A stretch of DNA of 64,000 nucleotides from Promethearchaeota archaeon (GTDB taxonomy: Archaea; Asgardarchaeota; Lokiarchaeia; Sigyniarchaeales; SOKP01): assembly GCA_048937405.1 (NCBI GenBank), contig JBHLNF010000007.1, positions 1 to 64,000 of the forward strand, given 5' to 3'. Numbering within the stretch: the first letter of the stretch is position 1; the number at the start of each line of letters is the position of its first letter. Below, in pieces: positions 1 through 64,000 of the stretch. The position numbers and the translations under genes were made by a program. Below the pieces are notes generated by a model. That model had not been told where the DNA came from. It saw only the letters and a list, made by a program, of their open reading frames with translations, and did not search any database.

Positions 1-65
1 TAAGAGTCCCTATCGACCTCGTGGCTTGCTTCCTCGATGTCGGCTCTTCCTATCCTGGAGGCGCA

Positions 66-96
66 CATATCGGATTCGACAGACGATCCGAGCGCA
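66..96 (+). other. About 30-nt insertion (intron or expansion) in 23S helix 91
   Basis: 48 nt between CCT and AAGGG where E. coli has 18; insert contains a TCGGAT/ATCCGA hairpin flanked by GCGCA direct repeats. Confidence 0.75.
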
Positions 97-352
97 GAAC
101 CTCCAAGGGTGGGGCTGTACGCCCATTAAAAGGGAACGTGAGCTGGGTTTAGACCGACGTGAGTCAGGTCGGATTCTATCTACTGGGTTTGTAGGTTGAC
201 TGAGGGTAAGGGAAAATCAGTACGAGAGGAACATTTTGCCGGCGCCTCTAGTGTACCGGTTATCTGACAAGGTATTGCCGGGCAGCCACGCGCTAATGGA
301 TAAGTGCTGAAAGCATCTAAGCACGAAGCCAAACCTGAAAATAGTCAGCCAA

Positions 353-519
353 TCTCGTATAGCGTGTGTTGAGAAACGTAATGAGTATTTATGTTGGTGT
401 GAGATAGTAAGGTTCACCTGTGAGAACCAGAAGCCATCTTTACAAAAAGCCATAATGTAAATGTGAGGGACGTTGATTAACGAGATCAGGGCACGGTGAC
501 GTGAACTGAGTATGCGAGA
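353..519 (+). other. Supersized expansion segment ES39 (H98 region) of 23S rRNA
   Basis: About 165 nt between H97 and H99/100, closed by a TCTCGTATA/TATGCGAGA stem. Confidence 0.85.
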
Positions 520-547
520 CGAGTGCACCCGTATAAGACGGGGTTAG

Positions 548-745
548 TGAGGTGGGGGTGTACGTAGGGAGCTTTCGGGCGACCTATTTAGCCCGCCACT
601 CTCAATAGCACGAGTGTGTGGTGTTGAAAAAGGAACCATAAGGTTCAGGCTTAGAGTATAAGGGTAAAAGAAGTGTATCTGGAACGATAAAGTCTGGCTG
701 GTTTGAGATGAGAAGGGATGGAGTATGTTCTTGAGCAGAATTTTT
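548..745 (+). repeat. Repeat R1: native 23S 3' end plus trailer
   Basis: Direct-repeat partner of 5197-5400, 6037-6134 and weakly 8027-8100; core GTATGTTCTTGAGC at 723-736. Confidence 0.9.
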
Positions 746-961
746 TCTTTTATTTTTTGATTTGTTAAAATGAGGAATGTCTTATGCAATGTTTTTTACT
801 TTCATTTCTTTCTTTAGAAATATTAAATTTACAAAAACCAACGATAAGATTTTTTCCAAATCGTTTAAAGTCATTGAAAATATTAACCAGTAATTAATTT
901 GAAAAACATTTTTTTTAATTTTTAAATTATTAAAAAAAAAAGAACTCACTCCTAAGTGAGT

Positions 962-3900
962 TTACTTAATAGACTTTTTTCTCAAATACTTTCTAAAGTA
1001 TGAAACAATACCAATGGAGACAATGCCAATAACAATAATTAGAGAATATCCAGGGACTGCAAGTTGATCTGTTTTAGGAGATACTAATAATATAGTATCA
1101 AATATTGTAATTTCTGACTCTAAACCTGCAGAATCTTTATATTTAACGAAGATCATCTTTTCCCCAAGTTCAGAGGAGAAAGTAAACAATTTTGTATTGC
1201 TAAAAGGCTCCCATTCTGTCCATTCGACACCATCAGTACTAAATTTCATTTCTATCACATCATTTGCATCTGATGCGGTAAGATTTAACATAACTTGAGT
1301 AGAAGTGGTTGAAACTTCGCCGTTATTAATGAGAATTGTACCCGTAGGAGGAATTCTGTCTAAAATAATTGAATCGTTAATTGAAACACTCGATGTTCTT
1401 CCAACTCCATCTTTAAACTGAACATAAACTGTTTGCTCTCCATCATTATTATATAGATTAAAAGATTTTGTTGTTGCATATGTTTCCCAATCAGTCCATA
1501 GCATTTTATCATAACTGAACCTCATTTGGCTTATACCATTAACATCAATACCCTCTATAGTTAGAGATACACCGATGTTGGTTGTATATGAATCATCATC
1601 ATTTATGCTGAGTGAGCCAGTTGGTAATTCTGTATCGAGAATTATATCATCATAGAATACGAAAGAGATGAGATCATTTTGATCTTTAAACTTTATATAT
1701 ACTGTTTTTACTCCATCAATGTCTATAAGAACATAATCTTTTAGTGATGTATAAGTTTCCCAAAGGGACCAAGTTTGGTTATCATTACTAAAGCACATTT
1801 CCGTTGCTGTTGAGCAAGTAATATCTAACGCCACCAAAGTAGAGGTTGTATAAACATCTCCGTTGTTTATTTCAATCGATCCCCATGGTAAAGTAGTATA
1901 TACTGAGAATGCATAATCATTTGTGTCGGAACTCTCTCCTCCAAATCCATCATGGGCTATAACCTGAATATATACTGAATTAGAATCACTTATACCGCTC
2001 AAATCCCAGTCGTACTGAGTGTTGGTGACTCCCGCTACTATAAGATGCCATCCAGTATTTTCTACATTATAAAACAGATCATAGCTTAACACATCATCAT
2101 CAGAATCATTAGCATTCCATGTTAATAGAAATGGACCACTAATTACTTCTCCACCATTCGGACTTGTAATTGTAATCTCGGGATCCCTATTTATTACGGT
2201 ATATGAAAAGAAATTATCATTTTCATCTCTTCGGATGGTGAAGTGATTCTCATCAAAAGCATAAAGAGACCAGAGCACAGTTGTACCATGTTCTTGGACA
2301 GGAATAGTTCCCTGCCAGGTTCCCGGATTCCCCACTTGCTCTATTAAAGGACGAGTATCCCAGTTATTTCCTGCATTAGTAGAAAAATTGATAAATGCAT
2401 CCATAATCATTCCCTCATCGATAATATCAATGGATATGTCCACCTCATCATCTTCGGTTTTCTCAAGCCCATCCCCATTAGTATCATAATTAACATTAAG
2501 CGACTCCAAAGGTATCTCTGGTGGTACATAGTCAATGGTGCCATGCTCTAAAGGATTTGAAGTTTCTGTAGTGTCATAATGGGTTCGAAATACATAGGTG
2601 CCAAATACTGGATCTCTACCGATATCCATTGATAATTGATCACTTCCTTCATTATCATGGATATTATAATCAGTGGCGATCCATTGACCTACTGATTCTT
2701 CTTCATAGTTCTGTTCTTGCATAGTAATCTCAATTTTTCCCCCCATACTAAAGAAAGAATAACCTATTGAGGCTTGAGCTGATTTTGAAACTTCTATCAT
2801 AATTTTTTTGGTTCTAGCTTCTAAAGTTGAAATTTGCTCCCCTTCCATAATCTCAGGGCTGCCTTTCACCAGCACGGTTCGGAAGAAGCTTACGTCCTGA
2901 TAATTGTTATATAAAACACTTTGATTCGCCCATTCATCAGGTAAATTAGGAGCACTAGCAGGATAAAATGCTTCACCTGTTCGATTTATTCCATAGAAAA
3001 GCATTGTATTATTATGTACTGTACCATTGTAATAAGTCCTAACGTAATTTCGTAGTTCCCATCTAAACCACCAAGCTTCCCCCCAAAAGATATCACCATA
3101 ACCTGGGCCTATATAATCTGGGTCATTGGATGACGTACTGGAGGATAATGAGCTAAGAGTACTTATTTCATACCTGAAATCATATCCCACCATCGTAGTT
3201 TGTTTTTTTTCCAGAGATGCAGAAGCACCAAATCCTATACCACACAAGCCAAAATCTACTCCAACTTCTAGTTGACCAGAGATACCATTGGTCACAGAAC
3301 AACCAATACCCATCGACATCGTTGAACCAGAAGAGAATTTGGAAGTGCTATCATCTCCGCTAGGGTCGTATAGTATCATATGCAGATGGTTTCCGATTAT
3401 AGTGGTGTTTGAGTCTAATATATAATCAACATTACTAGTGATTTTACTGAAAAAGAAATTTCGAGATACATTCGCAAGTTGAACATCATTCCAATAACCT
3501 ACTAAATAAGCTGTAATGTATCCATCAAACCTATTATCGTAATTGATTATTTCATATTGATATTCACCAGATAGATCCCAAACATTCCCACATGGAGTAA
3601 TTTCAGTTCCATTGTTAACATAAAGATCTACCCTATTAATATCTCCATATACATAACTGAAATTAAAATAGATATGAGAACTCGCAGGAAATATAATCTG
3701 AGTATTATTCGAGGGAGTTCCCCACTTTAATTGAACATGCGACTTATCAATAACTATTCCAGGTGATGTATTTGTGGTTTCACTATTCCCTGCATTATCA
3801 ACTGCGTAATATTCTAGGTACGTCGTACCTTCATAATTTATTGTTACTGTGGCTTGAAGCCCAGGATCGTGGACCCATGATTGATGGATACCGTCTTCCA

Positions 3901-5032
3901 CTTTACGATATACAATTTCGTTAACACCTGATGTACTATCAGTAGCAGATAATTCGATTGTTACATCATCAATATACCATGTTCCATTACCATGAGTACC
4001 AGTAATACTATCTATAACACTATTTGGATTTTGAGTGTCGATTTTAAAAGAATCTGTATTTGTGTATTGTTCATCATATCCTTGTCTGTCTCTACAGTAG
4101 TATGTAATATCTGTAACCCCTTCTGTGCTGAAATATTGTTCCATTTCAAACGGAGGATCACCGCAAGAGTGGCTGTCCCATGATCCAGAGCCTTCTTTAT
4201 AATAGATGGTTGCAACACCCGCATACGGACTATACCCATAAGCATCATCTGTAGCAAAGTCATTTGCTGTGATTTTATATCTCAAATTAGCAGTATCAGT
4301 ATACCATCCTGAAGAGCCTAGGGATCCTCCTAATTTACTCATACTTGAAAGAGGTCGATCATAGAAAATAGATCTAAACGCTTGATATAAACTTCCTGAT
4401 CCATATTCCCAATATTGATCAAGAGAAGATGCAATAAAAGAATTTATATCATTATATTCAACTGGGCCATAATCCACATATTCTCTATGGGTTTTTACGA
4501 CCAATCTACATAAATCTTCGCTATAAGCATTTGCTCCTCCCGATGAGTGATCATTTAAATTGATAACACAAATTCCATGGTCATTATTTATTCCTGGTTC
4601 TCCAAAATCAAAATCATCATTCGCATGCTCATCAAAAGATTCTGTATATTCAGTTCCTCCATTATAACTCCAGCTGAAACTATCCAGGGTCCAAGTATCC
4701 CAACCTCCTCCAGCAGAATTGGAAGTAATATAAATCATGTAATCTGGCTCAAAATCACAATACCTAGTCGAAGAACTTGGAGAATTGTCTATAAAATTCC
4801 AAATTTTTACGTTGGTTTTACTGAGAGCTATTAATCTCTTCGAGTCATCATCACCACTTAGACCAGGTGTGTTGGATTCCCAGTCAAAAACATGAGCAGC
4901 AGTATTTAATCCCTCAAAATTATCTTCTACTACCTTTGTATCTTTCATTAAAGAATGTTTAAATGGTGTAAATAATAAGCCAGATAAGAAAGAAAAAATA
5001 AATACTACACATATTATATTTCTATTTTTCAT
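962..5032 (-). CDS. Large cell-surface protein with Ig-like repeats and Loki-CTERM-type sorting signal
   Basis: N-terminal signal peptide; D-x-x-SGV..YYAVDNAGN Ig modules; three PxGSIxINxG repeats; C-terminal VPGY-hydrophobic-RKYLRKK. Confidence 0.9.
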   Translation of the reverse strand: MKNRNIICVVFIFSFLSGLLFTPFKHSLMKDTKVVEDNFEGLNTAAHVFDWESNTPGLSGDDDSKRLIALSKTNVKIWNFIDNSPSSSTRYCDFEPDYMIYITSNSAGGGWDTWTLDSFSWSYNGGTEYTESFDEHANDDFDFGEPGINNDHGICVINLNDHSSGGANAYSEDLCRLVVKTHREYVDYGPVEYNDINSFIASSLDQYWEYGSGSLYQAFRSIFYDRPLSSMSKLGGSLGSSGWYTDTANLRYKITANDFATDDAYGYSPYAGVATIYYKEGSGSWDSHSCGDPPFEMEQYFSTEGVTDITYYCRDRQGYDEQYTNTDSFKIDTQNPNSVIDSITGTHGNGTWYIDDVTIELSATDSTSGVNEIVYRKVEDGIHQSWVHDPGLQATVTINYEGTTYLEYYAVDNAGNSETTNTSPGIVIDKSHVQLKWGTPSNNTQIIFPASSHIYFNFSYVYGDINRVDLYVNNGTEITPCGNVWDLSGEYQYEIINYDNRFDGYITAYLVGYWNDVQLANVSRNFFFSKITSNVDYILDSNTTIIGNHLHMILYDPSGDDSTSKFSSGSTMSMGIGCSVTNGISGQLEVGVDFGLCGIGFGASASLEKKQTTMVGYDFRYEISTLSSLSSSTSSNDPDYIGPGYGDIFWGEAWWFRWELRNYVRTYYNGTVHNNTMLFYGINRTGEAFYPASAPNLPDEWANQSVLYNNYQDVSFFRTVLVKGSPEIMEGEQISTLEARTKKIMIEVSKSAQASIGYSFFSMGGKIEITMQEQNYEEESVGQWIATDYNIHDNEGSDQLSMDIGRDPVFGTYVFRTHYDTTETSNPLEHGTIDYVPPEIPLESLNVNYDTNGDGLEKTEDDEVDISIDIIDEGMIMDAFINFSTNAGNNWDTRPLIEQVGNPGTWQGTIPVQEHGTTVLWSLYAFDENHFTIRRDENDNFFSYTVINRDPEITITSPNGGEVISGPFLLTWNANDSDDDVLSYDLFYNVENTGWHLIVAGVTNTQYDWDLSGISDSNSVYIQVIAHDGFGGESSDTNDYAFSVYTTLPWGSIEINNGDVYTTSTLVALDITCSTATEMCFSNDNQTWSLWETYTSLKDYVLIDIDGVKTVYIKFKDQNDLISFVFYDDIILDTELPTGSLSINDDDSYTTNIGVSLTIEGIDVNGISQMRFSYDKMLWTDWETYATTKSFNLYNNDGEQTVYVQFKDGVGRTSSVSINDSIILDRIPPTGTILINNGEVSTTSTQVMLNLTASDANDVIEMKFSTDGVEWTEWEPFSNTKLFTFSSELGEKMIFVKYKDSAGLESEITIFDTILLVSPKTDQLAVPGYSLIIVIGIVSIGIVSYFRKYLRKKSIK

Positions 5033-5196
5033 TATATTTCATCATTTTTACATTGAATTTTCGTTAAAAGATTTCTTTTATTTCTTAATTTTCAGAATTA
5101 TTTAAAATTTATGATATTGAATCTTTTTATAATCTATTTTTTTCTTTAGGATTAGTTTTTCATATTTAATTATTTCCAAGAGATAAACAGGTATAT

Positions 5197-5400
5197 TGAG
5201 GTTGAGGTGTACGTAGGGAGCTTCCGGGCGACCTACTTAGCCCGTCAATCTCAATAGCACGAGTGTATGGTGCTGAAAGAGGAACCATAAGGTTCAGGCT
5301 TAGAGTATAAGGGTAATAAGTGTATGCGGAGCGATAAAGATTAGATAATTTGATATGAGAAGGGATGGAGTATGTTCTTGAGCTAAGATTTTATTTTTTT
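5197..5400 (+). repeat. Repeat R2: diverged copy of 23S 3' end (H101) plus trailer
   Basis: About 9 mismatches over the first ~120 nt versus 548-667; similarity continues to GTATGTTCTTGAGC at 5370-5383. Confidence 0.95.
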
Positions 5401-5491
5401 CAATATTCTAAAGAGAATTTGTTTCTAGAGATAATATTTAAAAATACAAAAAACCTTTTTTTTAGATATAAATTCAAAAAATCAATTGTTT

Positions 5492-6013
5492 ATGCTTTCA
5501 AAGAGACAGTTAGGTTTTATTATTTTAATCATATGTGTCATAGCATTTATAACAATTCCAGTTGCTATAATTGTGATGGTGAATCTTAAAGATTCTAATT
5601 CAAATCCTAAATGGGATTATTATGTTGAACCAGGTATATATACTGCGCAAGAAGAGATTCATGAAGGAAATATTATATATACTTTATGGACATACATTTA
5701 TCGTGATTTTATGCCAATTTCTCCTCCTGGTGGGAAACCTTTAATTGCGGGTATAAGAGTATATGCTAATAATGTAGAAGATTTTCCCTTAACAACTAAG
5801 ATTGAGCGTTTGTGGATAATTGATGGATCAAAAATAAAATCGACATTAGCTACGGATGAAGTTAGCATAGATGGATCTATATATGAGATGGTTTTTCGAG
5901 ATGGTCCGAAATGGGGACCTGGGTTCGAAATTGATGTTGTGGTGAAATTAAACTCAAGTTTAAATATTTATTATATCAAAGCTATTAATCAGTACATTCA
6001 TGCAACATTTTAA
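5492..6013 (+). CDS. Membrane-anchored hypothetical protein
   Basis: Single N-terminal TM helix, then a soluble domain (RDFMPISPPGGKPL); ATG at 5492 preferred. Confidence 0.8.
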   Translation: MLSKRQLGFIILIICVIAFITIPVAIIVMVNLKDSNSNPKWDYYVEPGIYTAQEEIHEGNIIYTLWTYIYRDFMPISPPGGKPLIAGIRVYANNVEDFPLTTKIERLWIIDGSKIKSTLATDEVSIDGSIYEMVFRDGPKWGPGFEIDVVVKLNSSLNIYYIKAINQYIHATF

Positions 6014-6036
6014 TTAGGTTTATTGTTAGATTTATT

Positions 6037-6134
6037 TATAAGGATTAATATAAGATATCCAGATTGGCAAAGATTAGACATCTTGAAATGAGAACAATTG
6101 GATTTTGTATGTTCTTGAGCTAAGATTTTATTTT
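6037..6134 (+). repeat. Repeat R3: decayed copy of rRNA trailer
   Basis: 28-nt exact match to R2 (GTATGTTCTTGAGCTAAGATTTTATTTT) plus upstream AAAGATTAGA and TGA.ATGAGAA. Confidence 0.85.
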
Positions 6135-6302
6135 AATATTAATTTTTTAATGAAAGGGCAAATTCACAGTCTGATTTTAATAAAAATTTAGTGGACAATT
6201 CCAATCAAAAAAAATAGGGAGAATAAAAAAGTACATGATAAACTAATTATTCAATATTTAGATTCTCGCTCGTTGTTTTTTTTTTCTATTGGCTTTATAC
6301 TA

Positions 6303-7169
6303 TTATAACATATCAGAAAAAAGGTTATTTTTTATTCTTTTCCCCGTTTTAGTTGCTGCTATTCCGCCTTTTCCCGTCTCTTTCAATTCATATGGTAATT
6401 TACGACCAACTTTCATCATAGCATCCACAACTTCATCTGCGGGGATAATAGAGGTAACTCCTGATAATGCCATTTCAGCAGCTAAAAATGCGTTAACCAC
6501 CCCTATAGCATTCCTTTTAATGCATGGTGAGATTACTAATCCAGCAACAGGATCACAAACAAGACCTAATAGGTTTTTTAATGTTAATGCAATCGCATTG
6601 TCTATCTGAAGATGGGTTCCCCCAGCCATATAAGTTATCGCCGCTGCCGCCATTGCAGAAGCAACTCCAATTTCAGCTTGACAACCTCCTTCACTTCCTG
6701 AAAGCATTGCCTTATTTCCAATAATTGCACCTATTGCTGCAGCAACGACTAACGCATTTAAAATATCATCATCCGATTTATTAAGGATTTCTTTAGCTTT
6801 AAAAAGAACAGCAGGTAGAGTTCCAGAAGAACCTGCTGTGGGACAAGCAACAATTAATCCCATACCACTATTATATTCACCGATAGCCATTGCCCAGCCT
6901 ACGGCTTCTTTTAAATTATTTCCATAGAAAATTCCTGGTGAAAGCATTCTTTTTGCCTGATGGCTTGCTTCTTTGATAGGCAATTCAATATCACTTTCAA
7001 GTGCTTTTTCAAGTGACTGTTTCATTATACTTAAAGATTTATTAAGTTTTTCAATTATAATCTGCTTAGGAATATTGTGAAATTCCATTTCATCGTTTAT
7101 TATTAAATCATGTAATGGAATCCCTTTTGTTTTAGATTCATTGAGGAGATTAGAAATTGATTCAAACAT
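6303..7169 (-). CDS. sdaAA: L-serine dehydratase, Fe-S dependent, alpha subunit
   Basis: ACPTAGSSG, GGCQAEIG, LGLVCDPVAGLV..PC motifs. Confidence 0.95.
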   Translation of the reverse strand: MFESISNLLNESKTKGIPLHDLIINDEMEFHNIPKQIIIEKLNKSLSIMKQSLEKALESDIELPIKEASHQAKRMLSPGIFYGNNLKEAVGWAMAIGEYNSGMGLIVACPTAGSSGTLPAVLFKAKEILNKSDDDILNALVVAAAIGAIIGNKAMLSGSEGGCQAEIGVASAMAAAAITYMAGGTHLQIDNAIALTLKNLLGLVCDPVAGLVISPCIKRNAIGVVNAFLAAEMALSGVTSIIPADEVVDAMMKVGRKLPYELKETGKGGIAATKTGKRIKNNLFSDML

Positions 7170-7827
7170 TGATTACCCTCACCCAAATTATTTCTGGATA
7201 TTTTTTTAATGCATCAATTAAATCTTCTGGTATCACTGTATCTGCTTCAAGCCATGTTAAAGCTATCTTTTTTTTCAAATTTCTGGAGATTTTCATCGAT
7301 CCTATATTTAATTTAAATTTTTGAAGTGTATTTGCAATATTTGCAAGTGCCCCAATCTTGTCATGATTTAATATTACTAGCGTATTCGGTTCCCCACCAA
7401 ATCCTGCTTCTAAGCCATCAATTTCTTTGATTATTATATTACCTCCTCCAATTGAAGTACCGATAACATTCATTTTTTCGGATCCATCAATCATATCTAT
7501 GCGAACTGAATTTGGATGGTAATCCACACCTAAATCCACAAGTTCAAATGAATAATCAAGCCCCTCTTTTTCAGCAATTTCAAATGCATTTTTGATCATA
7601 TCATCTTCGGGTGTAAATCCAAGTAGTCCAGCTAAAATTGCGATATCTGTACCATGACCTTTATATGTCTCTGCAAATGAACCATGAAGTCCTATTTTTA
7701 CAGTTTTAGGCTTTTTTCCAAATAATAACCGTGCAACATACGCAATTTGACACGCTCCTGCAGTATGGCTTGAACTTGGTCCAACCATTATATGACCAAT
7801 TACATCAAAGATAGAAGTATATTTCAT
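7162..7827 (-). CDS. sdaAB: L-serine dehydratase beta subunit with ACT domain
   Basis: MVGPSSSHTAGA, GSFAETYKGHGTD, SIGGG; overlaps sdaAA start. Confidence 0.95.
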   Translation of the reverse strand: MKYTSIFDVIGHIMVGPSSSHTAGACQIAYVARLLFGKKPKTVKIGLHGSFAETYKGHGTDIAILAGLLGFTPEDDMIKNAFEIAEKEGLDYSFELVDLGVDYHPNSVRIDMIDGSEKMNVIGTSIGGGNIIIKEIDGLEAGFGGEPNTLVILNHDKIGALANIANTLQKFKLNIGSMKISRNLKKKIALTWLEADTVIPEDLIDALKKYPEIIWVRVINV

Positions 7828-8026
7828 AACTTATTTCAACTCAATGTTATATTTAAATATAAAGAATAATAGAACTATAAGATTATACAATTTTGAGATA
7901 TATTGTCATCGCAATTATGAATTCAATATTTTGATAAATTCGTCTAGGTATATTAAATAAAGGATTTTTTTAAGATTATATAATTTTAGTTAAATTGGCT
8001 GTAGTTTTTTTTGTTTATTTTTGTTT

Positions 8027-8100
8027 GGGAGCAATGATAAGAATAAAAACGAAATGAGACGGACAAAACGAGGTGTAGTATGTTTGTGAGTATAGATTTA
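8027..8100 (+). repeat. Repeat R4: highly decayed copy of rRNA trailer
   Basis: GAAATGAGA shared with R3; GTATGTTTGTGAGTATAGATTT matches the R2/R3 core at 17/22. Confidence 0.5.
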
Positions 8101-8209
8101 ATTATCTTTTTCTTATTTTGTTTGTCTATTTATCCTTATTGTTTAAAAATTTAAGATTCATATGTGATACAATATTATAGATTTCTATAAGAGAGACATA
8201 TGATTCTTT

Positions 8210-8959
8210 ATGCCCATTGACCCTAAACTAGCTGCCACTGTAATTTTGTTATGTGAGAAAGTGCCCGAATTAGAATCTAATGCTGATTGTAAATTTAATG
8301 TGTTCATGGTAAAAAGGCATAAAAATGCAAGATTTATGAGTGAACATCATGTATTTCCTGGTGGTGCGATAGATAAACAAGACTTATCTAAAGAATCAAA
8401 AAAAAGACTAATCGGACTTGATGATAATGTCCTCAGTAATTTAAAAGATGTGCATAAAGATCCATCAATTCTGTGGATAATAGCAATCCGAGAGTTATTT
8501 GAAGAGACGGGAATTTTAATCGCAGGTAATAAAAAGGGAAATTTAATTGGGAACATTGAAAAAATTAACACTAAATTAATGAAATATCAGGGAAAACTTC
8601 AGACAAAAAAAATTACTATGACGGATGTTTTGACTAATGAAAATCTTTATTATACTGCAAATAATCTAAAATATTTCGGACGGTTTATCACTCCTGCTTT
8701 ATCACCTATTCGGTTTGATACTCAATTTTTTATATGTAAATTCCCTCAAAATCAAAGTATAAATTTATTTTATGATGAATTATCAGAGGGTATATGGGGA
8801 TCACCAAGAGAATTGTTAAGTAAATTTAAAAAAAAAGAAATTAAACTAATTTTCCCTCAATATTTCACTTTAAAGCGACTTAAAAAGTTTAAAACCATCC
8901 AAGAAGTATTCGCAAATTCAAAAAGTGTGTCTAGCCGAAATCTATTAAATGATTTCTAA
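8210..8959 (+). CDS. NUDIX hydrolase (NUDT19-like)
   Basis: VFPGG...AIRELFEETG with internal insertion; ITP...RFDTQFF. Confidence 0.9.
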   Translation: MPIDPKLAATVILLCEKVPELESNADCKFNVFMVKRHKNARFMSEHHVFPGGAIDKQDLSKESKKRLIGLDDNVLSNLKDVHKDPSILWIIAIRELFEETGILIAGNKKGNLIGNIEKINTKLMKYQGKLQTKKITMTDVLTNENLYYTANNLKYFGRFITPALSPIRFDTQFFICKFPQNQSINLFYDELSEGIWGSPRELLSKFKKKEIKLIFPQYFTLKRLKKFKTIQEVFANSKSVSSRNLLNDF

Positions 8960-8965
8960 AAAAAG

Positions 8966-9355
8966 TTATGTCATTTGTTTAAATAAAGCTCGAAATTCTT
9001 CCTTTATGGCAGTTAATCCTAAGTTTTCAAGAAGATCTATGGATTTATTACTCAGAGAATAAAAAGAACGAGGTTCAGAACGTTTATAACCTATTCTTTT
9101 CTCATTTTTAATAAAATTTTTTTCTTTAAGGATTTTGAGATGATAATTCAAGTTATTTTCTGGAATTGAAGGTAAAAGTTCCCTTAACTGGCTGAATGAG
9201 AGAGAATCATCACTAGCTAATAAGGTTAGCAAAATTTTATACCGTGTTTTTTCTGAAATAATCTCCAATTCTTTCCTCATATTTTCCATTTTTTTAGGTG
9301 TTTCCAAATCTTTTTCACTCTCATAATTTAAATTTAATTTTTCATCTAGTTCCAT
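8966..9355 (-). CDS. ArsR-family winged-helix regulator
   Basis: TRYKIL...LSFSQL...LNYHLKIL. Confidence 0.85.
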   Translation of the reverse strand: MELDEKLNLNYESEKDLETPKKMENMRKELEIISEKTRYKILLTLLASDDSLSFSQLRELLPSIPENNLNYHLKILKEKNFIKNEKRIGYKRSEPRSFYSLSNKSIDLLENLGLTAIKEEFRALFKQMT

Positions 9356-9388
9356 GTTAAATATGCATAATCAAATATTTAAATTTAA

Positions 9389-9404
9389 CTCAAGATTAAT
9401 TGAG
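9389..9404. promoter_or_regulatory. Palindrome CTCAA-N6-TTGAG, candidate operator
   Basis: Lies between the divergent ArsR and 9481 genes. Confidence 0.4.
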
Positions 9405-9480
9405 GCAATCATTATTAATATATAATAATTTATTACATAAATGAATTTCTAAATTACTTTATATTTTTAGGGAGTGGAGG

Positions 9481-9972
9481 ATGGAAGTTATACATGAACA
9501 TGCATGGGAAGACTTTCTGGAAGAATTTACCAATATTTTTTCAGTATATGATCTGACAAAAAACAAAATCTTTATTTGTGGTTCATATGATGAAGAAACT
9601 TTTGCTACTCTTCAAGAGGTACAAAAAATTGTAAACAATATTGAGAATAACCTAGGATTTTTTGAAAAAGAATTCAGGCGAACTCACATAGAGAATTTAA
9701 TTTTAAAATTTGATCTTATTGCTAAATTTTCGAATGAAATATTAATGATTATAGAACACGATAAAGGCGGTCATATGATCGAAATGGGAATTATCCTGTC
9801 ATTTAGGGAATTTTCTGAAAAGACAAAAGTCTTCGTATTAAGAGATGCGGAAATTACAGAGGTGCTTAAAAGAGGAGGGTTGTTAACACCTTTTTTTAAG
9901 GAAGAAGAAAGCTTATTTTACTTTGAAAATATTGACACCTTGAAAAAACAGGTAAAGAAACTGTATTCTTAA
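9481..9972 (+). CDS. Nucleoside 2-deoxyribosyltransferase-like (NDT/TIR-like) protein
   Basis: IFICGS first strand, GGHMIEMG helix with candidate catalytic Glu; GGAGG SD. Confidence 0.55.
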   Translation: MEVIHEHAWEDFLEEFTNIFSVYDLTKNKIFICGSYDEETFATLQEVQKIVNNIENNLGFFEKEFRRTHIENLILKFDLIAKFSNEILMIIEHDKGGHMIEMGIILSFREFSEKTKVFVLRDAEITEVLKRGGLLTPFFKEEESLFYFENIDTLKKQVKKLYS

Positions 9973-10137
9973 AATTTTTTGCCTCTCATTATTATATTCT
10001 TTCATATTGAAATATAATTTTTAAAAGAAAGCTTAAATATGGAAACGACATAATTATTCATTGCATAGAACTCTCGTTATACCAAACTAACCTTTATTTT
10101 AATAAGTAAAATAATTAATAATTGGAGGATTCAAATA

Positions 10138-10521
10138 TTGAAAGATTTAACAGTTGTTTTAAAAAACAAACCCGGTACCCTAGCAGATATGGGGGAGACA
10201 TTAGGTAAAAATGGTATTAATATGGAAGGCTTATGTGGGTTTCCTTTAAAAAATGAGGCTTTAGTTCATATATTGGTAGAGGATGAAGTAACAACACGCT
10301 GGATACTTGAGAATGCAGGATTTGAAGTACGAGCTGTGCGTGAAGTACTTGTTTTGGATATAGGTCATATTGTGGGAAAGCCTGGCACAGGGGGGAAAGT
10401 TGCACGTAAGATAGGTAATGCTGGTGTTAATATTGATCTCATCTATTTTGCTGAGAATAATAGATTAGTTCTCGGAGTTGATGACTTAGAGAAAGCACAA
10501 ACAGCGTTATCAGGAGAATGA
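10138..10521 (+). CDS. Tandem ACT-domain protein
   Basis: NKPGTLA..LGKNGINM and KPG..IGNAGVNI; TTG start with GGAGG. Confidence 0.9.
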   Translation: MKDLTVVLKNKPGTLADMGETLGKNGINMEGLCGFPLKNEALVHILVEDEVTTRWILENAGFEVRAVREVLVLDIGHIVGKPGTGGKVARKIGNAGVNIDLIYFAENNRLVLGVDDLEKAQTALSGE

Positions 10522-10577
10522 GAAACTATAATAAAATATATGAAATTTTTGTTATTATTTCTTCCTTTAAAAAACTT

Positions 10578-11468
10578 CTATTCATGTAGCTTTTCTTTGA
10601 TTTGCACCACAAGTTTTTCCGATTCCTCAGAATCGGTTATAAATTTAATTTCCTCAGGTGAAGTTATCCCCAGTCTTAATTCTACAGCTCTTTTAATTTG
10701 TTCTTGTTCGAAAATTGGACCATTAGATACTTCTAGGGATGTTCCAAGAATTCGTAAAATAGCAACTCCAACTGCATCAATAGCCACTTTGTCAGTTCCA
10801 GCAATAAAGACATTTGCTTCTTTTTGAGTACCCTCCATCGGTCCACGATCTACGAAAACAGTAAGACCATCCATAACAATTAAATCAGCCTTGTATACAG
10901 AATTTATTTCCGCAATCATTTTCCTTTGATATTTAGAAGAGTGCAATTCACCCATATATTTTAGAGGTACTAATGCAACTGCATTTTTAAGTGATAAAGT
11001 AAAGTGTCCGCCATACATATGAGTCTTCAAACAACATGTTTCGACTATGCATTCAGCTTCATCATAAATTTTAGGAAAAAGAAATCCTTCTTTCCAATGA
11101 CTTTCTTTAGGATTTTTTAAAACAAAATTTTCTTTAGATAATTCAGTTAAATCAATTACTCCAACTTCTAACTGTTTAGCTAATTCATATATACCTTTTT
11201 TCTTAAATGTTTCAGCTGTATTAACTGGACCACTCCTTTCTGCAATTGTTATAGATTTTGCCCCCATCTCTTTTAACTTAATAATGAGTTCCTTTATTGT
11301 TTCCATTGAGCTAGAAGCAGGAGGAGGATCGGCAGTATTGAAATTTGGCTTCAAAATTACATTTTTGCCATTAATTGGATTAATTCCTAATAATTCTAAA
11401 GACTTATTCACACCATAAACGCGATCTTTTGTATAAATAACCGCTACATTAGTTTTGTTATTCATCAT
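10578..11468 (-). CDS. DUF362 family protein
   Basis: VILKPN, LKTH..FTLSLKN, DKVAIDA. Confidence 0.9.
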   Translation of the reverse strand: MMNNKTNVAVIYTKDRVYGVNKSLELLGINPINGKNVILKPNFNTADPPPASSSMETIKELIIKLKEMGAKSITIAERSGPVNTAETFKKKGIYELAKQLEVGVIDLTELSKENFVLKNPKESHWKEGFLFPKIYDEAECIVETCCLKTHMYGGHFTLSLKNAVALVPLKYMGELHSSKYQRKMIAEINSVYKADLIVMDGLTVFVDRGPMEGTQKEANVFIAGTDKVAIDAVGVAILRILGTSLEVSNGPIFEQEQIKRAVELRLGITSPEEIKFITDSEESEKLVVQIKEKLHE

Positions 11469-11607
11469 ATTTCGGATATTAAATTGAAACGCCCTAATTA
11501 AAGTTTCTTTTTATAAAAAAAAATTAAGAAAAAATATTGTAGAAATTGGATTTATTGAATTCTGATTTGTAAATGTATTATTTTTGAAATCTTTTCAGAT
11601 TATTTGG

Positions 11608-11651
11608 TGAAGCTTTATTCACTGAAGGTATATTCAGTGAAGGAGTATTCA
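11608..11651. promoter_or_regulatory. Three tandem palindromic boxes TGAA-N6-TTCA, 15-bp period
   Basis: Boxes at 11608, 11623 and 11638. Confidence 0.65.
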
Positions 11652-11687
11652 GGATTTCTCACAACTAACCATTAATTTCATAAATAT

Positions 11688-12827
11688 TTGAAAATTTTTG
11701 TGACTATGAATATTAATGATGACAATATTTACCGAAAATTACAAGAACATCTTGACAAATTACCAATTGGCTTTCCTGCAACAGAATCTGGTGTAGAATT
11801 ACGAATTTTAAAAAATCTTTTTACTCCAGAACAAGCAGAACTAGCAATGAAATTAGGATTTCAACCTTTACCCTTAACGAAAATATATAGAAAGGTTAAA
11901 AGGAGTGGTCTTACGATTGCCCAATTGGAAAATAAATTAGATGAGATGGATGAAAAAGGGATTATATATTGTGGTTCAGTTGAAGAACAAGATAAGCTTG
12001 TAAAGTATTATTCAAATGCTCCGTTAGTAATTGGGTTCTATGAATACCAAGCAGACCGTCTCACAGCAGATTTTTACAATGATGCATTACAATACTTCGA
12101 AGAAGCATTTTTAGATGAGTATAATAGGACAAAAATACCTCAATTTAGGACAATACCTATAGAAGAAAGTATAACATTTGAGCAAGAAATTTCGACCTAT
12201 GACCAAATAAGAGCATTAATTGAAAATATAGGGGAACCAATCGCAGTTCAAGAATGCATTTGTAGAAAAGGAAAAGATCTTATTGAAGATCCATGTAAAA
12301 AGACAGATCTCAGAGAATCTTGCTTTTCTTTTCGAACCGCAGCAAAAACATATATAAATAAAGGATTAGGCAGAGAAATTTCAAAAGAAGAAGCATTAAA
12401 AATCCTAAAAAAAGCCGAAGAAGATGGCTTAGTATTACAACCAGGGAATTCTCAAAGACCATTGGCCATCTGTACTTGTTGCGGTTGTTGTTGTGGGATA
12501 CTTACTAACCAAAAAAGATTATTAGAACCGGCACAATTTTTTGCTACTAATTTTTATGCTTCTGTTGATGAAAATCTCTGTATAGGATGTGAATCATGTA
12601 AAGAGAGGTGCAATATGGATGCAATACATATGGAAAATAACATCGCGAATGTAAATAAAGCCAGATGTATAGGGTGTGGAGTTTGTATTCCAACATGCAC
12701 ATCTGAAGCCATTAAACTTCTTAAAAAGGATAAAGAAACTATCCCTCCAAAAAATACGACAGCTACTTACATGGCAATAATGAATAAAAAGGCAGAATTA
12801 ACAAGAGCAGTAAAAAATATATTATAA
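11688..12827 (+). CDS. 4Fe-4S dicluster protein with N-terminal HTH-like domain
   Basis: CICR, CTCCGCCC and two CxxCxxCxxxC motifs; start may be ATG 11706. Confidence 0.9.
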   Translation: MKIFVTMNINDDNIYRKLQEHLDKLPIGFPATESGVELRILKNLFTPEQAELAMKLGFQPLPLTKIYRKVKRSGLTIAQLENKLDEMDEKGIIYCGSVEEQDKLVKYYSNAPLVIGFYEYQADRLTADFYNDALQYFEEAFLDEYNRTKIPQFRTIPIEESITFEQEISTYDQIRALIENIGEPIAVQECICRKGKDLIEDPCKKTDLRESCFSFRTAAKTYINKGLGREISKEEALKILKKAEEDGLVLQPGNSQRPLAICTCCGCCCGILTNQKRLLEPAQFFATNFYASVDENLCIGCESCKERCNMDAIHMENNIANVNKARCIGCGVCIPTCTSEAIKLLKKDKETIPPKNTTATYMAIMNKKAELTRAVKNIL

Positions 12828-12957
12828 ATTCTTTTTTTTTTAAAATAAGATATTCTTAGAGAAAAAATTCTTGAATAAATAATTTCAACCGTTTTTTTTT
12901 CGAAGTTTTTAAGGTTTTACTAAAAAATAAAGTAATTATATAACACGTTTCAAAAAG

Positions 12958-13167
12958 ATGCTAAGTTTTTTAGTAAGACTAAGAGATAAAAAATTTCAAA
13001 AAAGTAAAAAATCTTTTTCTGAAAGATACCGGCATTGTAATCGATGTGAAATCGACTTGAATATCTCCAATAATCAAGAGATAGTTTGTGCACTCTGCGG
13101 AGAGACATACTGTAATTACTGTATTGATAAACATCAGAAGTATTGTTATTCCTTATTCCTAAAATAA
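12958..13167 (+). CDS. Small Cys/His zinc-finger protein
   Basis: CNRC..CALC..YCNYC..H..YC. Confidence 0.65.
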   Translation: MLSFLVRLRDKKFQKSKKSFSERYRHCNRCEIDLNISNNQEIVCALCGETYCNYCIDKHQKYCYSLFLK

Positions 13168-13438
13168 AAATTAAAAATACTCATCACAAGAATTAAAATT
13201 CATTACATTGAAATAAACTAGAATGTCCAAGAAAAAATTCTTTTTAAACTAAAAGTGTTTATTACTTCAGTTCTTTTTTATTGAGAAATAAGTTAGAATT
13301 AGAGAATTTTTTATTATGCAGACTAATTCGATCTTCTAAATTTTCTCTTTTTGCTAATATATGAATATGTCCATGGTAAATTATGATTTTACACTTTTCT
13401 TTATTTAATTCTCCAGATTTAGTCATTATCATCAAGAG

Positions 13439-14161
13439 TTAAGAAACAATTTTATTTTTCTTTAAAATCCAACCATCAATTGAGAACTTTTGAACAAGGT
13501 TCTTCACATTATCAAATCCAGAATGAATTGTGGATTTTGGTATCCAAACTTCTGCTTCATTTTCAAACTGAATAAGTAAAGCTTTATCGGTTTCTCCTAC
13601 AATCGCACCAGTTACATCTTTTATCTCACCTAATTTTCCATCATGATAATCTTTATCATGATTATTTATAATACCACTATCATCAGTATCTACAATAATT
13701 TCCTCCTTTACAATGATCTCGTTTAATTTATTAACACTGTTCTTGTTTGAAATATTAAGAACAGTGGCAAATTCTATTTTTTCTTTAAGAATATGCTTTA
13801 ATAACATTTCTAATATTTTAAATTGAGAATACTCTAGCACCTTTGAATAAGAACCAATGTGTATCCATAGTTTTGTTTTTTCTGTATTTTCCCATTTAAA
13901 AGATATTTGCGTTTTAGTATCCTTGAAAGTATGATAACTTGACCACGAATCTACTTCTTTTGTGAGCACACGAATAATCCAAACCAATTCTTCTAATGAA
14001 AATTTAATTATTTTGCCTTCTCCACTACTAGGTTTTTCCCAAGATCCATTATTTTTGCTTTTAATCAGTCTAAAAAACATAAAAGGATCATTTTTAGTAG
14101 CACTTTGAATAATTAAACCTACTTTTTGACCAAAAAAACTATAACTATGATTATCAACCAT
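13439..14161 (-). CDS. Hypothetical protein, possible PC4/Whirly-like ssDNA-binding domain plus small C-terminal beta domain
   Basis: WEK...KFSLEEL...SYH pattern; C-terminal ETDKALL...WIPKS. Confidence 0.6.
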   Translation of the reverse strand: MVDNHSYSFFGQKVGLIIQSATKNDPFMFFRLIKSKNNGSWEKPSSGEGKIIKFSLEELVWIIRVLTKEVDSWSSYHTFKDTKTQISFKWENTEKTKLWIHIGSYSKVLEYSQFKILEMLLKHILKEKIEFATVLNISNKNSVNKLNEIIVKEEIIVDTDDSGIINNHDKDYHDGKLGEIKDVTGAIVGETDKALLIQFENEAEVWIPKSTIHSGFDNVKNLVQKFSIDGWILKKNKIVS

Positions 14162-14280
14162 ATATCTTACAATAATTGGATATTTTTAAAGAAAAACAGA
14201 CTAAAAATTTAGTATTTTTGTCGAAAAATTCGAAATTCCTCTTACAAAAATTTTTTTATTTTCTTATACTTCTTACTACA

Positions 14281-15126
14281 ATGGAAACTAACAATCAAAA
14301 AAAAACAGAAGCGGATGTAATTAAATCTACCCATTATCCCAATACAATAAATTCATTAAAACTAGATTTCAAAGCGCTTGGCATAAGATCAGGACAGATA
14401 ATACTAATGCATAGTTCTTTGAGTGCTATTGGGTGGACAGTAGGAGGTCCTGTTTCCGTTATAGAAGCACTAATGGAAATCCTAACGACAGAAGGAACAT
14501 TGATAATGCCTACATTTTCAGGTGATAATACAGATCCATCTGGTTGGGTAAATCCTCCTGTACCAGAAAAATGGTGGGACATTATTCGTAATGAAATGCC
14601 ACCTTATCATCCAAAAAATACACCTACACGAGGAATGGGGATAATTGTTGACACTTTCAGAAATTGGCCCAATGTAATTCGTAGTAATCATCCTGTATCC
14701 TCATTTGCAGCGTGGGGTAAATATGCTGAATATATAACTAAAAATCATGAATTAGAAGCAGATTTAGGAGAAGATTCTCCATTAGCTCGAATATATAAGT
14801 TAAATGGAAAAATTCTATTAGTAGGAGTAACTCATGAAAATAATAGTTCTCTCCATCTTGCTGAATATCGAAGTAACTTTCCAGGAAAGAATTATAAATT
14901 AAATGGTTCAGCAATACTAATAGATAATAAAAGAAAGTGGGTTAAATGGAAAGAATTAGATCTGAATATGGATGATTTCAAGCAATTAGGAAAAGATTTT
15001 GAATTAAAAATCAAATACACACCAAATAAAGTTGGATTAGCAGAAGCTAGATTATTTTCACAAAGAGAAATAATCAATTTTGCTATAGAGTGGTTTAAGA
15101 ATAATCGAATAAAAAATAAAGAGTGA
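14281..15126 (+). CDS. AAC(3)/YokD family N-acetyltransferase
   Basis: MHSSLS..G, LIMPTF, RSNHP, SSLHLAE; ATG at 14281 preferred. Confidence 0.93.
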   Translation: METNNQKKTEADVIKSTHYPNTINSLKLDFKALGIRSGQIILMHSSLSAIGWTVGGPVSVIEALMEILTTEGTLIMPTFSGDNTDPSGWVNPPVPEKWWDIIRNEMPPYHPKNTPTRGMGIIVDTFRNWPNVIRSNHPVSSFAAWGKYAEYITKNHELEADLGEDSPLARIYKLNGKILLVGVTHENNSSLHLAEYRSNFPGKNYKLNGSAILIDNKRKWVKWKELDLNMDDFKQLGKDFELKIKYTPNKVGLAEARLFSQREIINFAIEWFKNNRIKNKE

Positions 15127-15175
15127 TAAAAGTCTGATTGAATTAAATTATTTCAAGAAATTACAAGAAATTCTT

Positions 15176-15910
15176 ATGAATTCATGGCCTGCTAAATATT
15201 ACTATTTCTTAAATGGGTGGATATTACGATTTACAGAGGGAGTAACATCTCGAGCAAATTCTGTCCTACCTATAAATTATACTGGAGACTTAATTAACTT
15301 GGACCGAGATATTGAGATAGTTGAAAACGCTTATAAGACTTATAATTTACCAACAATCTTTACAATTCCAGAATATTTCGAACCACGCGGTTTAGATCTA
15401 AAGCTTATTGAACAAGGATATCAACAGTCAGGAAACATCACTCATACAATGATAACTTCTATTCAAGAATTAAAAAATGAGTCAATTAATGATAAATTCT
15501 CATATAATTTAAAATCAGAAAGAGTTGTCGAATTCTCCACTTTTCTAACTAAATATTCAAAAAGAAATCAAAATGCCCAAAAAGTTTTGGATGCATTATC
15601 TGACCGAATTAAAATTCCAAAAAAATGTTTCATAATAGCTGAATATGAAAAGAAAGTAGTGGGAACTCTTATGGGAATAATAGATCCCCATGGATTTTTA
15701 TATATAGCTGATGTATTAGTAGATCCAGATGCTCGACAACAAAAAATTGCAACATCAATGCTTTTTACTATTGTAAATAATTGGGCTTTACAGAACGGAG
15801 CAAAAACCATATGGTTGCAGGTAGAAATTGAGAATAAGGAAGCAATGAGCTTATACAAGAAGCTTGGATTTAAAAAAGCTTATAGTTATTATTATCTTGA
15901 GAAATCTTAG
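15176..15910 (+). CDS. GNAT N-acetyltransferase (true start possibly CTG 15134)
   Basis: NSWPA, TSRANSV, V.PDARQQKIA, WLQVEIEN..A..LY.KLGF. Confidence 0.9.
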   Translation: MNSWPAKYYYFLNGWILRFTEGVTSRANSVLPINYTGDLINLDRDIEIVENAYKTYNLPTIFTIPEYFEPRGLDLKLIEQGYQQSGNITHTMITSIQELKNESINDKFSYNLKSERVVEFSTFLTKYSKRNQNAQKVLDALSDRIKIPKKCFIIAEYEKKVVGTLMGIIDPHGFLYIADVLVDPDARQQKIATSMLFTIVNNWALQNGAKTIWLQVEIENKEAMSLYKKLGFKKAYSYYYLEKS

Positions 15911-15949
15911 AATCATTGAGTAGCAAATGTATCGACTAGCTTAAAATTT

Positions 15950-16837
15950 TCAAAGATAAGAAACAGATCCATAAGATCGTTTATCATCTAAAGAAAATGA
16001 ACTATTAATAAAACCAGAATCACTAACTTTTAGAAATTCATTAATTTCAGGGTAATTTTCATGTAAAAACGTCATTACTTCTTCAAAATACGCGTTAAAT
16101 TTCCCATAAGCAATTTTATAATCATTAAACTCTTTATAATTTAGATGGAGAATTAAAATACGAGCATATTGAATTCCCATTTTTTTATTCAAATTATCAA
16201 GTATAGAAAAAATATAGTATTGATCATATTTTAAATCTATAAAAAGTAAAAAATCTGTTAATTCTTTTATGTTTCTAAAGTTTACGAGAGGTTTTTTCAA
16301 GAATTTCTTGAGTTGATAAATAACTTTATTAACTAGGTTCAATTTGGTGATTAATAATAAGATATTTAGTTCCTCTTTGTTTAAATATTCTAAATACCCA
16401 CTATATAATAAAAACTGTTTAACTTTAATATCACCTCCTTCAAATCTTTTCGCCACCTCTTCTTTAAATACTAAATTGGCAAGCTTATCTCCTGCAATTG
16501 TTAACTCCTTCAGTAATGGAAATGCTAGATTACTATGGATCAAAGTTGTATTATAATCATTTTCATACCATACTTGAAGATTTGAACAATGAGCCCAAAA
16601 TATTGTTTTTGGAGAAATTTTACAATTATTATAATTAGCACTTTCAAAATTTCTCTCGATTTTTTCTACAAACTCATCTATTGAATCGATTTCTTCAATA
16701 TCTTTAAACTTTTCTATAGGAATAGTTAATAAAATGAATTTACAATGCCTAAATAATTTATTATTAACGTAAATGTTTGTCCTACCATTTTCTAATCTAA
16801 TATCGAGAAATTGATTAATTGTATATTTAAGCATCAA
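15950..16837 (-). CDS. Lokiarchaeal conserved-domain protein (domain usually N-terminal to LRRs)
   Basis: LENGRTNIYVN...FWAHCSNLQVWYEN...LAFPLLKEL...FKEEVAKRF. Confidence 0.75.
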   Translation of the reverse strand: MMLKYTINQFLDIRLENGRTNIYVNNKLFRHCKFILLTIPIEKFKDIEEIDSIDEFVEKIERNFESANYNNCKISPKTIFWAHCSNLQVWYENDYNTTLIHSNLAFPLLKELTIAGDKLANLVFKEEVAKRFEGGDIKVKQFLLYSGYLEYLNKEELNILLLITKLNLVNKVIYQLKKFLKKPLVNFRNIKELTDFLLFIDLKYDQYYIFSILDNLNKKMGIQYARILILHLNYKEFNDYKIAYGKFNAYFEEVMTFLHENYPEINEFLKVSDSGFINSSFSLDDKRSYGSVSYL

Positions 16838-16937
16838 AATGTAAAGATATTTCTTTTGTTATATTTTTTTGCTTTATAATTTTAAAAAATTTTTTTTTAT
16901 ACATATAATTAAATTTCGAAGAGCCTAAATTAATACT

Positions 16938-17329
16938 ATGAACGATATAATAAAAGTATTTTATGACAGAATACCATATTATTCAACTTTAGGTTTTGAA
17001 TTGCATGAGATCTCTAATGGAAGAGCTAATTTCGAAATAGAAGTGAGAAAGGAATTAACTCAATTTGGAATGATTCATGGTGGTGTTTTAGCTTCACTTA
17101 TAGATTCAACTTGTGCATGTGCTGCGTTTTCCTTGATTCTACCTGATGGAATTGTTACTACAATAGATTTGCAGGTTGAATTTTTAAAGAATATTTCAAA
17201 TGGACGCTTAAAAGCAATTGCTAAATGTATTAAAATGGAAAAAATATTTTTTTCTGCAAAGCAAAAGTATGGGATGAAAAAGGAAATCTAATATGTACAG
17301 GGAGTTCTCAACTTCTTAGAATAAAATGA
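16938..17329 (+). pseudogene. PaaI/hotdog thioesterase, frameshifted near 17232 (or homopolymer error)
   Basis: HGGVLASLID motif; the expected C-terminus NGKNIFFCKAKVWDEKGNLICTG continues in the -1 frame to TGA 17329. Confidence 0.8.
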
Positions 17330-17501
17330 ATCAGTCAAATTTCACAGAAATTTTTACTTGATCTTTAATAAATTTTTCTATTTGTTTTATATATATAAAT
17401 AAAAAAAAAAAAATTAGGGTAAAATTTTTTTATGTTCAATTATTACGGAAATCAGTTTTTATTGTACTTTTTTATATTTGGTTAAAATAGATATTATTGT
17501 T

Positions 17502-18011
17502 ATGAAAAAAACAGTAAAGCTTATAGTTTCTGGAGATGGTGGAGTTGGGAAAACCTCATTTCTTAATCGTTTAATTCATGATAGTTTCAATGGTAATTGT
17601 GAATTAACCAAGGGAGTTGATTTTTTTTCCAAAACCCTTATAGTAAATGAGCATGAGTATAATTTTGTAATATGGGATTTTGCAGGTCAAGATCAATTTA
17701 AACAAATTTTAACTGATTTTGTTGGTGGGTCAATAGCAGCATTTATTTTATTTGATCTATCTCGCTTCAACACTCTCGGGACTGCAGAACAATGGATAAG
17801 AAAACTCAATGAATATGGAAAAATTTCAATATTTTTATTAGGTACAAAATTTGATATGATTAATTATAATGAATGTACGGTTTTTGATCAGTATATTTCA
17901 GATATAAGGAATAAATATCATAACATCATAGACTATTTAAAAATATCATCAAAAACAGGATATAATGTGAAAGAAGCTTTCAATTCTCTATTAAAGAGTC
18001 TTTCAAATTAA
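17502..18011 (+). CDS. Rab-like small GTPase
   Basis: GDGGVGKT, TKGVDF, WDFAGQ, GTKFD, ISSK. Confidence 0.92.
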   Translation: MKKTVKLIVSGDGGVGKTSFLNRLIHDSFNGNCELTKGVDFFSKTLIVNEHEYNFVIWDFAGQDQFKQILTDFVGGSIAAFILFDLSRFNTLGTAEQWIRKLNEYGKISIFLLGTKFDMINYNECTVFDQYISDIRNKYHNIIDYLKISSKTGYNVKEAFNSLLKSLSN

Positions 18012-18023
18012 AAAGAAAAAAAA

Positions 18024-19052
18024 TTAAACCTTAGAAATCCAGCCAAAATCATCTTCAATATCTAATCTTTGAATCCCTGTCAACAATTCATATATTTTTA
18101 TTGCTATTTCACCAGGTTCTCGGTTATTAAAAATATGTTCTTTGCCTTTTAATGAAACGGATGCTATTGGTGTAATCACCGCAGCAGTACCACTACAAAA
18201 TACTTCTGTGCAGGATTCCTCATATAATTCTTTATAAGAGATATCTCTCTCCTCAACCTCTAACCCAAGTTTTTTAGAGGCTATCTCTAATACTGCTTCT
18301 CTTGTAATTCCTTCTAAAATTGTACCAGATTTTCTTGGAGTTGCTAATTTACCATTAATTATTGCGAAAAAATTTGCAGCACCAACTTCCTCTATATATT
18401 CATTATGAACTGCATCTAAATAAAGAATCTGGGAAAAACCTCTTTCCTTTGATTCTTTTGCGGGATACATTGTTCCTGCATAATTACAAATTGTTTTAGC
18501 TGAGCCAGTACCACCCGGAGCGGCTCTTATATATTCTTTTGAAATTTCTAAATTGATTCCTTTAAATCCCTCTGGAAAATAAGGGCCAACAGGAACTGTA
18601 AAAATAATTAATTTAAACTCATCTGCTGAATGTACTCCTAAAACTGGACCATATCCAAATAAAATTGGTCGGATATATAAAGCACCCCCACTATCGTAAG
18701 GTGGAATGTAATCTTTATTTTCCTTTACAACACCTTTTATTGCACTAATAAATTTGTCCATGTCATATTCTGGTAATAACATTCTTTTAGCACTCGAATT
18801 GAATCTCTTCGCATTTTCTTCAGGTCTAAATAATGTTATTTCTCCATTTTTAGCTCTTAAGGCTTTCATTCCTTCAAAAATACCTTGTCCATAATTTAAT
18901 ACACAAGATGCTGGAGAAATCTCAAAATTTCCAAACGGTACCAACTTTCCTTCATTCCATTTCCCATTCTTATGATCAGCCATAAACATTGTCTTTGTTT
19001 CAATAAATTTGAAACCTAATGAATAGAAATCAATATCTTTCGGATCTACCAT
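18024..19052 (-). CDS. ilvE: Branched-chain amino acid aminotransferase
   Basis: YGQGIFEGMKA, LYIRP, K..CNY, EEVGAANF, ILEGITR, GTAAVITP. Confidence 0.95.
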   Translation of the reverse strand: MVDPKDIDFYSLGFKFIETKTMFMADHKNGKWNEGKLVPFGNFEISPASCVLNYGQGIFEGMKALRAKNGEITLFRPEENAKRFNSSAKRMLLPEYDMDKFISAIKGVVKENKDYIPPYDSGGALYIRPILFGYGPVLGVHSADEFKLIIFTVPVGPYFPEGFKGINLEISKEYIRAAPGGTGSAKTICNYAGTMYPAKESKERGFSQILYLDAVHNEYIEEVGAANFFAIINGKLATPRKSGTILEGITREAVLEIASKKLGLEVEERDISYKELYEESCTEVFCSGTAAVITPIASVSLKGKEHIFNNREPGEIAIKIYELLTGIQRLDIEDDFGWISKV

Positions 19053-19292
19053 AGTTCTATAAACCTGTTTTTTTTTAAATTATTAGGTTTAATATATGAA
19101 GATTAAAAAGTCTTATTGATAATAATCAAATTAACTAGACTTCCCACATTTGATATCATTCTAATTAAATTAAAAATTTAGCTTTAAATCAAATGATAAA
19201 GACATGTTGAGGAGAGGTAAATTGAAAATTTAAGATTAAAAATTCATTAAATTTTCATAAAATTTTTCAAAACTAATTAGTTATTTTAAGAT

Positions 19293-20177
19293 ATGGCTCT
19301 ACAAAAAGTAACTATAAGAGATATTTTAGAAAAGAAGAAAAAAGGAAAAAAAATAGTAACAATTACCTCGTATGACTATAGTTTTGCAAAAATTGTCGAT
19401 CAGTCTGATATTGATCTAATTCTTGTTGGAGACTCACTTTCAATGGTAATGCTTGGATATCAGAATACTCTATCAGTAACTATGGATGAAATGATTCATC
19501 ATACCAAAGCTGTAAGCCGAGGAGTATCAAATGCATTAATTGTTGGAGATATGCCTTTTCTATCATATAAAATTAGTCAAAAAAAGGCAGTCAAAAACGC
19601 TGGACGTTTTATTCAAGAAGGTGGTGCCGAAGCAGTAAAAGTCGAAGGAGGAACAGAAATATGTCCTACTATTAAAGCAATGATCAATGCAGATATCCAA
19701 GTTATGGGCCATATAGGTCTTACTCCCCAAGCAATTTATAAGTTCGGTGGTTTTTTAGTTCAAGGTAAAACCACAGAAGCAGCAAAGAGATTGATAATTG
19801 ACGCAAAAAATTTAGAACAATCTGGAGTTTTCTCAATTGTTTTAGAAAGTATTCCTTGGCAAATAGCAAAAATAATTACTAGTGCCTTGGATATCCCAAC
19901 TATAGGTATTGGGGCTGGAGAATATTGTGATGGGCAAATATTAGTTATTCATGACATGTTAGGTATTTTTACAGATTTCAAACCTAAATTTCTTAAATAT
20001 TTTGGAAATATTGGTGAATCCATTCGAGATGCTTTGAATAATTATAAAAATGAAGTTATAAAAGGGATATACCCAGATCGAGAACATTCATACGAAATAC
20101 CTCAAGAAGAAGTAGATAAAATCAACAAATGGGTTGAAAATGTTGATTTAAGTGAAGAAGCGCGAAGATTAATTTAG
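19293..20177 (+). CDS. panB: 3-methyl-2-oxobutanoate hydroxymethyltransferase
   Basis: [39 protein letters not shown]. Confidence 0.97.
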
Positions 20178-20370
20178 ATTTTATATTTCTTTTCAAAATT
20201 CTAAAATATAAAGTATGATCCTATCTTATATATTATTAGTATAATAACAGAATTTCACTATTATAAATAAAATTATAAATTTGTAATTATAGTTATATAA
20301 TATAAGAGCTACAACATTTTAGAAAATTACTCGATATATTAATATTTGAAACTTAAAGTGGGAACGTGTA

Positions 20371-22053
20371 ATGGCCGAAGAATATGATTACCTCTTTAAA
20401 TCGATTGTCGTTGGAGATGGCGGTGTTGGTAAAACTGCTCTAACTCTTAGATTTTCTAAGGGTTTTTTTACAGAAGATTACAAAATGACTATTGGTGTAG
20501 ATTTTCATGTAAAAACCATCAATATTGATGCTCTTGAAGGTCCCATTAGGGCAAAGCTTCAGATATGGGATACAGGGGGACAAGAACGCTTTAGCTCGAT
20601 TAGACCAATGTATTATAGAGGATCTTTAGGTGCTCTATTAATCTTTGATCTTACAAATGCTAGTAGTTTTGACCATCTACCTCAATGGATCGAAGAAGTA
20701 AGAGCAAATATAAAAACTGAAATTCCTTTATTACTAGTTGGAAATAAAAGTGATTTAGTTGATCAAAGAACTATTTCTTTAGAAGAAATAAATAGTTTTA
20801 CCAGGAGTTTTAATTTGTATTATATGGAAACTTCAGCAAAAACAGGTGAAGGAGTTGGAGATTGTTTTTATATTCTTGCATGTTTAATGATTGGCTCAGG
20901 AGTACCAGATCAACTAATTTCTAGAGGAATTGTATTTAGTCCAGGTCAAATTCCAACTACGGCTATTGGGGCACATCCAACAACTGAAGAGAAAATAAAA
21001 ACTGAATTTGATTATGCAGCCCCTCCTGTTCCAGAACCAAGTTCTACCCCTATTTATAAACCAACCCATGCAATCGAACCAGAACCTCAATTCGAATTTG
21101 AAGCACCTCCTGTTCCAGAACCTGTTAATATAAAACAAGAATCTAATACGATATATGAACCAGAGTTTGAACCAGAAATTCCTTTACCTGAATCTCAAAT
21201 TGAAGAATCAGAAAAACGACCTACTCAATTTGATTTTAAAACACCAGAAGAGATCTTATCACAAGAAGAGCCAGATCAACAACAATTTACACCGTCTCAA
21301 GCTAGATCTTTTACTGGTGGAGAAGAAACTTATAAACCGAAAGTAGTACCTTTTACACAAAATATTCCAGTACCTGCACCTCCTCCAGAACAATTTCAAT
21401 CTTTTCAAGAAGTATCTTCAACTCAAAATCCTCCTCCAAATTTCGCTTCAAGTTTAACACCAACAAGAGATTCTACTCCTAAATCAGATTCTCTAATGGA
21501 TTATTTACCTGAACCAATTTATTCTAAAAAAGATAAAAAAAAACTTGAAAAACAGAAAAAGAAAGAAGAAAAAGAGAAAAAACTCCAGGAAGAAAAAGAA
21601 AGACAAGAGAAACTTTTAGAAGAAATGAAACATGTGAAGAAGGAAAAAAAGGAAAAACCTAAAAAAGAAAAGAAAGAAAAGGTTGAATCAAAACTGACTA
21701 AAGCCCCAGTTTCACCCCAATTACTTCCAGAAGAAGATACCACAAGCGCTCCTTCTCTATTTCAAACATTATCTCAAAAAACAGATAGTACAGAAAAAAC
21801 ACTAGTTGAAAGTTTTATACCATTTAGAGCTCAAAAAGAATCCCAATCTCAAGAAACAAGTAAGTTAAGAATAATACCTAATGTATCAGATTTAGAAACT
21901 AAACAAAATATACCTTCTTTTGAACAAAAAACAGCACCAGTTCAACCTCCAGGTCCTAAATCATCTGAAAAAGAAATGATTATTTGTAAGCAGTGTGGAG
22001 CAGCTTTATCCTCAGATTATGCATTTTGCAACAAATGCGGATCTAAATTATAA
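20371..22053 (+). CDS. Rab-like GTPase with long Pro/Glu-rich tail, Lys/Glu coiled segment and C-terminal zinc ribbon
   Basis: GDGGVGKT, TIGVDF, WDTGGQERF, GNKSD, ETSAK; ends CKQCG..FCNKCGSKL. Confidence 0.93.
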   Translation: MAEEYDYLFKSIVVGDGGVGKTALTLRFSKGFFTEDYKMTIGVDFHVKTINIDALEGPIRAKLQIWDTGGQERFSSIRPMYYRGSLGALLIFDLTNASSFDHLPQWIEEVRANIKTEIPLLLVGNKSDLVDQRTISLEEINSFTRSFNLYYMETSAKTGEGVGDCFYILACLMIGSGVPDQLISRGIVFSPGQIPTTAIGAHPTTEEKIKTEFDYAAPPVPEPSSTPIYKPTHAIEPEPQFEFEAPPVPEPVNIKQESNTIYEPEFEPEIPLPESQIEESEKRPTQFDFKTPEEILSQEEPDQQQFTPSQARSFTGGEETYKPKVVPFTQNIPVPAPPPEQFQSFQEVSSTQNPPPNFASSLTPTRDSTPKSDSLMDYLPEPIYSKKDKKKLEKQKKKEEKEKKLQEEKERQEKLLEEMKHVKKEKKEKPKKEKKEKVESKLTKAPVSPQLLPEEDTTSAPSLFQTLSQKTDSTEKTLVESFIPFRAQKESQSQETSKLRIIPNVSDLETKQNIPSFEQKTAPVQPPGPKSSEKEMIICKQCGAALSSDYAFCNKCGSKL

Positions 22054-22122
22054 CCACAATTCTAAAATTGAATTATTTTCAAATATAACTATCCTGTTTT
22101 AAAACTAATTATATATGCAGGA

Positions 22123-22896
22123 TTAGAGTGACTTTCCACAAATCGGGCAAATACTCCATAACTTTTTAATTTTAGAATTGCAATGAGTACATAACTTTAA
22201 TTCGGGATCGATTTGTGTTTGTGGTTTACCAAAAATAGTAGATTCATCTACTTTATAGTCGGTGGAATTTGCCTCTTTTAGAATTTTTGTTTCTTCAAAA
22301 GGAATTAGAGTAGATTGTTTAACCATCTCTCGAGTGACGAAACCTTTTTGTTTTGGAACTTCAATAGAAGGTTTTTGATATTTTTGGGGTTTAATAGATG
22401 ATTCTTTTATATGATTAGTTAAATCCTTAGATCCTTGTTTGTTTGCCTCCTTTTCGGATTCTCCAATTGGAACGCCAACCTTATAAAAAAAATAATTGTC
22501 TTCATTGTTTTCTATAACTTTCTCTCCATCTTCTAAATAAACTTCAATATAATAGATAATGACTGAACCTACTGGCACTTCGGCTATTTCAGCAATATAA
22601 TAGTCCATTTGGACTTCCATTTCCATTTGATACCATGACTTCCCTTCATTAGCACTGAAAATTAGATTTACAAAAGAAATTGACTTATTAAAATCCTCTT
22701 CAGTGATTTTTACAACAATTTTAATAGTCTTTTTATGGGCCTCTTTCCCTTCAGATATTACTTCACTATCATCCCATGCAGTTCCACATTTTGGGCAATT
22801 GGTAAACCAATTGGGGTACTCAAAACTACACTTGGAACAATTTTTTGTAAAATACCTTGTAGTTTTAATTCCAAATGTTTTTTTTTCCTTGCCCAT
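22123..22896 (-). CDS. Zinc ribbon - Ig-like domain - zinc ribbon protein
   Basis: CSKC..CPKC at N-terminus; beta-rich middle domain; CTHC..CPIC at C-terminus. Confidence 0.8.
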   Translation of the reverse strand: MGKEKKTFGIKTTRYFTKNCSKCSFEYPNWFTNCPKCGTAWDDSEVISEGKEAHKKTIKIVVKITEEDFNKSISFVNLIFSANEGKSWYQMEMEVQMDYYIAEIAEVPVGSVIIYYIEVYLEDGEKVIENNEDNYFFYKVGVPIGESEKEANKQGSKDLTNHIKESSIKPQKYQKPSIEVPKQKGFVTREMVKQSTLIPFEETKILKEANSTDYKVDESTIFGKPQTQIDPELKLCTHCNSKIKKLWSICPICGKSL

Positions 22897-23185
22897 AATA
22901 TTAATTCCAAGTTTTTTATATTAAACTCCAGAAAAAATTCACTAATATTTAATAAATAATTAGTCTTAAATATATTTTTTTTCTCAAGTAAATTATTAAA
23001 AATGATAAGCCAAATTTTAAATCTACCTAAATTCAGATTGTTAAAGAAGATTTTGAAGCATTTTAATATACATCTGAAAAACCAAAGCTTAATAAGTCAA
23101 AAAGATGCAAATTATTTCAAAAAATTATTCAAAATTGAAAAACTCAATAATTACATTAGAATCATATAAGATTAGTGAATATCTT

Positions 23186-24364
23186 TTATGAAAGTTTTAA
23201 TTTTACAGCAATTTTTTTTAAATCTTCAATAAAGGATTTTAAATGAATTCTTTGAATATGAGGCATTATAACAATCCTAATTAAATTGAAATCATCAAAT
23301 TTTCCTAACATATAATTTCGCTTTCTTAATTCTTCATCAATTTTACATATACTCTCTCCACTTTCAGTCGTTATTCCAACTACATTCATGGTTGGATTAG
23401 TCGCGAGTTTTATTCCTTTTATTTCATTGATATGCTCTGCTAAATATATAGTATTATCCATACATTTCTTCACAATCTTTATAAAACCATTGATTCCTAA
23501 ATATTTCATAATCGCCCAAAATGCTATTACTGTTCCTCCAGGTCTAGTTCCCACTATATGAAAATGTTTAAAATTGCCTCCTGCTAGATACGGTATTTCA
23601 AATCCAGTTTTCTGTAAAATTGAAGAATCTCTTATAAAGAAACCCCCTGAGGGAATAATACCTAAGCCCATTTTATGAGGATCTGCAGTTATGGAATCAA
23701 CTGTCTTAACATAAAAATCCCAATTAGGGATTGTATAGTTTAACTTTTTCAAAAAAGGTAATACGAAACCTCCGAATGCTGCATCAACATGAAAAAAAAT
23801 ATCATTTTCCTCCGTAAGTTTCCCAATTTCTTCGATTGGATCAATTAATCCTAAAGAAGTTGTTCCTGCAACTCCTACCACACCACAAGTATTATTATTT
23901 AGAAGGGATTCAAAATGAGCTAAATCTAACTCAAAATTATCATTCAAATTTGCTTTTCTAAGTTTAATACCCAATAAATCAGCAGCTTTATCAAAGGAAA
24001 TATGAGCCGAGCACGGTACCACAACTTCTGGATTAGCGATGTCTTTTTTTAATACTTTGGCAATTCTCATGGCTATTAGGTTTGCTTCCGAACCTCCAGT
24101 AGTAAAAGATCCTATTATGTTCTTTCCACTAAATAACTCTCCAATTTCAGAAACTAATTCTTCTTCTAATGCTGTTGTTCCTAGAAACAGCCCCGGATCT
24201 CCAAGATTTTTTGATATGTATTTCGTATAAACCTCAACGCCAAAATCTAGAGGTTCAGTACACATAGATCCTAAGATTGAACCGGAGTTGTAGGAAAAAT
24301 CCCTCTCCAATTTCCTTTCTAATATCTTGAGTATTTCTTGTTTTTCTAATCCTTCTTTTAGCAT
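23186..24364 (-). CDS. mfnA: PLP-dependent tyrosine/aspartate decarboxylase
   Basis: LGSMCT.P, NLGDPGLF, GGSEAN, HVDAAFGG, DPHKMG. Confidence 0.93.
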   Translation of the reverse strand: MLKEGLEKQEILKILERKLERDFSYNSGSILGSMCTEPLDFGVEVYTKYISKNLGDPGLFLGTTALEEELVSEIGELFSGKNIIGSFTTGGSEANLIAMRIAKVLKKDIANPEVVVPCSAHISFDKAADLLGIKLRKANLNDNFELDLAHFESLLNNNTCGVVGVAGTTSLGLIDPIEEIGKLTEENDIFFHVDAAFGGFVLPFLKKLNYTIPNWDFYVKTVDSITADPHKMGLGIIPSGGFFIRDSSILQKTGFEIPYLAGGNFKHFHIVGTRPGGTVIAFWAIMKYLGINGFIKIVKKCMDNTIYLAEHINEIKGIKLATNPTMNVVGITTESGESICKIDEELRKRNYMLGKFDDFNLIRIVIMPHIQRIHLKSFIEDLKKIAVKLKLS

Positions 24365-24491
24365 CCTGATCTATAGAAAATTTAAATTTATATTTATTAT
24401 ATGTCCTAAAATCTTTTTAACCATTAAAATCTTTTAAAACAAACTCAAAATCCTAATATCATAATTGTGTTTACCATTTAAATAATTTGAA

Positions 24492-24809
24492 CTAAAGAAA
24501 CCGATTTGAATCTCTTTCAGAATATTTGGTAATTGTATCTTTTAATTCTTTTGTTAAATCAATTTTGTAATAATTTGCTATACAAACAAGAGCATAAAGA
24601 ATATCGGCTAATTCCTCACCAACCTTACTTTCTTTACCATTTCCTTTTTTTGGTTTATAACCTTCGAGATGATTAATCTCTTTAGCTAATTCTCCAACCT
24701 CTTCAATAACAGCAGACAACATTGCCAATGGAGACCAATATCCACCATGACTATTGATCCAATCGTGTATTATATGCTGCATATCTTGAAGAGAACTCTT
24801 CTCAGACAT
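24492..24809 (-). CDS. MazG-like nucleotide pyrophosphohydrolase (YpjD type)
   Basis: EEVGELAKEIN, EELAD, KY..RD..R. Confidence 0.9.
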   Translation of the reverse strand: MSEKSSLQDMQHIIHDWINSHGGYWSPLAMLSAVIEEVGELAKEINHLEGYKPKKGNGKESKVGEELADILYALVCIANYYKIDLTKELKDTITKYSERDSNRFL

Positions 24810-25082
24810 ATGTATGTTATTTTTTAATGATTTAAAAAATTATTAATCTGAATATTATTAGCCTGTTGTCCTTTTAATTTTGAAAAATGAAATCGTATAG
24901 TATTCTAAAAAAAATACAGAGTGATTTCTTAATTTCAAAAATAAATTCTCAAAATAGATTATTTATTTTAAAACAAGAAAAAAAGTGGTACGGTTTAAAT
25001 AAATTAAGTTTCAATTATGGTTAATTAATTTTTTTATAAAAAAAAGTATAACAAATAACGAATTTTTGAGTGTGAATAAGTA

Positions 25083-25520
25083 TTGGTTAATTTTAAAGAA
25101 GACACTTGGTTTTATGCTTTAATAGCTGCAATTATAGCACTGATTTCATTATTAACCCCATGGGGTTCTATAGATGTATTAGGTACTGATGTCTATAGTT
25201 GGCTTGGTGGAACAGTTTCATATTGGGGTAATCCTGCCGATGCATGGGATGGTAATGGTTTAGGTCTTTGGACTCTTGGAGTTACAATGATGAGTATAGG
25301 AATACTTCTTGTTATTAGTATTAATGCCATGAGAGGAGGAGGGTTAAAACTCGATTGGCTAATATACGCAGTAACAGGTATTTTAATGCTTATATTAACT
25401 ATTTTAACTTTAACTTTTGAAGGTACCGAAGGTGCTGTTATTGGATTCGCACCCATCGGTCTTATAATCGCGAGTATATTTGCAATTAGTGCATTTGCAG
25501 TTGATAAATTTGTTAAATAA
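25083..25520 (+). CDS. Four-TM membrane protein
   Basis: Four hydrophobic helices, PW after TM1. Confidence 0.75.
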   Translation: MVNFKEDTWFYALIAAIIALISLLTPWGSIDVLGTDVYSWLGGTVSYWGNPADAWDGNGLGLWTLGVTMMSIGILLVISINAMRGGGLKLDWLIYAVTGILMLILTILTLTFEGTEGAVIGFAPIGLIIASIFAISAFAVDKFVK

Positions 25521-25625
25521 AGTAAAATCTTAATTTTTTTTTCTTTTATTTTTTCAGTAGTATAGGATAAAAATAATTGTAATCTCTTATTTCTCAAAAG
25601 AGAAATTGAATTAAGTCTTCTTTTC

Positions 25626-26009
25626 TTAAATTGTTTTCATAAATTTGGCCGGATCTGTTGCATACAGAATAGCACGTTCCACACCTTTTTTACGCCACTC
25701 ATGAACCTTTAGATAGTCAGGGTTATTAATCATTTTGAGGAAAGCTTTGCGTGATGGATACCTGATGAGCATTATAAGATCCCAATCTTCTGATCCGGTG
25801 AGTAATTCTTTTGGAATGCCGAAATAATCAACTGACGCACCGATACTCTTGCCAAAGGGTGATGACTCCTTTAGGTAACGAAAATAATCCTCCCGACCAC
25901 CTTCTTTTTTAAACTTCAGCAAGTTAAGCATAACAAAGGGTTTCTGATTAGTATTTTTTGTAAATTCTTGAAGTTGCTCCTGATTTATATCTGTAGGTAA
26001 TTCAGACAT
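25626..26009 (-). CDS. DUF1330 family protein
   Basis: PFVMLNLLKFK, WD...IRYPSRKAF..M. Confidence 0.85.
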   Translation of the reverse strand: MSELPTDINQEQLQEFTKNTNQKPFVMLNLLKFKKEGGREDYFRYLKESSPFGKSIGASVDYFGIPKELLTGSEDWDLIMLIRYPSRKAFLKMINNPDYLKVHEWRKKGVERAILYATDPAKFMKTI

Positions 26010-26153
26010 TTTTTATCATTTTTAATGTATTAATATTATCACAATTGTTTGAAATATTACGTGGAAATATAAAAGATTTTTGACTTTCAATTTTACATTT
26101 AATAGTTAATTGTTGAATTTTTCTCATATTCAAATAGAAACCAGTTGAATTCA

Positions 26154-26182
26154 TATTTTACCAAAATAATTTTGGTAAAATA
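26154..26182. repeat. Perfect 14-bp inverted repeat with 1-nt spacer
   Basis: TATTTTACCAAAAT-A-ATTTTGGTAAAATA. Confidence 0.85.
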
Positions 26183-26317
26183 ATACACTACAATCCCGAT
26201 ATTTAAACAATTAACTCTTAAAGAATGGAAAAAAAATTTTTTATTAAATAATCGTCACACTTTTAATTTATAGAATCTTTTGTAAGTTCAATGAAATTCT
26301 AAGAAATCGTAGTTCAA

Positions 26318-26890
26318 ATGAAAATTGCTATTGATGTAGTTGGCGTTTTACTTGATAATATGGTTACTTTTTTAAAAATTTATAATGATATGTTCAAAAC
26401 GGAATACGATAAAAAAGATTTTAGTCATTGGGAATTTTTTAAAGAATTAAATTTGACTACAGAGGAATTTTTAAAGCTTTTTTATAAAACATTTGAATAT
26501 CCTGAGGAGATTCCTTTTATAGATGATGAAGCTCCTAAGTATATGAGAAGATTAAATCAAATGCATGATTTGTATATTCTATCAGCCTTAGATTCAAATT
26601 ATAAAAATTCTTTGAAAAATCAGTTAGAGTTTAACAACATAAAACAAAATATTCATTATAAGGAGATGCTTATAGTTCCGGAAACGCCTTATGATTTAAA
26701 ATTAAAAAGTGAATTTGATATATATATTGATGATAATCCTAATTTAGTAGAACCCATAAAGAATCTTAAGAGTAGATATTTATTGTTATTTAATCAACCT
26801 GGGAATCAAAATTCGATATGTGAACAAAATGTGATTAGAGTTAATAATTGGAAGGAAATTTATGAGATTATTCAAAATATCATTAATTAA
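26318..26890 (+). CDS. 5'(3')-deoxyribonucleotidase-like HAD protein
   Basis: IAIDVVGVL (DxD variant), YIDDNP, RVNNWKEI. Confidence 0.85.
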   Translation: MKIAIDVVGVLLDNMVTFLKIYNDMFKTEYDKKDFSHWEFFKELNLTTEEFLKLFYKTFEYPEEIPFIDDEAPKYMRRLNQMHDLYILSALDSNYKNSLKNQLEFNNIKQNIHYKEMLIVPETPYDLKLKSEFDIYIDDNPNLVEPIKNLKSRYLLLFNQPGNQNSICEQNVIRVNNWKEIYEIIQNIIN

Positions 26891-27121
26891 TTTCTAACTT
26901 TTCTAAGATGATGAAACCTTATTATACTTAATTATTCTCTAATTCTTAATCTTTTAATAGTCAAAAAAAATCTTTTTCATTATTCTTGAGAAAATTTTTC
27001 AGTTAGGATGGAAAACAATATACTTTTTTTCAAGAAATTAGAAATATAGACACTCCCCCGATCTTAAATATTTTTCTCATATTAAGAAATATTAAATTTA
27101 TATCAAAAAATTTCTCACATA

Positions 27122-27706
27122 ATGATAACTTCAGTAAATTTGTTTGGAAAATTTGATTTAGAATTATCAAAATATGATATAGTCATTTTTGATATTGATG
27201 GTGTCGTTAATAAAACGCTTCCATGGAAACTAGAAAAAAAATTAACAAGTAATGAATGGAAATTACTCAAAACTCATACTGATTGTACTGATGTATTTAA
27301 AAAAACGATAAAAAAAATAAAACAAATTAAAATTCCTTTTATATTCATAACAGGTAGGAGACCTGAAGATAAATTAATTACTGAGGAAATGTTTCAACGT
27401 GCTGGATTAAAATTTATAAAAAATACAAAAAAAAAAAAAATGATTTATTATTATCGTGATAAGTGGGAACTTGAAGAATATATTAATTTTAAAAAAGAAG
27501 CTATTAAAAATTTTATTCAATTTTATAAATGCGTTGTATATTTTGAAGACTCTGAAGAAGTAGTAAAACATCTCAAAAATATAATAAATCCCTCAAAATT
27601 TAAGGTATTTCACTATCATGCAGGTTATATGGATAATTCAGATATATTTCCTCAGTTAAGAAAAAAAATTTCTCTATTGATGGAAAATGTAAATATTCAA
27701 AATTAG
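27122..27706 (+). CDS. HAD-superfamily phosphatase
   Basis: FDIDGV, ITGR, conserved K, FEDS. Confidence 0.8.
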   Translation: MITSVNLFGKFDLELSKYDIVIFDIDGVVNKTLPWKLEKKLTSNEWKLLKTHTDCTDVFKKTIKKIKQIKIPFIFITGRRPEDKLITEEMFQRAGLKFIKNTKKKKMIYYYRDKWELEEYINFKKEAIKNFIQFYKCVVYFEDSEEVVKHLKNIINPSKFKVFHYHAGYMDNSDIFPQLRKKISLLMENVNIQN

Positions 27707-27707
27707 A

Positions 27708-29840
27708 TTATTTTAAATTATATTTCTTTCTATCTTCCCATTCTGCTCGCTTTCCTTGATTATATCTATTAACCTCACTGTAATAACCTGTAACTCTTGA
27801 GTAAACCTTAACATCGCTTGATTGACATTGAGGGCATGTCCATTGTCCGCCACGACTCATCTTGCGACATGATGTACAGTAAGTGAAATCTGTTGTATAG
27901 GCAAAATATGCTGTATTTGTATTAAGACATATATTTTTTGTAAGCTCCCATAGACCATTGATATCCGGTTTTTGTTCTCCAAGCCAAATGTGGGTAATGA
28001 CTCCTCCATTTACAATAGGATGAAAATCCCCTTGTTTAGTAATTCGCTCCGATAAAGGAATATTCGCATCATAGCGAATATGATCTGAATTTGTATAATA
28101 AGCAGATTTACCAGATGACTGGACTATAGCTTTTTTAGGGAAATGTTTAAGATCTAGCCGTGCCAATCTGCCTGAGGTTGATTCACTGGGCTGTTCCCAT
28201 AGGGAGTAATACTTTTTATCCCTTTCTGTCATAGTATTGCACTTAGCGACCATATAGTTTAATATTTTTTTGCCTAAATTAAAGGCTGTATCATTTTCAT
28301 GCAGCTCAAAACCAGTTAAACTTTTCACAGCTTCATTTAATCCCGTAAATCCTACCGATAAGTTTTGGTCATTTAAATTAAAAATAGCTTTGCCATTTAT
28401 TTTACCGCTGCATAGAGGCAAATGTCCCGTCCTTAATCTTTTTTCCATTAAATTCCATTTTTTATGTAAAATTCTTGCTGAAAGCTCAATTTTTTCATCC
28501 AATATTTTAAAATAATCATCCTCGTTTTTAGACATATAAGCATAACGAGGAAGGTTTAAACTAACACTTTGTAGTGAACCAATCGTTACATAGTTTTCCC
28601 AAACATTAGCATTTTTTCTTTTTTCAGGATCAAGAATACATTGTTCAATAATTTGATTACCACTTAAAAATTTCCTGCAACATTGACTATGAATTTCATC
28701 TGGCATCCAGTCTGGACACATATTAAGGAAGTAAGGAGTTCCCATTGTTGCTACTTCTTCCATTAATTTTAAATATGAAGGTTCAAATTCTTTTAACCAT
28801 TCTTTTTTAACTTTAATCTCATGTTTTGGAAAAGCAAATAGCTTTCCATTATGATCTCCTTGAATATATACTTCTGTTAAAGCATCGAAGAGTTTAAGAC
28901 ACTCTTCTTTATAATCTCCATAATTTCCAATTAATTTGCCATGTGGACCAACAGCAGGAATATTTAATAACCCATCAGGAATAGTAGGGGTACAAGAAAT
29001 TGAAGTAAATGGTACTTGACCCCCTCTTGCAGCAAAAATTTGATTAGTCTCAAAAATTAAACATTGCATTGATTGTTCAATTTCTCTATCAGAAATACCT
29101 CTAGCATACGGAGCCAAAAATGTAGTTATATAATCATATCCTTGTCCTCCACTAAACTCACCCTGAATAATCCCTAACCATTTAGCAAGATGAGTAACTG
29201 CTACACGTAAACTACCAGCAGGTCCCGATTTACTACAATGAGCCCAACTCTCAACTGGGGGTAATCCGTGTTCAAGAACCATGCGTGGATCCCATTCTTG
29301 GCAGAAAGGACGAAGATCGAAATAACGAAGCATATGAATATGTATATCACCAAATAAGTGAGCATGAGCTTCCTCAGAATCTAATATTCTTAGAAGAGCA
29401 TATTCATCAGAAATTCTATTTGCCGCCCAATGATGAATACTTTCAGGATTCATATCTTGGTTTGCATTTTCATCTACTCCATATTCTAAAATTGCCTCAT
29501 AATCCATTAAAGGCATTCCAATCCTAGTATATAATTTACGTTCTTCTTCAAAATGTTGTTCAGATAAGATTGAGCACACAATCTCTCTTATATGAGGACC
29601 TGATAAAAATCGAATTCCAGAAGAGATAATTCTTCTCACAACTAATTCGGTAATCTTATCAGCTATGTTTTGATCTAATCCTGTTTCATTTACTAAGCTT
29701 TGTTCAATTTTAGTAAGATCAAAAGGGACTACATCACCTTCTGTTCTAAATACTTCTGGTAATAATTTAGTTAAATATTTGCGATTTATATCTTCTGCTT
29801 TATTTTCTTTTTTTGGTTGAGAATCTGATACCAATACCAA
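27708..29840 (-). CDS. nrdD: Anaerobic (class III) ribonucleotide reductase with ATP cone
   Basis: ATP cone, SGGQG, YYTNS, C-terminal CxxC..CPxC and glycyl loop YSRVTGYY. Confidence 0.95.
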   Translation of the reverse strand: MVLVSDSQPKKENKAEDINRKYLTKLLPEVFRTEGDVVPFDLTKIEQSLVNETGLDQNIADKITELVVRRIISSGIRFLSGPHIREIVCSILSEQHFEEERKLYTRIGMPLMDYEAILEYGVDENANQDMNPESIHHWAANRISDEYALLRILDSEEAHAHLFGDIHIHMLRYFDLRPFCQEWDPRMVLEHGLPPVESWAHCSKSGPAGSLRVAVTHLAKWLGIIQGEFSGGQGYDYITTFLAPYARGISDREIEQSMQCLIFETNQIFAARGGQVPFTSISCTPTIPDGLLNIPAVGPHGKLIGNYGDYKEECLKLFDALTEVYIQGDHNGKLFAFPKHEIKVKKEWLKEFEPSYLKLMEEVATMGTPYFLNMCPDWMPDEIHSQCCRKFLSGNQIIEQCILDPEKRKNANVWENYVTIGSLQSVSLNLPRYAYMSKNEDDYFKILDEKIELSARILHKKWNLMEKRLRTGHLPLCSGKINGKAIFNLNDQNLSVGFTGLNEAVKSLTGFELHENDTAFNLGKKILNYMVAKCNTMTERDKKYYSLWEQPSESTSGRLARLDLKHFPKKAIVQSSGKSAYYTNSDHIRYDANIPLSERITKQGDFHPIVNGGVITHIWLGEQKPDINGLWELTKNICLNTNTAYFAYTTDFTYCTSCRKMSRGGQWTCPQCQSSDVKVYSRVTGYYSEVNRYNQGKRAEWEDRKKYNLK

Positions 29841-30266
29841 ACTAATAAAACCCCTTTATTATTATTTAATTATTTAATCCTAAAAAAGTGAAATAACATA
29901 ACAGTTCCGATTATAAAATTTTGTCGGAAATATGAATCGACTTCAGAGATTTATTAATCATTTATTAACGTAAATATTTTACCTCTTTTAATATAAAAAT
30001 TTATTTGTTTTTCCAATTTAAAGTTATTTTATTAACACTTTATTTGCGATTTTAAAACTTGCCTAGAAAAATAACGATTGAATACTTAATCTTTTGGAGA
30101 CTTTTCAATTTCTAATTTATTTATTCTTTCATTGCAAACTATACGTAATTATGTCGAAACTTTTCTCACTTTAACTTAGGTTTTACTAATAAAAATTTTA
30201 TAAGAAATAAAACCAAGTATATTTAAATAAAAAATTGGAATTAAACAATTAAAGTGAACTTCAGAT

Positions 30267-30599
30267 ATGGTAAGAAATGTTAAGAGTAAAGAAAATGTTC
30301 AACCTATTGAAGCTTTAAAAGGAGTTTTTCGTAGAACTTTATTATATAATGATTCATTAATGCTATGTCATTTTACCCTCGAAAAAAATTCTGAAATCCC
30401 TATACATAGTCATAAAGAATCTCAAATTGGATATGTAATTAAAGGAAAAATCAAGTTTATAACAGAAAATGAAGAATTCATTGCGAAAAGCGGAGATAGT
30501 TATGTTTTTGAGTCTAATGAAAAGCATGGAGCAAATATTTTAGAGGATTCAGAAGTGATTGATGTATTCAATCCCTCCAGAGAAGATTATAAAGATTAA
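30267..30599 (+). CDS. Cupin domain protein
   Basis: PIHSH.ESQIGYV..G, H.A, DVF.P.REDY. Confidence 0.9.
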   Translation: MVRNVKSKENVQPIEALKGVFRRTLLYNDSLMLCHFTLEKNSEIPIHSHKESQIGYVIKGKIKFITENEEFIAKSGDSYVFESNEKHGANILEDSEVIDVFNPSREDYKD

Positions 30600-30646
30600 T
30601 ATAAAGAAAATTAAATTAATTTATATAATGCTACATATCTTTATTA

Positions 30647-31000
30647 CTACCATTGATATGCACCAACAGCAGCTATAGCAAAAAAACAGAATAGTAACTC
30701 TCCCCACAACCAATCTCGAAAGATTTTAACTTTATTTTCTTTATCGTTTTTAATTTTTGAGGCTAAACCAAAACTAATTGCTGAATTTGTACCACTAAAG
30801 ATTATAAAAGTAAATGTGCTAGGTGTCAATTCTAAGTCAATTATTGATAGAAAATAATCAAATAATATCCAAGCACCCATAAATCCAATAAGTAAAATTA
30901 TAAAAAGCCAACCAGAAAATTGAATTATCTTTTGAAATTTTATATCCTTTTCGGAAATTTCTGAAAGAGAATCAATTCTTTTTTTTTTAATTTTTGACAT
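30647..31000 (-). CDS. Three-TM membrane protein
   Basis: Hydrophobic helices; co-oriented with nac. Confidence 0.75.
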   Translation of the reverse strand: MSKIKKKRIDSLSEISEKDIKFQKIIQFSGWLFIILLIGFMGAWILFDYFLSIIDLELTPSTFTFIIFSGTNSAISFGLASKIKNDKENKVKIFRDWLWGELLFCFFAIAAVGAYQW

Positions 31001-31079
31001 AAAGAATCTATTTATTTGCTTTTTGAAGATTAAAGATTTTATAATTCTTAATCTTTGTTATTTAGTCAATTTTCATATT

Positions 31080-31559
31080 TTAAAGTTTATTTTTCAAAAA
31101 TAGAATTGCTTTTGCTATATCTCCATTACAGTCTTTTAAAACAGATTCTGCTTCCTTTTTATCAACGTTTGCTTGCGTTGCAACAAGCATTATATCATTT
31201 TCTGTTATCATTGGTTTTATTTCAGAATCTTCTTCGGGTGTAAAATCGATAACTTCTTCCTTACTTTCAATAGTGAGATTTTCTGGAGATACTTCTTCTG
31301 CTTGACCAATTATTTGATAAATTTCCTGTCCAGCTTGTTTCATACGAATTATTTCGGGGTTCTCTATAATTATCGATTTTTCGGGTCCTTCAATAATAAC
31401 TCTTGTAGCATCAACAGGTTCCATATCTATACCTTGTTGTGCCATCCTTCTCCGCATTTGTCTTGAACCAAATTGTTGTCCGTCTCGCTTAACTGAGGGT
31501 TGAGGACGCTTAGGTTTATTTTTTACCCTACTTTGCATTTCTTTTGGCAGTTTTACCAA
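31080..31559 (-). CDS. nac: Nascent polypeptide-associated complex protein
   Basis: RQMRRRMAQQGI, NAC barrel, C-terminal UBA-like GDIAKAI. Confidence 0.93.
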   Translation of the reverse strand: MVKLPKEMQSRVKNKPKRPQPSVKRDGQQFGSRQMRRRMAQQGIDMEPVDATRVIIEGPEKSIIIENPEIIRMKQAGQEIYQIIGQAEEVSPENLTIESKEEVIDFTPEEDSEIKPMITENDIMLVATQANVDKKEAESVLKDCNGDIAKAILFLKNKL

Positions 31560-31613
31560 TTTCCGTCACTTTAAATTATCATGTATATCTTGAGTTATAT
31601 AATAATTTGAAAT

Positions 31614-32105
31614 TTAAATTTTTATTTTATTAATTCCTTTTCTTATGCCTACTGCAATACCTCTCGAGAATGCTTTAGCATAGGAAACAGGTATTTTTAA
31701 TTTACCAATACCCAACAACTCGTCTTTTTGATTTACTACAATGACTTCATCAAAAGGTCTTAAATTATCATCAATTTCAATAATATGCTTGCAAAAAACA
31801 TTTCTTCCTTCTTTAATATATTCCGAAATCTCATCTAATACAATAGCCCTTAATTTTGGAGGACTAGTATTAGCTATTATTTTTTTTGCTGAGTATAGAG
31901 TTAGAGTAAAAAAACCATTTGTTGGTCTAAGAGTTAGTAAAAGATTATTATTGTAATATACATATCTAATTTTATTAGTATTTGGTGATCTTATTAGTTT
32001 TATATGATCTATATCATAAAAAAGGATATCTGTTATTTTTGTGCCGAATTGATAATCTGAAATTGCCTTTATTTGTCGTAACCCTATTAAAATTTCAGTT
32101 TCCAT
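31614..32105 (-). CDS. PUA-domain protein (arcTGT C-terminal-like)
   Basis: DYQFG, GRNVFCKH, LRPFDEVIVV, AVGIRKG. Confidence 0.88.
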   Translation of the reverse strand: METEILIGLRQIKAISDYQFGTKITDILFYDIDHIKLIRSPNTNKIRYVYYNNNLLLTLRPTNGFFTLTLYSAKKIIANTSPPKLRAIVLDEISEYIKEGRNVFCKHIIEIDDNLRPFDEVIVVNQKDELLGIGKLKIPVSYAKAFSRGIAVGIRKGINKIKI

Positions 32106-32177
32106 AGAAGAATTTATGAAAAAGTTATTTAATTTTAGAAAAGTAAAAGTATTTTAATAATTTATAAATATCGACGA

Positions 32178-33386
32178 TTATGAATAAAGTCTAGATTCGA
32201 CCAATTGATCTTTGACTTTATTCATTACCTTATTGACAGCATCAATAAAATCTTGATTAATAATCATATCAGCATCTTTTCTGATAGCAAACATTCCAGC
32301 TTCTGTACAGACAGCTTTAATATCAGCTCCGGTTGCTCCTTCTGTGAGATTTACTAACCTTTTAAAATCTATGGATTCTTCAATATGTAGATTTCTGGAG
32401 TGGATTTTAAAGATAGCTTCTCGAGCTTGTTCATCTGGAATGGGAAATTCAATCATACGATCAAATCTACCAGGTCTTAATAATGCTGGGTCTAAAATAT
32501 CTACTCTATTTGTTGCACCAATGATTTTTACATCTCCTCTTTGTTCAAATCCATCCAATTCGCTAAGTAATTGCATCAGAGTTCTTTGGACTTCTCTATC
32601 TCCAGAAGTAGCAATTTTAAGCCTTTGAGAACCAATTGCATCTAATTCGTCAATAAATAAGATGGTAGGGGCTTTTTCTTTTGCTAAATTAAAGATTTCT
32701 CTTACTAAACGGGCACCTTCTCCAATAAATTTTTGAACTAATTCGGATCCAATAATTCTTATAAATGTTGCTTCTGTTTCATGAGCCACCGCTTTAGCTA
32801 ATAGTGTTTTTCCTGTACCAGGAGCACCATATAACAATACACCCTTTGGAGGCTCAATTCCAATCCTCTTAAATAAATCTGGTTTTTTTAATGGTAATTC
32901 TACAGTTTCTCTTACTTCTTGCATTTGCTCTTCCAGACCTCCTACATCCACATATGATATGTCTGGAATTGAATCAATCACTTCCATTCCTTTTACAAAA
33001 GGATCTAGTTTTGTTGGTAAAACTTCCATAATTGCAAATGTTCTTTGATTTAAAGCAACTCGAGTTCCTGGTACTAATTTTTCATTTTTTACTTTTCTAC
33101 TGGTATTTACAACAAAACTTGGTCCAGTTGAACTCTTTACAATTGCCCTTCCCTTTTCATCGAGAAAATCTATAATTGTCGCTGATACTAATGGAGGCTC
33201 TCTTAATCTATCGATTTCATTCCTGAGACTATGTAATTCTTGCTCTAATCTTAATCGTTCAGCATCTAATAATTGTTTTTCTGTCTCTAAGTTGCGTAAA
33301 CGTTTCTCCAAATGCCGAGTATAAGTAATTAGGTATTCTCCATCTTTACTTTCTTCTTTTTTCTTCTTTTCTTTTGTTGTAGTCAA
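32178..33386 (-). CDS. pan: Proteasome-activating nucleotidase
   Basis: Coiled coil, OB domain, [23 protein letters not shown]-terminal HbYX (LYS). Confidence 0.97.
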
Positions 33387-33628
33387 AAAAAGTATACCCC
33401 TTCTTTTCTTTCTTTCAATTACATTTTGAAGAAATTACGTTAATTTATTAATAATCTTCTAATCATTTAAATTTAAGGTTACTTCTATTTGTTTACTTAA
33501 AAATGTCAAATTTTAAAAAATTTATAGATTATAAATTATAAAACTATTTAACCGAAAATTATAAGAGGTTTTAATAAAATTCTATAAATATAGAATATAT
33601 CTTTATTCATTCTTTGTGGGATAGAACT

Positions 33629-34162
33629 ATGCCAAAACAACAAAACCATAATTTTGACAAAGAATGTCCTGTATGTGGTAGTATAATTTGGGGTAAAGGA
33701 ATAAGAGTTCTACTAGAAGGAGCGAAAATTACAGTATGTCACAGTTGTGCTCAACACGGTGTAAAAATCCAAAAACCTCCTTCGACTAAATATAGTAGAA
33801 AGTCATTCTCCTATGATGCGAAAAAACCTTCTAAACGTCCAATTACAAAAGAATCTAATTTCGAAACCTTAGAAATAATTCAAGACTATGCTAAAAGAAT
33901 ACGAAATGTAAGAAGTTCACTAGGTCTTAATCAAGATCAATTTGCTCAGAAATTGAATGAAAAACCTTCATTACTAAGAAGAATTGAAGCTGGAAAAGTA
34001 AAACCTACTATTAAATTAGCAAAAAAGATAGAAGAAGTTTACAATATTAAAATTTTGAAAAAAACTGATGAACTTGAAACAAATGTTAATGATAATAAAT
34101 ACATGAAAAAATCTCGTGGATCTTCTCTTGGTGATATAGCATATATAAAAAAAAAGAAATAA
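33629..34162 (+). CDS. mbf1: Archaeal multiprotein bridging factor 1
   Basis: CPVCG..EGAKITVC..C zinc ribbon, XRE HTH, SLGD tail; adjacent to pan. Confidence 0.93.
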   Translation: MPKQQNHNFDKECPVCGSIIWGKGIRVLLEGAKITVCHSCAQHGVKIQKPPSTKYSRKSFSYDAKKPSKRPITKESNFETLEIIQDYAKRIRNVRSSLGLNQDQFAQKLNEKPSLLRRIEAGKVKPTIKLAKKIEEVYNIKILKKTDELETNVNDNKYMKKSRGSSLGDIAYIKKKK

Positions 34163-34188
34163 ATTATACTTTTATAATTTAAGGTTTA

Positions 34189-36219
34189 TTAAGATTCAAC
34201 TTTGGTAATTTTTACTACAGTTGAATAATATGAACCGGAAAAACCTAATTCTTCTGGTATATTTGGAGTAAAATGATTTACGTTCATATTTTCTTTTAAT
34301 TTTGATGATAAACCAGAATATATTAAGGCTGTTCCATTTTTTAATATAGATGATTCTGCTAAAATATACTCACCTCTACCATATTCATTAGAAACAAGTA
34401 CTTTTTCACCTTTTATTATACCTAAAGATTCAATATCCTCAGGTGTCAAAAATATCTTACTAAATTCTTCAAGATATTTAAGATTAATATGGCCTAATTG
34501 AGAATGTAAAAAATGAAAATGGGAAGGTGAAATAAGTAGAAATTCATGATTGTCTTTAAAACTTTTAAGCTTTAATTTATTCTCTCCAAATTTAAAATGA
34601 GGTCCCTTGGCTTGAATACGATTATTGGATGTAGGAAATTCTAAATTATCAAATGGAATAGAATCCATATCAAATAGCAAAAAATAACCTAATTTTTTAA
34701 TAGATTCTTGAATTTTAATAGGTAACATTTCTAAACACTTCTTAAAAATAATCTCTTGAGATTCATGAAATATTTTATCATTATAACCAACCTTTGAAGC
34801 TAAATGGCGAAAAAACTCGTAATTTGACATACAATCTTGATATGGGCATGGACCACCAACATTTATAGATAGACTTGGTATATAAAAAGGAGATACTATA
34901 TCACTTGTTTCTAAATCAAATTTTGCTGGAATTACAATATCTGCATACTCAGTTGTTTCATTTAAGAACATGTCTAAAACAATTATAAATAGATCTTTAT
35001 TCATCAATGCTTTTCTCAATAAATTTTGATTAGGAAGAGAGCTTGCTGGATTAAAATTATATACAATTAACATCTTATAGTTCCCAGATGATAAAGCAGA
35101 CCCTAAATTTATTATGGGAATCTCATTTAGTTTTTGTCTTTTTTCATAACCAGTTATGTAATTTTGAAGAGGTATAAGAAGAGGTTTTAGAAAATCGCTC
35201 TGAGAATAGATCAAGCCTGTACCTAGTTTTCCTATATTTCCAAGTAAAATTTGAATTAAAGCAATAGATTTCACGATCCTACCACCATAGAAATCTTTCT
35301 GAACGCCATAACCTATAGTAAATAAAGTATGGTGTTTGAATTTAGTTAAAAATTTAATAAAATTTTGAACCATTTGATAGTTTATTCCAATTAAACCTAA
35401 AAGTTCATTTTTCTCGATTTTTGTAATTTCTGTGAAAATAGATGAATATGAATCAACATACTTTTTCAAAAATATTTCGTCATAAATTTTATTAGTAATT
35501 AATTCATTTAGAACCATTTTTACTAAAAAATGTTCAGTACCTGGGAATATATGTATAAAAAGATCTGCTTTTTTTGCTATTACTGTATACCTTGAATCGA
35601 TAACTACTAACTTTGTCCCTCTTTTCAAAGCTTGCTTTACTAAAAAATAGGCATGATTGTTAGTTTCTGATAGATTACTCCCCCAAATAACTATTAATTT
35701 TGTAGATAAATTTACTAATTGAAACGGGTTTGTAGTTGAATAGGTACCAAATAATTCTGTTAATCCGGCACATCCCCCTTCATTACAGATTCCACCATTG
35801 GTGATTGTAGCTCCGATTCTTCTAAAAAATCGTAATGGACTATATTGTGAAATAAGACCACAATTTCCAGAATAAAAAGCCCCGAGAATGGAAGATGATT
35901 CACCTTTATTTATAATATTTGATATTTTATGGGATATAATTTTGAATACCTTATTCAGATTAATTTTCTCAAAATTATTTCCAGGTTTAACATCAGTCCT
36001 AATTAATGGATTTTTCAACCTTTCTTGATGATATAATAAAGCTTCCCTATTTATATATTTTGGACAAAAAAATCCATTTGTAAATGGATGTTTATTCATG
36101 GGATGGGAAGATAACAATTTATACTCTAATGCATCATCATCCCAAATTCCTTTAAACACACATGAACCATAACAGTCTTTTGTACAAGTACCTATTCTAA
36201 CTTTATTGGGATGTACCAT
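34189..36219 (-). CDS. Molybdopterin-dependent oxidoreductase
   Basis: CTKDCYGSC..HPFT.GFFCPK, IWGSN, NPASSLPN, ETTEYADIVIPA. Confidence 0.88.
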   Translation of the reverse strand: MVHPNKVRIGTCTKDCYGSCVFKGIWDDDALEYKLLSSHPMNKHPFTNGFFCPKYINREALLYHQERLKNPLIRTDVKPGNNFEKINLNKVFKIISHKISNIINKGESSSILGAFYSGNCGLISQYSPLRFFRRIGATITNGGICNEGGCAGLTELFGTYSTTNPFQLVNLSTKLIVIWGSNLSETNNHAYFLVKQALKRGTKLVVIDSRYTVIAKKADLFIHIFPGTEHFLVKMVLNELITNKIYDEIFLKKYVDSYSSIFTEITKIEKNELLGLIGINYQMVQNFIKFLTKFKHHTLFTIGYGVQKDFYGGRIVKSIALIQILLGNIGKLGTGLIYSQSDFLKPLLIPLQNYITGYEKRQKLNEIPIINLGSALSSGNYKMLIVYNFNPASSLPNQNLLRKALMNKDLFIIVLDMFLNETTEYADIVIPAKFDLETSDIVSPFYIPSLSINVGGPCPYQDCMSNYEFFRHLASKVGYNDKIFHESQEIIFKKCLEMLPIKIQESIKKLGYFLLFDMDSIPFDNLEFPTSNNRIQAKGPHFKFGENKLKLKSFKDNHEFLLISPSHFHFLHSQLGHINLKYLEEFSKIFLTPEDIESLGIIKGEKVLVSNEYGRGEYILAESSILKNGTALIYSGLSSKLKENMNVNHFTPNIPEELGFSGSYYSTVVKITKVES

Positions 36220-36301
36220 TTTCTCAAAAAAAATAGACCTTAAAATTTAAAAAAATCTTGCATTTCCCAGTAGAAATTTTCATCATTTTTTAATTGAGCT
36301 T

Positions 36302-36877
36302 TTAATCAATTGATATTTTAATATTTTGAACTAGAGCTATTTTATTTTTTAAGAATTCAATTATTTCTTGGTTATCCTGGGCTTCAAGAGGATTTCCACA
36401 ATTAGGACATCTAAAATTTAATTCAAAAGCTTCATCAAAATTATATTTAATATTTGATTCTTGACAATTTCTACATATAAAAAAATAATTATTTTGTTCA
36501 AATTGTAATCTATCTCGCAATTTAGATTCAATTAAGCTCTTTTTTTCTAGGAGAATTTCTTCTAGTAAGTCAAATTCATGCCACCAATAGTAAATAAACC
36601 ATCCCGTTGATTTATCTCTTATACGTCTAAATTGAGCTAATTTTTCAGAATATAATTTATAAAGTGTTTTTCTGACAGTATTTAATTTCAATATTTCAGA
36701 GTCATCAGGTTCAAAATCAATTTCAGTTCCTTGAATACTTTCTTTTATGTTTTCAGTTATATCCTCATCAGTTATATCTTCAGACTCAGATTTAATTAGT
36801 TCCATTCCTACATAAATAGCAATTTCGCCCCCAACAATATATAAGAAAGATTTTAAGAAGGGATTTAATTCGTTAAT
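36302..36877 (-). CDS. tfe: Transcription factor E alpha (start extended to ATT 36877; first ATG 36805)
   Basis: VRKTLYKL, RIRDKSTGWFIYYW, C..C..FDEAFELNFRCPNCG. Confidence 0.9.
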   Translation of the reverse strand: MNELNPFLKSFLYIVGGEIAIYVGMELIKSESEDITDEDITENIKESIQGTEIDFEPDDSEILKLNTVRKTLYKLYSEKLAQFRRIRDKSTGWFIYYWWHEFDLLEEILLEKKSLIESKLRDRLQFEQNNYFFICRNCQESNIKYNFDEAFELNFRCPNCGNPLEAQDNQEIIEFLKNKIALVQNIKISID

Positions 36878-36984
36878 ATGACGTAGCCTCGTTTAAAAAA
36901 AATGATTTTTATATGAAATATAATTATTTTTTATGAAAATTAAATTTTTTTGAAATTTTCTCAGCAAAAATATAAATTTATCTC

Positions 36985-37767
36985 TTAAACAACAATAGAA
37001 TACTGTTTTTCAATAATTTCATCATCAATATCAAGAGTTCGAGTTAACTTACCTTTTCTAATTGCCATTATCCGTAGTAATTTTGAATTATTTACATTTT
37101 TAGGCAGTTCAATTTCAGAAATTTTATAATTATTAAATATTGTCAAAGTTTTCCAATTTGTAGGGAGTTCTGATTGAAAGTCTGGTATTACATTTTCTAC
37201 CATATAATTAAGATTTTGTTTGGTATTACTAAGATATCCTGTACAAAATTGAATCCTCTTATTTACATCGTCTTCTTCTACTTTCTTTTTAGATGGTTGA
37301 GGTATATTTTTTTTGGTTGTAACCTTACAGTTTGAATTAATGTTGAAAGATAACAAGAAATAACTACTTTCTCGAAAGGCTTCAATACTCTCTATTAATG
37401 TATTTTTATCAGTACTATCAATTATTTCCGCTTTGTAATTTTTGGTTTGCCCTGTTGATTTTTTAAGATTCCAATTAAATCCTAATTCATTAATTGCTTC
37501 ACTTATATCTGCACCTGAGATTAATTTGCCTTTAATATCAAACTTTTCGTTTGGACTAGAAATTCCATTTGCTACAACCTCTAAAATTAAATCTTCATAT
37601 TCATGGCTTCCTTTTAAAGTAAATTTCGCTTTTGTTTGAGATATTTTTAACGCTGGACCGATAAAATCCCCTTTAGAATATCTATAAAAGTGGCGGTGAA
37701 TATTCTTATACTTTTGTGCGGGATTATCTAAAATTGGAGTTTCAACAATTGCTTTTAGAAAATGCAT
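36985..37767 (-). CDS. Conserved hypothetical protein
   Basis: 260-aa ORF co-oriented with tfe; no motif recognised. Confidence 0.75.
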   Translation of the reverse strand: MHFLKAIVETPILDNPAQKYKNIHRHFYRYSKGDFIGPALKISQTKAKFTLKGSHEYEDLILEVVANGISSPNEKFDIKGKLISGADISEAINELGFNWNLKKSTGQTKNYKAEIIDSTDKNTLIESIEAFRESSYFLLSFNINSNCKVTTKKNIPQPSKKKVEEDDVNKRIQFCTGYLSNTKQNLNYMVENVIPDFQSELPTNWKTLTIFNNYKISEIELPKNVNNSKLLRIMAIRKGKLTRTLDIDDEIIEKQYSIVV

Positions 37768-37921
37768 TTTTTTTCTTTCTTTAATTTTCTTTTAATTTAA
37801 TTCTTGTTTTATTTATTTAATATCAAAAGATTAAAATTTTAAATTTTATTCATCAATAAAATTAAAAAAATATAAAATATATCTAAAAATACAAAACACA
37901 AAAAATTTTTTAAAATTAGAT

Positions 37922-38122
37922 ATGGCTGGTATTCCTTCTTTAACATTATGGGTTTTTGCTTGGATATTTCTAATTATTGGATTAATATCATTAATAATTT
38001 TAGTAATATATACTAAATATGGAAGAGAAGTATCTATAAGACTTTCGATAATTAGTATAGTAATCATGGCAATATTCCTTGGATTTTCTTTTCATTTTTT
38101 CTTAATTTCATGGGGAATATGA
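37922..38122 (+). CDS. Small two-TM membrane protein
   Basis: Two hydrophobic helices joined by YTKYGRE. Confidence 0.7.
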   Translation: MAGIPSLTLWVFAWIFLIIGLISLIILVIYTKYGREVSIRLSIISIVIMAIFLGFSFHFFLISWGI

Positions 38123-38292
38123 TATAAATAATTAATTAAACTTTGAATTAAATTCGATTCTTTCCAAAATTGAACTTAAATTTTGATTTTGTCAGATTTA
38201 TAATTTGTTTTGTTAATATTTAAAAAAGAAGAAAAGTTTTCATCTAATAATTAATATTTCATGAAGCTAATTAAAAAAAAGGAGAAGATAAA

Positions 38293-38709
38293 ATGTTATT
38301 TCAAATGGACCCTACTCTTGAGTTCGTATTATGGCTTATATTAGCAACCGTAATTGTGACACTAGTTCTTTACATTGCGGTTATTCTGATTGTATCAAAA
38401 ACGAAGGCTTCGGACAAAAAGTTTTTAATAATTCTTTTGGCATTCATTTGTGTACTTGTAATACCCATCGTTTTAGGTGCAATTAGTTCAATATTTGAAG
38501 TTTTTGGAGAAATACCTTGGAGTGATGGTAACTATCTAATGCTGTTGGTCCCAATAATTGGTTTTTTAATAGTACTGGTATTATCAAAATTTATTTTAGA
38601 CGTTGCGTGGGATCAAGCTTTATGGATATCCTTACTAACCTTATTTGTTTTATTCCTTCTATATACTTTGATACCTGGACTTGCTGAGTTTCTTGGATTT
38701 ACATTATAA
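38293..38709 (+). CDS. Four-TM membrane protein
   Basis: Hydrophobic helices; GGAG SD. Confidence 0.78.
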   Translation: MLFQMDPTLEFVLWLILATVIVTLVLYIAVILIVSKTKASDKKFLIILLAFICVLVIPIVLGAISSIFEVFGEIPWSDGNYLMLLVPIIGFLIVLVLSKFILDVAWDQALWISLLTLFVLFLLYTLIPGLAEFLGFTL

Positions 38710-38844
38710 TTAATATTAAAATTAAAATTTATAACAAAGCTATTTTTTTTTCTTTCTTATGAAATTATTTTCAAATTTCAATTCATTAAAGATAATAAGA
38801 TAGTTAAAAAATAGTTTTTAAAAAAATAAAAAAAAAATATTTCC

Positions 38845-41800
38845 TTATATTTTTTCTTTTAGCTTTAATCTTGGAGCAAGTCCTAAACTCATCATTTCTT
38901 GTAAAAGTAATTTAAATGCATATGAACAAACAACCTTTGAAATAATGGTTCCTTCTCCACATACGGGGCAATATCGTTTGTCTCTATTTCTGTCATAAAC
39001 AGCTAAAAGTCCACATTTTTCACATACTAAAATAACAGTCCTATCAGATTCATCTAACAATCTTTCTTTTAACAATAAAGCTGAGCCATGACCAACTAAG
39101 CAATCCCTCTCCATTTCTCCAAATCTCAATCCACCTTCACGAGCACGACCTTCAGTAGGTTGCCGAGTTAAAATTTGAACAGGACCTCTCGCTCTTGCGT
39201 GAAGTTTGTCAGCCACTAAATGATATAATTTTTGATAATATATAGGAGCGCAATATATCCCTGCTTCATATTTATCTCCGGTAATACCATTATACATTAC
39301 TTCTCTTCCATTAAATTCAAAACCCGCTTCCACTAGTTGCTCTTGAAGCTTAGTTATATCTGTCCATTCGAAAGCAGTAGCATCACCCAACTTTCCTGTT
39401 GTACATGCTATCTTTCCACTAATACCTTCAAATAATTGACCTAGAGTCATTCTTGATGGCATTGCGTGAGGATTTACTATAATATCTGGAATAACACCTG
39501 AAGCAGTAAAAGGCATATCTGCTTGGTCAACAACCAACCCTAAAACGCCTTTTTGACCATGTCTAGATGAGAATTTATCACCCAATTCTGGAATTCTTAA
39601 ATCCCTAACCTTTATTTTAACTAATTTGTTCCCATCCACAGTTTCTGATATAATTACGGTATCAACAATCCCTTGTTCATTATGACGCATATTTTTTGAA
39701 GTTTCACGTCTATTTGGTTGCATCAACTCAAATTCTTCATAAGATTTAATAAATCTAGGTGGAGATGTTCTACCTATTAACACATCCCCTCCATTGACTT
39801 GTGTTTCTGGTTCTATTATTCCATCTACATCTGAAAGTAGTCTGTATGATTCTGCGGATTTAAATCCTCTAACTCCTCTTTCAGGGATCTCAAATTTATC
39901 AACTTCTCCACCAGGATATTTTCTTTCTTCCGCATCATATGTTCTGAAAAAGTGACTACGTGCTAGTCCTCTTTCAATAGAAGCTTTATTTATAATAATT
40001 GCATCTTCAATATTATATCCCTCAAAACTCATCATACCGATGATAAAATTTTGTCCTGCGGGTCTCTTATTTATTCCTATAATCTCCATTGGACTAGTTT
40101 TTACAAGGGGTTGTTGAGGATAATGCAAGGTATGGCCTCTTGTGTCTAATCTCAAATGCATATTTGCGGCAAATAAACCCAACGCTTGCTTTACCATCCC
40201 TGCTTCGTATGTATTTCTTGGAGATTGGTTATGTTCTGGAAAGGGAATAATAGAAGCACAAATTCCTAAAATTGCTGCAGGTGATATTTCCAAATGAGTA
40301 TGTTCCTCAGTTATATCCTCTTCGAACATTGCAATATATGCATTTTCTTCTTCTTCCGCATCTAAATATTCAATTACACCCTTTTGGACTAAATCTGACC
40401 AAATGTATTTCTTTTGCTTTAGTTTTTCTATATCTTCTTTTGAAACAAGTAATATTTTATTCTTTAAAACAAACAAGGGTCTTGTTGCCCTACCTGCATC
40501 ACAATTAATCTGAATTTCTTTTGATTCGTTATAATATCCAATATTGACATGTTGTCCAATTTCGCCTTTCCTTCTTTTTTCTCTTAATTGACGGATGAAT
40601 GGGTTATATTGTTGGTGTATCCCTACTAGTTTTCCATTTAGAAATACTTTTACTTTATCTCCTCTTACGTTTTTGACTTCATTTATGGGAATTACTCCTA
40701 AATCAATTAAAATGTTTTCAATGATCCTTTCATCAGCACCTACAGAGATTATTGAAGCTAACCCAAGATTCTTAACTAAACCACAATTTGGACCTTCAGG
40801 AGTTTCAGCAGGACAGATTTTTCCCCATTGAGTTGGATGTAAATCTCTCGCTTCAAAGTGAGGTTGACTGCGACTTAGTGGTGATATAACTCTTCTCAAA
40901 TGGCTCAATGTCCCCACATGATTGGTTCTATTCAAAAGTTGACTAACTCCTGCTTTACCTCCAACCCAATTTCCAGTAGCTAAAGCATGTCTAATCCTTT
41001 CTGTAATAACATCCGCCCTAACAGCAGTTTTAATATTTGGAGCCCTTCCACGAACAGCTGTTCTTTCTAATTGATATTTAATGTCTTTTACAAGATTTAA
41101 AAATGCTACTCTAAATAAAGATGTGAATAATTCACCAGCTAGCTTTAATCTTTTATTTGCATAATGATCCTTATCATCAGGTTCTCTTAACCCCAAAGCA
41201 AGCTCCATAACTTTTTGTGCCATTTGTCCTAAATAATAAGCTTTTTTAATTCTATCTTCTTCATCATTACCTATATGAGGTAAAAGATACCGATCTAAGA
41301 CTTGAAGAGCTCTTCTAATACGATAATCTTTCGTTTGACCTATTGCTACTCTTTTTCCTATATAGTCAAGCGCATTTTGCTGAGATTTCTCTGGATCTTT
41401 TAATACTTGGATTTCAGAAGCAACATCTATTACAGGTATTAATTCTTTCTGAATTTCATCATTTTCTGATATTGCTTCAAAAATTTCTCTATCTGAATGT
41501 AATCCTAATGAGCGCATTAATATTGCTAAAGGAATTTTTCCTGGAACTGATGGAAAAGATACTCTTAGATTTCCATCTTTTTTCCTTTCTATTGTTACAG
41601 GTGCTCTAAATCCACTTCTAGTTGAGAAAACCTTTGCTTGATGAGTTGCACTGGAGCTCCTACTTGCCTCTTCTGCTAATATTCTATTTGGAGCAAGATC
41701 TTCTTGAGTTACTAGAACTCTTTCAGTTCCATTTATTATAAAATATCCACCAGGATCTAAAGGATCCTCTCCTCTATTAATAAGTTCTTGTTCTGAAAGG

Positions 41801-42216
41801 CTTTCTAAAGGGCATCTACAACTCTTGAGCATTATCGGAATCTTTCCAATATAAATATCTAAGGTCTCCTCAGCTTCTTCTCTCTGGGTTCTCTCATCAA
41901 TAGTTATTGGAGTCATTTCCAATGTAATATCTGCAGCATAACTTAATTCTCTAATTCTTGCTTCTATTGGAGTAATCTCCATAGTAGCACCATCAGCTTC
42001 TCTTACTTTTGGTACTCCAACTTTAATTTTTCCAAATTTAATTTTAAATCCTGGAATATCAGGTATTACTTCAGCCGATTCATCTACTATGATTTGCATT
42101 TCATATTCAATAAAGTTATTATAGGAATCTAAGTGCTGACGTACCAAACCTTTCTCATCAAAGAGACTTTTTAAAATAATCCATTTATCTGCATTTGATA
42201 ATTTTTCTGAACTCAA
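38845..42216 (-). CDS. rpo2: RNA polymerase subunit Rpo2 (B), unsplit
   Basis: GGYFIINGTERV, ETPEG, GDKFSSRHGQKG, GGLRFGEMERD, C-terminal Zn ribbon. Confidence 0.99.
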   Translation of the reverse strand: MSSEKLSNADKWIILKSLFDEKGLVRQHLDSYNNFIEYEMQIIVDESAEVIPDIPGFKIKFGKIKVGVPKVREADGATMEITPIEARIRELSYAADITLEMTPITIDERTQREEAEETLDIYIGKIPIMLKSCRCPLESLSEQELINRGEDPLDPGGYFIINGTERVLVTQEDLAPNRILAEEASRSSSATHQAKVFSTRSGFRAPVTIERKKDGNLRVSFPSVPGKIPLAILMRSLGLHSDREIFEAISENDEIQKELIPVIDVASEIQVLKDPEKSQQNALDYIGKRVAIGQTKDYRIRRALQVLDRYLLPHIGNDEEDRIKKAYYLGQMAQKVMELALGLREPDDKDHYANKRLKLAGELFTSLFRVAFLNLVKDIKYQLERTAVRGRAPNIKTAVRADVITERIRHALATGNWVGGKAGVSQLLNRTNHVGTLSHLRRVISPLSRSQPHFEARDLHPTQWGKICPAETPEGPNCGLVKNLGLASIISVGADERIIENILIDLGVIPINEVKNVRGDKVKVFLNGKLVGIHQQYNPFIRQLREKRRKGEIGQHVNIGYYNESKEIQINCDAGRATRPLFVLKNKILLVSKEDIEKLKQKKYIWSDLVQKGVIEYLDAEEEENAYIAMFEEDITEEHTHLEISPAAILGICASIIPFPEHNQSPRNTYEAGMVKQALGLFAANMHLRLDTRGHTLHYPQQPLVKTSPMEIIGINKRPAGQNFIIGMMSFEGYNIEDAIIINKASIERGLARSHFFRTYDAEERKYPGGEVDKFEIPERGVRGFKSAESYRLLSDVDGIIEPETQVNGGDVLIGRTSPPRFIKSYEEFELMQPNRRETSKNMRHNEQGIVDTVIISETVDGNKLVKIKVRDLRIPELGDKFSSRHGQKGVLGLVVDQADMPFTASGVIPDIIVNPHAMPSRMTLGQLFEGISGKIACTTGKLGDATAFEWTDITKLQEQLVEAGFEFNGREVMYNGITGDKYEAGIYCAPIYYQKLYHLVADKLHARARGPVQILTRQPTEGRAREGGLRFGEMERDCLVGHGSALLLKERLLDESDRTVILVCEKCGLLAVYDRNRDKRYCPVCGEGTIISKVVCSYAFKLLLQEMMSLGLAPRLKLKEKI

Positions 42217-42260
42217 AATTCAAAAACCATATTATCTTTTCTTTTTCATAAAAATTAATA

Positions 42261-42518
42261 TTAAGCTTTTTCCTTTTTTACGTAACGGTAATAATCAGCG
42301 GACTTAACAGTTGTATTTGACTCTCGAATTATTTTTACAATATCTCCCTCTTTTGCTCCAATAGCAATTGCCACTGGATCTTTTTCAAACATCTGTGGCA
42401 AGTCATTTACATCAATTTGATATTTTTCTAGAAGATTTTGCGATTCTTCTTTAGTTAAAAGGACATGTTTAGGGACGAATTTATGGAGTAAAACATCTAT
42501 TCGTTTTTTTTTAGTCAA
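42261..42518 (-). CDS. rpo5: RNA polymerase subunit Rpo5 (H)
   Basis: HKFVPKH..L, LPQM...DPV, GDIVKIIR, YRYV. Confidence 0.97.
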   Translation of the reverse strand: MTKKKRIDVLLHKFVPKHVLLTKEESQNLLEKYQIDVNDLPQMFEKDPVAIAIGAKEGDIVKIIRESNTTVKSADYYRYVKKEKA

Positions 42519-42626
42519 GGAAAATTCTACTCTTTTTATGAATTATAGTTAATGAAATGATATCAGTCTAAAAAATTTTTCCATTTTTTCCTCATTTTTC
42601 TCATGATAAACGAGGATTTTGTAGAA

Positions 42627-43262
42627 TTAAGATGAATGAAAACATTTAAAGACCCAATAACCACTTCTCTTGCATAAAATCTCAATGTTTTCATCTGGAA
42701 ATGTATCTTTGAAATAATCTAGAATATATGATGCCCCCATTTTTTTTTTAATTACAAATTGAAAATAACCATTTCTATTTAGATATCTTAAAATCTCACC
42801 TATTAATTTGAGGAATTCTTTTCTTCCTTGTCGCAGTGGAGGATTCATGTAAATACCATCAAATTTCAAATTTTTATTCTTAATTGGTTCAAAATAATTA
42901 CCTGATAAGACGTAGATATTCTTCATTTTATCTTTAAGATTTAATCTAATATTTTCCCTTGCACACCATATTGCTCGCTTATTGATGTCTATTAAATAAA
43001 CAGAACTCTGAGGAGATTCATAACTCAAAACTATTCCTATTGAACCATAACCACAGCCTAAATCAAGTAATGTTCTCGATTCTGTGGGAATATACATATT
43101 TTCTATAAAAACTTTAGTACCTAAATCTAATTTATTAAATGAAAAAACTCCGGTAATTGTTTTAAAAATATAAAGATGTCTCCTTAGACTTTCTGAGATT
43201 GTATGAATTTTTACATTAGCGTCTGGAAATCTACTATAATAATGATTTTCTTTTTTTTCCAT
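42627..43262 (-). CDS. RsmC-like class I SAM methyltransferase
   Basis: GVFS...LD.GT, LDLGCGYG, NPP. Confidence 0.9.
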   Translation of the reverse strand: MEKKENHYYSRFPDANVKIHTISESLRRHLYIFKTITGVFSFNKLDLGTKVFIENMYIPTESRTLLDLGCGYGSIGIVLSYESPQSSVYLIDINKRAIWCARENIRLNLKDKMKNIYVLSGNYFEPIKNKNLKFDGIYMNPPLRQGRKEFLKLIGEILRYLNRNGYFQFVIKKKMGASYILDYFKDTFPDENIEILCKRSGYWVFKCFHSS

Positions 43263-43290
43263 TATATAAATTTTGCTGTATAAAATTTAA

Positions 43291-44295
43291 CTATTTTTTA
43301 TCATTCCAACGAGGGTAAGTTCCTCTCTCCATAAAAACTTTATTAGACTTTACAAGAATTCCAGATTTTGCTTTATAGATTTGAAGCGCATCCTTTAAGG
43401 TCAAGCCAAAACCTATTAATTCTTTTTTTAAAGTCATAAAGGCTACGAGCATATTTGGTTTTATTCTAGCATCAATATAGCATATACCTGCTGAAGCTAG
43501 ATCTGCTCCATGGCATAATGCATCTACTGCTGTGTCTCTAACATAGATCTTAGGTAGATGTGATACCATTTTTTCCATTGGAAAAATAAATTTTCTCAAA
43601 TAATAATTATTCCCCTCCAATTGATAAATTGTATAAGCGTCTTTTAAATTTTGCAGGGTAATTAGATTATTATTTTCAATAAAATCCCCCACTCTTGTTC
43701 TTCTTAGTTCAAGCATATGAGCTCCAGAACAAAGAGCTTCCCCTATGTCAAAGCATAATTTCCTTATATATGTTCCTGCTTCGCATCCAACTCGAAATAA
43801 TACATGGTTATTATCAACATCAATAACTTGGCAATAATAAATTTCTCTTATTCTCAATTTTCGAACTACTGATGACTTTATGGGAGGTCTTTGATATATC
43901 TTTCCAGTAAATAATTTGAAAATTTTTTCTATTCTTTTTCTTTTTTCAGGAGAGTGGAGATACATTACTCCTACATATTCTTTACCGGCATTTAATAATG
44001 CTGATAATACTCTCGTTGCCTTACCAAGAGCACAAGGTAACACACCAGTAACTTTTGGATCAAGAGTTCCTCCATGACCTGCATTTGAAATTCCCAAAAT
44101 TTTACGAACCCATGATACTACCTCGTGACTAGTTGGTCCACTTGGTTTATCAAGATTTAATACCCCATATTGGAGGAGTGTTTCAATACTTCTATTTTCA
44201 GGTTCACATCCATAATTTGGATCAGAATTATCTTCTGATTTAATCAATAATTGTTCTGGTTCGTCAGAAGGTAGTTTAAATTCTAATTTTTCCAT
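43291..44295 (-). CDS. cbf5: H/ACA pseudouridine synthase Cbf5
   Basis: LDKPSGPTSHEV, GHGGTLDPKVTG, GTYIRKL, PUA domain. Confidence 0.97.
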   Translation of the reverse strand: MEKLEFKLPSDEPEQLLIKSEDNSDPNYGCEPENRSIETLLQYGVLNLDKPSGPTSHEVVSWVRKILGISNAGHGGTLDPKVTGVLPCALGKATRVLSALLNAGKEYVGVMYLHSPEKRKRIEKIFKLFTGKIYQRPPIKSSVVRKLRIREIYYCQVIDVDNNHVLFRVGCEAGTYIRKLCFDIGEALCSGAHMLELRRTRVGDFIENNNLITLQNLKDAYTIYQLEGNNYYLRKFIFPMEKMVSHLPKIYVRDTAVDALCHGADLASAGICYIDARIKPNMLVAFMTLKKELIGFGLTLKDALQIYKAKSGILVKSNKVFMERGTYPRWNDKK

Positions 44296-44428
44296 ACTAT
44301 TGAGAAGTGAAGGGAATATTTAATTAATAATAAAAAAAGAGATCTCATAAATCTTTCCTAATTTAGAATGCTAAGGTTTTTCCCGTTAATAAATTAGAAA
44401 TTAGAAAAATTTAATACCAACTTAAATA

Positions 44429-45262
44429 TCACTCTATAGGAAAAAAATCGGGTAAATCTCCTGGTACTTTCAAATTCCATTTAGGTCTTCTTTTTTGAAG
44501 AAAAGACATTATTCCTTCTCGTGCATCTGATTGTTTACCTGTCCAGCGTGAATATCTATGATTTATACTCTCCACCTTATCTATATCTGTCTCGGTAAGG
44601 AATTGATAAAGCATTCTCTTTGTAAGAGATGTACTCACAGGCGCACTTAATAATATCTCATCAGCTATTTCTCGGGCGGTATCCATTAATTTATCATCAG
44701 GTACTACTCGACTAACAAGGCCGTACTCTAAAGATTCTTGAGCATTTAAGATTCTCCCAGTATACATTAATTCAGCAGCACGACTAATTCCAATTATACG
44801 AGGTAAAATCCAGGGACATGAAATCTCAGGTAAATAACCACGTCGATTGAATACAATTCCTATACGTGCACTCTCGGAAGCGATTCGTATATCAAAAGGT
44901 AAAATAAATGTGACACCAATCCCAACAGTAGGACCATTAATTGCAACTATTACAGGCTTCATCAACAAAAAGTACCGTCCAGTCATACTTCCTTCACGTC
45001 TGGCCCTTTCATCTCTCTCACGTGGCCTATTTGAACCATCAAGTGCCGTAGCACCACTCGATAAATCAGCACCAGCGCAAAATCCTCTTCCTGCACCAGT
45101 TAATATTGTAACCCGTAAATTAGGATCGTTTTCAACTTTCATAAGTGCATCCCAAACCTCCATCCCCATTTGCCAAGTATAAGCGTTCAAATGTTCTGGT
45201 CTGTTTAAAGTGATTGTTGCAACCTCATCCGAGGCTTCAAAAATTATTTGTTCATATTCCAT
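44429..45262 (-). CDS. Enoyl-CoA hydratase/isomerase family protein
   Basis: ITLNRP..LNA, FCAGADL, KPVIVAING, DIRIAS. Confidence 0.93.
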   Translation of the reverse strand: MEYEQIIFEASDEVATITLNRPEHLNAYTWQMGMEVWDALMKVENDPNLRVTILTGAGRGFCAGADLSSGATALDGSNRPRERDERARREGSMTGRYFLLMKPVIVAINGPTVGIGVTFILPFDIRIASESARIGIVFNRRGYLPEISCPWILPRIIGISRAAELMYTGRILNAQESLEYGLVSRVVPDDKLMDTAREIADEILLSAPVSTSLTKRMLYQFLTETDIDKVESINHRYSRWTGKQSDAREGIMSFLQKRRPKWNLKVPGDLPDFFPIE

Positions 45263-45855
45263 GTTTATAAAAACCTCCTTTTTATCTTTATTTTTTTTAA
45301 CTAACTGGTTTTATTTCCCAAAATATTTAAAGTTTTAATTCTCATATTGCCTACCTTTTTAAAATAAATGAAATAAAAAATCTGTGGTAATTATTGTACT
45401 AACATTCCTTTAGATTATGTTTATTTATATATTATAAATCTTAGATATATCTCCTCTTTTTATCCATAAAAATAAATAATTCCAAAAAAAGCGATAGCAA
45501 TGATACAATTGTAATATCATGAAACCAAATATATATCTCGAAAGTAATTCATTTAATATTGAATGATATATAATGACTCTCCCCTTTTTTTTCATTTATC
45601 TACTTAATGGAAAGGATTTCTTTACCTTTATTTTAGATAATAGTTTTTTACCTTTAACAATGAAAAGGTAAAAAATTAGTTTCCTCTCTGCAGAGAATCA
45701 ATAGATCAGCATTATTAAACCAAAAACCTTAGATCATATTCTCAAATATTATTAACTAATATTTTAAAATTCAGGAAATCTTTAGAAGGAGGATTTTGGG
45801 ATTTGATGAAATTTGAAGGACAAAATAAGTATAGATAACGTATTTATCTGAATAA

Positions 45856-45959
45856 CGGGCTATAGGGGAATTGAACCCCTGACCTTTCTTTTTAAGGGAG
45901 AATTTCCCATAAATGTCAGGTTAAAAGCCTGCTGCGCTACCTGCCTGCGCCAATAGCCC
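45856..45959 (-). tRNA. tRNA-Lys(TTT) with 30-nt intron near position 44/45
   Basis: Acceptor GGGCTAT/ATAGCCC, anticodon loop CTTTTAA, T arm AGGGG-TTCAATT-CCCCT; extra hairpin 45885-45914. Confidence 0.9.
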
Positions 45960-46084
45960 ATAAAGAATTTAATTTATAATTAGGTGTGAATTGTATAAGA
46001 ATAAATCCATTATAATATAAAAATTTTATTTAAATGAGATTCTTTCCCTTAAATTTTAAATAATACATGGAAATATAGTAAAAT

Positions 46085-47110
46085 TTAACCCTTTTCAATA
46101 AAATGTTCGAATCCATAACTCTTAATTTCTTTTTTCTCCCCCTCTTTAACAATAAAGATCCTTTCTTCGGAAATAATCTTTCCAATTCTAAAAAGATTCC
46201 CATTTTTTGATAGAATTTCACTTTGAGCTGTGGAATAATCTTTGGGATCAAGAGTAAATAAATGAATAAATTCTTCACCACCATTAAAAACTAACTCTTC
46301 TAAAGAAACATTGAATTCATTAGAGTATTGAATTGCTTCTTTATCTATCAAATTAGCCCCAAAATCTATGTCAAATCCTACTTTTTGATTTGAAAGCATC
46401 AAATCCTGTAATGATTTTGATAAACCATCAGAGGAATCTATACTAGATGTTGCTAAATTTCTCTTAGATAATATAAAAGCTTCTATTCCAGAGAGTTCAG
46501 GCTCTAAAATACTCATAATAGATCTCTTATATTTTGGAAAACTATGTAGATCTCCCTTTTTATTTAAAATGATATCGAATCCTACTCCTGTTAAACCAAA
46601 TTTATTATTTGCAACTAAAATATCTCCTACTTTTATTCCTTTCCTGTAAGTAATAGATGAAGGTTTTTTAAAACCAAATACAGTTGGATTTATTATCAAT
46701 TCTTTTGTTTCATTAAGATCTCCACCAATATAATCCATATCATATTTCATTCCATAATCTATAACACCATTTAAGATATCAACAAACTCTTCTTTTTTAA
46801 GTTCTTTTGGTAAACCAAATGAAATTATCATAGCTTTAGGTTTTACACCTTTAACTAATAAATCACTAACATTCATTAAAACCGATTTTCTGCCAATTTG
46901 ATAAGGATTCATTAGAAATGGCACATCTGTAGTAGAAACTAGCATATCGGAATTTAAGACTAAATTCCCTTCAGATTTTATATTTTTGAATTCAAAGAAG
47001 GAAGAATCATCCTTCAATAATTCTCTTCCAGTTTTTTTTAAAACTAAATCCTCTATTAATGTTATTAACTTTTTTTCCCCAAGATTTCCAATCTGAAGAT
47101 TATTATTCAT
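46085..47110 (-). CDS. thiL: Thiamine-monophosphate kinase
   Basis: DD, DMLV..TD, NVSDL...G, IGGD, DSSDGL, GGEEF. Confidence 0.93.
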   Translation of the reverse strand: MNNNLQIGNLGEKKLITLIEDLVLKKTGRELLKDDSSFFEFKNIKSEGNLVLNSDMLVSTTDVPFLMNPYQIGRKSVLMNVSDLLVKGVKPKAMIISFGLPKELKKEEFVDILNGVIDYGMKYDMDYIGGDLNETKELIINPTVFGFKKPSSITYRKGIKVGDILVANNKFGLTGVGFDIILNKKGDLHSFPKYKRSIMSILEPELSGIEAFILSKRNLATSSIDSSDGLSKSLQDLMLSNQKVGFDIDFGANLIDKEAIQYSNEFNVSLEELVFNGGEEFIHLFTLDPKDYSTAQSEILSKNGNLFRIGKIISEERIFIVKEGEKKEIKSYGFEHFIEKG

Positions 47111-47178
47111 TAGATAAAATTTAAAATTTTATTATTATTATGAATTTTGAATAGTATCGCCCTATTAAAAATTTCTCT

Positions 47179-47279
47179 GCCTCTGTGGCTTAGTGGTATA
47201 GCAACATTCTACATCATCATGATGAAAATGCTAAAGATTCGTAATCTGTAGATCGGGGGTTCGATTCCCCCCAGAGGCT
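47179..47279 (+). tRNA. tRNA-Thr(CGT) with 29-nt intron at 28/29
   Basis: Removing 47206-47234 restores ACAGA-TTCGTAA-TCTGT; BHB AGCA-ACA / TGCT-AAA. Confidence 0.93.
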
Positions 47280-47283
47280 TAAA

Positions 47284-48297
47284 CTATACTTCCTCTGTAA
47301 AAACAAATCTTTTTATCATTTGTAGTGCTAGCATTCTAAACGCGTCGTTTATATTTGTCCCTGTTTTTGCAGATGTTTCAATAAAAGAAAGATTTAATTT
47401 TTGCGCGAGAGCTTCTCCTTCTTCAGTTGAAATAACCCGGTTATTTTCCAAATCGATTTTATTTCCAACAAGAATTAGTGATATTTGGGGTGAAACGCTT
47501 TTAATCTCTTTAAACCAATCTTCTAGACTTTCCAAGGTTTCTTTGCGGGTAACATCATATACTAATATTCCCGCTTCCGCATTTGAGAGATATGTTTGCC
47601 TGACCCGTTTGAACTGTGCTTGGCCTGCTAAATCCCAAATTACAAAACGAACTTTTGATCCTAATCCTTGAAAATCACATTCTTTTTTCATTATAGACGT
47701 TCCAATTGTAGATTTGTAATCAGATTGAAATGAATCTTCAACAAAACGATGAACCATGCTCGTTTTACCTACTCCTCCCTCACCACCAAGGATAAGTTTA
47801 AATGCATATTCTCCTGATTGTACCTTTATTTTTTGAAGTTTGTCTACTTTCCTTTCAATATTCTTGGTTTCTTTTTCCGAAACTAATTTAGGAATTACAG
47901 GACTTACAGTTCTCCCATCAAATATTCTCGCAATTTTTTCAGCAGCTAGATAAGCATAAGGAAAAACAGGATCTACCATTGCAACTGAAGTTAAGACTGT
48001 TACAAAAATAGCTTCAGGTCCAGCTTCACAGAATATGAATCTCTGCTCTTCAGTATCGAAGGTTCCTGTTCCAAAAGAACCTGAACTAAATTCTTCTGTG
48101 ATTCTAGTTAAAACAGGTTCTACCAATGCACTAACACCTCCAATAACATCTTCCTCTACCTCAGTATCCGAAATTCCTTTTAAAGCACTCATTACTAAAC
48201 CTTCTCTATTAACTATAAGAGCAGCTATTAAATTTTCACCTATCTCTTGCTTATACCATTTTAATAAAGCTTCAAGTTTTTTCCTATCAACTGACAT
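47284..48297 (-). CDS. Roadblock/LC7 - Rab-like GTPase fusion
   Basis: N-terminal ALIVNREGLVMS roadblock pattern; GEGGVGKT, WDLAGQ, GNKID, ETSAK. Confidence 0.9.
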   Translation of the reverse strand: MSVDRKKLEALLKWYKQEIGENLIAALIVNREGLVMSALKGISDTEVEEDVIGGVSALVEPVLTRITEEFSSGSFGTGTFDTEEQRFIFCEAGPEAIFVTVLTSVAMVDPVFPYAYLAAEKIARIFDGRTVSPVIPKLVSEKETKNIERKVDKLQKIKVQSGEYAFKLILGGEGGVGKTSMVHRFVEDSFQSDYKSTIGTSIMKKECDFQGLGSKVRFVIWDLAGQAQFKRVRQTYLSNAEAGILVYDVTRKETLESLEDWFKEIKSVSPQISLILVGNKIDLENNRVISTEEGEALAQKLNLSFIETSAKTGTNINDAFRMLALQMIKRFVFTEEV

Positions 48298-48566
48298 GGA
48301 TTCAATAACATTTGTTATTTCTTTGCAACTCTAATATAAAATATACTAAATATATTTTTATATAGTAGGTTTGTTATTAAAATTTATAGAAAAAGATAGA
48401 TCTTAAGAAAACACGAATTAAAAATTCAAATTTAAAAAGATAAGATAGCTTTAGTTAAGAAATTAAGGATTTAAATGATAGTAAAATTTTAAAATATTAA
48501 AAATTTCTATTTATCAATTAAACTCTCTAAAATAATCATTATAAGAGGGAAATATTTAAGGAACAA

Positions 48567-48773
48567 GCAGGGGTAGCCAAGATTCTAGAATAAATCATCT
48601 AGAACTTTACTAGATTACCTCTAGTAGACTAGAATGGAAATTTGGTCTACGGTGCTAGAATATACCGTGATTGTACGTTTATGGTGAAACTGAGGCTCTA
48701 GTGACATAGGTCTTCGTGGGTTCGAAAATCGACGTAGGTTATACGAATTCGATAGAAAATCCCACCTCCTGCA
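48567..48773 (+). tRNA. tRNA-Leu(GAG) with introns at 15/16 (containing a nested intron), 30/31 and 59/60
   Basis: Acceptor GCAGGGG/CTCCTGC; removing 48582-48640, 48659-48688 and 48727-48759 gives a canonical Leu tRNA with CTAGA-CTGAGGC-TCTAG and T loop TTCGAAT. Confidence 0.9.
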
Positions 48774-48951
48774 CCTAAAAATACATTAACAATTTATTAA
48801 AAGGAAATAAATAGATTTGCATTCAATTCTGGATTCAAAATATATCTTTTTATTAATAGATACCCTTGATTGATGCTTAACAAAAAATATAAATGGGTTA
48901 CTAAAAATTAACTGGTACTTTTTAGGATCATAAGAATAGTGTAAGGAATTT

Positions 48952-51900
48952 TTAAAAAAAATCAGAAAGCTTATGCTGCTTTAATTTTGGATTATTCGTC
49001 AAACTTTCTACGTATTCCTCTATTAATACCATTCTTTGTTTTGTATAATCATCTAAATTAAAATTATCGCATAAATCCAATGCACGAGGTATATATTTTT
49101 CAATCCCTCCACGATTCACTGTTAAAATAACCCGATTTCCACATTTAGGACATTTTCCACCGTTGGATAATGGAGGGCGCCTAAATTTTTCATTACATTT
49201 AACACATCGAAATCCTTGAACTGAAAATTTTCTTAAATTTCCCAGAATATCAGGATTAAAATGGGTGGTTAATATCTTTTCAGCAACCTTTTTTGCATTA
49301 ACAGCTTTTATAATTCTGGCTAGGTGAATTTGGGCATCAATTTTATCATCCATAGTTTCATATAATTTATACGCAGATGTTATTGGCCCTTCATTAATAT
49401 TATCAGTTGGAATATTAAATCCAATATTTTCATATTGATTTGGTGTTCCTAAATGACTTTTAACAAGTTCCATTATATTTTCAATTTCAGAAGGAGAACA
49501 ATATCTTTCTGTAGCTTTATAAAACTCTAATGGATATTTCTGCAATGTATCAATATTGTGAGCTTCGATATCAATCTCATTAGGGTCAATTTTAGTGCCA
49601 ATTACCAAAGTTGCATCCATCCTCCCCCCAATTTTACTTGGAAGATAATGTCTAGAAAAATTCAACAGGGGATCTAAGAGTAGCATTACGCCATCTTCAT
49701 CCCCATCACAGTTTCTTCTCTTTGCAGCATGCCAAAAAGGATGGGCATATATAGATCTAGCAGGAGTAAAACCTATTATTCTACCCACTATTCCTGCACT
49801 AGTATGAGGCGCTAACCCTACAACTAAATGTCCTATTAAATCATTTCTATCTGATACATTATAAAAAGGTTTCATATGATAGAATAATTCTAATTCATCA
49901 TCCAGAAACTTAGCTATTTTAATAAAATATTCTGCACAATCATCGGAGAGAATAATATCTTGTACTTTTAACTCTAGAATCTGATTATCATCCTTAAGGA
50001 GATTCCCTTTAATATCTTTATCATACCCTAATGTCTTTATTGTATTTATAGATGTTCCAATTTCTTTTGGTTTAAAATGGGTTAATGGTATATCAGTAGC
50101 ATCATATCTTATTTCTGCAGTTTTATAGACTAATACTTCATTTTTTGCTCTTAAAATACCTTTCTCAATTGGTTCAGGAACTTTATACTCATTCGTTAAT
50201 CCAATAATTCCTTTTAATCTATCAGGTAATTGTACATTAAGATTTTCCAAAACTTGATTAATTTGTTCTTTTATATTAAATTTTGCCTCATTAGAAGTTT
50301 TAAGAATACTATTACATTTTTGGCAATAGGTTTCATACGTAGGGTATAGAATTTTACATTGTGAACAAATTTTTTGCAGCTCAGTATGAGTTCCACAACT
50401 AGGGCAAATATTAAAAATAGTTGATTTTCCACAATTTGGGCATTTTTTTCTGCATACTTCAATTCTAATTTTCCCTGATTTTACCACATTTTCTTTATTT
50501 CCAATATTAAATGATTTCCCTTTTTTAGATTCTAATTCAATTTCATTTTCCTTTTTACCATTATATTCCATTGCTTTTTCAAATAATCTTGTACTCCCAA
50601 CAGCATTACTTAAAGGAAAAAGTGCATGAATTCCTTTCATACTTTTCTTCTCTGATTTTTCAGGACGTCCCATTCTTGAACCCATAAAATAAGGGGCTTT
50701 ATTTTTAATTTTGAATGATGAAACCAGATAAAAATAGTTAAATACATCATCAACATTTTCTATTTTCTTAGCATCCTTATCTTTTAAATTAAAAATAGTT
50801 TTATATATAAGATTCATACTTTTACTAAAAGTAATTTTGTTTTCTTTTATTTTATGGGGAATAAATGCTTTTTCAAGAATTTTTTTAATTGGTTCCTCAT
50901 TTTCTAAGATAATTAGTTGTTCTAATTCAGAAAAACTCTTAATAAATGCTTTTCGTAGTGTTACTAACTCTGCTACTGTTAGATTCCCCCAAAAATCTAA
51001 ATAATAAGGATGGAGGGGAATATCATATTTTTTTGAAATTTTAATGGTTTCTTGGGCCGTAGGAATGTTTTTAAAAGGATTTTTTATCAATTTTTTAAGC
51101 TTTTCGTCAATAATCTCCTCCTTATTAAGAGAATTCTCCAATTCTAATGCCCACCATTCTTCTACATATCCAGAAGGGATTAATATATGATTATTTTCAG
51201 TAAATTCTCCATAACTAAATAGCAAATCGCCTAAGAATAATATTTCCTCAACTTCTTGGAAAACGGCTTTAGCTTTTTTAACACTTAAGATTTTTATTAC
51301 ATTACCATTTTTTAGTTTTATAATTGGACCCGCAATATAATTTACTGGACATATACTTGTGCTTTTCCCAGGACGTTCAATTCTCAATTGTGTACCAATT
51401 GCAACGAATTCATCTAATAAAGCCATTGTTGCAGGATGCATTCCTCCTGCAGCTAAACCTGTATCTCTAGATCGACCATATCTTATCCTATGCCCTCCGA
51501 TTTCAGACGGGTTACTAAACACTGGTCGTCCGGCGATAATATCTGCAATATATTTAGAATTAGGAGCGATTTTAATTTCTTTTTGCTTATTTACTTGTTT
51601 TTTTTCCTTTTTGGTTTCTTGGTTTTGAGCTATTTTTTTTAAATCAGCTAACCAATCCCAGCCTTCTAAGTTCATGCTATTAGCTATCTTAAGCAATTTT
51701 GGTGCCTTAAGTAAAATACCATCATTTAAAACTAAGCAAGCACCGCCTCGTATTTTATTTGTTTCAATCCTAGGTAAATCTCTAAAAGCTGAAACTTCTT
51801 CGTCCTCAGTTGAATCACCATTTATTTCTACAGGTAACTTACTGACAGCATATCGAATTTCTTTAGTAGATGAAGGGTATTGCAAATGCACTCTTCTATC

Positions 51901-52464
51901 ATATAATTTTACTTCTTCAACATACCTACCAATCTCCCCCTCAGTTGCTTCATATTTGGGAAGATTTGATTTCTTTCTAACATAATCTGCTATTAATACA
52001 CATAATGCCGTAGTTGTACCTCCTGCAGCTCTAATTGGTCCAGCAAAATATAATGATAAATATTTTTTTCCAAAATTATCTTTCCGGATTAAAATCTTAG
52101 AAATACCTTCAAGTGGAGCACTAACAACTCCCATCGTTTTAATAGCTAATCCTACTCTAATAGCTCGGTCCACTCGAGCTTCTAATGATTCAATATTTCC
52201 AATATTTTTATCTAATATATCACCAACTACTTTAAAAATTAGTTCATCTTCGGTTAAGCCATCTTTTTTTAAACCTCTTATTACTTTTGCTACACCTTTT
52301 GGTCCTACTAACTTCTCTACCCTTCCTGCTAAATCTTTTGCTTGAGGTGATTCCACTTCTAATTCAGGATCTAATCCTTTCTGACGTGCTCTTTCTGCAA
52401 TAGAATAACACTCATCTACTTGCTTTTGAATCTGATTAAAGTACAATTCCATCGTTTTACTCAT
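48952..52464 (-). CDS. polC: DNA polymerase D large subunit DP2
   Basis: GPIRAAGGT, RMGRPEK, HAAKRRNCDGDED, Zn fingers; no intein seen. Confidence 0.98.
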   Translation of the reverse strand: MSKTMELYFNQIQKQVDECYSIAERARQKGLDPELEVESPQAKDLAGRVEKLVGPKGVAKVIRGLKKDGLTEDELIFKVVGDILDKNIGNIESLEARVDRAIRVGLAIKTMGVVSAPLEGISKILIRKDNFGKKYLSLYFAGPIRAAGGTTTALCVLIADYVRKKSNLPKYEATEGEIGRYVEEVKLYDRRVHLQYPSSTKEIRYAVSKLPVEINGDSTEDEEVSAFRDLPRIETNKIRGGACLVLNDGILLKAPKLLKIANSMNLEGWDWLADLKKIAQNQETKKEKKQVNKQKEIKIAPNSKYIADIIAGRPVFSNPSEIGGHRIRYGRSRDTGLAAGGMHPATMALLDEFVAIGTQLRIERPGKSTSICPVNYIAGPIIKLKNGNVIKILSVKKAKAVFQEVEEILFLGDLLFSYGEFTENNHILIPSGYVEEWWALELENSLNKEEIIDEKLKKLIKNPFKNIPTAQETIKISKKYDIPLHPYYLDFWGNLTVAELVTLRKAFIKSFSELEQLIILENEEPIKKILEKAFIPHKIKENKITFSKSMNLIYKTIFNLKDKDAKKIENVDDVFNYFYLVSSFKIKNKAPYFMGSRMGRPEKSEKKSMKGIHALFPLSNAVGSTRLFEKAMEYNGKKENEIELESKKGKSFNIGNKENVVKSGKIRIEVCRKKCPNCGKSTIFNICPSCGTHTELQKICSQCKILYPTYETYCQKCNSILKTSNEAKFNIKEQINQVLENLNVQLPDRLKGIIGLTNEYKVPEPIEKGILRAKNEVLVYKTAEIRYDATDIPLTHFKPKEIGTSINTIKTLGYDKDIKGNLLKDDNQILELKVQDIILSDDCAEYFIKIAKFLDDELELFYHMKPFYNVSDRNDLIGHLVVGLAPHTSAGIVGRIIGFTPARSIYAHPFWHAAKRRNCDGDEDGVMLLLDPLLNFSRHYLPSKIGGRMDATLVIGTKIDPNEIDIEAHNIDTLQKYPLEFYKATERYCSPSEIENIMELVKSHLGTPNQYENIGFNIPTDNINEGPITSAYKLYETMDDKIDAQIHLARIIKAVNAKKVAEKILTTHFNPDILGNLRKFSVQGFRCVKCNEKFRRPPLSNGGKCPKCGNRVILTVNRGGIEKYIPRALDLCDNFNLDDYTKQRMVLIEEYVESLTNNPKLKQHKLSDFF

Positions 52465-52582
52465 ATCTGAAATAAAATTTTCACCTTTTGAAGTTGAGAA
52501 AATTTAAAATAATAATGTTTTGAGTTAATATACTTTTTTTCTGATTAAAATTAAATTGAATTATTAATCAGCTATTTTATTA

Positions 52583-54032
52583 GTGAACTACACACAGCCT
52601 AAAGGCTGTGGCTTCCTACGAGTGCACAACCGCTTCTATTACGGGTTGGCCTGTATGTCGTAGAAAACCATTCCATTGTGAGAGGAATGATTCCTCGTTC
52701 ACGGAGGATTCATGCGATAAGAAATCGAATTTATGTTTCTCTGACAAAAACCGGATCATGATATTGATTGCTGAGTTGAGATCTCGGTCAATACGATTTC
52801 CACAGTCACAAGTAATACTTCTCTCGAAAATTACCCTCTTTTCGAGCTTTCCACATTTACAGCAAGCTCTTGTGGTCTTGGATTCATCAATTCTTATTAC
52901 TTTTTTACCTATTTTTTCCGCTTTGTAGGTTAAGAATTCGACAAATCGTGACAAGTAGCCTGTGTTGTGAACCGAATGGTTGAGTGTGTTATTTAATCTA
53001 TTTTTTTTAGCATTACCCGTTCCTTTCTTCTTTTGAGCCATCTGTTTTACTTTTAAGTCTCCAACAATAATCGTATTCGCTTTAGTATTAGATACAATTT
53101 GGTTTGAGAGCCAATGCTGGAAATCTTTCAGCTGATAAGAGCATTTTTTAATCATCCGAAGCAGTTTTGAATTATACCATTGCCATTTATTACTGTATCT
53201 CTTACAATGATCTCGTTTTGAGTGTACTTCTTCTATCTTTTTTTTCCAATAGAGGTCTACTCTTCTGTGAGTGAATTGCACTGAGTTTCTAGAAAGGTTT
53301 ACCCCGACTGTTTGGTTTATTCCTAAATCAAATGCTTGATATGAGCGATTATCATGATATTCAGGTACTTTGACATCGTATGTGAGGGAAATATACCATC
53401 TCTCATCAGACTGAAAAAGTTCTGCTTGCTTAATAGTCCCTTGAGGAATGAGATGAGATGGAACTTCAAATTCAAGCACTATGTTTGAAGGATGTTTATG
53501 AGAGAAGAGGATTGAACTCTCTTGTAATTTAAAGCCAGACTGATTATAACAAAGGGTGGTGAAATACTTCTTCCCTTTAAATCGGGGGGGTTTTGCATCT
53601 TTATCTCCCTTTTTCCATAGCACAAAGAAGGATTTATAGTTTGCCTCGAGTTTTTTCAGTATTGTTTGGAGAACCTTCGAATATACCCACTTATATTCGG
53701 GAAATTTCTCTTTTAACTCCGGTAATGCTCTTGATTGAATAAGATAATCAATATAATGACGTTTTTCTCGTAGAAGATTCTCATTTTTGTGCCAATTTTC
53801 CATTCGTTCCGCTAACGCAAAATTATATAAAAGACGGCATTTCTCCGATAAGATCCAAAGAAGGAGTTCTTGCCTTTTATTTGGGAATATCCTAATTCTA
53901 TGCGTTAGTTTCATTTCTGTAATGATAGTACACCACAAATTAAAAAAGAGGAGTGTATCATTATTTAGTGATTTTCTCTTCATACGTAATTTATCCCTTC
54001 TCTAAAGGGAAGTGTATTTTTGAGCTTTTCTG
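52583..54032 (-). mobile_element. IS200/IS605-family (IS1341-like, TnpB-only) element
   Basis: Right end GAAGCCACAGCCTTTAGGCTGTG..GTAGTTCAC; left-end TCCCTT/AAGGGA hairpin preceded by TTTAT; no tnpA. Confidence 0.85.
52616..53914 (-). CDS. tnpB: RNA-guided endonuclease TnpB
   Basis: HTH start MKLTHRIRIFP, PRFK, AFDLG, IVGDL, IDESKTTRACCKCG, DRDLNSAINI; ATG 53914 preferred over 53983. Confidence 0.95.
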   Translation of the reverse strand: MKLTHRIRIFPNKRQELLLWILSEKCRLLYNFALAERMENWHKNENLLREKRHYIDYLIQSRALPELKEKFPEYKWVYSKVLQTILKKLEANYKSFFVLWKKGDKDAKPPRFKGKKYFTTLCYNQSGFKLQESSILFSHKHPSNIVLEFEVPSHLIPQGTIKQAELFQSDERWYISLTYDVKVPEYHDNRSYQAFDLGINQTVGVNLSRNSVQFTHRRVDLYWKKKIEEVHSKRDHCKRYSNKWQWYNSKLLRMIKKCSYQLKDFQHWLSNQIVSNTKANTIIVGDLKVKQMAQKKKGTGNAKKNRLNNTLNHSVHNTGYLSRFVEFLTYKAEKIGKKVIRIDESKTTRACCKCGKLEKRVIFERSITCDCGNRIDRDLNSAINIMIRFLSEKHKFDFLSHESSVNEESFLSQWNGFLRHTGQPVIEAVVHS

Positions 54033-54094
54033 ATAAATTTTAAGAGAATGCTAATTTTCTACAGTGTCTTCTTATAAATAAAAAAAATGTTCTT

Positions 54095-55957
54095 TTGTTA
54101 ATAATAAATGATTTAATTACATTTTTCAATACTTATTATAATTGCATTTCAGCAAGTAGAAAATTGAAAGTTAATAATTTGAATGAAAAAGCAATTCTTA
54201 TCCTAGAATTGGTTAAATCTGGTATTAATGTAACTCCATCAATTTTAGATTTTTTCCTAAAATTAGATGATCCTGTAAAAAAAATTAAATCAGTGATTAA
54301 AAATATCAGTTTTTTGCCTGATTTTAATAGTCATCTTACAATTGATGTTTTACAAAAAATATCTGATGAGGAAATGCAAAAGGCACTGCAAAAAGTGCTT
54401 AAAAAAGATACAGATTCGAAAATAATTAAGAAGGAAAAAGAAATATCTGGTGAAAATAATCAAGTAACAACTTCACCGAATATAAAATCCCCAGTAAAAT
54501 CTAAATTAAAAATAAATAGTAATTCTTTAGAATATTCAAATTATAATAATTATTTAGAAAATCAAGTGGATTCTTTAAATCTAATTAATACTAAAATAAA
54601 AACACCCCCCTCCCCAATTAAAAAAGTTTCAGAAATAAAGTCTATTGAAGGATCAAAATCAACACTTAGATTTAAACCTATAGCAAAAGATTATGATTCA
54701 AATTTTAAGATTTTAAAAGATCCTACAGGTAAATTATATACAAATGGAGATTTTGAAGATTTTTATAATTTAACTCTTGATAAATTTAACAGACTTCGGA
54801 ATTTAATGAGAAAAAAACCAGAAGTACTTTCTGCGAATAATATAAATAATATCTTACGATTAACGAATAAAGTTGAAGTTTCTGTAATTGGATTGGTAAA
54901 TGAAATTCGGAAAACTAAAAATAAAAATTTCTTTCTGACAATAGAAGATCTTACTGGTTCGGTTAGTGTCATTATCCGAAAAGATTCAGAAAATCAAGAA
55001 AATGTACATCTATCAAATAGGTTGATTAATGATCAAATGGTTTATATTGAAGGAACTTTCAATCCTGGTGAAAGAGGAAGAAATGGAGTTATTTATTGCA
55101 ATTATATTTCTAAAATTGATGTTCCAAAAAATTATGAACCAAATAAGTCACACGATCCATTATCTCTTGTTCTAATTTCTGATACTCACATTGGTAGCAA
55201 AGAATTCGAAGAAAAATTATGGAACCGATTTATTAATTTCCTGAATGGGAAAGTAGGAAATAAATCTCAAAGAGAAAAAGCAGGTAGAATTAAATATATA
55301 ATAATTAACGGTGATCTTGTTGATGGAATAGGTGTATACCCTACCCAACAAAGTGATCTTATAATATCAGATATATACAAACAATTTGAAGAAGCAGCAA
55401 AACTTCTTTCAGGAATCCCAGATCATATAAAAATATTTTTTAGTTCTGGAAATCATGAACCAGTAAGAAATGCAATTCCAAGGCCCTCAGTACCAAAGAA
55501 GTATTCCTTAGAACTTCGAAATCAGGAAGTTACTTGTGTAGGCAATCCTTCTATTATTCAAACACACAATGTCAAAACACTAGTATTTCATGGAGACAGT
55601 ATACTCGATTTAAATATGTTAATACCTGGTCTAGAAAATAATAAACCAGTAGATACAATGAAAGAATTACTCATATGTCGACATTTAGCCCCAATTTATG
55701 GAAAGAAAACACAAATAGCTCCTGTAGACAAAGATTGGCTTGTAATAGATAAAATCCCTGATATTTTTCATACAGGGCATGTTCATATTAATGGTATGGG
55801 GTCATATTGCAACATTGTCTTAGTAAATTCAGGATGCTTTCAAAGTCAAACAGAATTTATGAACTCCTTAGGTATTAAACCTACTCCTGGTATTTTATCT
55901 ATTATTGATTTGGATACTCTTAAAGGTACTCAATTAGACTTAAAAAGTAGTGTTTAA
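54095..55957 (+). CDS. polB: DNA polymerase D small subunit DP1 (true start probably ~54164-54179)
   Basis: OB domain IEDLTG; SDTHIGS, GDLVDG, GNHE, FHG, HLAP, GHVH. Confidence 0.96.
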   Translation: MLIINDLITFFNTYYNCISASRKLKVNNLNEKAILILELVKSGINVTPSILDFFLKLDDPVKKIKSVIKNISFLPDFNSHLTIDVLQKISDEEMQKALQKVLKKDTDSKIIKKEKEISGENNQVTTSPNIKSPVKSKLKINSNSLEYSNYNNYLENQVDSLNLINTKIKTPPSPIKKVSEIKSIEGSKSTLRFKPIAKDYDSNFKILKDPTGKLYTNGDFEDFYNLTLDKFNRLRNLMRKKPEVLSANNINNILRLTNKVEVSVIGLVNEIRKTKNKNFFLTIEDLTGSVSVIIRKDSENQENVHLSNRLINDQMVYIEGTFNPGERGRNGVIYCNYISKIDVPKNYEPNKSHDPLSLVLISDTHIGSKEFEEKLWNRFINFLNGKVGNKSQREKAGRIKYIIINGDLVDGIGVYPTQQSDLIISDIYKQFEEAAKLLSGIPDHIKIFFSSGNHEPVRNAIPRPSVPKKYSLELRNQEVTCVGNPSIIQTHNVKTLVFHGDSILDLNMLIPGLENNKPVDTMKELLICRHLAPIYGKKTQIAPVDKDWLVIDKIPDIFHTGHVHINGMGSYCNIVLVNSGCFQSQTEFMNSLGIKPTPGILSIIDLDTLKGTQLDLKSSV

Positions 55958-55996
55958 TTATTCTTCTTAAATATTTAAATCAATAATAATTATGTT

Positions 55997-56680
55997 ATGA
56001 ATTTTTCAATTCCTCGTAATGACAATTCAGAAATGCTCTTTTATATTTGGAAAATAATTGATTTTCCAAGTATCTCACAAAATGAGTTGTTATATAAAAT
56101 TTCTTTTGAATTATTCCTTTTTACTCCTGATGAAGCAAAAATATTCATTGAAGAATGTATCCAAAATAAGATCCTTGAAAAGGATGATAATGAATCCCTT
56201 AAATTATCAAAAACTCTAAACAAAAAATTTCAAACTTGGCAAATAGATAGGAAAAATTCAATTTTAAAAAAAATTAGTGTTACTAAAGAAATTACTCAAC
56301 AGCAGAATGATACTGATGATAATAAAACTACAAATTTCAATGTATTAATTAATAGTTTTACTGACAGAGCAACATTGAATAGATCTGTTTCAATATCTGA
56401 TACTTCATTTGAACTATTAGAATATGATACTAATAAAGGCATAATTAAATCAAAAGTAAAAGGAACAAAAGAGGAACAATACATAATAGAAATAAATACT
56501 AATGAAAAAATTCTACGGCATAATTGCCACGATTTTAAGACAAGAAGAGCAGATAATAAAAAATTTTGTAAGCATCTAGCAAAATTGTTTATATTATTAA
56601 AAAACAAGAATAAGAATACCGCAGAATTCTTTCTTAACAATATTGCAGAAAATATAGATAAATGGGATTTTTCTGCTTAA
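55997..56680 (+). CDS. DUF2240-like N-terminal domain plus SWIM-type zinc finger
   Basis: ISFELFLFTPDEAK..I pattern; VKG...Y.I.I...HNCHDF...FCKHL. Confidence 0.7.
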   Translation: MNFSIPRNDNSEMLFYIWKIIDFPSISQNELLYKISFELFLFTPDEAKIFIEECIQNKILEKDDNESLKLSKTLNKKFQTWQIDRKNSILKKISVTKEITQQQNDTDDNKTTNFNVLINSFTDRATLNRSVSISDTSFELLEYDTNKGIIKSKVKGTKEEQYIIEINTNEKILRHNCHDFKTRRADNKKFCKHLAKLFILLKNKNKNTAEFFLNNIAENIDKWDFSA

Positions 56681-57984
56681 ATTAACTTCTTGAATATATT
56701 ATTTTTTAATTTAATCTTGTCAGATTGAATAAAGATTGGTTTATGGTTTAAGATGATTTTAACTTTATCAATCTCCAGTAAGCATTTTTCAATAAGCTCA
56801 ATTTCAATATCTAATTTAATTATCTTAGTTCTTCCGTAATGTCCCATAGATTTAACATCAGCAGAAATTATTCCTGCTAGGGTTAATTCATTAATATAAT
56901 CACTTATCCTTCTCTTAGTTAATTGCCTAACACCAGGTATTAGTCCCCTTATCTCTGAATACACATCATATATATCACCCGAAATAATAATATGGTCTGG
57001 ACTGAATTTTAAAATCAAATAAATCGATGTTAAAACCAATTGTGCCTGCAATGGCATACCTTTTATATATTCAATAATGTAATCGTTTTCTAAATCTCCT
57101 TGGGCGTTCTCTACATGTTTGACTGTTACTATCCTATTTTGAGCTCTTTCAGCTAATTCACCTGCCTTTCTTAACAATTGAAGGGCTTTTCGAGCATCAC
57201 CATGTTCCTTAGCAGCAAGAGCAGCGCATAATGGAATAACCTCCTCCTTTAAAACATTTTCTTGAAAAGCAATTTTTGCCCTTTCAGTTAAAATATCTCT
57301 TAATTCACTAGCATCATATGATGGAAATACAATATGTTCCTCACCAAGACTCGATAGTATTCTCGGGTCCAAGTTTTCTCTAAACTTTAACTTATTTGAA
57401 ATACCTATTATACTGGTTTTACAGTTATCCAGATTCTCATTTAGTCTAGTTAAATCATACAAGATTTCGTTTCCTCCCTTTTTACCAACTAAAATGTCTA
57501 TTTCATCCAAAACTAAAAAACAAATTGAATTCCCAACTTTTGAATCCAATAATCCTAGTAGCTTTTTGAAAATTATATCTTTAGGCAACCCTGTAGGTGG
57601 GATCTTTTCACTTCTCGATATAGTGTTAAAAATATGGGCTAAAATGCGGTATGGCGTTGATACAACATTACAATTAATATAAATCCACCACGGATTAATT
57701 CTGGAATCTTGTTGAGCTAATTTTTGACTCACGTATCTAATAGTGGCAGTTTTTCCTGTACCTGTCATCCCATAACATAAAAAACTTGGAGGTGTATCTC
57801 CTAATAATGCGCAAGCTGTTTTTTCAGCAATATCCCTAATCTGAGTATCACGATGAGGCAAATCTTCAGGAATATATGAAGATTCTAAAGCATCCCTATT
57901 GCTAAAAATTCTTGGTCCTTTAAGATAGTTTTTGTAAAATTTCTCGATATTAAATTGATAATTATTATTTTGATTCTTCAACAA
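56677..57984 (-). CDS. cdc6: Orc1/Cdc6 replication initiator
   Basis: YIP..LPHR, GMTGTGKT, LDEID, HGDARKAL, C-terminal wHTH G.YGRT. Confidence 0.97.
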   Translation of the reverse strand: MLKNQNNNYQFNIEKFYKNYLKGPRIFSNRDALESSYIPEDLPHRDTQIRDIAEKTACALLGDTPPSFLCYGMTGTGKTATIRYVSQKLAQQDSRINPWWIYINCNVVSTPYRILAHIFNTISRSEKIPPTGLPKDIIFKKLLGLLDSKVGNSICFLVLDEIDILVGKKGGNEILYDLTRLNENLDNCKTSIIGISNKLKFRENLDPRILSSLGEEHIVFPSYDASELRDILTERAKIAFQENVLKEEVIPLCAALAAKEHGDARKALQLLRKAGELAERAQNRIVTVKHVENAQGDLENDYIIEYIKGMPLQAQLVLTSIYLILKFSPDHIIISGDIYDVYSEIRGLIPGVRQLTKRRISDYINELTLAGIISADVKSMGHYGRTKIIKLDIEIELIEKCLLEIDKVKIILNHKPIFIQSDKIKLKNNIFKKLI

Positions 57985-58022
57985 TTATAACACCTTTATT
58001 TCATATTTATCATAGATATATT

Positions 58023-58063
58023 TGCACTCGAAATTTTTGAATATTTACTTTATTTCTATTGCA
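58023..58063. promoter_or_regulatory. Inverted pair of mini-ORB-like boxes upstream of cdc6
   Basis: TGCACTCGAAAT (+) and TGCAATAGAAAT (-). Confidence 0.45.
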
Positions 58064-58292
58064 TATTTAAAATTAATTATTAATCTAAAAAATGTTAAAG
58101 CTTTAATAGATAAATTAGACGAATCTTCTCAATAATTTATATTATTATTGTCGGTATTTTAAAAGAATATTATTTATGAAGCAATATTTATTAAATTCCT
58201 ATTAAAAAATTGATTTTTCAATTAAAAAAAGTTTAATTTAATTAACTATTTGTTTAATTATTCTTTTTCTAAATTTAAAGAGATTTATACTT

Positions 58293-59063
58293 TTGCCATC
58301 CGAAAGGAACTTGACAAATATAGAAAAAAAAAATAAAAGAATAGCTTTTATTTTAGCAATAACTTTCGTATGTTTGATTTTAACTAGTTTTCTCCTAATA
58401 ACCTTTTTATTTAAATGGGCAGATTGGATTGCTTTATTAATATTTAGTCTTTTATTGATTTTTCCCGCATATATATCAAACGCTTCAATGGTTATTACCG
58501 GTGGAGGAAATCCTATTGATGGTGGAAGAAATTTCCGAGATGGTAGGAGAATTTTTGGAGATCATAAGACCTGGAATGGATTAAAAGGACCATTATATAT
58601 TGGAATTCCAATATCATTTTTTCTTTTTTTTCTTTTTTTCATGCTTTGGTTGCCTATTAAAGATCTAATATTTGATGCTTTTGCCCATGATCATTATTCG
58701 ATCTATGATAATGTTGAAATTTTTCAATATTATTTTATAGGTGGAGAATTCCCAATAAATTTTCTTGTCTTAATTATAAGAATAATACTTGCATCATATG
58801 GGGCTGCTATAGGGGATCTGATTGGTTCCTTTTTAAAGAGGAGATTTGATATTAAAAGTGGAGCTCCTTTTTGGATTGTAGATCAATTAGATTTCGCGAT
58901 ATTCGCTTTACTGCTTGTTTCAATCCCTGGATTTATCCTACCAGATCTCTTTATTTTACCTGATGTTTTTATTGTAACCTTTTTGATTATTTTAACCCCA
59001 GCAGTTAGTGTAATAGCAAACACATTGGCATATATCATCGGATTAAAAGATGTTCCATGGTAG
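58293..59063 (+). CDS. carS: CDP-archaeol synthase
   Basis: PAYISNA, PIDGG, GDHKTW.G, GDLIGSFLKRR, DQLDF, K.VPW. Confidence 0.95.
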   Translation: MPSERNLTNIEKKNKRIAFILAITFVCLILTSFLLITFLFKWADWIALLIFSLLLIFPAYISNASMVITGGGNPIDGGRNFRDGRRIFGDHKTWNGLKGPLYIGIPISFFLFFLFFMLWLPIKDLIFDAFAHDHYSIYDNVEIFQYYFIGGEFPINFLVLIIRIILASYGAAIGDLIGSFLKRRFDIKSGAPFWIVDQLDFAIFALLLVSIPGFILPDLFILPDVFIVTFLIILTPAVSVIANTLAYIIGLKDVPW

Positions 59064-59080
59064 AGATGTGAAAATTTAGT

Positions 59081-59581
59081 CTAATTTTTGAATTTACACT
59101 TAATTTTCAAAGGTATATTATTATTTTCAAATATAACATATTTTTCAAAAATTTGATTAACTGCTCTAATATAATCTCCATTACGACCGATAGCAATACC
59201 TCTTTCTTTAAAAAATAGAAAATATATAGAAATTTCCCTTGCCCCAGATATCTCATCAAGCTCAATTTTTATATCATCAATATTCAAATCAGGGAATAAA
59301 CTAAACAAAAGATTAATGAGTATTCTTTCTGTTCTGATAATAATAATCTTTCTTAGACTAATTTGTCTTCTCATTGCTTTTAAATGAATTTGAGATTTAA
59401 GATAATCTTTTTTTTTAACAAAAAAGAAGATAAATTCGTTAATTACAATAATAAATTCTGGATATATTCCTTCTGTTTTTTGAGCAAAATATTCACGTAA
59501 TTTTAATTCGAAGTTTGTATATCTTTTTATAAAAGATATTAATTGATATAAAATTAAATCATCAACAATCGTGTAGAACAT
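59081..59581 (-). CDS. KH-domain protein (NusA-like)
   Basis: ERGIAIGRNGDYI GxxG loop. Confidence 0.7.
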   Translation of the reverse strand: MFYTIVDDLILYQLISFIKRYTNFELKLREYFAQKTEGIYPEFIIVINEFIFFFVKKKDYLKSQIHLKAMRRQISLRKIIIIRTERILINLLFSLFPDLNIDDIKIELDEISGAREISIYFLFFKERGIAIGRNGDYIRAVNQIFEKYVIFENNNIPLKIKCKFKN

Positions 59582-59700
59582 ACTACTATGATTTTTTCTA
59601 TTATCAATATAAAGTACTAAGAATTTTATATAATTACAAAAGTGTTATAAAATGTAGATATTAATATATAATAAAAATTCTTCATTAGGATCATCTAAAT

Positions 59701-60138
59701 ATGAAAAAATTCGGGTATAAATTCCTAGATCACACTGCGGATGTTTCAATCGAAAGTTGGGGCTCAAATTTAGAAGAAGCTTTTGAACAAACTGCCTATA
59801 GCTTAATAGAAACAATAACTCCAAACTTAAAATTAATATCTCCTATTACTCACAAAACTATTAAAATTGAAGCAGAGGATAAGGAAGCTTTACTCTTTGA
59901 TTTTCTATCAGAATTCCTCTATATATTTGATGTAGAACTATTAGTTTTCAATGATATCAAAGTCGAAAAAATCAAAAAAAGCCAAACAAAATATCAACTA
60001 ATAGCAAAAATTAAAGGAGAAAAGTTTGATAAAAAAAAACATGAAATAGGTTGTGAGGTAAAAGCGATCACTTATTCTTTTATTAATATTGAGGAAAAAA
60101 AGAATCATGTTAAAATTAATATTGTTTTTGATATCTAA
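59701..60138 (+). CDS. Archease
   Basis: DHTADV, LEEAF, EVKAITY, VFDI. Confidence 0.96.
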   Translation: MKKFGYKFLDHTADVSIESWGSNLEEAFEQTAYSLIETITPNLKLISPITHKTIKIEAEDKEALLFDFLSEFLYIFDVELLVFNDIKVEKIKKSQTKYQLIAKIKGEKFDKKKHEIGCEVKAITYSFINIEEKKNHVKINIVFDI

Positions 60139-60208
60139 AAAAATCATGAATGAAAAGCTTGTTCCAAATTAATAATCTCAACAAGATAATAATATAATAA
60201 AAGATGGG

Positions 60209-61681
60209 TTAACCTTTCACTACTCCAATAGGAATAAGTCTTACCACTTTTTCTACAATCCCAAGATCATGACTTACTTGAACAACTTGATCTATATCCT
60301 TGTAAGCACCAGGAGCCTCTTCAGCAATAACTTTCATCGTAGCAGCTCGAACCATAATACCTTTTTTGCTTAGATCATCTTTAACTCGATCTCCCCAATA
60401 TTTCTTTGTTGCTTTGGATCTCGACATTACCCTCCCTGAACCATGAGCTGTCGAACCAAAAGAAAGATCCATTGCATTTTGCTTACCTACACATAGATAC
60501 GAGGCAGAACCCATAGTCCCCGGGATTAAAACTGGTTGTCCTATTGATTTATAATCATTCGATAAAGCAGGATGTTCAGGAGGAAAAGCTCTAGTTGCCC
60601 CTTTTCTATGAACATTCAATTTCATCTTCTTTCCATTTACTTTGTGTTCTTCTATTTTTAATATATTATGGCACACTCCATATATCAAATGCAAATCTAA
60701 TTCATCAATATCCTTTTTGAACGTATTTTGAAAGGATTCTCTTAACCAATGAGTAATAAGTTGACGATTTGTAAACCCAAAATTTGCAGCACAACCCATT
60801 TGTTTCAAATAATTCTGGGCTTCTGGTGTATCAGCAGGTACACAAGCTAACTCTCTATCAGGTACTTTAATATTATATTTTTTCATTGCTTGTTCGATAT
60901 TGCGTAATGAATCAGTACATACTTGATGACCAAGAGCTCTACTCCCTGTATGTATCATAACTGTAATTTTGTCTTTTCCATTTATACCTAACGTTTTGGC
61001 AATACTTTCATTGTATATTTTGTCAACCTTTTGAATTTCCAAAAAATGATTCCCACTCCCCAATGATCCTAGTTGTTTAATAGCTCGCTGCTTTGCTTTT
61101 TGTGAAACTAAACTTGCATCCACATCTTTTAAACATCCATTCTCCTCTAAATGTTTAAGATCTTCTTCAATGGCATAGTCGTTTTCTATTGCCCAGTTCA
61201 CACCATTATTTAGGACAGTATCTAAGTCAGAGTAACTTATACTAAGTTTACCTTTCGACCCTAATCCTGAAGGGATATTAGTAAAAATAGTATCTAAGAG
61301 ATTTGGCAAGACCCCCTTAATATCAGTAAGAGATAAATTTGATCTCAATAATCTTACTCCACAATTAATATCATATCCTACACCACCCGGAGAGATCATT
61401 CCATTCTCTGCATCTGTCCCCGCAACACCCCCAATACAAAATCCATATCCTTGATGAGCATCCGAAAGAGCTATCGCATGCTTCTCTATCCCGGGTAAAC
61501 AAGCAACATTGCATATTTGATCTAATGTACGATCTAATCGAATTTTTTCCAATATATATTCATTCGCATAAATTTTTACTGGAACCCTCATCTCAAATTT
61601 CTCAATATTCCCTTTAATCCTTGCCATTAAGGTTTTTGGAGGAATCTCGTAGACATTGTCTGCTATTTTAGTAACATTCAT
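60209..61681 (-). CDS. rtcB: RNA-splicing ligase RtcB
   Basis: DAHQGYGF, GYDINCGVR, GSGNHFLE, HTGSR, HRKGAT, HGSGR, EEAPGAYK. Confidence 0.98.
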   Translation of the reverse strand: MNVTKIADNVYEIPPKTLMARIKGNIEKFEMRVPVKIYANEYILEKIRLDRTLDQICNVACLPGIEKHAIALSDAHQGYGFCIGGVAGTDAENGMISPGGVGYDINCGVRLLRSNLSLTDIKGVLPNLLDTIFTNIPSGLGSKGKLSISYSDLDTVLNNGVNWAIENDYAIEEDLKHLEENGCLKDVDASLVSQKAKQRAIKQLGSLGSGNHFLEIQKVDKIYNESIAKTLGINGKDKITVMIHTGSRALGHQVCTDSLRNIEQAMKKYNIKVPDRELACVPADTPEAQNYLKQMGCAANFGFTNRQLITHWLRESFQNTFKKDIDELDLHLIYGVCHNILKIEEHKVNGKKMKLNVHRKGATRAFPPEHPALSNDYKSIGQPVLIPGTMGSASYLCVGKQNAMDLSFGSTAHGSGRVMSRSKATKKYWGDRVKDDLSKKGIMVRAATMKVIAEEAPGAYKDIDQVVQVSHDLGIVEKVVRLIPIGVVKG

Positions 61682-61805
61682 CTTAACTTTACTAGTAAAA
61701 AAGATTTCAAAAATTTTTTTATTTAATCCTATAAGATCACTAAAATTAATATACTTAAATGAAATTTGTTAAAGAAAAAGAATAAAATATAAGGAACAAA
61801 CAAGT

Positions 61806-62531
61806 CTATTTTATATCTATATAAGAAACTAAGCCTAAATCATCTAAGGCTCCTATTAACCGCTGAATTTCTGTTTCCGGTCGTCCTGATTCCTCTGCAA
61901 TCTCTGCAATCGTATGAAAACCGTCTGCTAAATGAGCCACATTGAAATCTTGCTTATCTAAAAACCCTTGGGTTATCACTTGCTTCGGTAATCTTTTCGT
62001 CGTCCATTCCGGCTTCTGATCTCGTACCACTCGTAAGTCCTCCTCAGATAGCATCAATCCCTTCTTCGCAATGATCTTCTGCGATTTTTGAAAATCCTTC
62101 TTATATATCTTTAAAATGGGTAACTTCAATTGAATCTCGGCTAGTTTCCCATTGTCTAAAACCTCATCAATAATACTATCAAAATCTCGAAATATACGAA
62201 CATCTCCAGACCACTCATCAAGTTGATCCCCAAACTCATCGATAAATTTATCTATAATATCTGTGAGAGCTTTATGCGTAATCTTAGCATCATCATTTTT
62301 ATCCGCTGCAGCGGTTATCAGTACACCCTCCTTAAAGACTAACAACAGGTAAAATACCTGCATGTCAATCACTTTGAGTTCCCCGCTTCCTTTTGAGAAT
62401 TCTACAGAAAAATCTTTTAAAGCTGTGAGAAATCCACTAACCAAATCCTGGTTGAATTCTATACTTCCATATTTCCGATGAATTAGACATATTCCCGTAG
62501 TCTGATGTATAAGATAGACATTATGTAAAAT
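61806..62531 (-). CDS. Longin-domain protein with C-terminal HTH (start extended to ATT 62531)
   Basis: In-frame upstream LHNVYLIHQTTGICLIHRKYG...DLVSGFLTAL..F is a longin N-terminus; C-terminal DG.HTIAEIAE...L..LGLV. Confidence 0.8.
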   Translation of the reverse strand: MLHNVYLIHQTTGICLIHRKYGSIEFNQDLVSGFLTALKDFSVEFSKGSGELKVIDMQVFYLLLVFKEGVLITAAADKNDDAKITHKALTDIIDKFIDEFGDQLDEWSGDVRIFRDFDSIIDEVLDNGKLAEIQLKLPILKIYKKDFQKSQKIIAKKGLMLSEEDLRVVRDQKPEWTTKRLPKQVITQGFLDKQDFNVAHLADGFHTIAEIAEESGRPETEIQRLIGALDDLGLVSYIDIK

Positions 62532-63051
62532 TTCTAATTACCTCCTTGCTGTAATTGGAAAACTGGATAAATATATTCACACATTTAAACACACGATTTA
62601 CATTTTATGAATTTTAAATAAATTTTATTATACTTATATTAAACATATATATTCTTTATATTTTATAGTAATACTCCATCTATTTATAGTTAATTCATCT
62701 AAGGATGTTTGTGTTTAGTAGTCAAACCCTCTTCATTTTTTTGAAATTTACCGAATTTTATTGAGGAATTGTGTATTTGATATCGATGTTTTTTTATAGT
62801 TTCAATGTTTTGGGCAGTATTCTGCTTTATAATTTAACAGTTTAATATAATTAAATAATTTTAATTATATAAAAGGCATTGGAATGATTTTGAAGTTTTT
62901 TTGATAAATTGTGTCTAATGAGATTCCAAAAAATAGAGACCAGTATCTCCCTTTTTTCTTATTAACTTCTTTTATGAACGAATTTGAATTATATCGATTT
63001 AAACAAACAATCGAAAAGTAATTTTGTTATTAATATAAAAAGAAAAAAAAA

Positions 63052-63807
63052 TTAATATAATCTAATCTCTGAACCACATAAAGCACAGAAATTTGCTAGA
63101 TCAGATACTTTAGTTCCACAATTTGGGCAAAAATTAATTTTTCTTTCAGGGTTTACGATTTGTTGAGGTTCATGTAAGTCTGTATGCAGTTCTGAAGATT
63201 CTGGGGTGTCAATAGTTGACAATTTGTTTAATATCGCTAGACTAAAATATCCTTTAATTTGATAGATAAAGCCAATGATTGCCGGAACAATTAAAAACCA
63301 TAATGAACTTAAGAGTGTCCCTTTTTTTAGTTTATCGCATCCTTCAATTGCTTCTTCGGATATATTAGTTGGAAACATCTTAAAGTTATTCTCAAAAAAT
63401 AATTTCAGATTTTTCCATGCGTTCATTTCAGCCGCCACGCCTACATATATGAGCACTATACCTGATATTATAAGAATTATAGGTATAGAGAGGGTGATAT
63501 AGATAGGTAATGAGGTATGGATAAAGAAAAAGAAAACAATGTTAACACCTCCGATAATCAAGACAACCATACCACATATTCTTGATACAAAACCCTTGAT
63601 ATATTTTGAGCGAAATTCATTTAACAATGGGCTATTTAAGACATAATTTGCTCTTTTAAGACTTTTCATTGCAACAAAAATAAGAATCATTGCTGCAAAA
63701 CCAGCCATTCCTGTGGTAATGCTCACAATGGTTAAAATTGCCACAACTTGAATATATTTCCCAAAATCATGGAATTCTTTATTAATACCTATGTTTATGT
63801 TTGACAT
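63052..63807 (-). CDS. Membrane protein with C-terminal zinc ribbon
   Basis: Several TM helices; FCPNCG..FCALCG. Confidence 0.85.
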   Translation of the reverse strand: MSNINIGINKEFHDFGKYIQVVAILTIVSITTGMAGFAAMILIFVAMKSLKRANYVLNSPLLNEFRSKYIKGFVSRICGMVVLIIGGVNIVFFFFIHTSLPIYITLSIPIILIISGIVLIYVGVAAEMNAWKNLKLFFENNFKMFPTNISEEAIEGCDKLKKGTLLSSLWFLIVPAIIGFIYQIKGYFSLAILNKLSTIDTPESSELHTDLHEPQQIVNPERKINFCPNCGTKVSDLANFCALCGSEIRLY

Positions 63808-64000
63808 TTTTATATTCTAATTTGATATTTAGATAATTAATATAGTCTTCTCAAAGACAATTGATTAAAGAATGGGAGTCCATTAATTGTGATTTGTACT
63901 ATAATTCCAATACAAGTTTAAAAGGGGTTGAGTATGTACTAAATGAGGTTTTTTCTGTTCTCCTCTATTGATAATTAGTCTTTATGCATATTTTTAATTT

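Follow-up and report, generated by a model that had tools for sequence, protein, structure and literature searches.

Cassettes separated by displaced copies of the 23S rRNA 3' end in a Lokiarchaeia genome: an array apparently accreted by ordinary DNA recombination

The window analyzed (64,000 nucleotides, forward strand) is the start of contig JBHLNF010000007.1 (C25) in a 4.47-Mb, 29% GC genome (GCA_048937405.1; G000) of a Promethearchaeota archaeon from Lokiarchaeia, and it opens inside an active 23S rRNA gene, of which the 3' end (1..625, + strand; Rfam archaeal LSU 3' end) lies at the contig start and the 5' part, together with the leader, at the end of contig C3. An Rfam search of the genome did not recover its own 23S and 16S genes, these being fragmented or unassembled. 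The mature 23S end is followed by the active trailer (R1; 626..757, +), and, as the 130 nt past that end pair with the gene's own leader at -113 kcal/mol versus -68+/-6 for shuffled sequences (the pairing was computed for relatives too), the trailer constitutes the 3' arm of the stem at which pre-23S is processed. The base of this stem carries the conserved 17-nt motif GGAGTATGTTCTTGAGC (720-736, +), next to which lies a T-tract, a likely terminator, and the leader pairing explains the conservation of the motif without any recombination site having to be invoked. Positions ~350-480 correspond to a species-variable, long expansion segment of the 23S 3' domain, presumably the ES39 region, just 3' of which most of the long displaced tails start. 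As for the rRNA genes of relatives, approximately 770 nt, probably an rRNA intron, are inserted in the 23S of L130 (G045) and of G047:C34 at the position equivalent to window 163-165, and on G045:C35 the 16S and 23S genes are unlinked (~50 kb apart), with a tRNA after the 16S and a GTTCTT arm in the processing stems of both.

Downstream of this active end, the window contains further copies of the 23S 3' end and of the stem arm that follows it; they lie on the same strand, are truncated on their 5' side and have unrelated cargo between them. The longest of them, R2 (5186..5403, +), is equivalent to the active trailer of the sister species G053 and, over positions 5194-5400, matches 545-751 at 86.6% identity (209 nt, E 8e-66); the approximately nine mismatches originally noted in the first ~120 nt are borne out by exactly nine counted in the first 120 nt. 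R3 (6055..6134, +) is a trailer-only copy, whose 28-nt exact core, as originally noted, does exist, although it is shared with R2, only 14 nt being common with R1. R4 (8027..8105, +), put forward as a weak repeat, is a decayed trailer forming the right end of the third cassette, with a neighbor switch at its motif; taken alone it matches at a mere 71% over 35 nt, and it is considered genuine because its orthologous copies in five relatives keep the motif exactly or with one mismatch. A reversed-sequence control produced no profile match with an E value below 7.

The cargo was found to be as originally described, with one unrelated cassette, in either orientation, per interval and no integrase or transposase within the array. 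Cassette 1 encodes a 1356-aa surface protein (962..5032, - strand) with hydrophobic signal and C-terminal ends and matches to Big_7 and OmpL47-barrel, which has no homologue of more than 40% identity among 53 relatives; it is the newest cassette, being absent between the 23S gene and cassette 2 in G053. Cassette 2 (5486..6013, +) encodes a 175-aa membrane-anchored protein with an N-terminal hydrophobic segment and no family match, and occupies other positions in G044, G045 and G053. Cassette 3 starts with the B element (6153..6187, +), a second dyad repeat unrelated to the tails, and carries sdaAB-sdaAA (6303..7827, -; L-serine dehydratase, SDH beta and alpha chains), which has spread horizontally as a unit. 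Older distal units follow at 8210..9972: a 249-aa ORF (8210-8959; no Pfam or NCBIfam match), the N-terminus of which looks NUDIX-like by eye, and an HTH regulator with a 163-aa ORF, a pair that is flanked by tails in G005, G008 and G045. None of the window cargo is restriction-modification. Much further downstream in the window, Rfam found two tRNA genes of about 100 nt (45856-45959 and 47179-47279), probably intron-containing, that ARAGORN missed.

The motif is not scattered throughout the genome, as a search yielded three exact matches, all of them in the array; beyond it, two clear tail copies and one weak copy were found, all on contig C28. An apparent second 23S gene at C28:150.6 kb was rejected, as it comprises merely 147 nt of rRNA. 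On the same contig, a provirus (L001:200-10900, i.e., C28:140-151 kb; capsid, portal, terminase and tyrosine integrase) adjoins a 275-nt 23S tail, the left end of which cuts a pseudogene related to the 1356-aa protein, and a 1578-aa surface-type gene follows there.

A profile search revealed co-oriented arrays behind the 23S gene in many species of this Lokiarchaeia genus, the largest comprising 13 copies in 18 kb, with cargo that, in line with the expectation of variable cassettes split by the same repeat, differs by species; the arrays grade into backbone common to the species. Relatives with a shared trailer are mostly Promethearchaeota/Lokiarchaeia MAGs (e.g., Loki_b32, Hel_238_bin13 and bin108). 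Self-comparison of 21 other Asgard 23S loci, which are samples and not proofs of absence, showed same-strand copies at six (two from sister genera, two from genomes in a different family of the order and two, with dense arrays, from a distant family), a weak 31-nt case at one and no tail copies at 14. One gap-free, single-contig genome of another family (G038; 4,324,194 bp) has a single trailer copy behind its 23S (L205:5175-5343; 169 nt, 84%). Dispersed copies in G006 and G023 were discounted, as these are N-joined pseudo-chromosomes, and long perfect tails are under-represented in short-read assemblies.

Comparison with G053, the closest relative with an assembled active gene, supports proximal insertion: cassette 2 lies directly behind its 23S and, because R2 corresponds to its active trailer, cassette 1 was inserted in front of cassette 2. 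There are nine pairs in which the active trailer of one species is represented by a displaced copy in another, with the same cassette downstream. Of the original proposal, the serial capture of cargo at the 3' end of the 23S, joined through rRNA sequence, is supported, as are variable cargo in relatives and the push-out of older cassettes. The polarity proposed along with it, the newest cassette being proximal, agrees with the G053 order and the nine pairs but is not supported if taken strictly, since the cassette order is permuted: cassette 2 and then the 249-aa ORF in G053; sda, cassette 2 and the 249-aa ORF in G044; cassette 1, cassette 2, sda and the 249-aa ORF in G000, so that the sda and membrane-protein cassettes stand in opposite orders in the latter two. 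Similarly, repeat length falls with distance in the window, but not in relatives (length versus rank, rho 0.05; no array of at least three copies is monotone), whereas identity at invariant columns does fall with rank (rho -0.43 for 52 copies, which are not independent). Accretion is mainly, but not strictly, proximal.

That the cassettes excise, reorder and transfer as units is indicated by comparative evidence, neither an excised circle nor a within-species empty allele having been seen. In nine other species, for which backbone identity is mostly 72-77%, the sda block is shared at 91-95% identity, and its fourfold-site divergence is 0.10-0.25, versus 0.3-0.66 for backbone genes of more distant species. 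It has its own decayed tail at the right end, where the motif joins it to four different neighbors. Neighbor switches are located at the 17-nt stem motif, with one at the unrelated B repeat instead; left ends of cassettes are less regular, and the B repeat is frequently their start. The B repeat also forms same-strand cassette arrays of its own, of which G000 and G002 each have one behind the thermosome gene; there are 24 copies in the former (places including C28:330.8-342.8 kb, C25:65219 and C25:65858) and at least 32 in the latter.

The left boundaries of the tails are sharp and occur every few nucleotides across profile positions 18-272, with no common motif (some tails reach ~440 nt), and 143 of the 170 copies stop at the T-tract on the right. 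Decay of the 23S part in long copies is mostly G>A and C>T; the motif, with mismatches at 4.2% versus 5.5% for the 23S part, is not clearly better kept, and it is absent from 25 of the 68 long copies. The longest copies are usually nearest to their own active trailer, yet this holds for only 12 of 36 overall, giving no clear donor signal.

The process is not specific to rRNA, because in the same genome approximately 37 protein genes bear a scar of this kind, with one gene end duplicated and cargo in between. A search of all G000 protein genes found 22 relics of 3' ends downstream and two upstream of the intact gene, and, conversely, 15 relics of 5' ends upstream and none downstream (direct orientation, median 174 bp; Fisher p=5e-9 for the mirror pattern). 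They bracket 0.4-12 kb of cargo at conserved genes, among them genes called DinB-like, hdrA, actin-like and UvrA-like, such names having been given by eye from the N-termini (e.g., C25:178744-178954, C19:186867-187167 and C25:215900-215949). About 210 bp at the DinB-like gene, single in four relatives, are duplicated around 3.5 kb in G000, as are about 300 bp at hdrA, single in three relatives, around 3.8 kb. At the DinB-like locus, a true target duplication and a same-species donor are inseparable, because own-lineage changes are common to both copies. The 23S array can, therefore, be viewed as the most extreme instance of something that happens throughout the genome; its product is observed, and the enzymology presumed.

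The explanation that we consider probable, albeit with considerable reservation, is insertion with long target duplication that has been repeated at the anchor with the highest conservation and whose products are reshuffled through homology, i.e., a recombinase-free accretion island that apparently relies on ordinary DNA recombination rather than on a dedicated enzyme. Foreign DNA enters right after the 23S terminator and 20-450 bp of the target are duplicated in the process, so that the 23S gene remains whole and an extra tail stays behind past the cargo, an outcome seen in the sequences. As for the enzymology, this would probably involve a RadA-type homologous pop-in of a circularized fragment carrying the gene end, or, alternatively, homology-anchored insertion with one illegitimate joint. 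The tails then mutate from GC to AT, their sharp, scattered left ends abutting the functional edge of the cargo (later deletion could have scattered them), and their T-tract may act as a cargo terminator. As a cassette ends in a tail, it could pop out and then be reinserted, either at the active trailer or at a different tail, also across species, with the crossover falling in the sole well-conserved stretch, the stem motif; the pattern is seen in the comparisons, and the route is presumed. The 23S end might have become the largest stack because it is 85-98% identical in most species pairs (ordinary backbone DNA is at ~75%) and because its 3' flank was already variable. Some points weigh against this explanation. 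A crossover within ~17-20 bp of identity is short for RadA, and a site-specific recombinase would give the same result; moreover, no copies were found around three 16S genes examined or on the 5' side of the 23S, which are equally conserved, so an extra assumption is needed. DprA is above its cut-off in only two of 31 genomes, which bears on how DNA would enter the cell. A tRNA lies close behind the 16S in G069, and such an arrangement may disfavor insertion there.

A trans-acting site-specific recombinase (XerA or an unrecognized enzyme), using the motif as its core for integron-like insertion and excision, would account for the clustering of neighbor switches at the motif and for the minimal copies consisting of the motif and T-tract, and archaeal XerA is present in approximately 49 of the 54 genomes. 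Nevertheless, neither the motif nor the joints have dyad symmetry, the leader pairing already accounts for motif conservation, trailer sequences differ between array-bearing families, and the long tails with scattered ends, as well as the protein-gene scars, would be left unexplained. Boxes of the attC type occur at one of 155 joints versus two at random, with folding z near 0 except for one weak strand. G000 encodes XerA, RadA and one proviral integrase; no other tyrosine recombinases were found in it (the IntI model TIGR02249 scored far below its cut-off), and 26 tyrosine-recombinase loci were found to have no tail nearby (within 1.5 kb). Such a recombinase is regarded as unlikely, and much the same, with slightly greater doubt, applies to unrecognized dedicated machinery tied to the end of pre-23S transcription or to its processing (e.g., a nick at the terminator or an R-loop), which would capture DNA and recombine cassettes at the stem motif; if true, this would amount to a gene-capture platform of a new class, found in certain Asgard lineages only.

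It is rather improbable that long target duplication serves capture only and that an integrase acting on the B repeat drives much of the cassette traffic. In 25 of 73 cases (the copy at window 6153 is one of them), a B repeat does follow the motif at a distance of no more than 120 nt, mostly 26-55; integrase genes are flanked by B in G059, and B arrays have tails mixed into them; still, R1, R2 and R4 lack it, the B-linked integrase of G059 is absent from G000, and the sda right end switches at the motif, not at B. Even less credence can be given to the tails being attR remnants of integrative elements that target the 23S as others target tRNA genes and whose integrase modules have since been deleted. 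The topology is that of ssrA and tRNA stacks, and one long copy on C28 lies 1.5 kb from the proviral integrase, but 1.1 Mb of array loci contain no other integrase, there is no fixed crossover point, two homologues of the C28 integrase have no tail nearby, and two pattern scans of IMG/VR found no viral contig with 23S-tail patterns.

Very little speaks for RNA-templated copying, which would proceed from the 3' end of the pre-rRNA by reverse transcription or by template switching: the copies do share a 3' end and are 5'-truncated, and co-oriented cargo genes often have their stop right next to the tail (within 60 nt in 57 of 89), yet the genome has no PF00078 reverse transcriptase, cargo is not sense-only (89 left neighbors are sense and 70 antisense, n=159, the antisense genes retaining at least 36 nt of upstream room), and relics of protein-gene 5' ends also occur. 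Misassembly at the rRNA, suggested by the window beginning at a contig break inside the 23S, is the least credible of all, as the copies match at 60-90% identity, not exactly, and the same junctions turn up in species that were assembled independently. Furthermore, the array of G005 is found again, at 98.4% and joined to a complete 23S, on a JGI contig (which may come from the same sample), and G045 has the leader, 23S and array mid-contig.

Among known systems, insertion with long target duplication (Nobusato 2000; Furuta, Abe & Kobayashi 2010, PMC2853133), for which the latter study proposes restriction-modification cargo or a double-strand-break trigger, and which has been suggested for a 21-nt insert within 16S genes of bacteria as well (Lim et al. 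2012, PMC3457768), is similar in its long, variable direct duplication that often spans a gene end, absence of mobile-element genes and empty-site relatives. Here, too, variable direct duplications of more than 30 bp surround inserts of less than 20 kb with no other mobile-element genes in them, and empty-site relatives exist (G053 for cassette 1, and those for the DinB-like and hdrA loci). The known cases, however, are isolated bacterial events with mostly restriction-modification cargo, whereas here up to 13 iterations at one rRNA end carry ordinary accessory cargo, and the duplicates are reused as cross-species exchange joints. Tandem islands at tRNA/tmRNA 3' ends, such as the Dehalococcoides ssrA-GIs (PMC3146451) and tycheposon islands (10.1101/2020.12.28.424599), likewise stack behind a stable-RNA gene, with newcomers pushing older units outward and displaced 3' fragments of the target gene, which in our case are also in direct orientation. 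Such islands, though, have an integrase, a fixed insertion point and a short repeat, in contrast to the array described here, in which left ends are continuous over 18-272 (later deletion being possible), repeats measure 20-450 bp, the anchor is rRNA plus its processing arm, and the only integrase is that of the one provirus near a dispersed copy. With integrons and CALINs, including those of Asgard archaea (Ghaly et al. 2022, PMC9668308), the array has small exchangeable cassettes, a joint at one end of each and reordering in common, so that "integron-like", as it was originally called, holds for the layout alone: there are no attC boxes or fold and no IntI, and cargo lies in both orientations with its upstream regions kept. 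Hotspots free of mobile elements and exchanged by homologous recombination (Oliveira 2017, PMC5635113), as well as the SAR11 O-chain island between the 23S and 5S, for which no repeats are mentioned (10.1101/2024.03.20.585866), resemble it in housekeeping recombination with conserved flanks and rRNA as a boundary, but they exchange between two unique flanks, whereas this array is additive and internally jointed. In other words, the array resembles an accretion island anchored on a tRNA gene in the way it works, and an integron in its layout, and it belongs to neither class.

No description of rRNA-anchored 23S-tail arrays was found in the literature, subscription papers being mostly outside the search; this applies to repeated insertion at one end of an rRNA gene as well as to scars that are used again as cross-species joints. 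Integron and island finders would miss such arrays, as would the 95%/100-bp repeat cut-off of Wu et al. 2022 (PMC8813620), and the tails interrupt short-read assemblies and may be mistaken for additional rRNA fragments; on the other hand, the joint sequences are known, which makes the cargo pool open to PCR or long-read sampling. What would otherwise be a one-off recombination scar becomes a reusable cross-species cassette platform without an integrase, and this offers a concrete path to new accessory genes for the Asgard archaea, a group with genomes known to be mosaic and with poorly understood routes of transfer.

Follow-up and report, generated by a model that had tools for sequence, protein, structure and literature searches.

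The tRNA-Leu(GAG) gene of a Promethearchaeota (Loki-type) genome carries, at tRNA position 15/16, a 59-nt insert that is very probably composite by descent: a 30-nt intron lodged inside a 29-nt one. Judged by its distribution, the 59-nt form moves between lineages within its genus together with a block of upstream DNA, and in relatives that block runs on into the gene for a candidate nuclease. Our account as a whole, a nested pair of BHB introns spread by collaborative homing, is one we hold with somewhat more belief than doubt; that the spread of the pair was driven by a nuclease we think likely. What deserves follow-up is the series of alleles and the link to the nuclease. The locus gives a named candidate enzyme family for the spread of archaeal tRNA introns, along with natural substrates that have no intron, the 29-nt intron or the 59-nt insert, and a second locus, tRNA-Ile(GAT). 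The nested insert also offers EndA a natural substrate of intron-in-intron type, and makes plain that counts of contiguous inserts underestimate introns.

The window, by which we mean the whole stretch of 64,000 nt that was analysed, belongs to a genome of 4.47 Mb and 29% GC; most of the orthologous loci likewise bear Promethearchaeota taxon labels. The gene lies at 48567-48773, flanked by genes for a Roadblock-Rab-like GTPase and for the large subunit of PolD (DP2). A heuristic and incomplete census recovered about 40 tRNA genes in the genome, most of them interrupted by one, two or three inserts some 30 nt long; within it our gene, at 207 nt, is the longest and the sole one for tRNA-Leu(GAG). 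ARAGORN and Rfam did not detect it at 48567-48773. Both EndA and RtcB are encoded. There are two EndA-family genes, on contigs C27 and C8, one with a Tyr/His/Lys triad and the other without the His by our reading of the sequences. The tRNA gene is presumably functional, its precursor processed by these enzymes. Two further tRNA genes in the window, tRNA-Thr(CGT) at 47179-47279 (+) and tRNA-Lys(TTT) at 45856-45959 (-), each have one non-canonical insert of about 30 nt.

Table 1. Features of the tRNA-Leu(GAG) locus and of the window (window coordinates).
Feature	Position	Strand	Remarks
Roadblock-Rab-like GTPase gene	47284-48297		
Upstream block common to carriers of the 59-nt insert	48462-48566		in relatives runs on into a divergent gene for an EDxHD-like nuclease, or into what remains of it
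Exon 1 (tRNA positions 1-15)	48567-48581	+	G6 and A9; A6 and T9 in most non-carriers
15/16 insert, 59 nt	48582-48640	+	
Outer 15/16 intron, 5' part, 23 nt	48582-48604	+	7-bp hairpin; basis includes the 29-nt-only alleles L075 and L076
Inner intron, 30 nt	48605-48634	+	HBh' motif of canonical form; central helix 4/4, stem of 9 bp
Outer 15/16 intron, 3' part, 6 nt	48635-48640	+	central-helix strand and 3' bulge
Exon 2 (positions 16-30)	48641-48658	+	
30/31 intron, 30 nt	48659-48688	+	central helix 4/4, three of its pairs G-U; two 3-bp outer helices
Exon 3	48689-48726	+	anticodon GAG at 48692-48694, long variable arm
59/60 intron, 33 nt	48727-48759	+	central helix 3/4 (relaxed); two 5-bp outer helices
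Exon 4 (positions 60-73)	48760-48773	+	no encoded CCA
PolD large subunit (DP2) gene	48952-52464		
RtcB ligase gene	60212-61519	-	single match in the genome

Excision of 59, 30 and 33 nt would leave an 85-nt tRNA-Leu(GAG), exactly the length of the intron-free orthologues. The initial annotation had put inserts of these lengths at 15/16, 30/31 and 59/60, and it was right: each is missing in some orthologue. The 30/31 intron is absent from L012, L022 and L027 and the 59/60 intron from L004 and L019, with the 15/16 insert gone as well from L027 and L019. Shifted registers, at 31/32 and 58/59, gave poor motifs. The description of every junction as BHB-like needs some adjustment. The inner and 30/31 introns are canonical in class, the latter with its three G-U pairs; the outer 15/16 and 59/60 introns are of the relaxed class, their central helices only 3/4 (a G.A apposition) and their flanking stems long. 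In the 29-nt allele L075 the central helix is 4/4. Within the 59-nt insert we recovered what had been drawn there from the first: an inner unit at 48605-48634 with a CTAG helix (four of four pairs, all Watson-Crick), AAC and AAT bulges and a 9-bp stem and, once this unit is removed, an outer intron of 29 nt with a 7-bp stem. The 3' strand of the outer hairpin (48582-48604) doubles as the 5' strand of the inner central helix.

Relatives with the 29-nt form only had been named beforehand as a test of the nesting, and they exist. A metagenome scan with the start of the outer intron as query found L075 and L076, which have 29 nt at 15/16, the outer intron alone, and five further 59-nt alleles besides; a scan of contigs showed no further 29-nt allele among the archaeal matches listed. 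Without the 30 nt at the predicted BHB cut site, the L072 insert is letter for letter the L076 intron, and a single clade holds the series of no insert (L105), 29 nt (L075, L076) and 59 nt (L072-L074). The inner element thus lies wholly within the outer and is separable from it, which is the architecture of a twintron.

Conservation points the same way. Across 16 distinct 59-nt alleles, 63/64 inner helix pairs and 95/96 outer stem pairs are kept, and the outer intron is 29 nt in all 16, with indels confined to the inner loop. Just one allele, L157, has a broken inner helix; the inner stem offers one two-sided compensatory change in all (L012). Three copies of CTAG are conserved together, the second of them invariant (16/16) beside a variable loop (minor fraction 0.27), and this favours the nested model, since it is the sole model that requires all three. 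Reading the 59-mer as two introns side by side does not work, since its bases 39-42 cannot pair with 10-13. Together with the 29-nt alleles, the conservation pattern supports the intron-in-intron architecture. How the pair arose is another matter. Introns at 15/16 in related genera are mostly single units of 30-33 nt, which makes the compound insert (59 = 29 + 30) the probable derived state regardless of whether L075 and L076 represent a primitive condition or a reversion; a 6-nt direct repeat flanks the inner unit, so DNA slippage alone could yield 29-nt alleles. No donor of the inner intron turned up in 134 genomes of the family, where matches with up to two mismatches were all orthologous and those with three were at control level.

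Splicing, and its order, we infer; the pattern of conservation and the fold energies speak for the following order. The inner intron would be cut out and its ends ligated first, which would join the outer hairpin to its central helix and so make the outer intron cuttable; the BHB motifs of the 30/31 and 59/60 introns would form independently. As the main route, this two-step order seems to us somewhat the better bet. The computed folds are what we count against it: a competing outer hairpin is the first to form, takes up about 97% of the window's ensemble and hides the inner helix, which stays at or below 1% there and in most alleles, so inner-first splicing would need refolding on the enzyme. 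The same 6-nt repeat allows a shortcut, in that the first CTAG can pair with the third to give a BHB for the entire insert. The insert might then be composite by descent and yet spliced in one step, EndA cutting the outer sites only and freeing a 59-nt intron, with the inner motif a relic or a minor route. This we consider rather unlikely, though it has its merits. The 6-bp pairing of first with third CTAG is well kept, at 93/96 pairs and with all six in 13/16 alleles; the inner helix seldom occurs in the computed ensemble; and heteromeric EndA enzymes accept relaxed BHB motifs (PMC4090602). It leaves unexplained, however, the invariant second CTAG, the fixed 3-nt bulge and a first stem pair kept in 16/16 alleles. 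Of 11 alleles, 9 have a lower energy for the inner-BHB fold than for the one-piece fold, the outer hairpin being favoured over either; the one-piece fold has a probability near 0 in the window, and in L003 and L071 the pair next to the one-piece helix is broken while the inner motif is intact.

The 59-nt form does not follow its hosts. Its carriers are scattered over the tree of the flanking Rab-like gene, requiring 7 changes, and their monophyly is rejected there (AU p 2.5e-8) as it is on the DP2 tree (p 2.3e-50). On DP2, about 0.05 changes per site are all that separate one carrier, L108, from the intron-free L101, L103 and L106, and the 30/31 intron of L108 is exactly that of L101. What the carriers share is the upstream block (about 105 nt), present in 15/16 scored carriers vs 0/39 non-carriers. 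Over 85 nt upstream, distant carriers are 0.79 identical vs 0.62 for equally distant non-carriers. Nine carriers keep a remnant of the nuclease ORF, cut short at different points; the window has no remnant, and the block alone remains there. Nuclease and ORF-less intron are thus co-inherited against the host tree, a pattern expected of collaborative homing. Two findings we count against a nuclease drive: on the Rab tree the 59/60 intron is just as scattered, at 7 changes, and no nuclease is known for it, and the upstream block is missing from the 29-nt alleles and from L007. The last (G089:C501) is a nested allele in a different context, in a genome assigned to another genus; secondary transfer and a binning error are candidate readings.

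All the nucleases and remnants beside Leu(GAG) accompany a 15/16 intron, of four sequence types. None of the copies beside 59-nt nested alleles is demonstrably intact: that of L157 (P0001, 338 aa) is near-complete with an early stop, and that of L205, also near-complete, is split in two. Intact homologues, placed before Leu(GAG) in divergent orientation, are that of L138 (389 aa) and P0002, each with a different 15/16 intron. The L138 protein was modelled (pLDDT 85) with a putative zinc ribbon, two HTH repeats and one further domain. The best structural match of that domain is the catalytic domain of I-Bth0305I (3r3p_B; Z 8.9, rmsd 3.0, 98 aligned), the Z being borderline and near the level of a common fold arrangement, and its second is Vsr (Z 8.2). 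A D, the motif E-x-D-G-x-Q-H-D and a C-x2-C are invariant in the family (D261, E279, D281, H285), and the helical repeats of the N-terminal region match HTH folds, with weak Pfam HTH matches; no significant match to a nuclease came from Foldseek, from Pfam or from a sequence search of the PDB. We read the linked ORF as a putative homing endonuclease of EDxHD type, on the strength of the modelled Vsr-like fold with its acidic and His residues. The EDxHD family, to which I-Bth0305I belongs (PMC3239194, PDB 3R3P), includes free-standing members. I-Bth0305I and the L138 family have in common a Vsr-like C-terminal catalytic fold, acidic and His residues and an N-terminal HTH; they differ in sequence (14% identity), and the L138 family has two HTH repeats and a putative zinc ribbon and is not intron-encoded. 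We also considered the downstream neighbour of the tRNA in relatives as a nuclease and rejected it, as it resembles a peptidase (M28 match).

Among the 301 genomes searched, the nuclease family is confined to one family of Promethearchaeota, and there it keeps company with tRNA genes. A script placed 23/30 members within 700 nt of one (25/30 when L157 and L205 are counted by eye), vs 40/2035 control ORFs (2%). At tRNA-Ile(GAT) a 5' intron is present in 8/8 nuclease-flanked alleles vs 19/64 others, a count in which L282 was corrected by eye and four of the eight entered the set by way of their nuclease. The genomes are related, so none of these counts on alleles and adjacency are independent. 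L143 and L144 have a near-identical nuclease beside differing tRNA-Val introns, which we count against simple homing. The eight tRNA-Ile(GAT) loci with a paralogous nuclease upstream (L222, L223, L225, L227, L228, L231, L232 and L285) have a further peculiarity, in that the 5' intron is preceded by a second copy of the tRNA's first 13 or so bases. The tRNA-Ile(GAT) copy of the window's own genome, G000 (C29:30203), has neither the upstream nuclease nor the 5' intron. The same genome has two distant homologues of the nuclease domain, at C7:328930-329391 (-) and C7:42957-43322 (-); no tRNA was seen beside the former.

For DNA cleavage, its target site and the direction of transfer we infer the following. 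A free-standing EDxHD-type nuclease would cut the intron-free allele of a recipient, and repair would copy nuclease gene, promoter block, exon 1 and intron as one gene-conversion tract. The nuclease probably cuts only alleles that lack the intron, so the intron would protect its host. After the spread the nuclease would decay, until, as in the window, just the promoter block is left. Alleles with the nuclease and no intron were found at neither Leu(GAG) nor Ile(GAT), a pattern that co-conversion predicts equally. More tentatively, and here we lean slightly towards doubt, the EDxHD-type family of Promethearchaeota as a whole may target intron-free tRNA genes, with short BHB introns serving as immunity marks homed from one species to another and with repeated rounds stacking them one inside another, so that they would need splicing in order. 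If nucleases do target intron-free tRNA genes, that would be a DNA-level mechanism for the spread of archaeal tRNA introns.

Nearly as good a fit comes from a model in which the intron is a passenger and the DNA upstream is what is cut. The nuclease would cut an upstream intergenic site, or recognise polymorphisms in exon 1, and the intron would merely be co-converted. Co-conversion is established elsewhere (PMC2988022), and the intron lies just 200 nt or so from the nuclease start. Members of the family flank many tRNA genes in differing orientations, and the introns of L143 and L144 differ beside the same nuclease, as this model would have it. We nevertheless think it the less probable course by a good way. 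Alleles with the cassette and without the intron number 0/39 among Leu(GAG) non-carriers and 0/8 among the nuclease-flanked Ile(GAT) alleles, four different 15/16 intron sequences accompany the nuclease, and G6 and A9 of exon 1 are not required (L072-L074).

To do without a nuclease drive altogether, the genus would have to have started out with the 59-nt form and then repeatedly lost it, or had it shuffled, through ordinary recombination, with the ORF an incidental neighbour. Gain and loss are indistinguishable from the change counts, and the patchiness of the 59/60 intron is of the same kind. Every loss, though, must replace the upstream block too; carriers resemble one another upstream more closely than the divergence of their hosts would permit, the ORF decays from different points in different lineages, and the family is strongly enriched beside tRNA genes. 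We find this improbable. Least credible of all, and largely refuted by the sequences, is the notion that an insert rich in palindromes parses as nested by chance, or that the gene is a pseudogene: some inner BHB does appear in 11% of shuffled 59-mers, and tRNA scanners miss the gene, but inner BHB and restored outer stem occur jointly in 0.28% (a shuffled 30-mer at the inner site has a 4/4 helix and a stem of at least 4 bp in 0.2-0.3% of trials), the 29-nt alleles lack exactly the inner unit, the exons are conserved in >50 orthologues and no other GAG gene was found in the genome.

Set against what is known, the count of four introns is ordinary for Asgard archaea and no record. The initial annotation had held multi-intron tRNAs to be known mainly from Thermoproteales, with up to three introns, and four with nesting to be exceptional. 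The former does not hold, as such tRNAs are not limited to Thermoproteales (PMC11291895) and Asgard tRNA genes have up to five intervening sequences (Goswami et al., 10.64898/2026.10.13.758758); the latter was overstated, nested and order-dependent archaeal introns having been described already, to go by the citations of them in PMC3978253 and PMC3728597. Goswami et al. report, as we do, several short non-canonical BHB introns per gene at D-arm and T-arm sites, gained repeatedly, in genes that standard scanners miss. The word "nested" is absent from their preprint, where a contiguous insert counts as one unit, whereas here one insert is read as two introns; and they see no general route of arrival, mobile elements included, in their focal families, whereas here there is a link to a nuclease gene. 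In the nested multiple-intron pre-tRNAs of Thermoproteales (Sugahara 2007; Tocchini-Valentini 2009), as they are cited in PMC3978253 and PMC3728597, the last BHB forms after other introns are removed, much as we propose. Those citations concern structural dependence, while here the inner intron is wholly inside the outer, alleles of 0, 29 and 59 nt exist and a one-step bypass is conceivable.

The closest parallels to the mode of spread come from phages, where in collaborative or trans homing a free-standing nuclease serves an ORF-less intron (PMC2988022, PMC2790892). These systems and T4 SegB resemble ours in the free-standing nuclease gene beside its presumed target, the co-conversion of flanking markers and the decay after spread. 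SegB, an intronless homing beside tRNA genes, parallels the passenger model. The phage introns are group I ribozymes; here the setting is a chromosomal archaeal tRNA gene with protein-spliced 30-nt BHB introns and a predicted nuclease, and no virus is evident. Group II/III and group I twintrons also have an intron within an intron, removal of the inner restoring the outer, by a different chemistry; for the nested tRNA insert the order of splicing is a predicted one. In a literature search of mostly open-access papers we found none on an intron inside a tRNA intron and none on nucleases homing archaeal tRNA introns. The route by which tRNA introns arrive and spread is stated to be open for Thermoproteales (PMC4090602), as is the route of their arrival for Asgard archaea (10.64898/2026.10.13.758758).

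Several other observations were made along the way. Introns also appear to have been copied within genes of the Leu(GAG) family, since a 14/15 intron matches the 30/31 intron of the same gene in L021, L025, L026 and eight other orthologues; over the first bases the agreement is 24/24 in L021 and 23/24 in L025, and about 7/24 to introns elsewhere. Locus L138 (243-360, -) has a second, unrelated 59-nt insert at Leu(GAG) 15/16 beside its intact nuclease, made of two hairpins with no clean nested parse and followed by another Leu tRNA fragment. Long D-loop inserts of varying length, with the look of stacked introns, are found in tRNA-Leu(TAA) at G000:C16:73710-73886 (+) and in L062, L065 and L066. 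In the window itself a 455-aa ORF directly upstream of the DP2 gene (52616-53983, -) looks by eye like an IS200/IS605 TnpB, with a zinc finger and a RuvC-like end. Lastly, a candidate Ile UAU tRNA (anticodon TAT) at G000:C7:233104-233285 (-), orthologue L229, has a 53-nt insert at 37/38 as well as two D-arm introns that lie next to each other.
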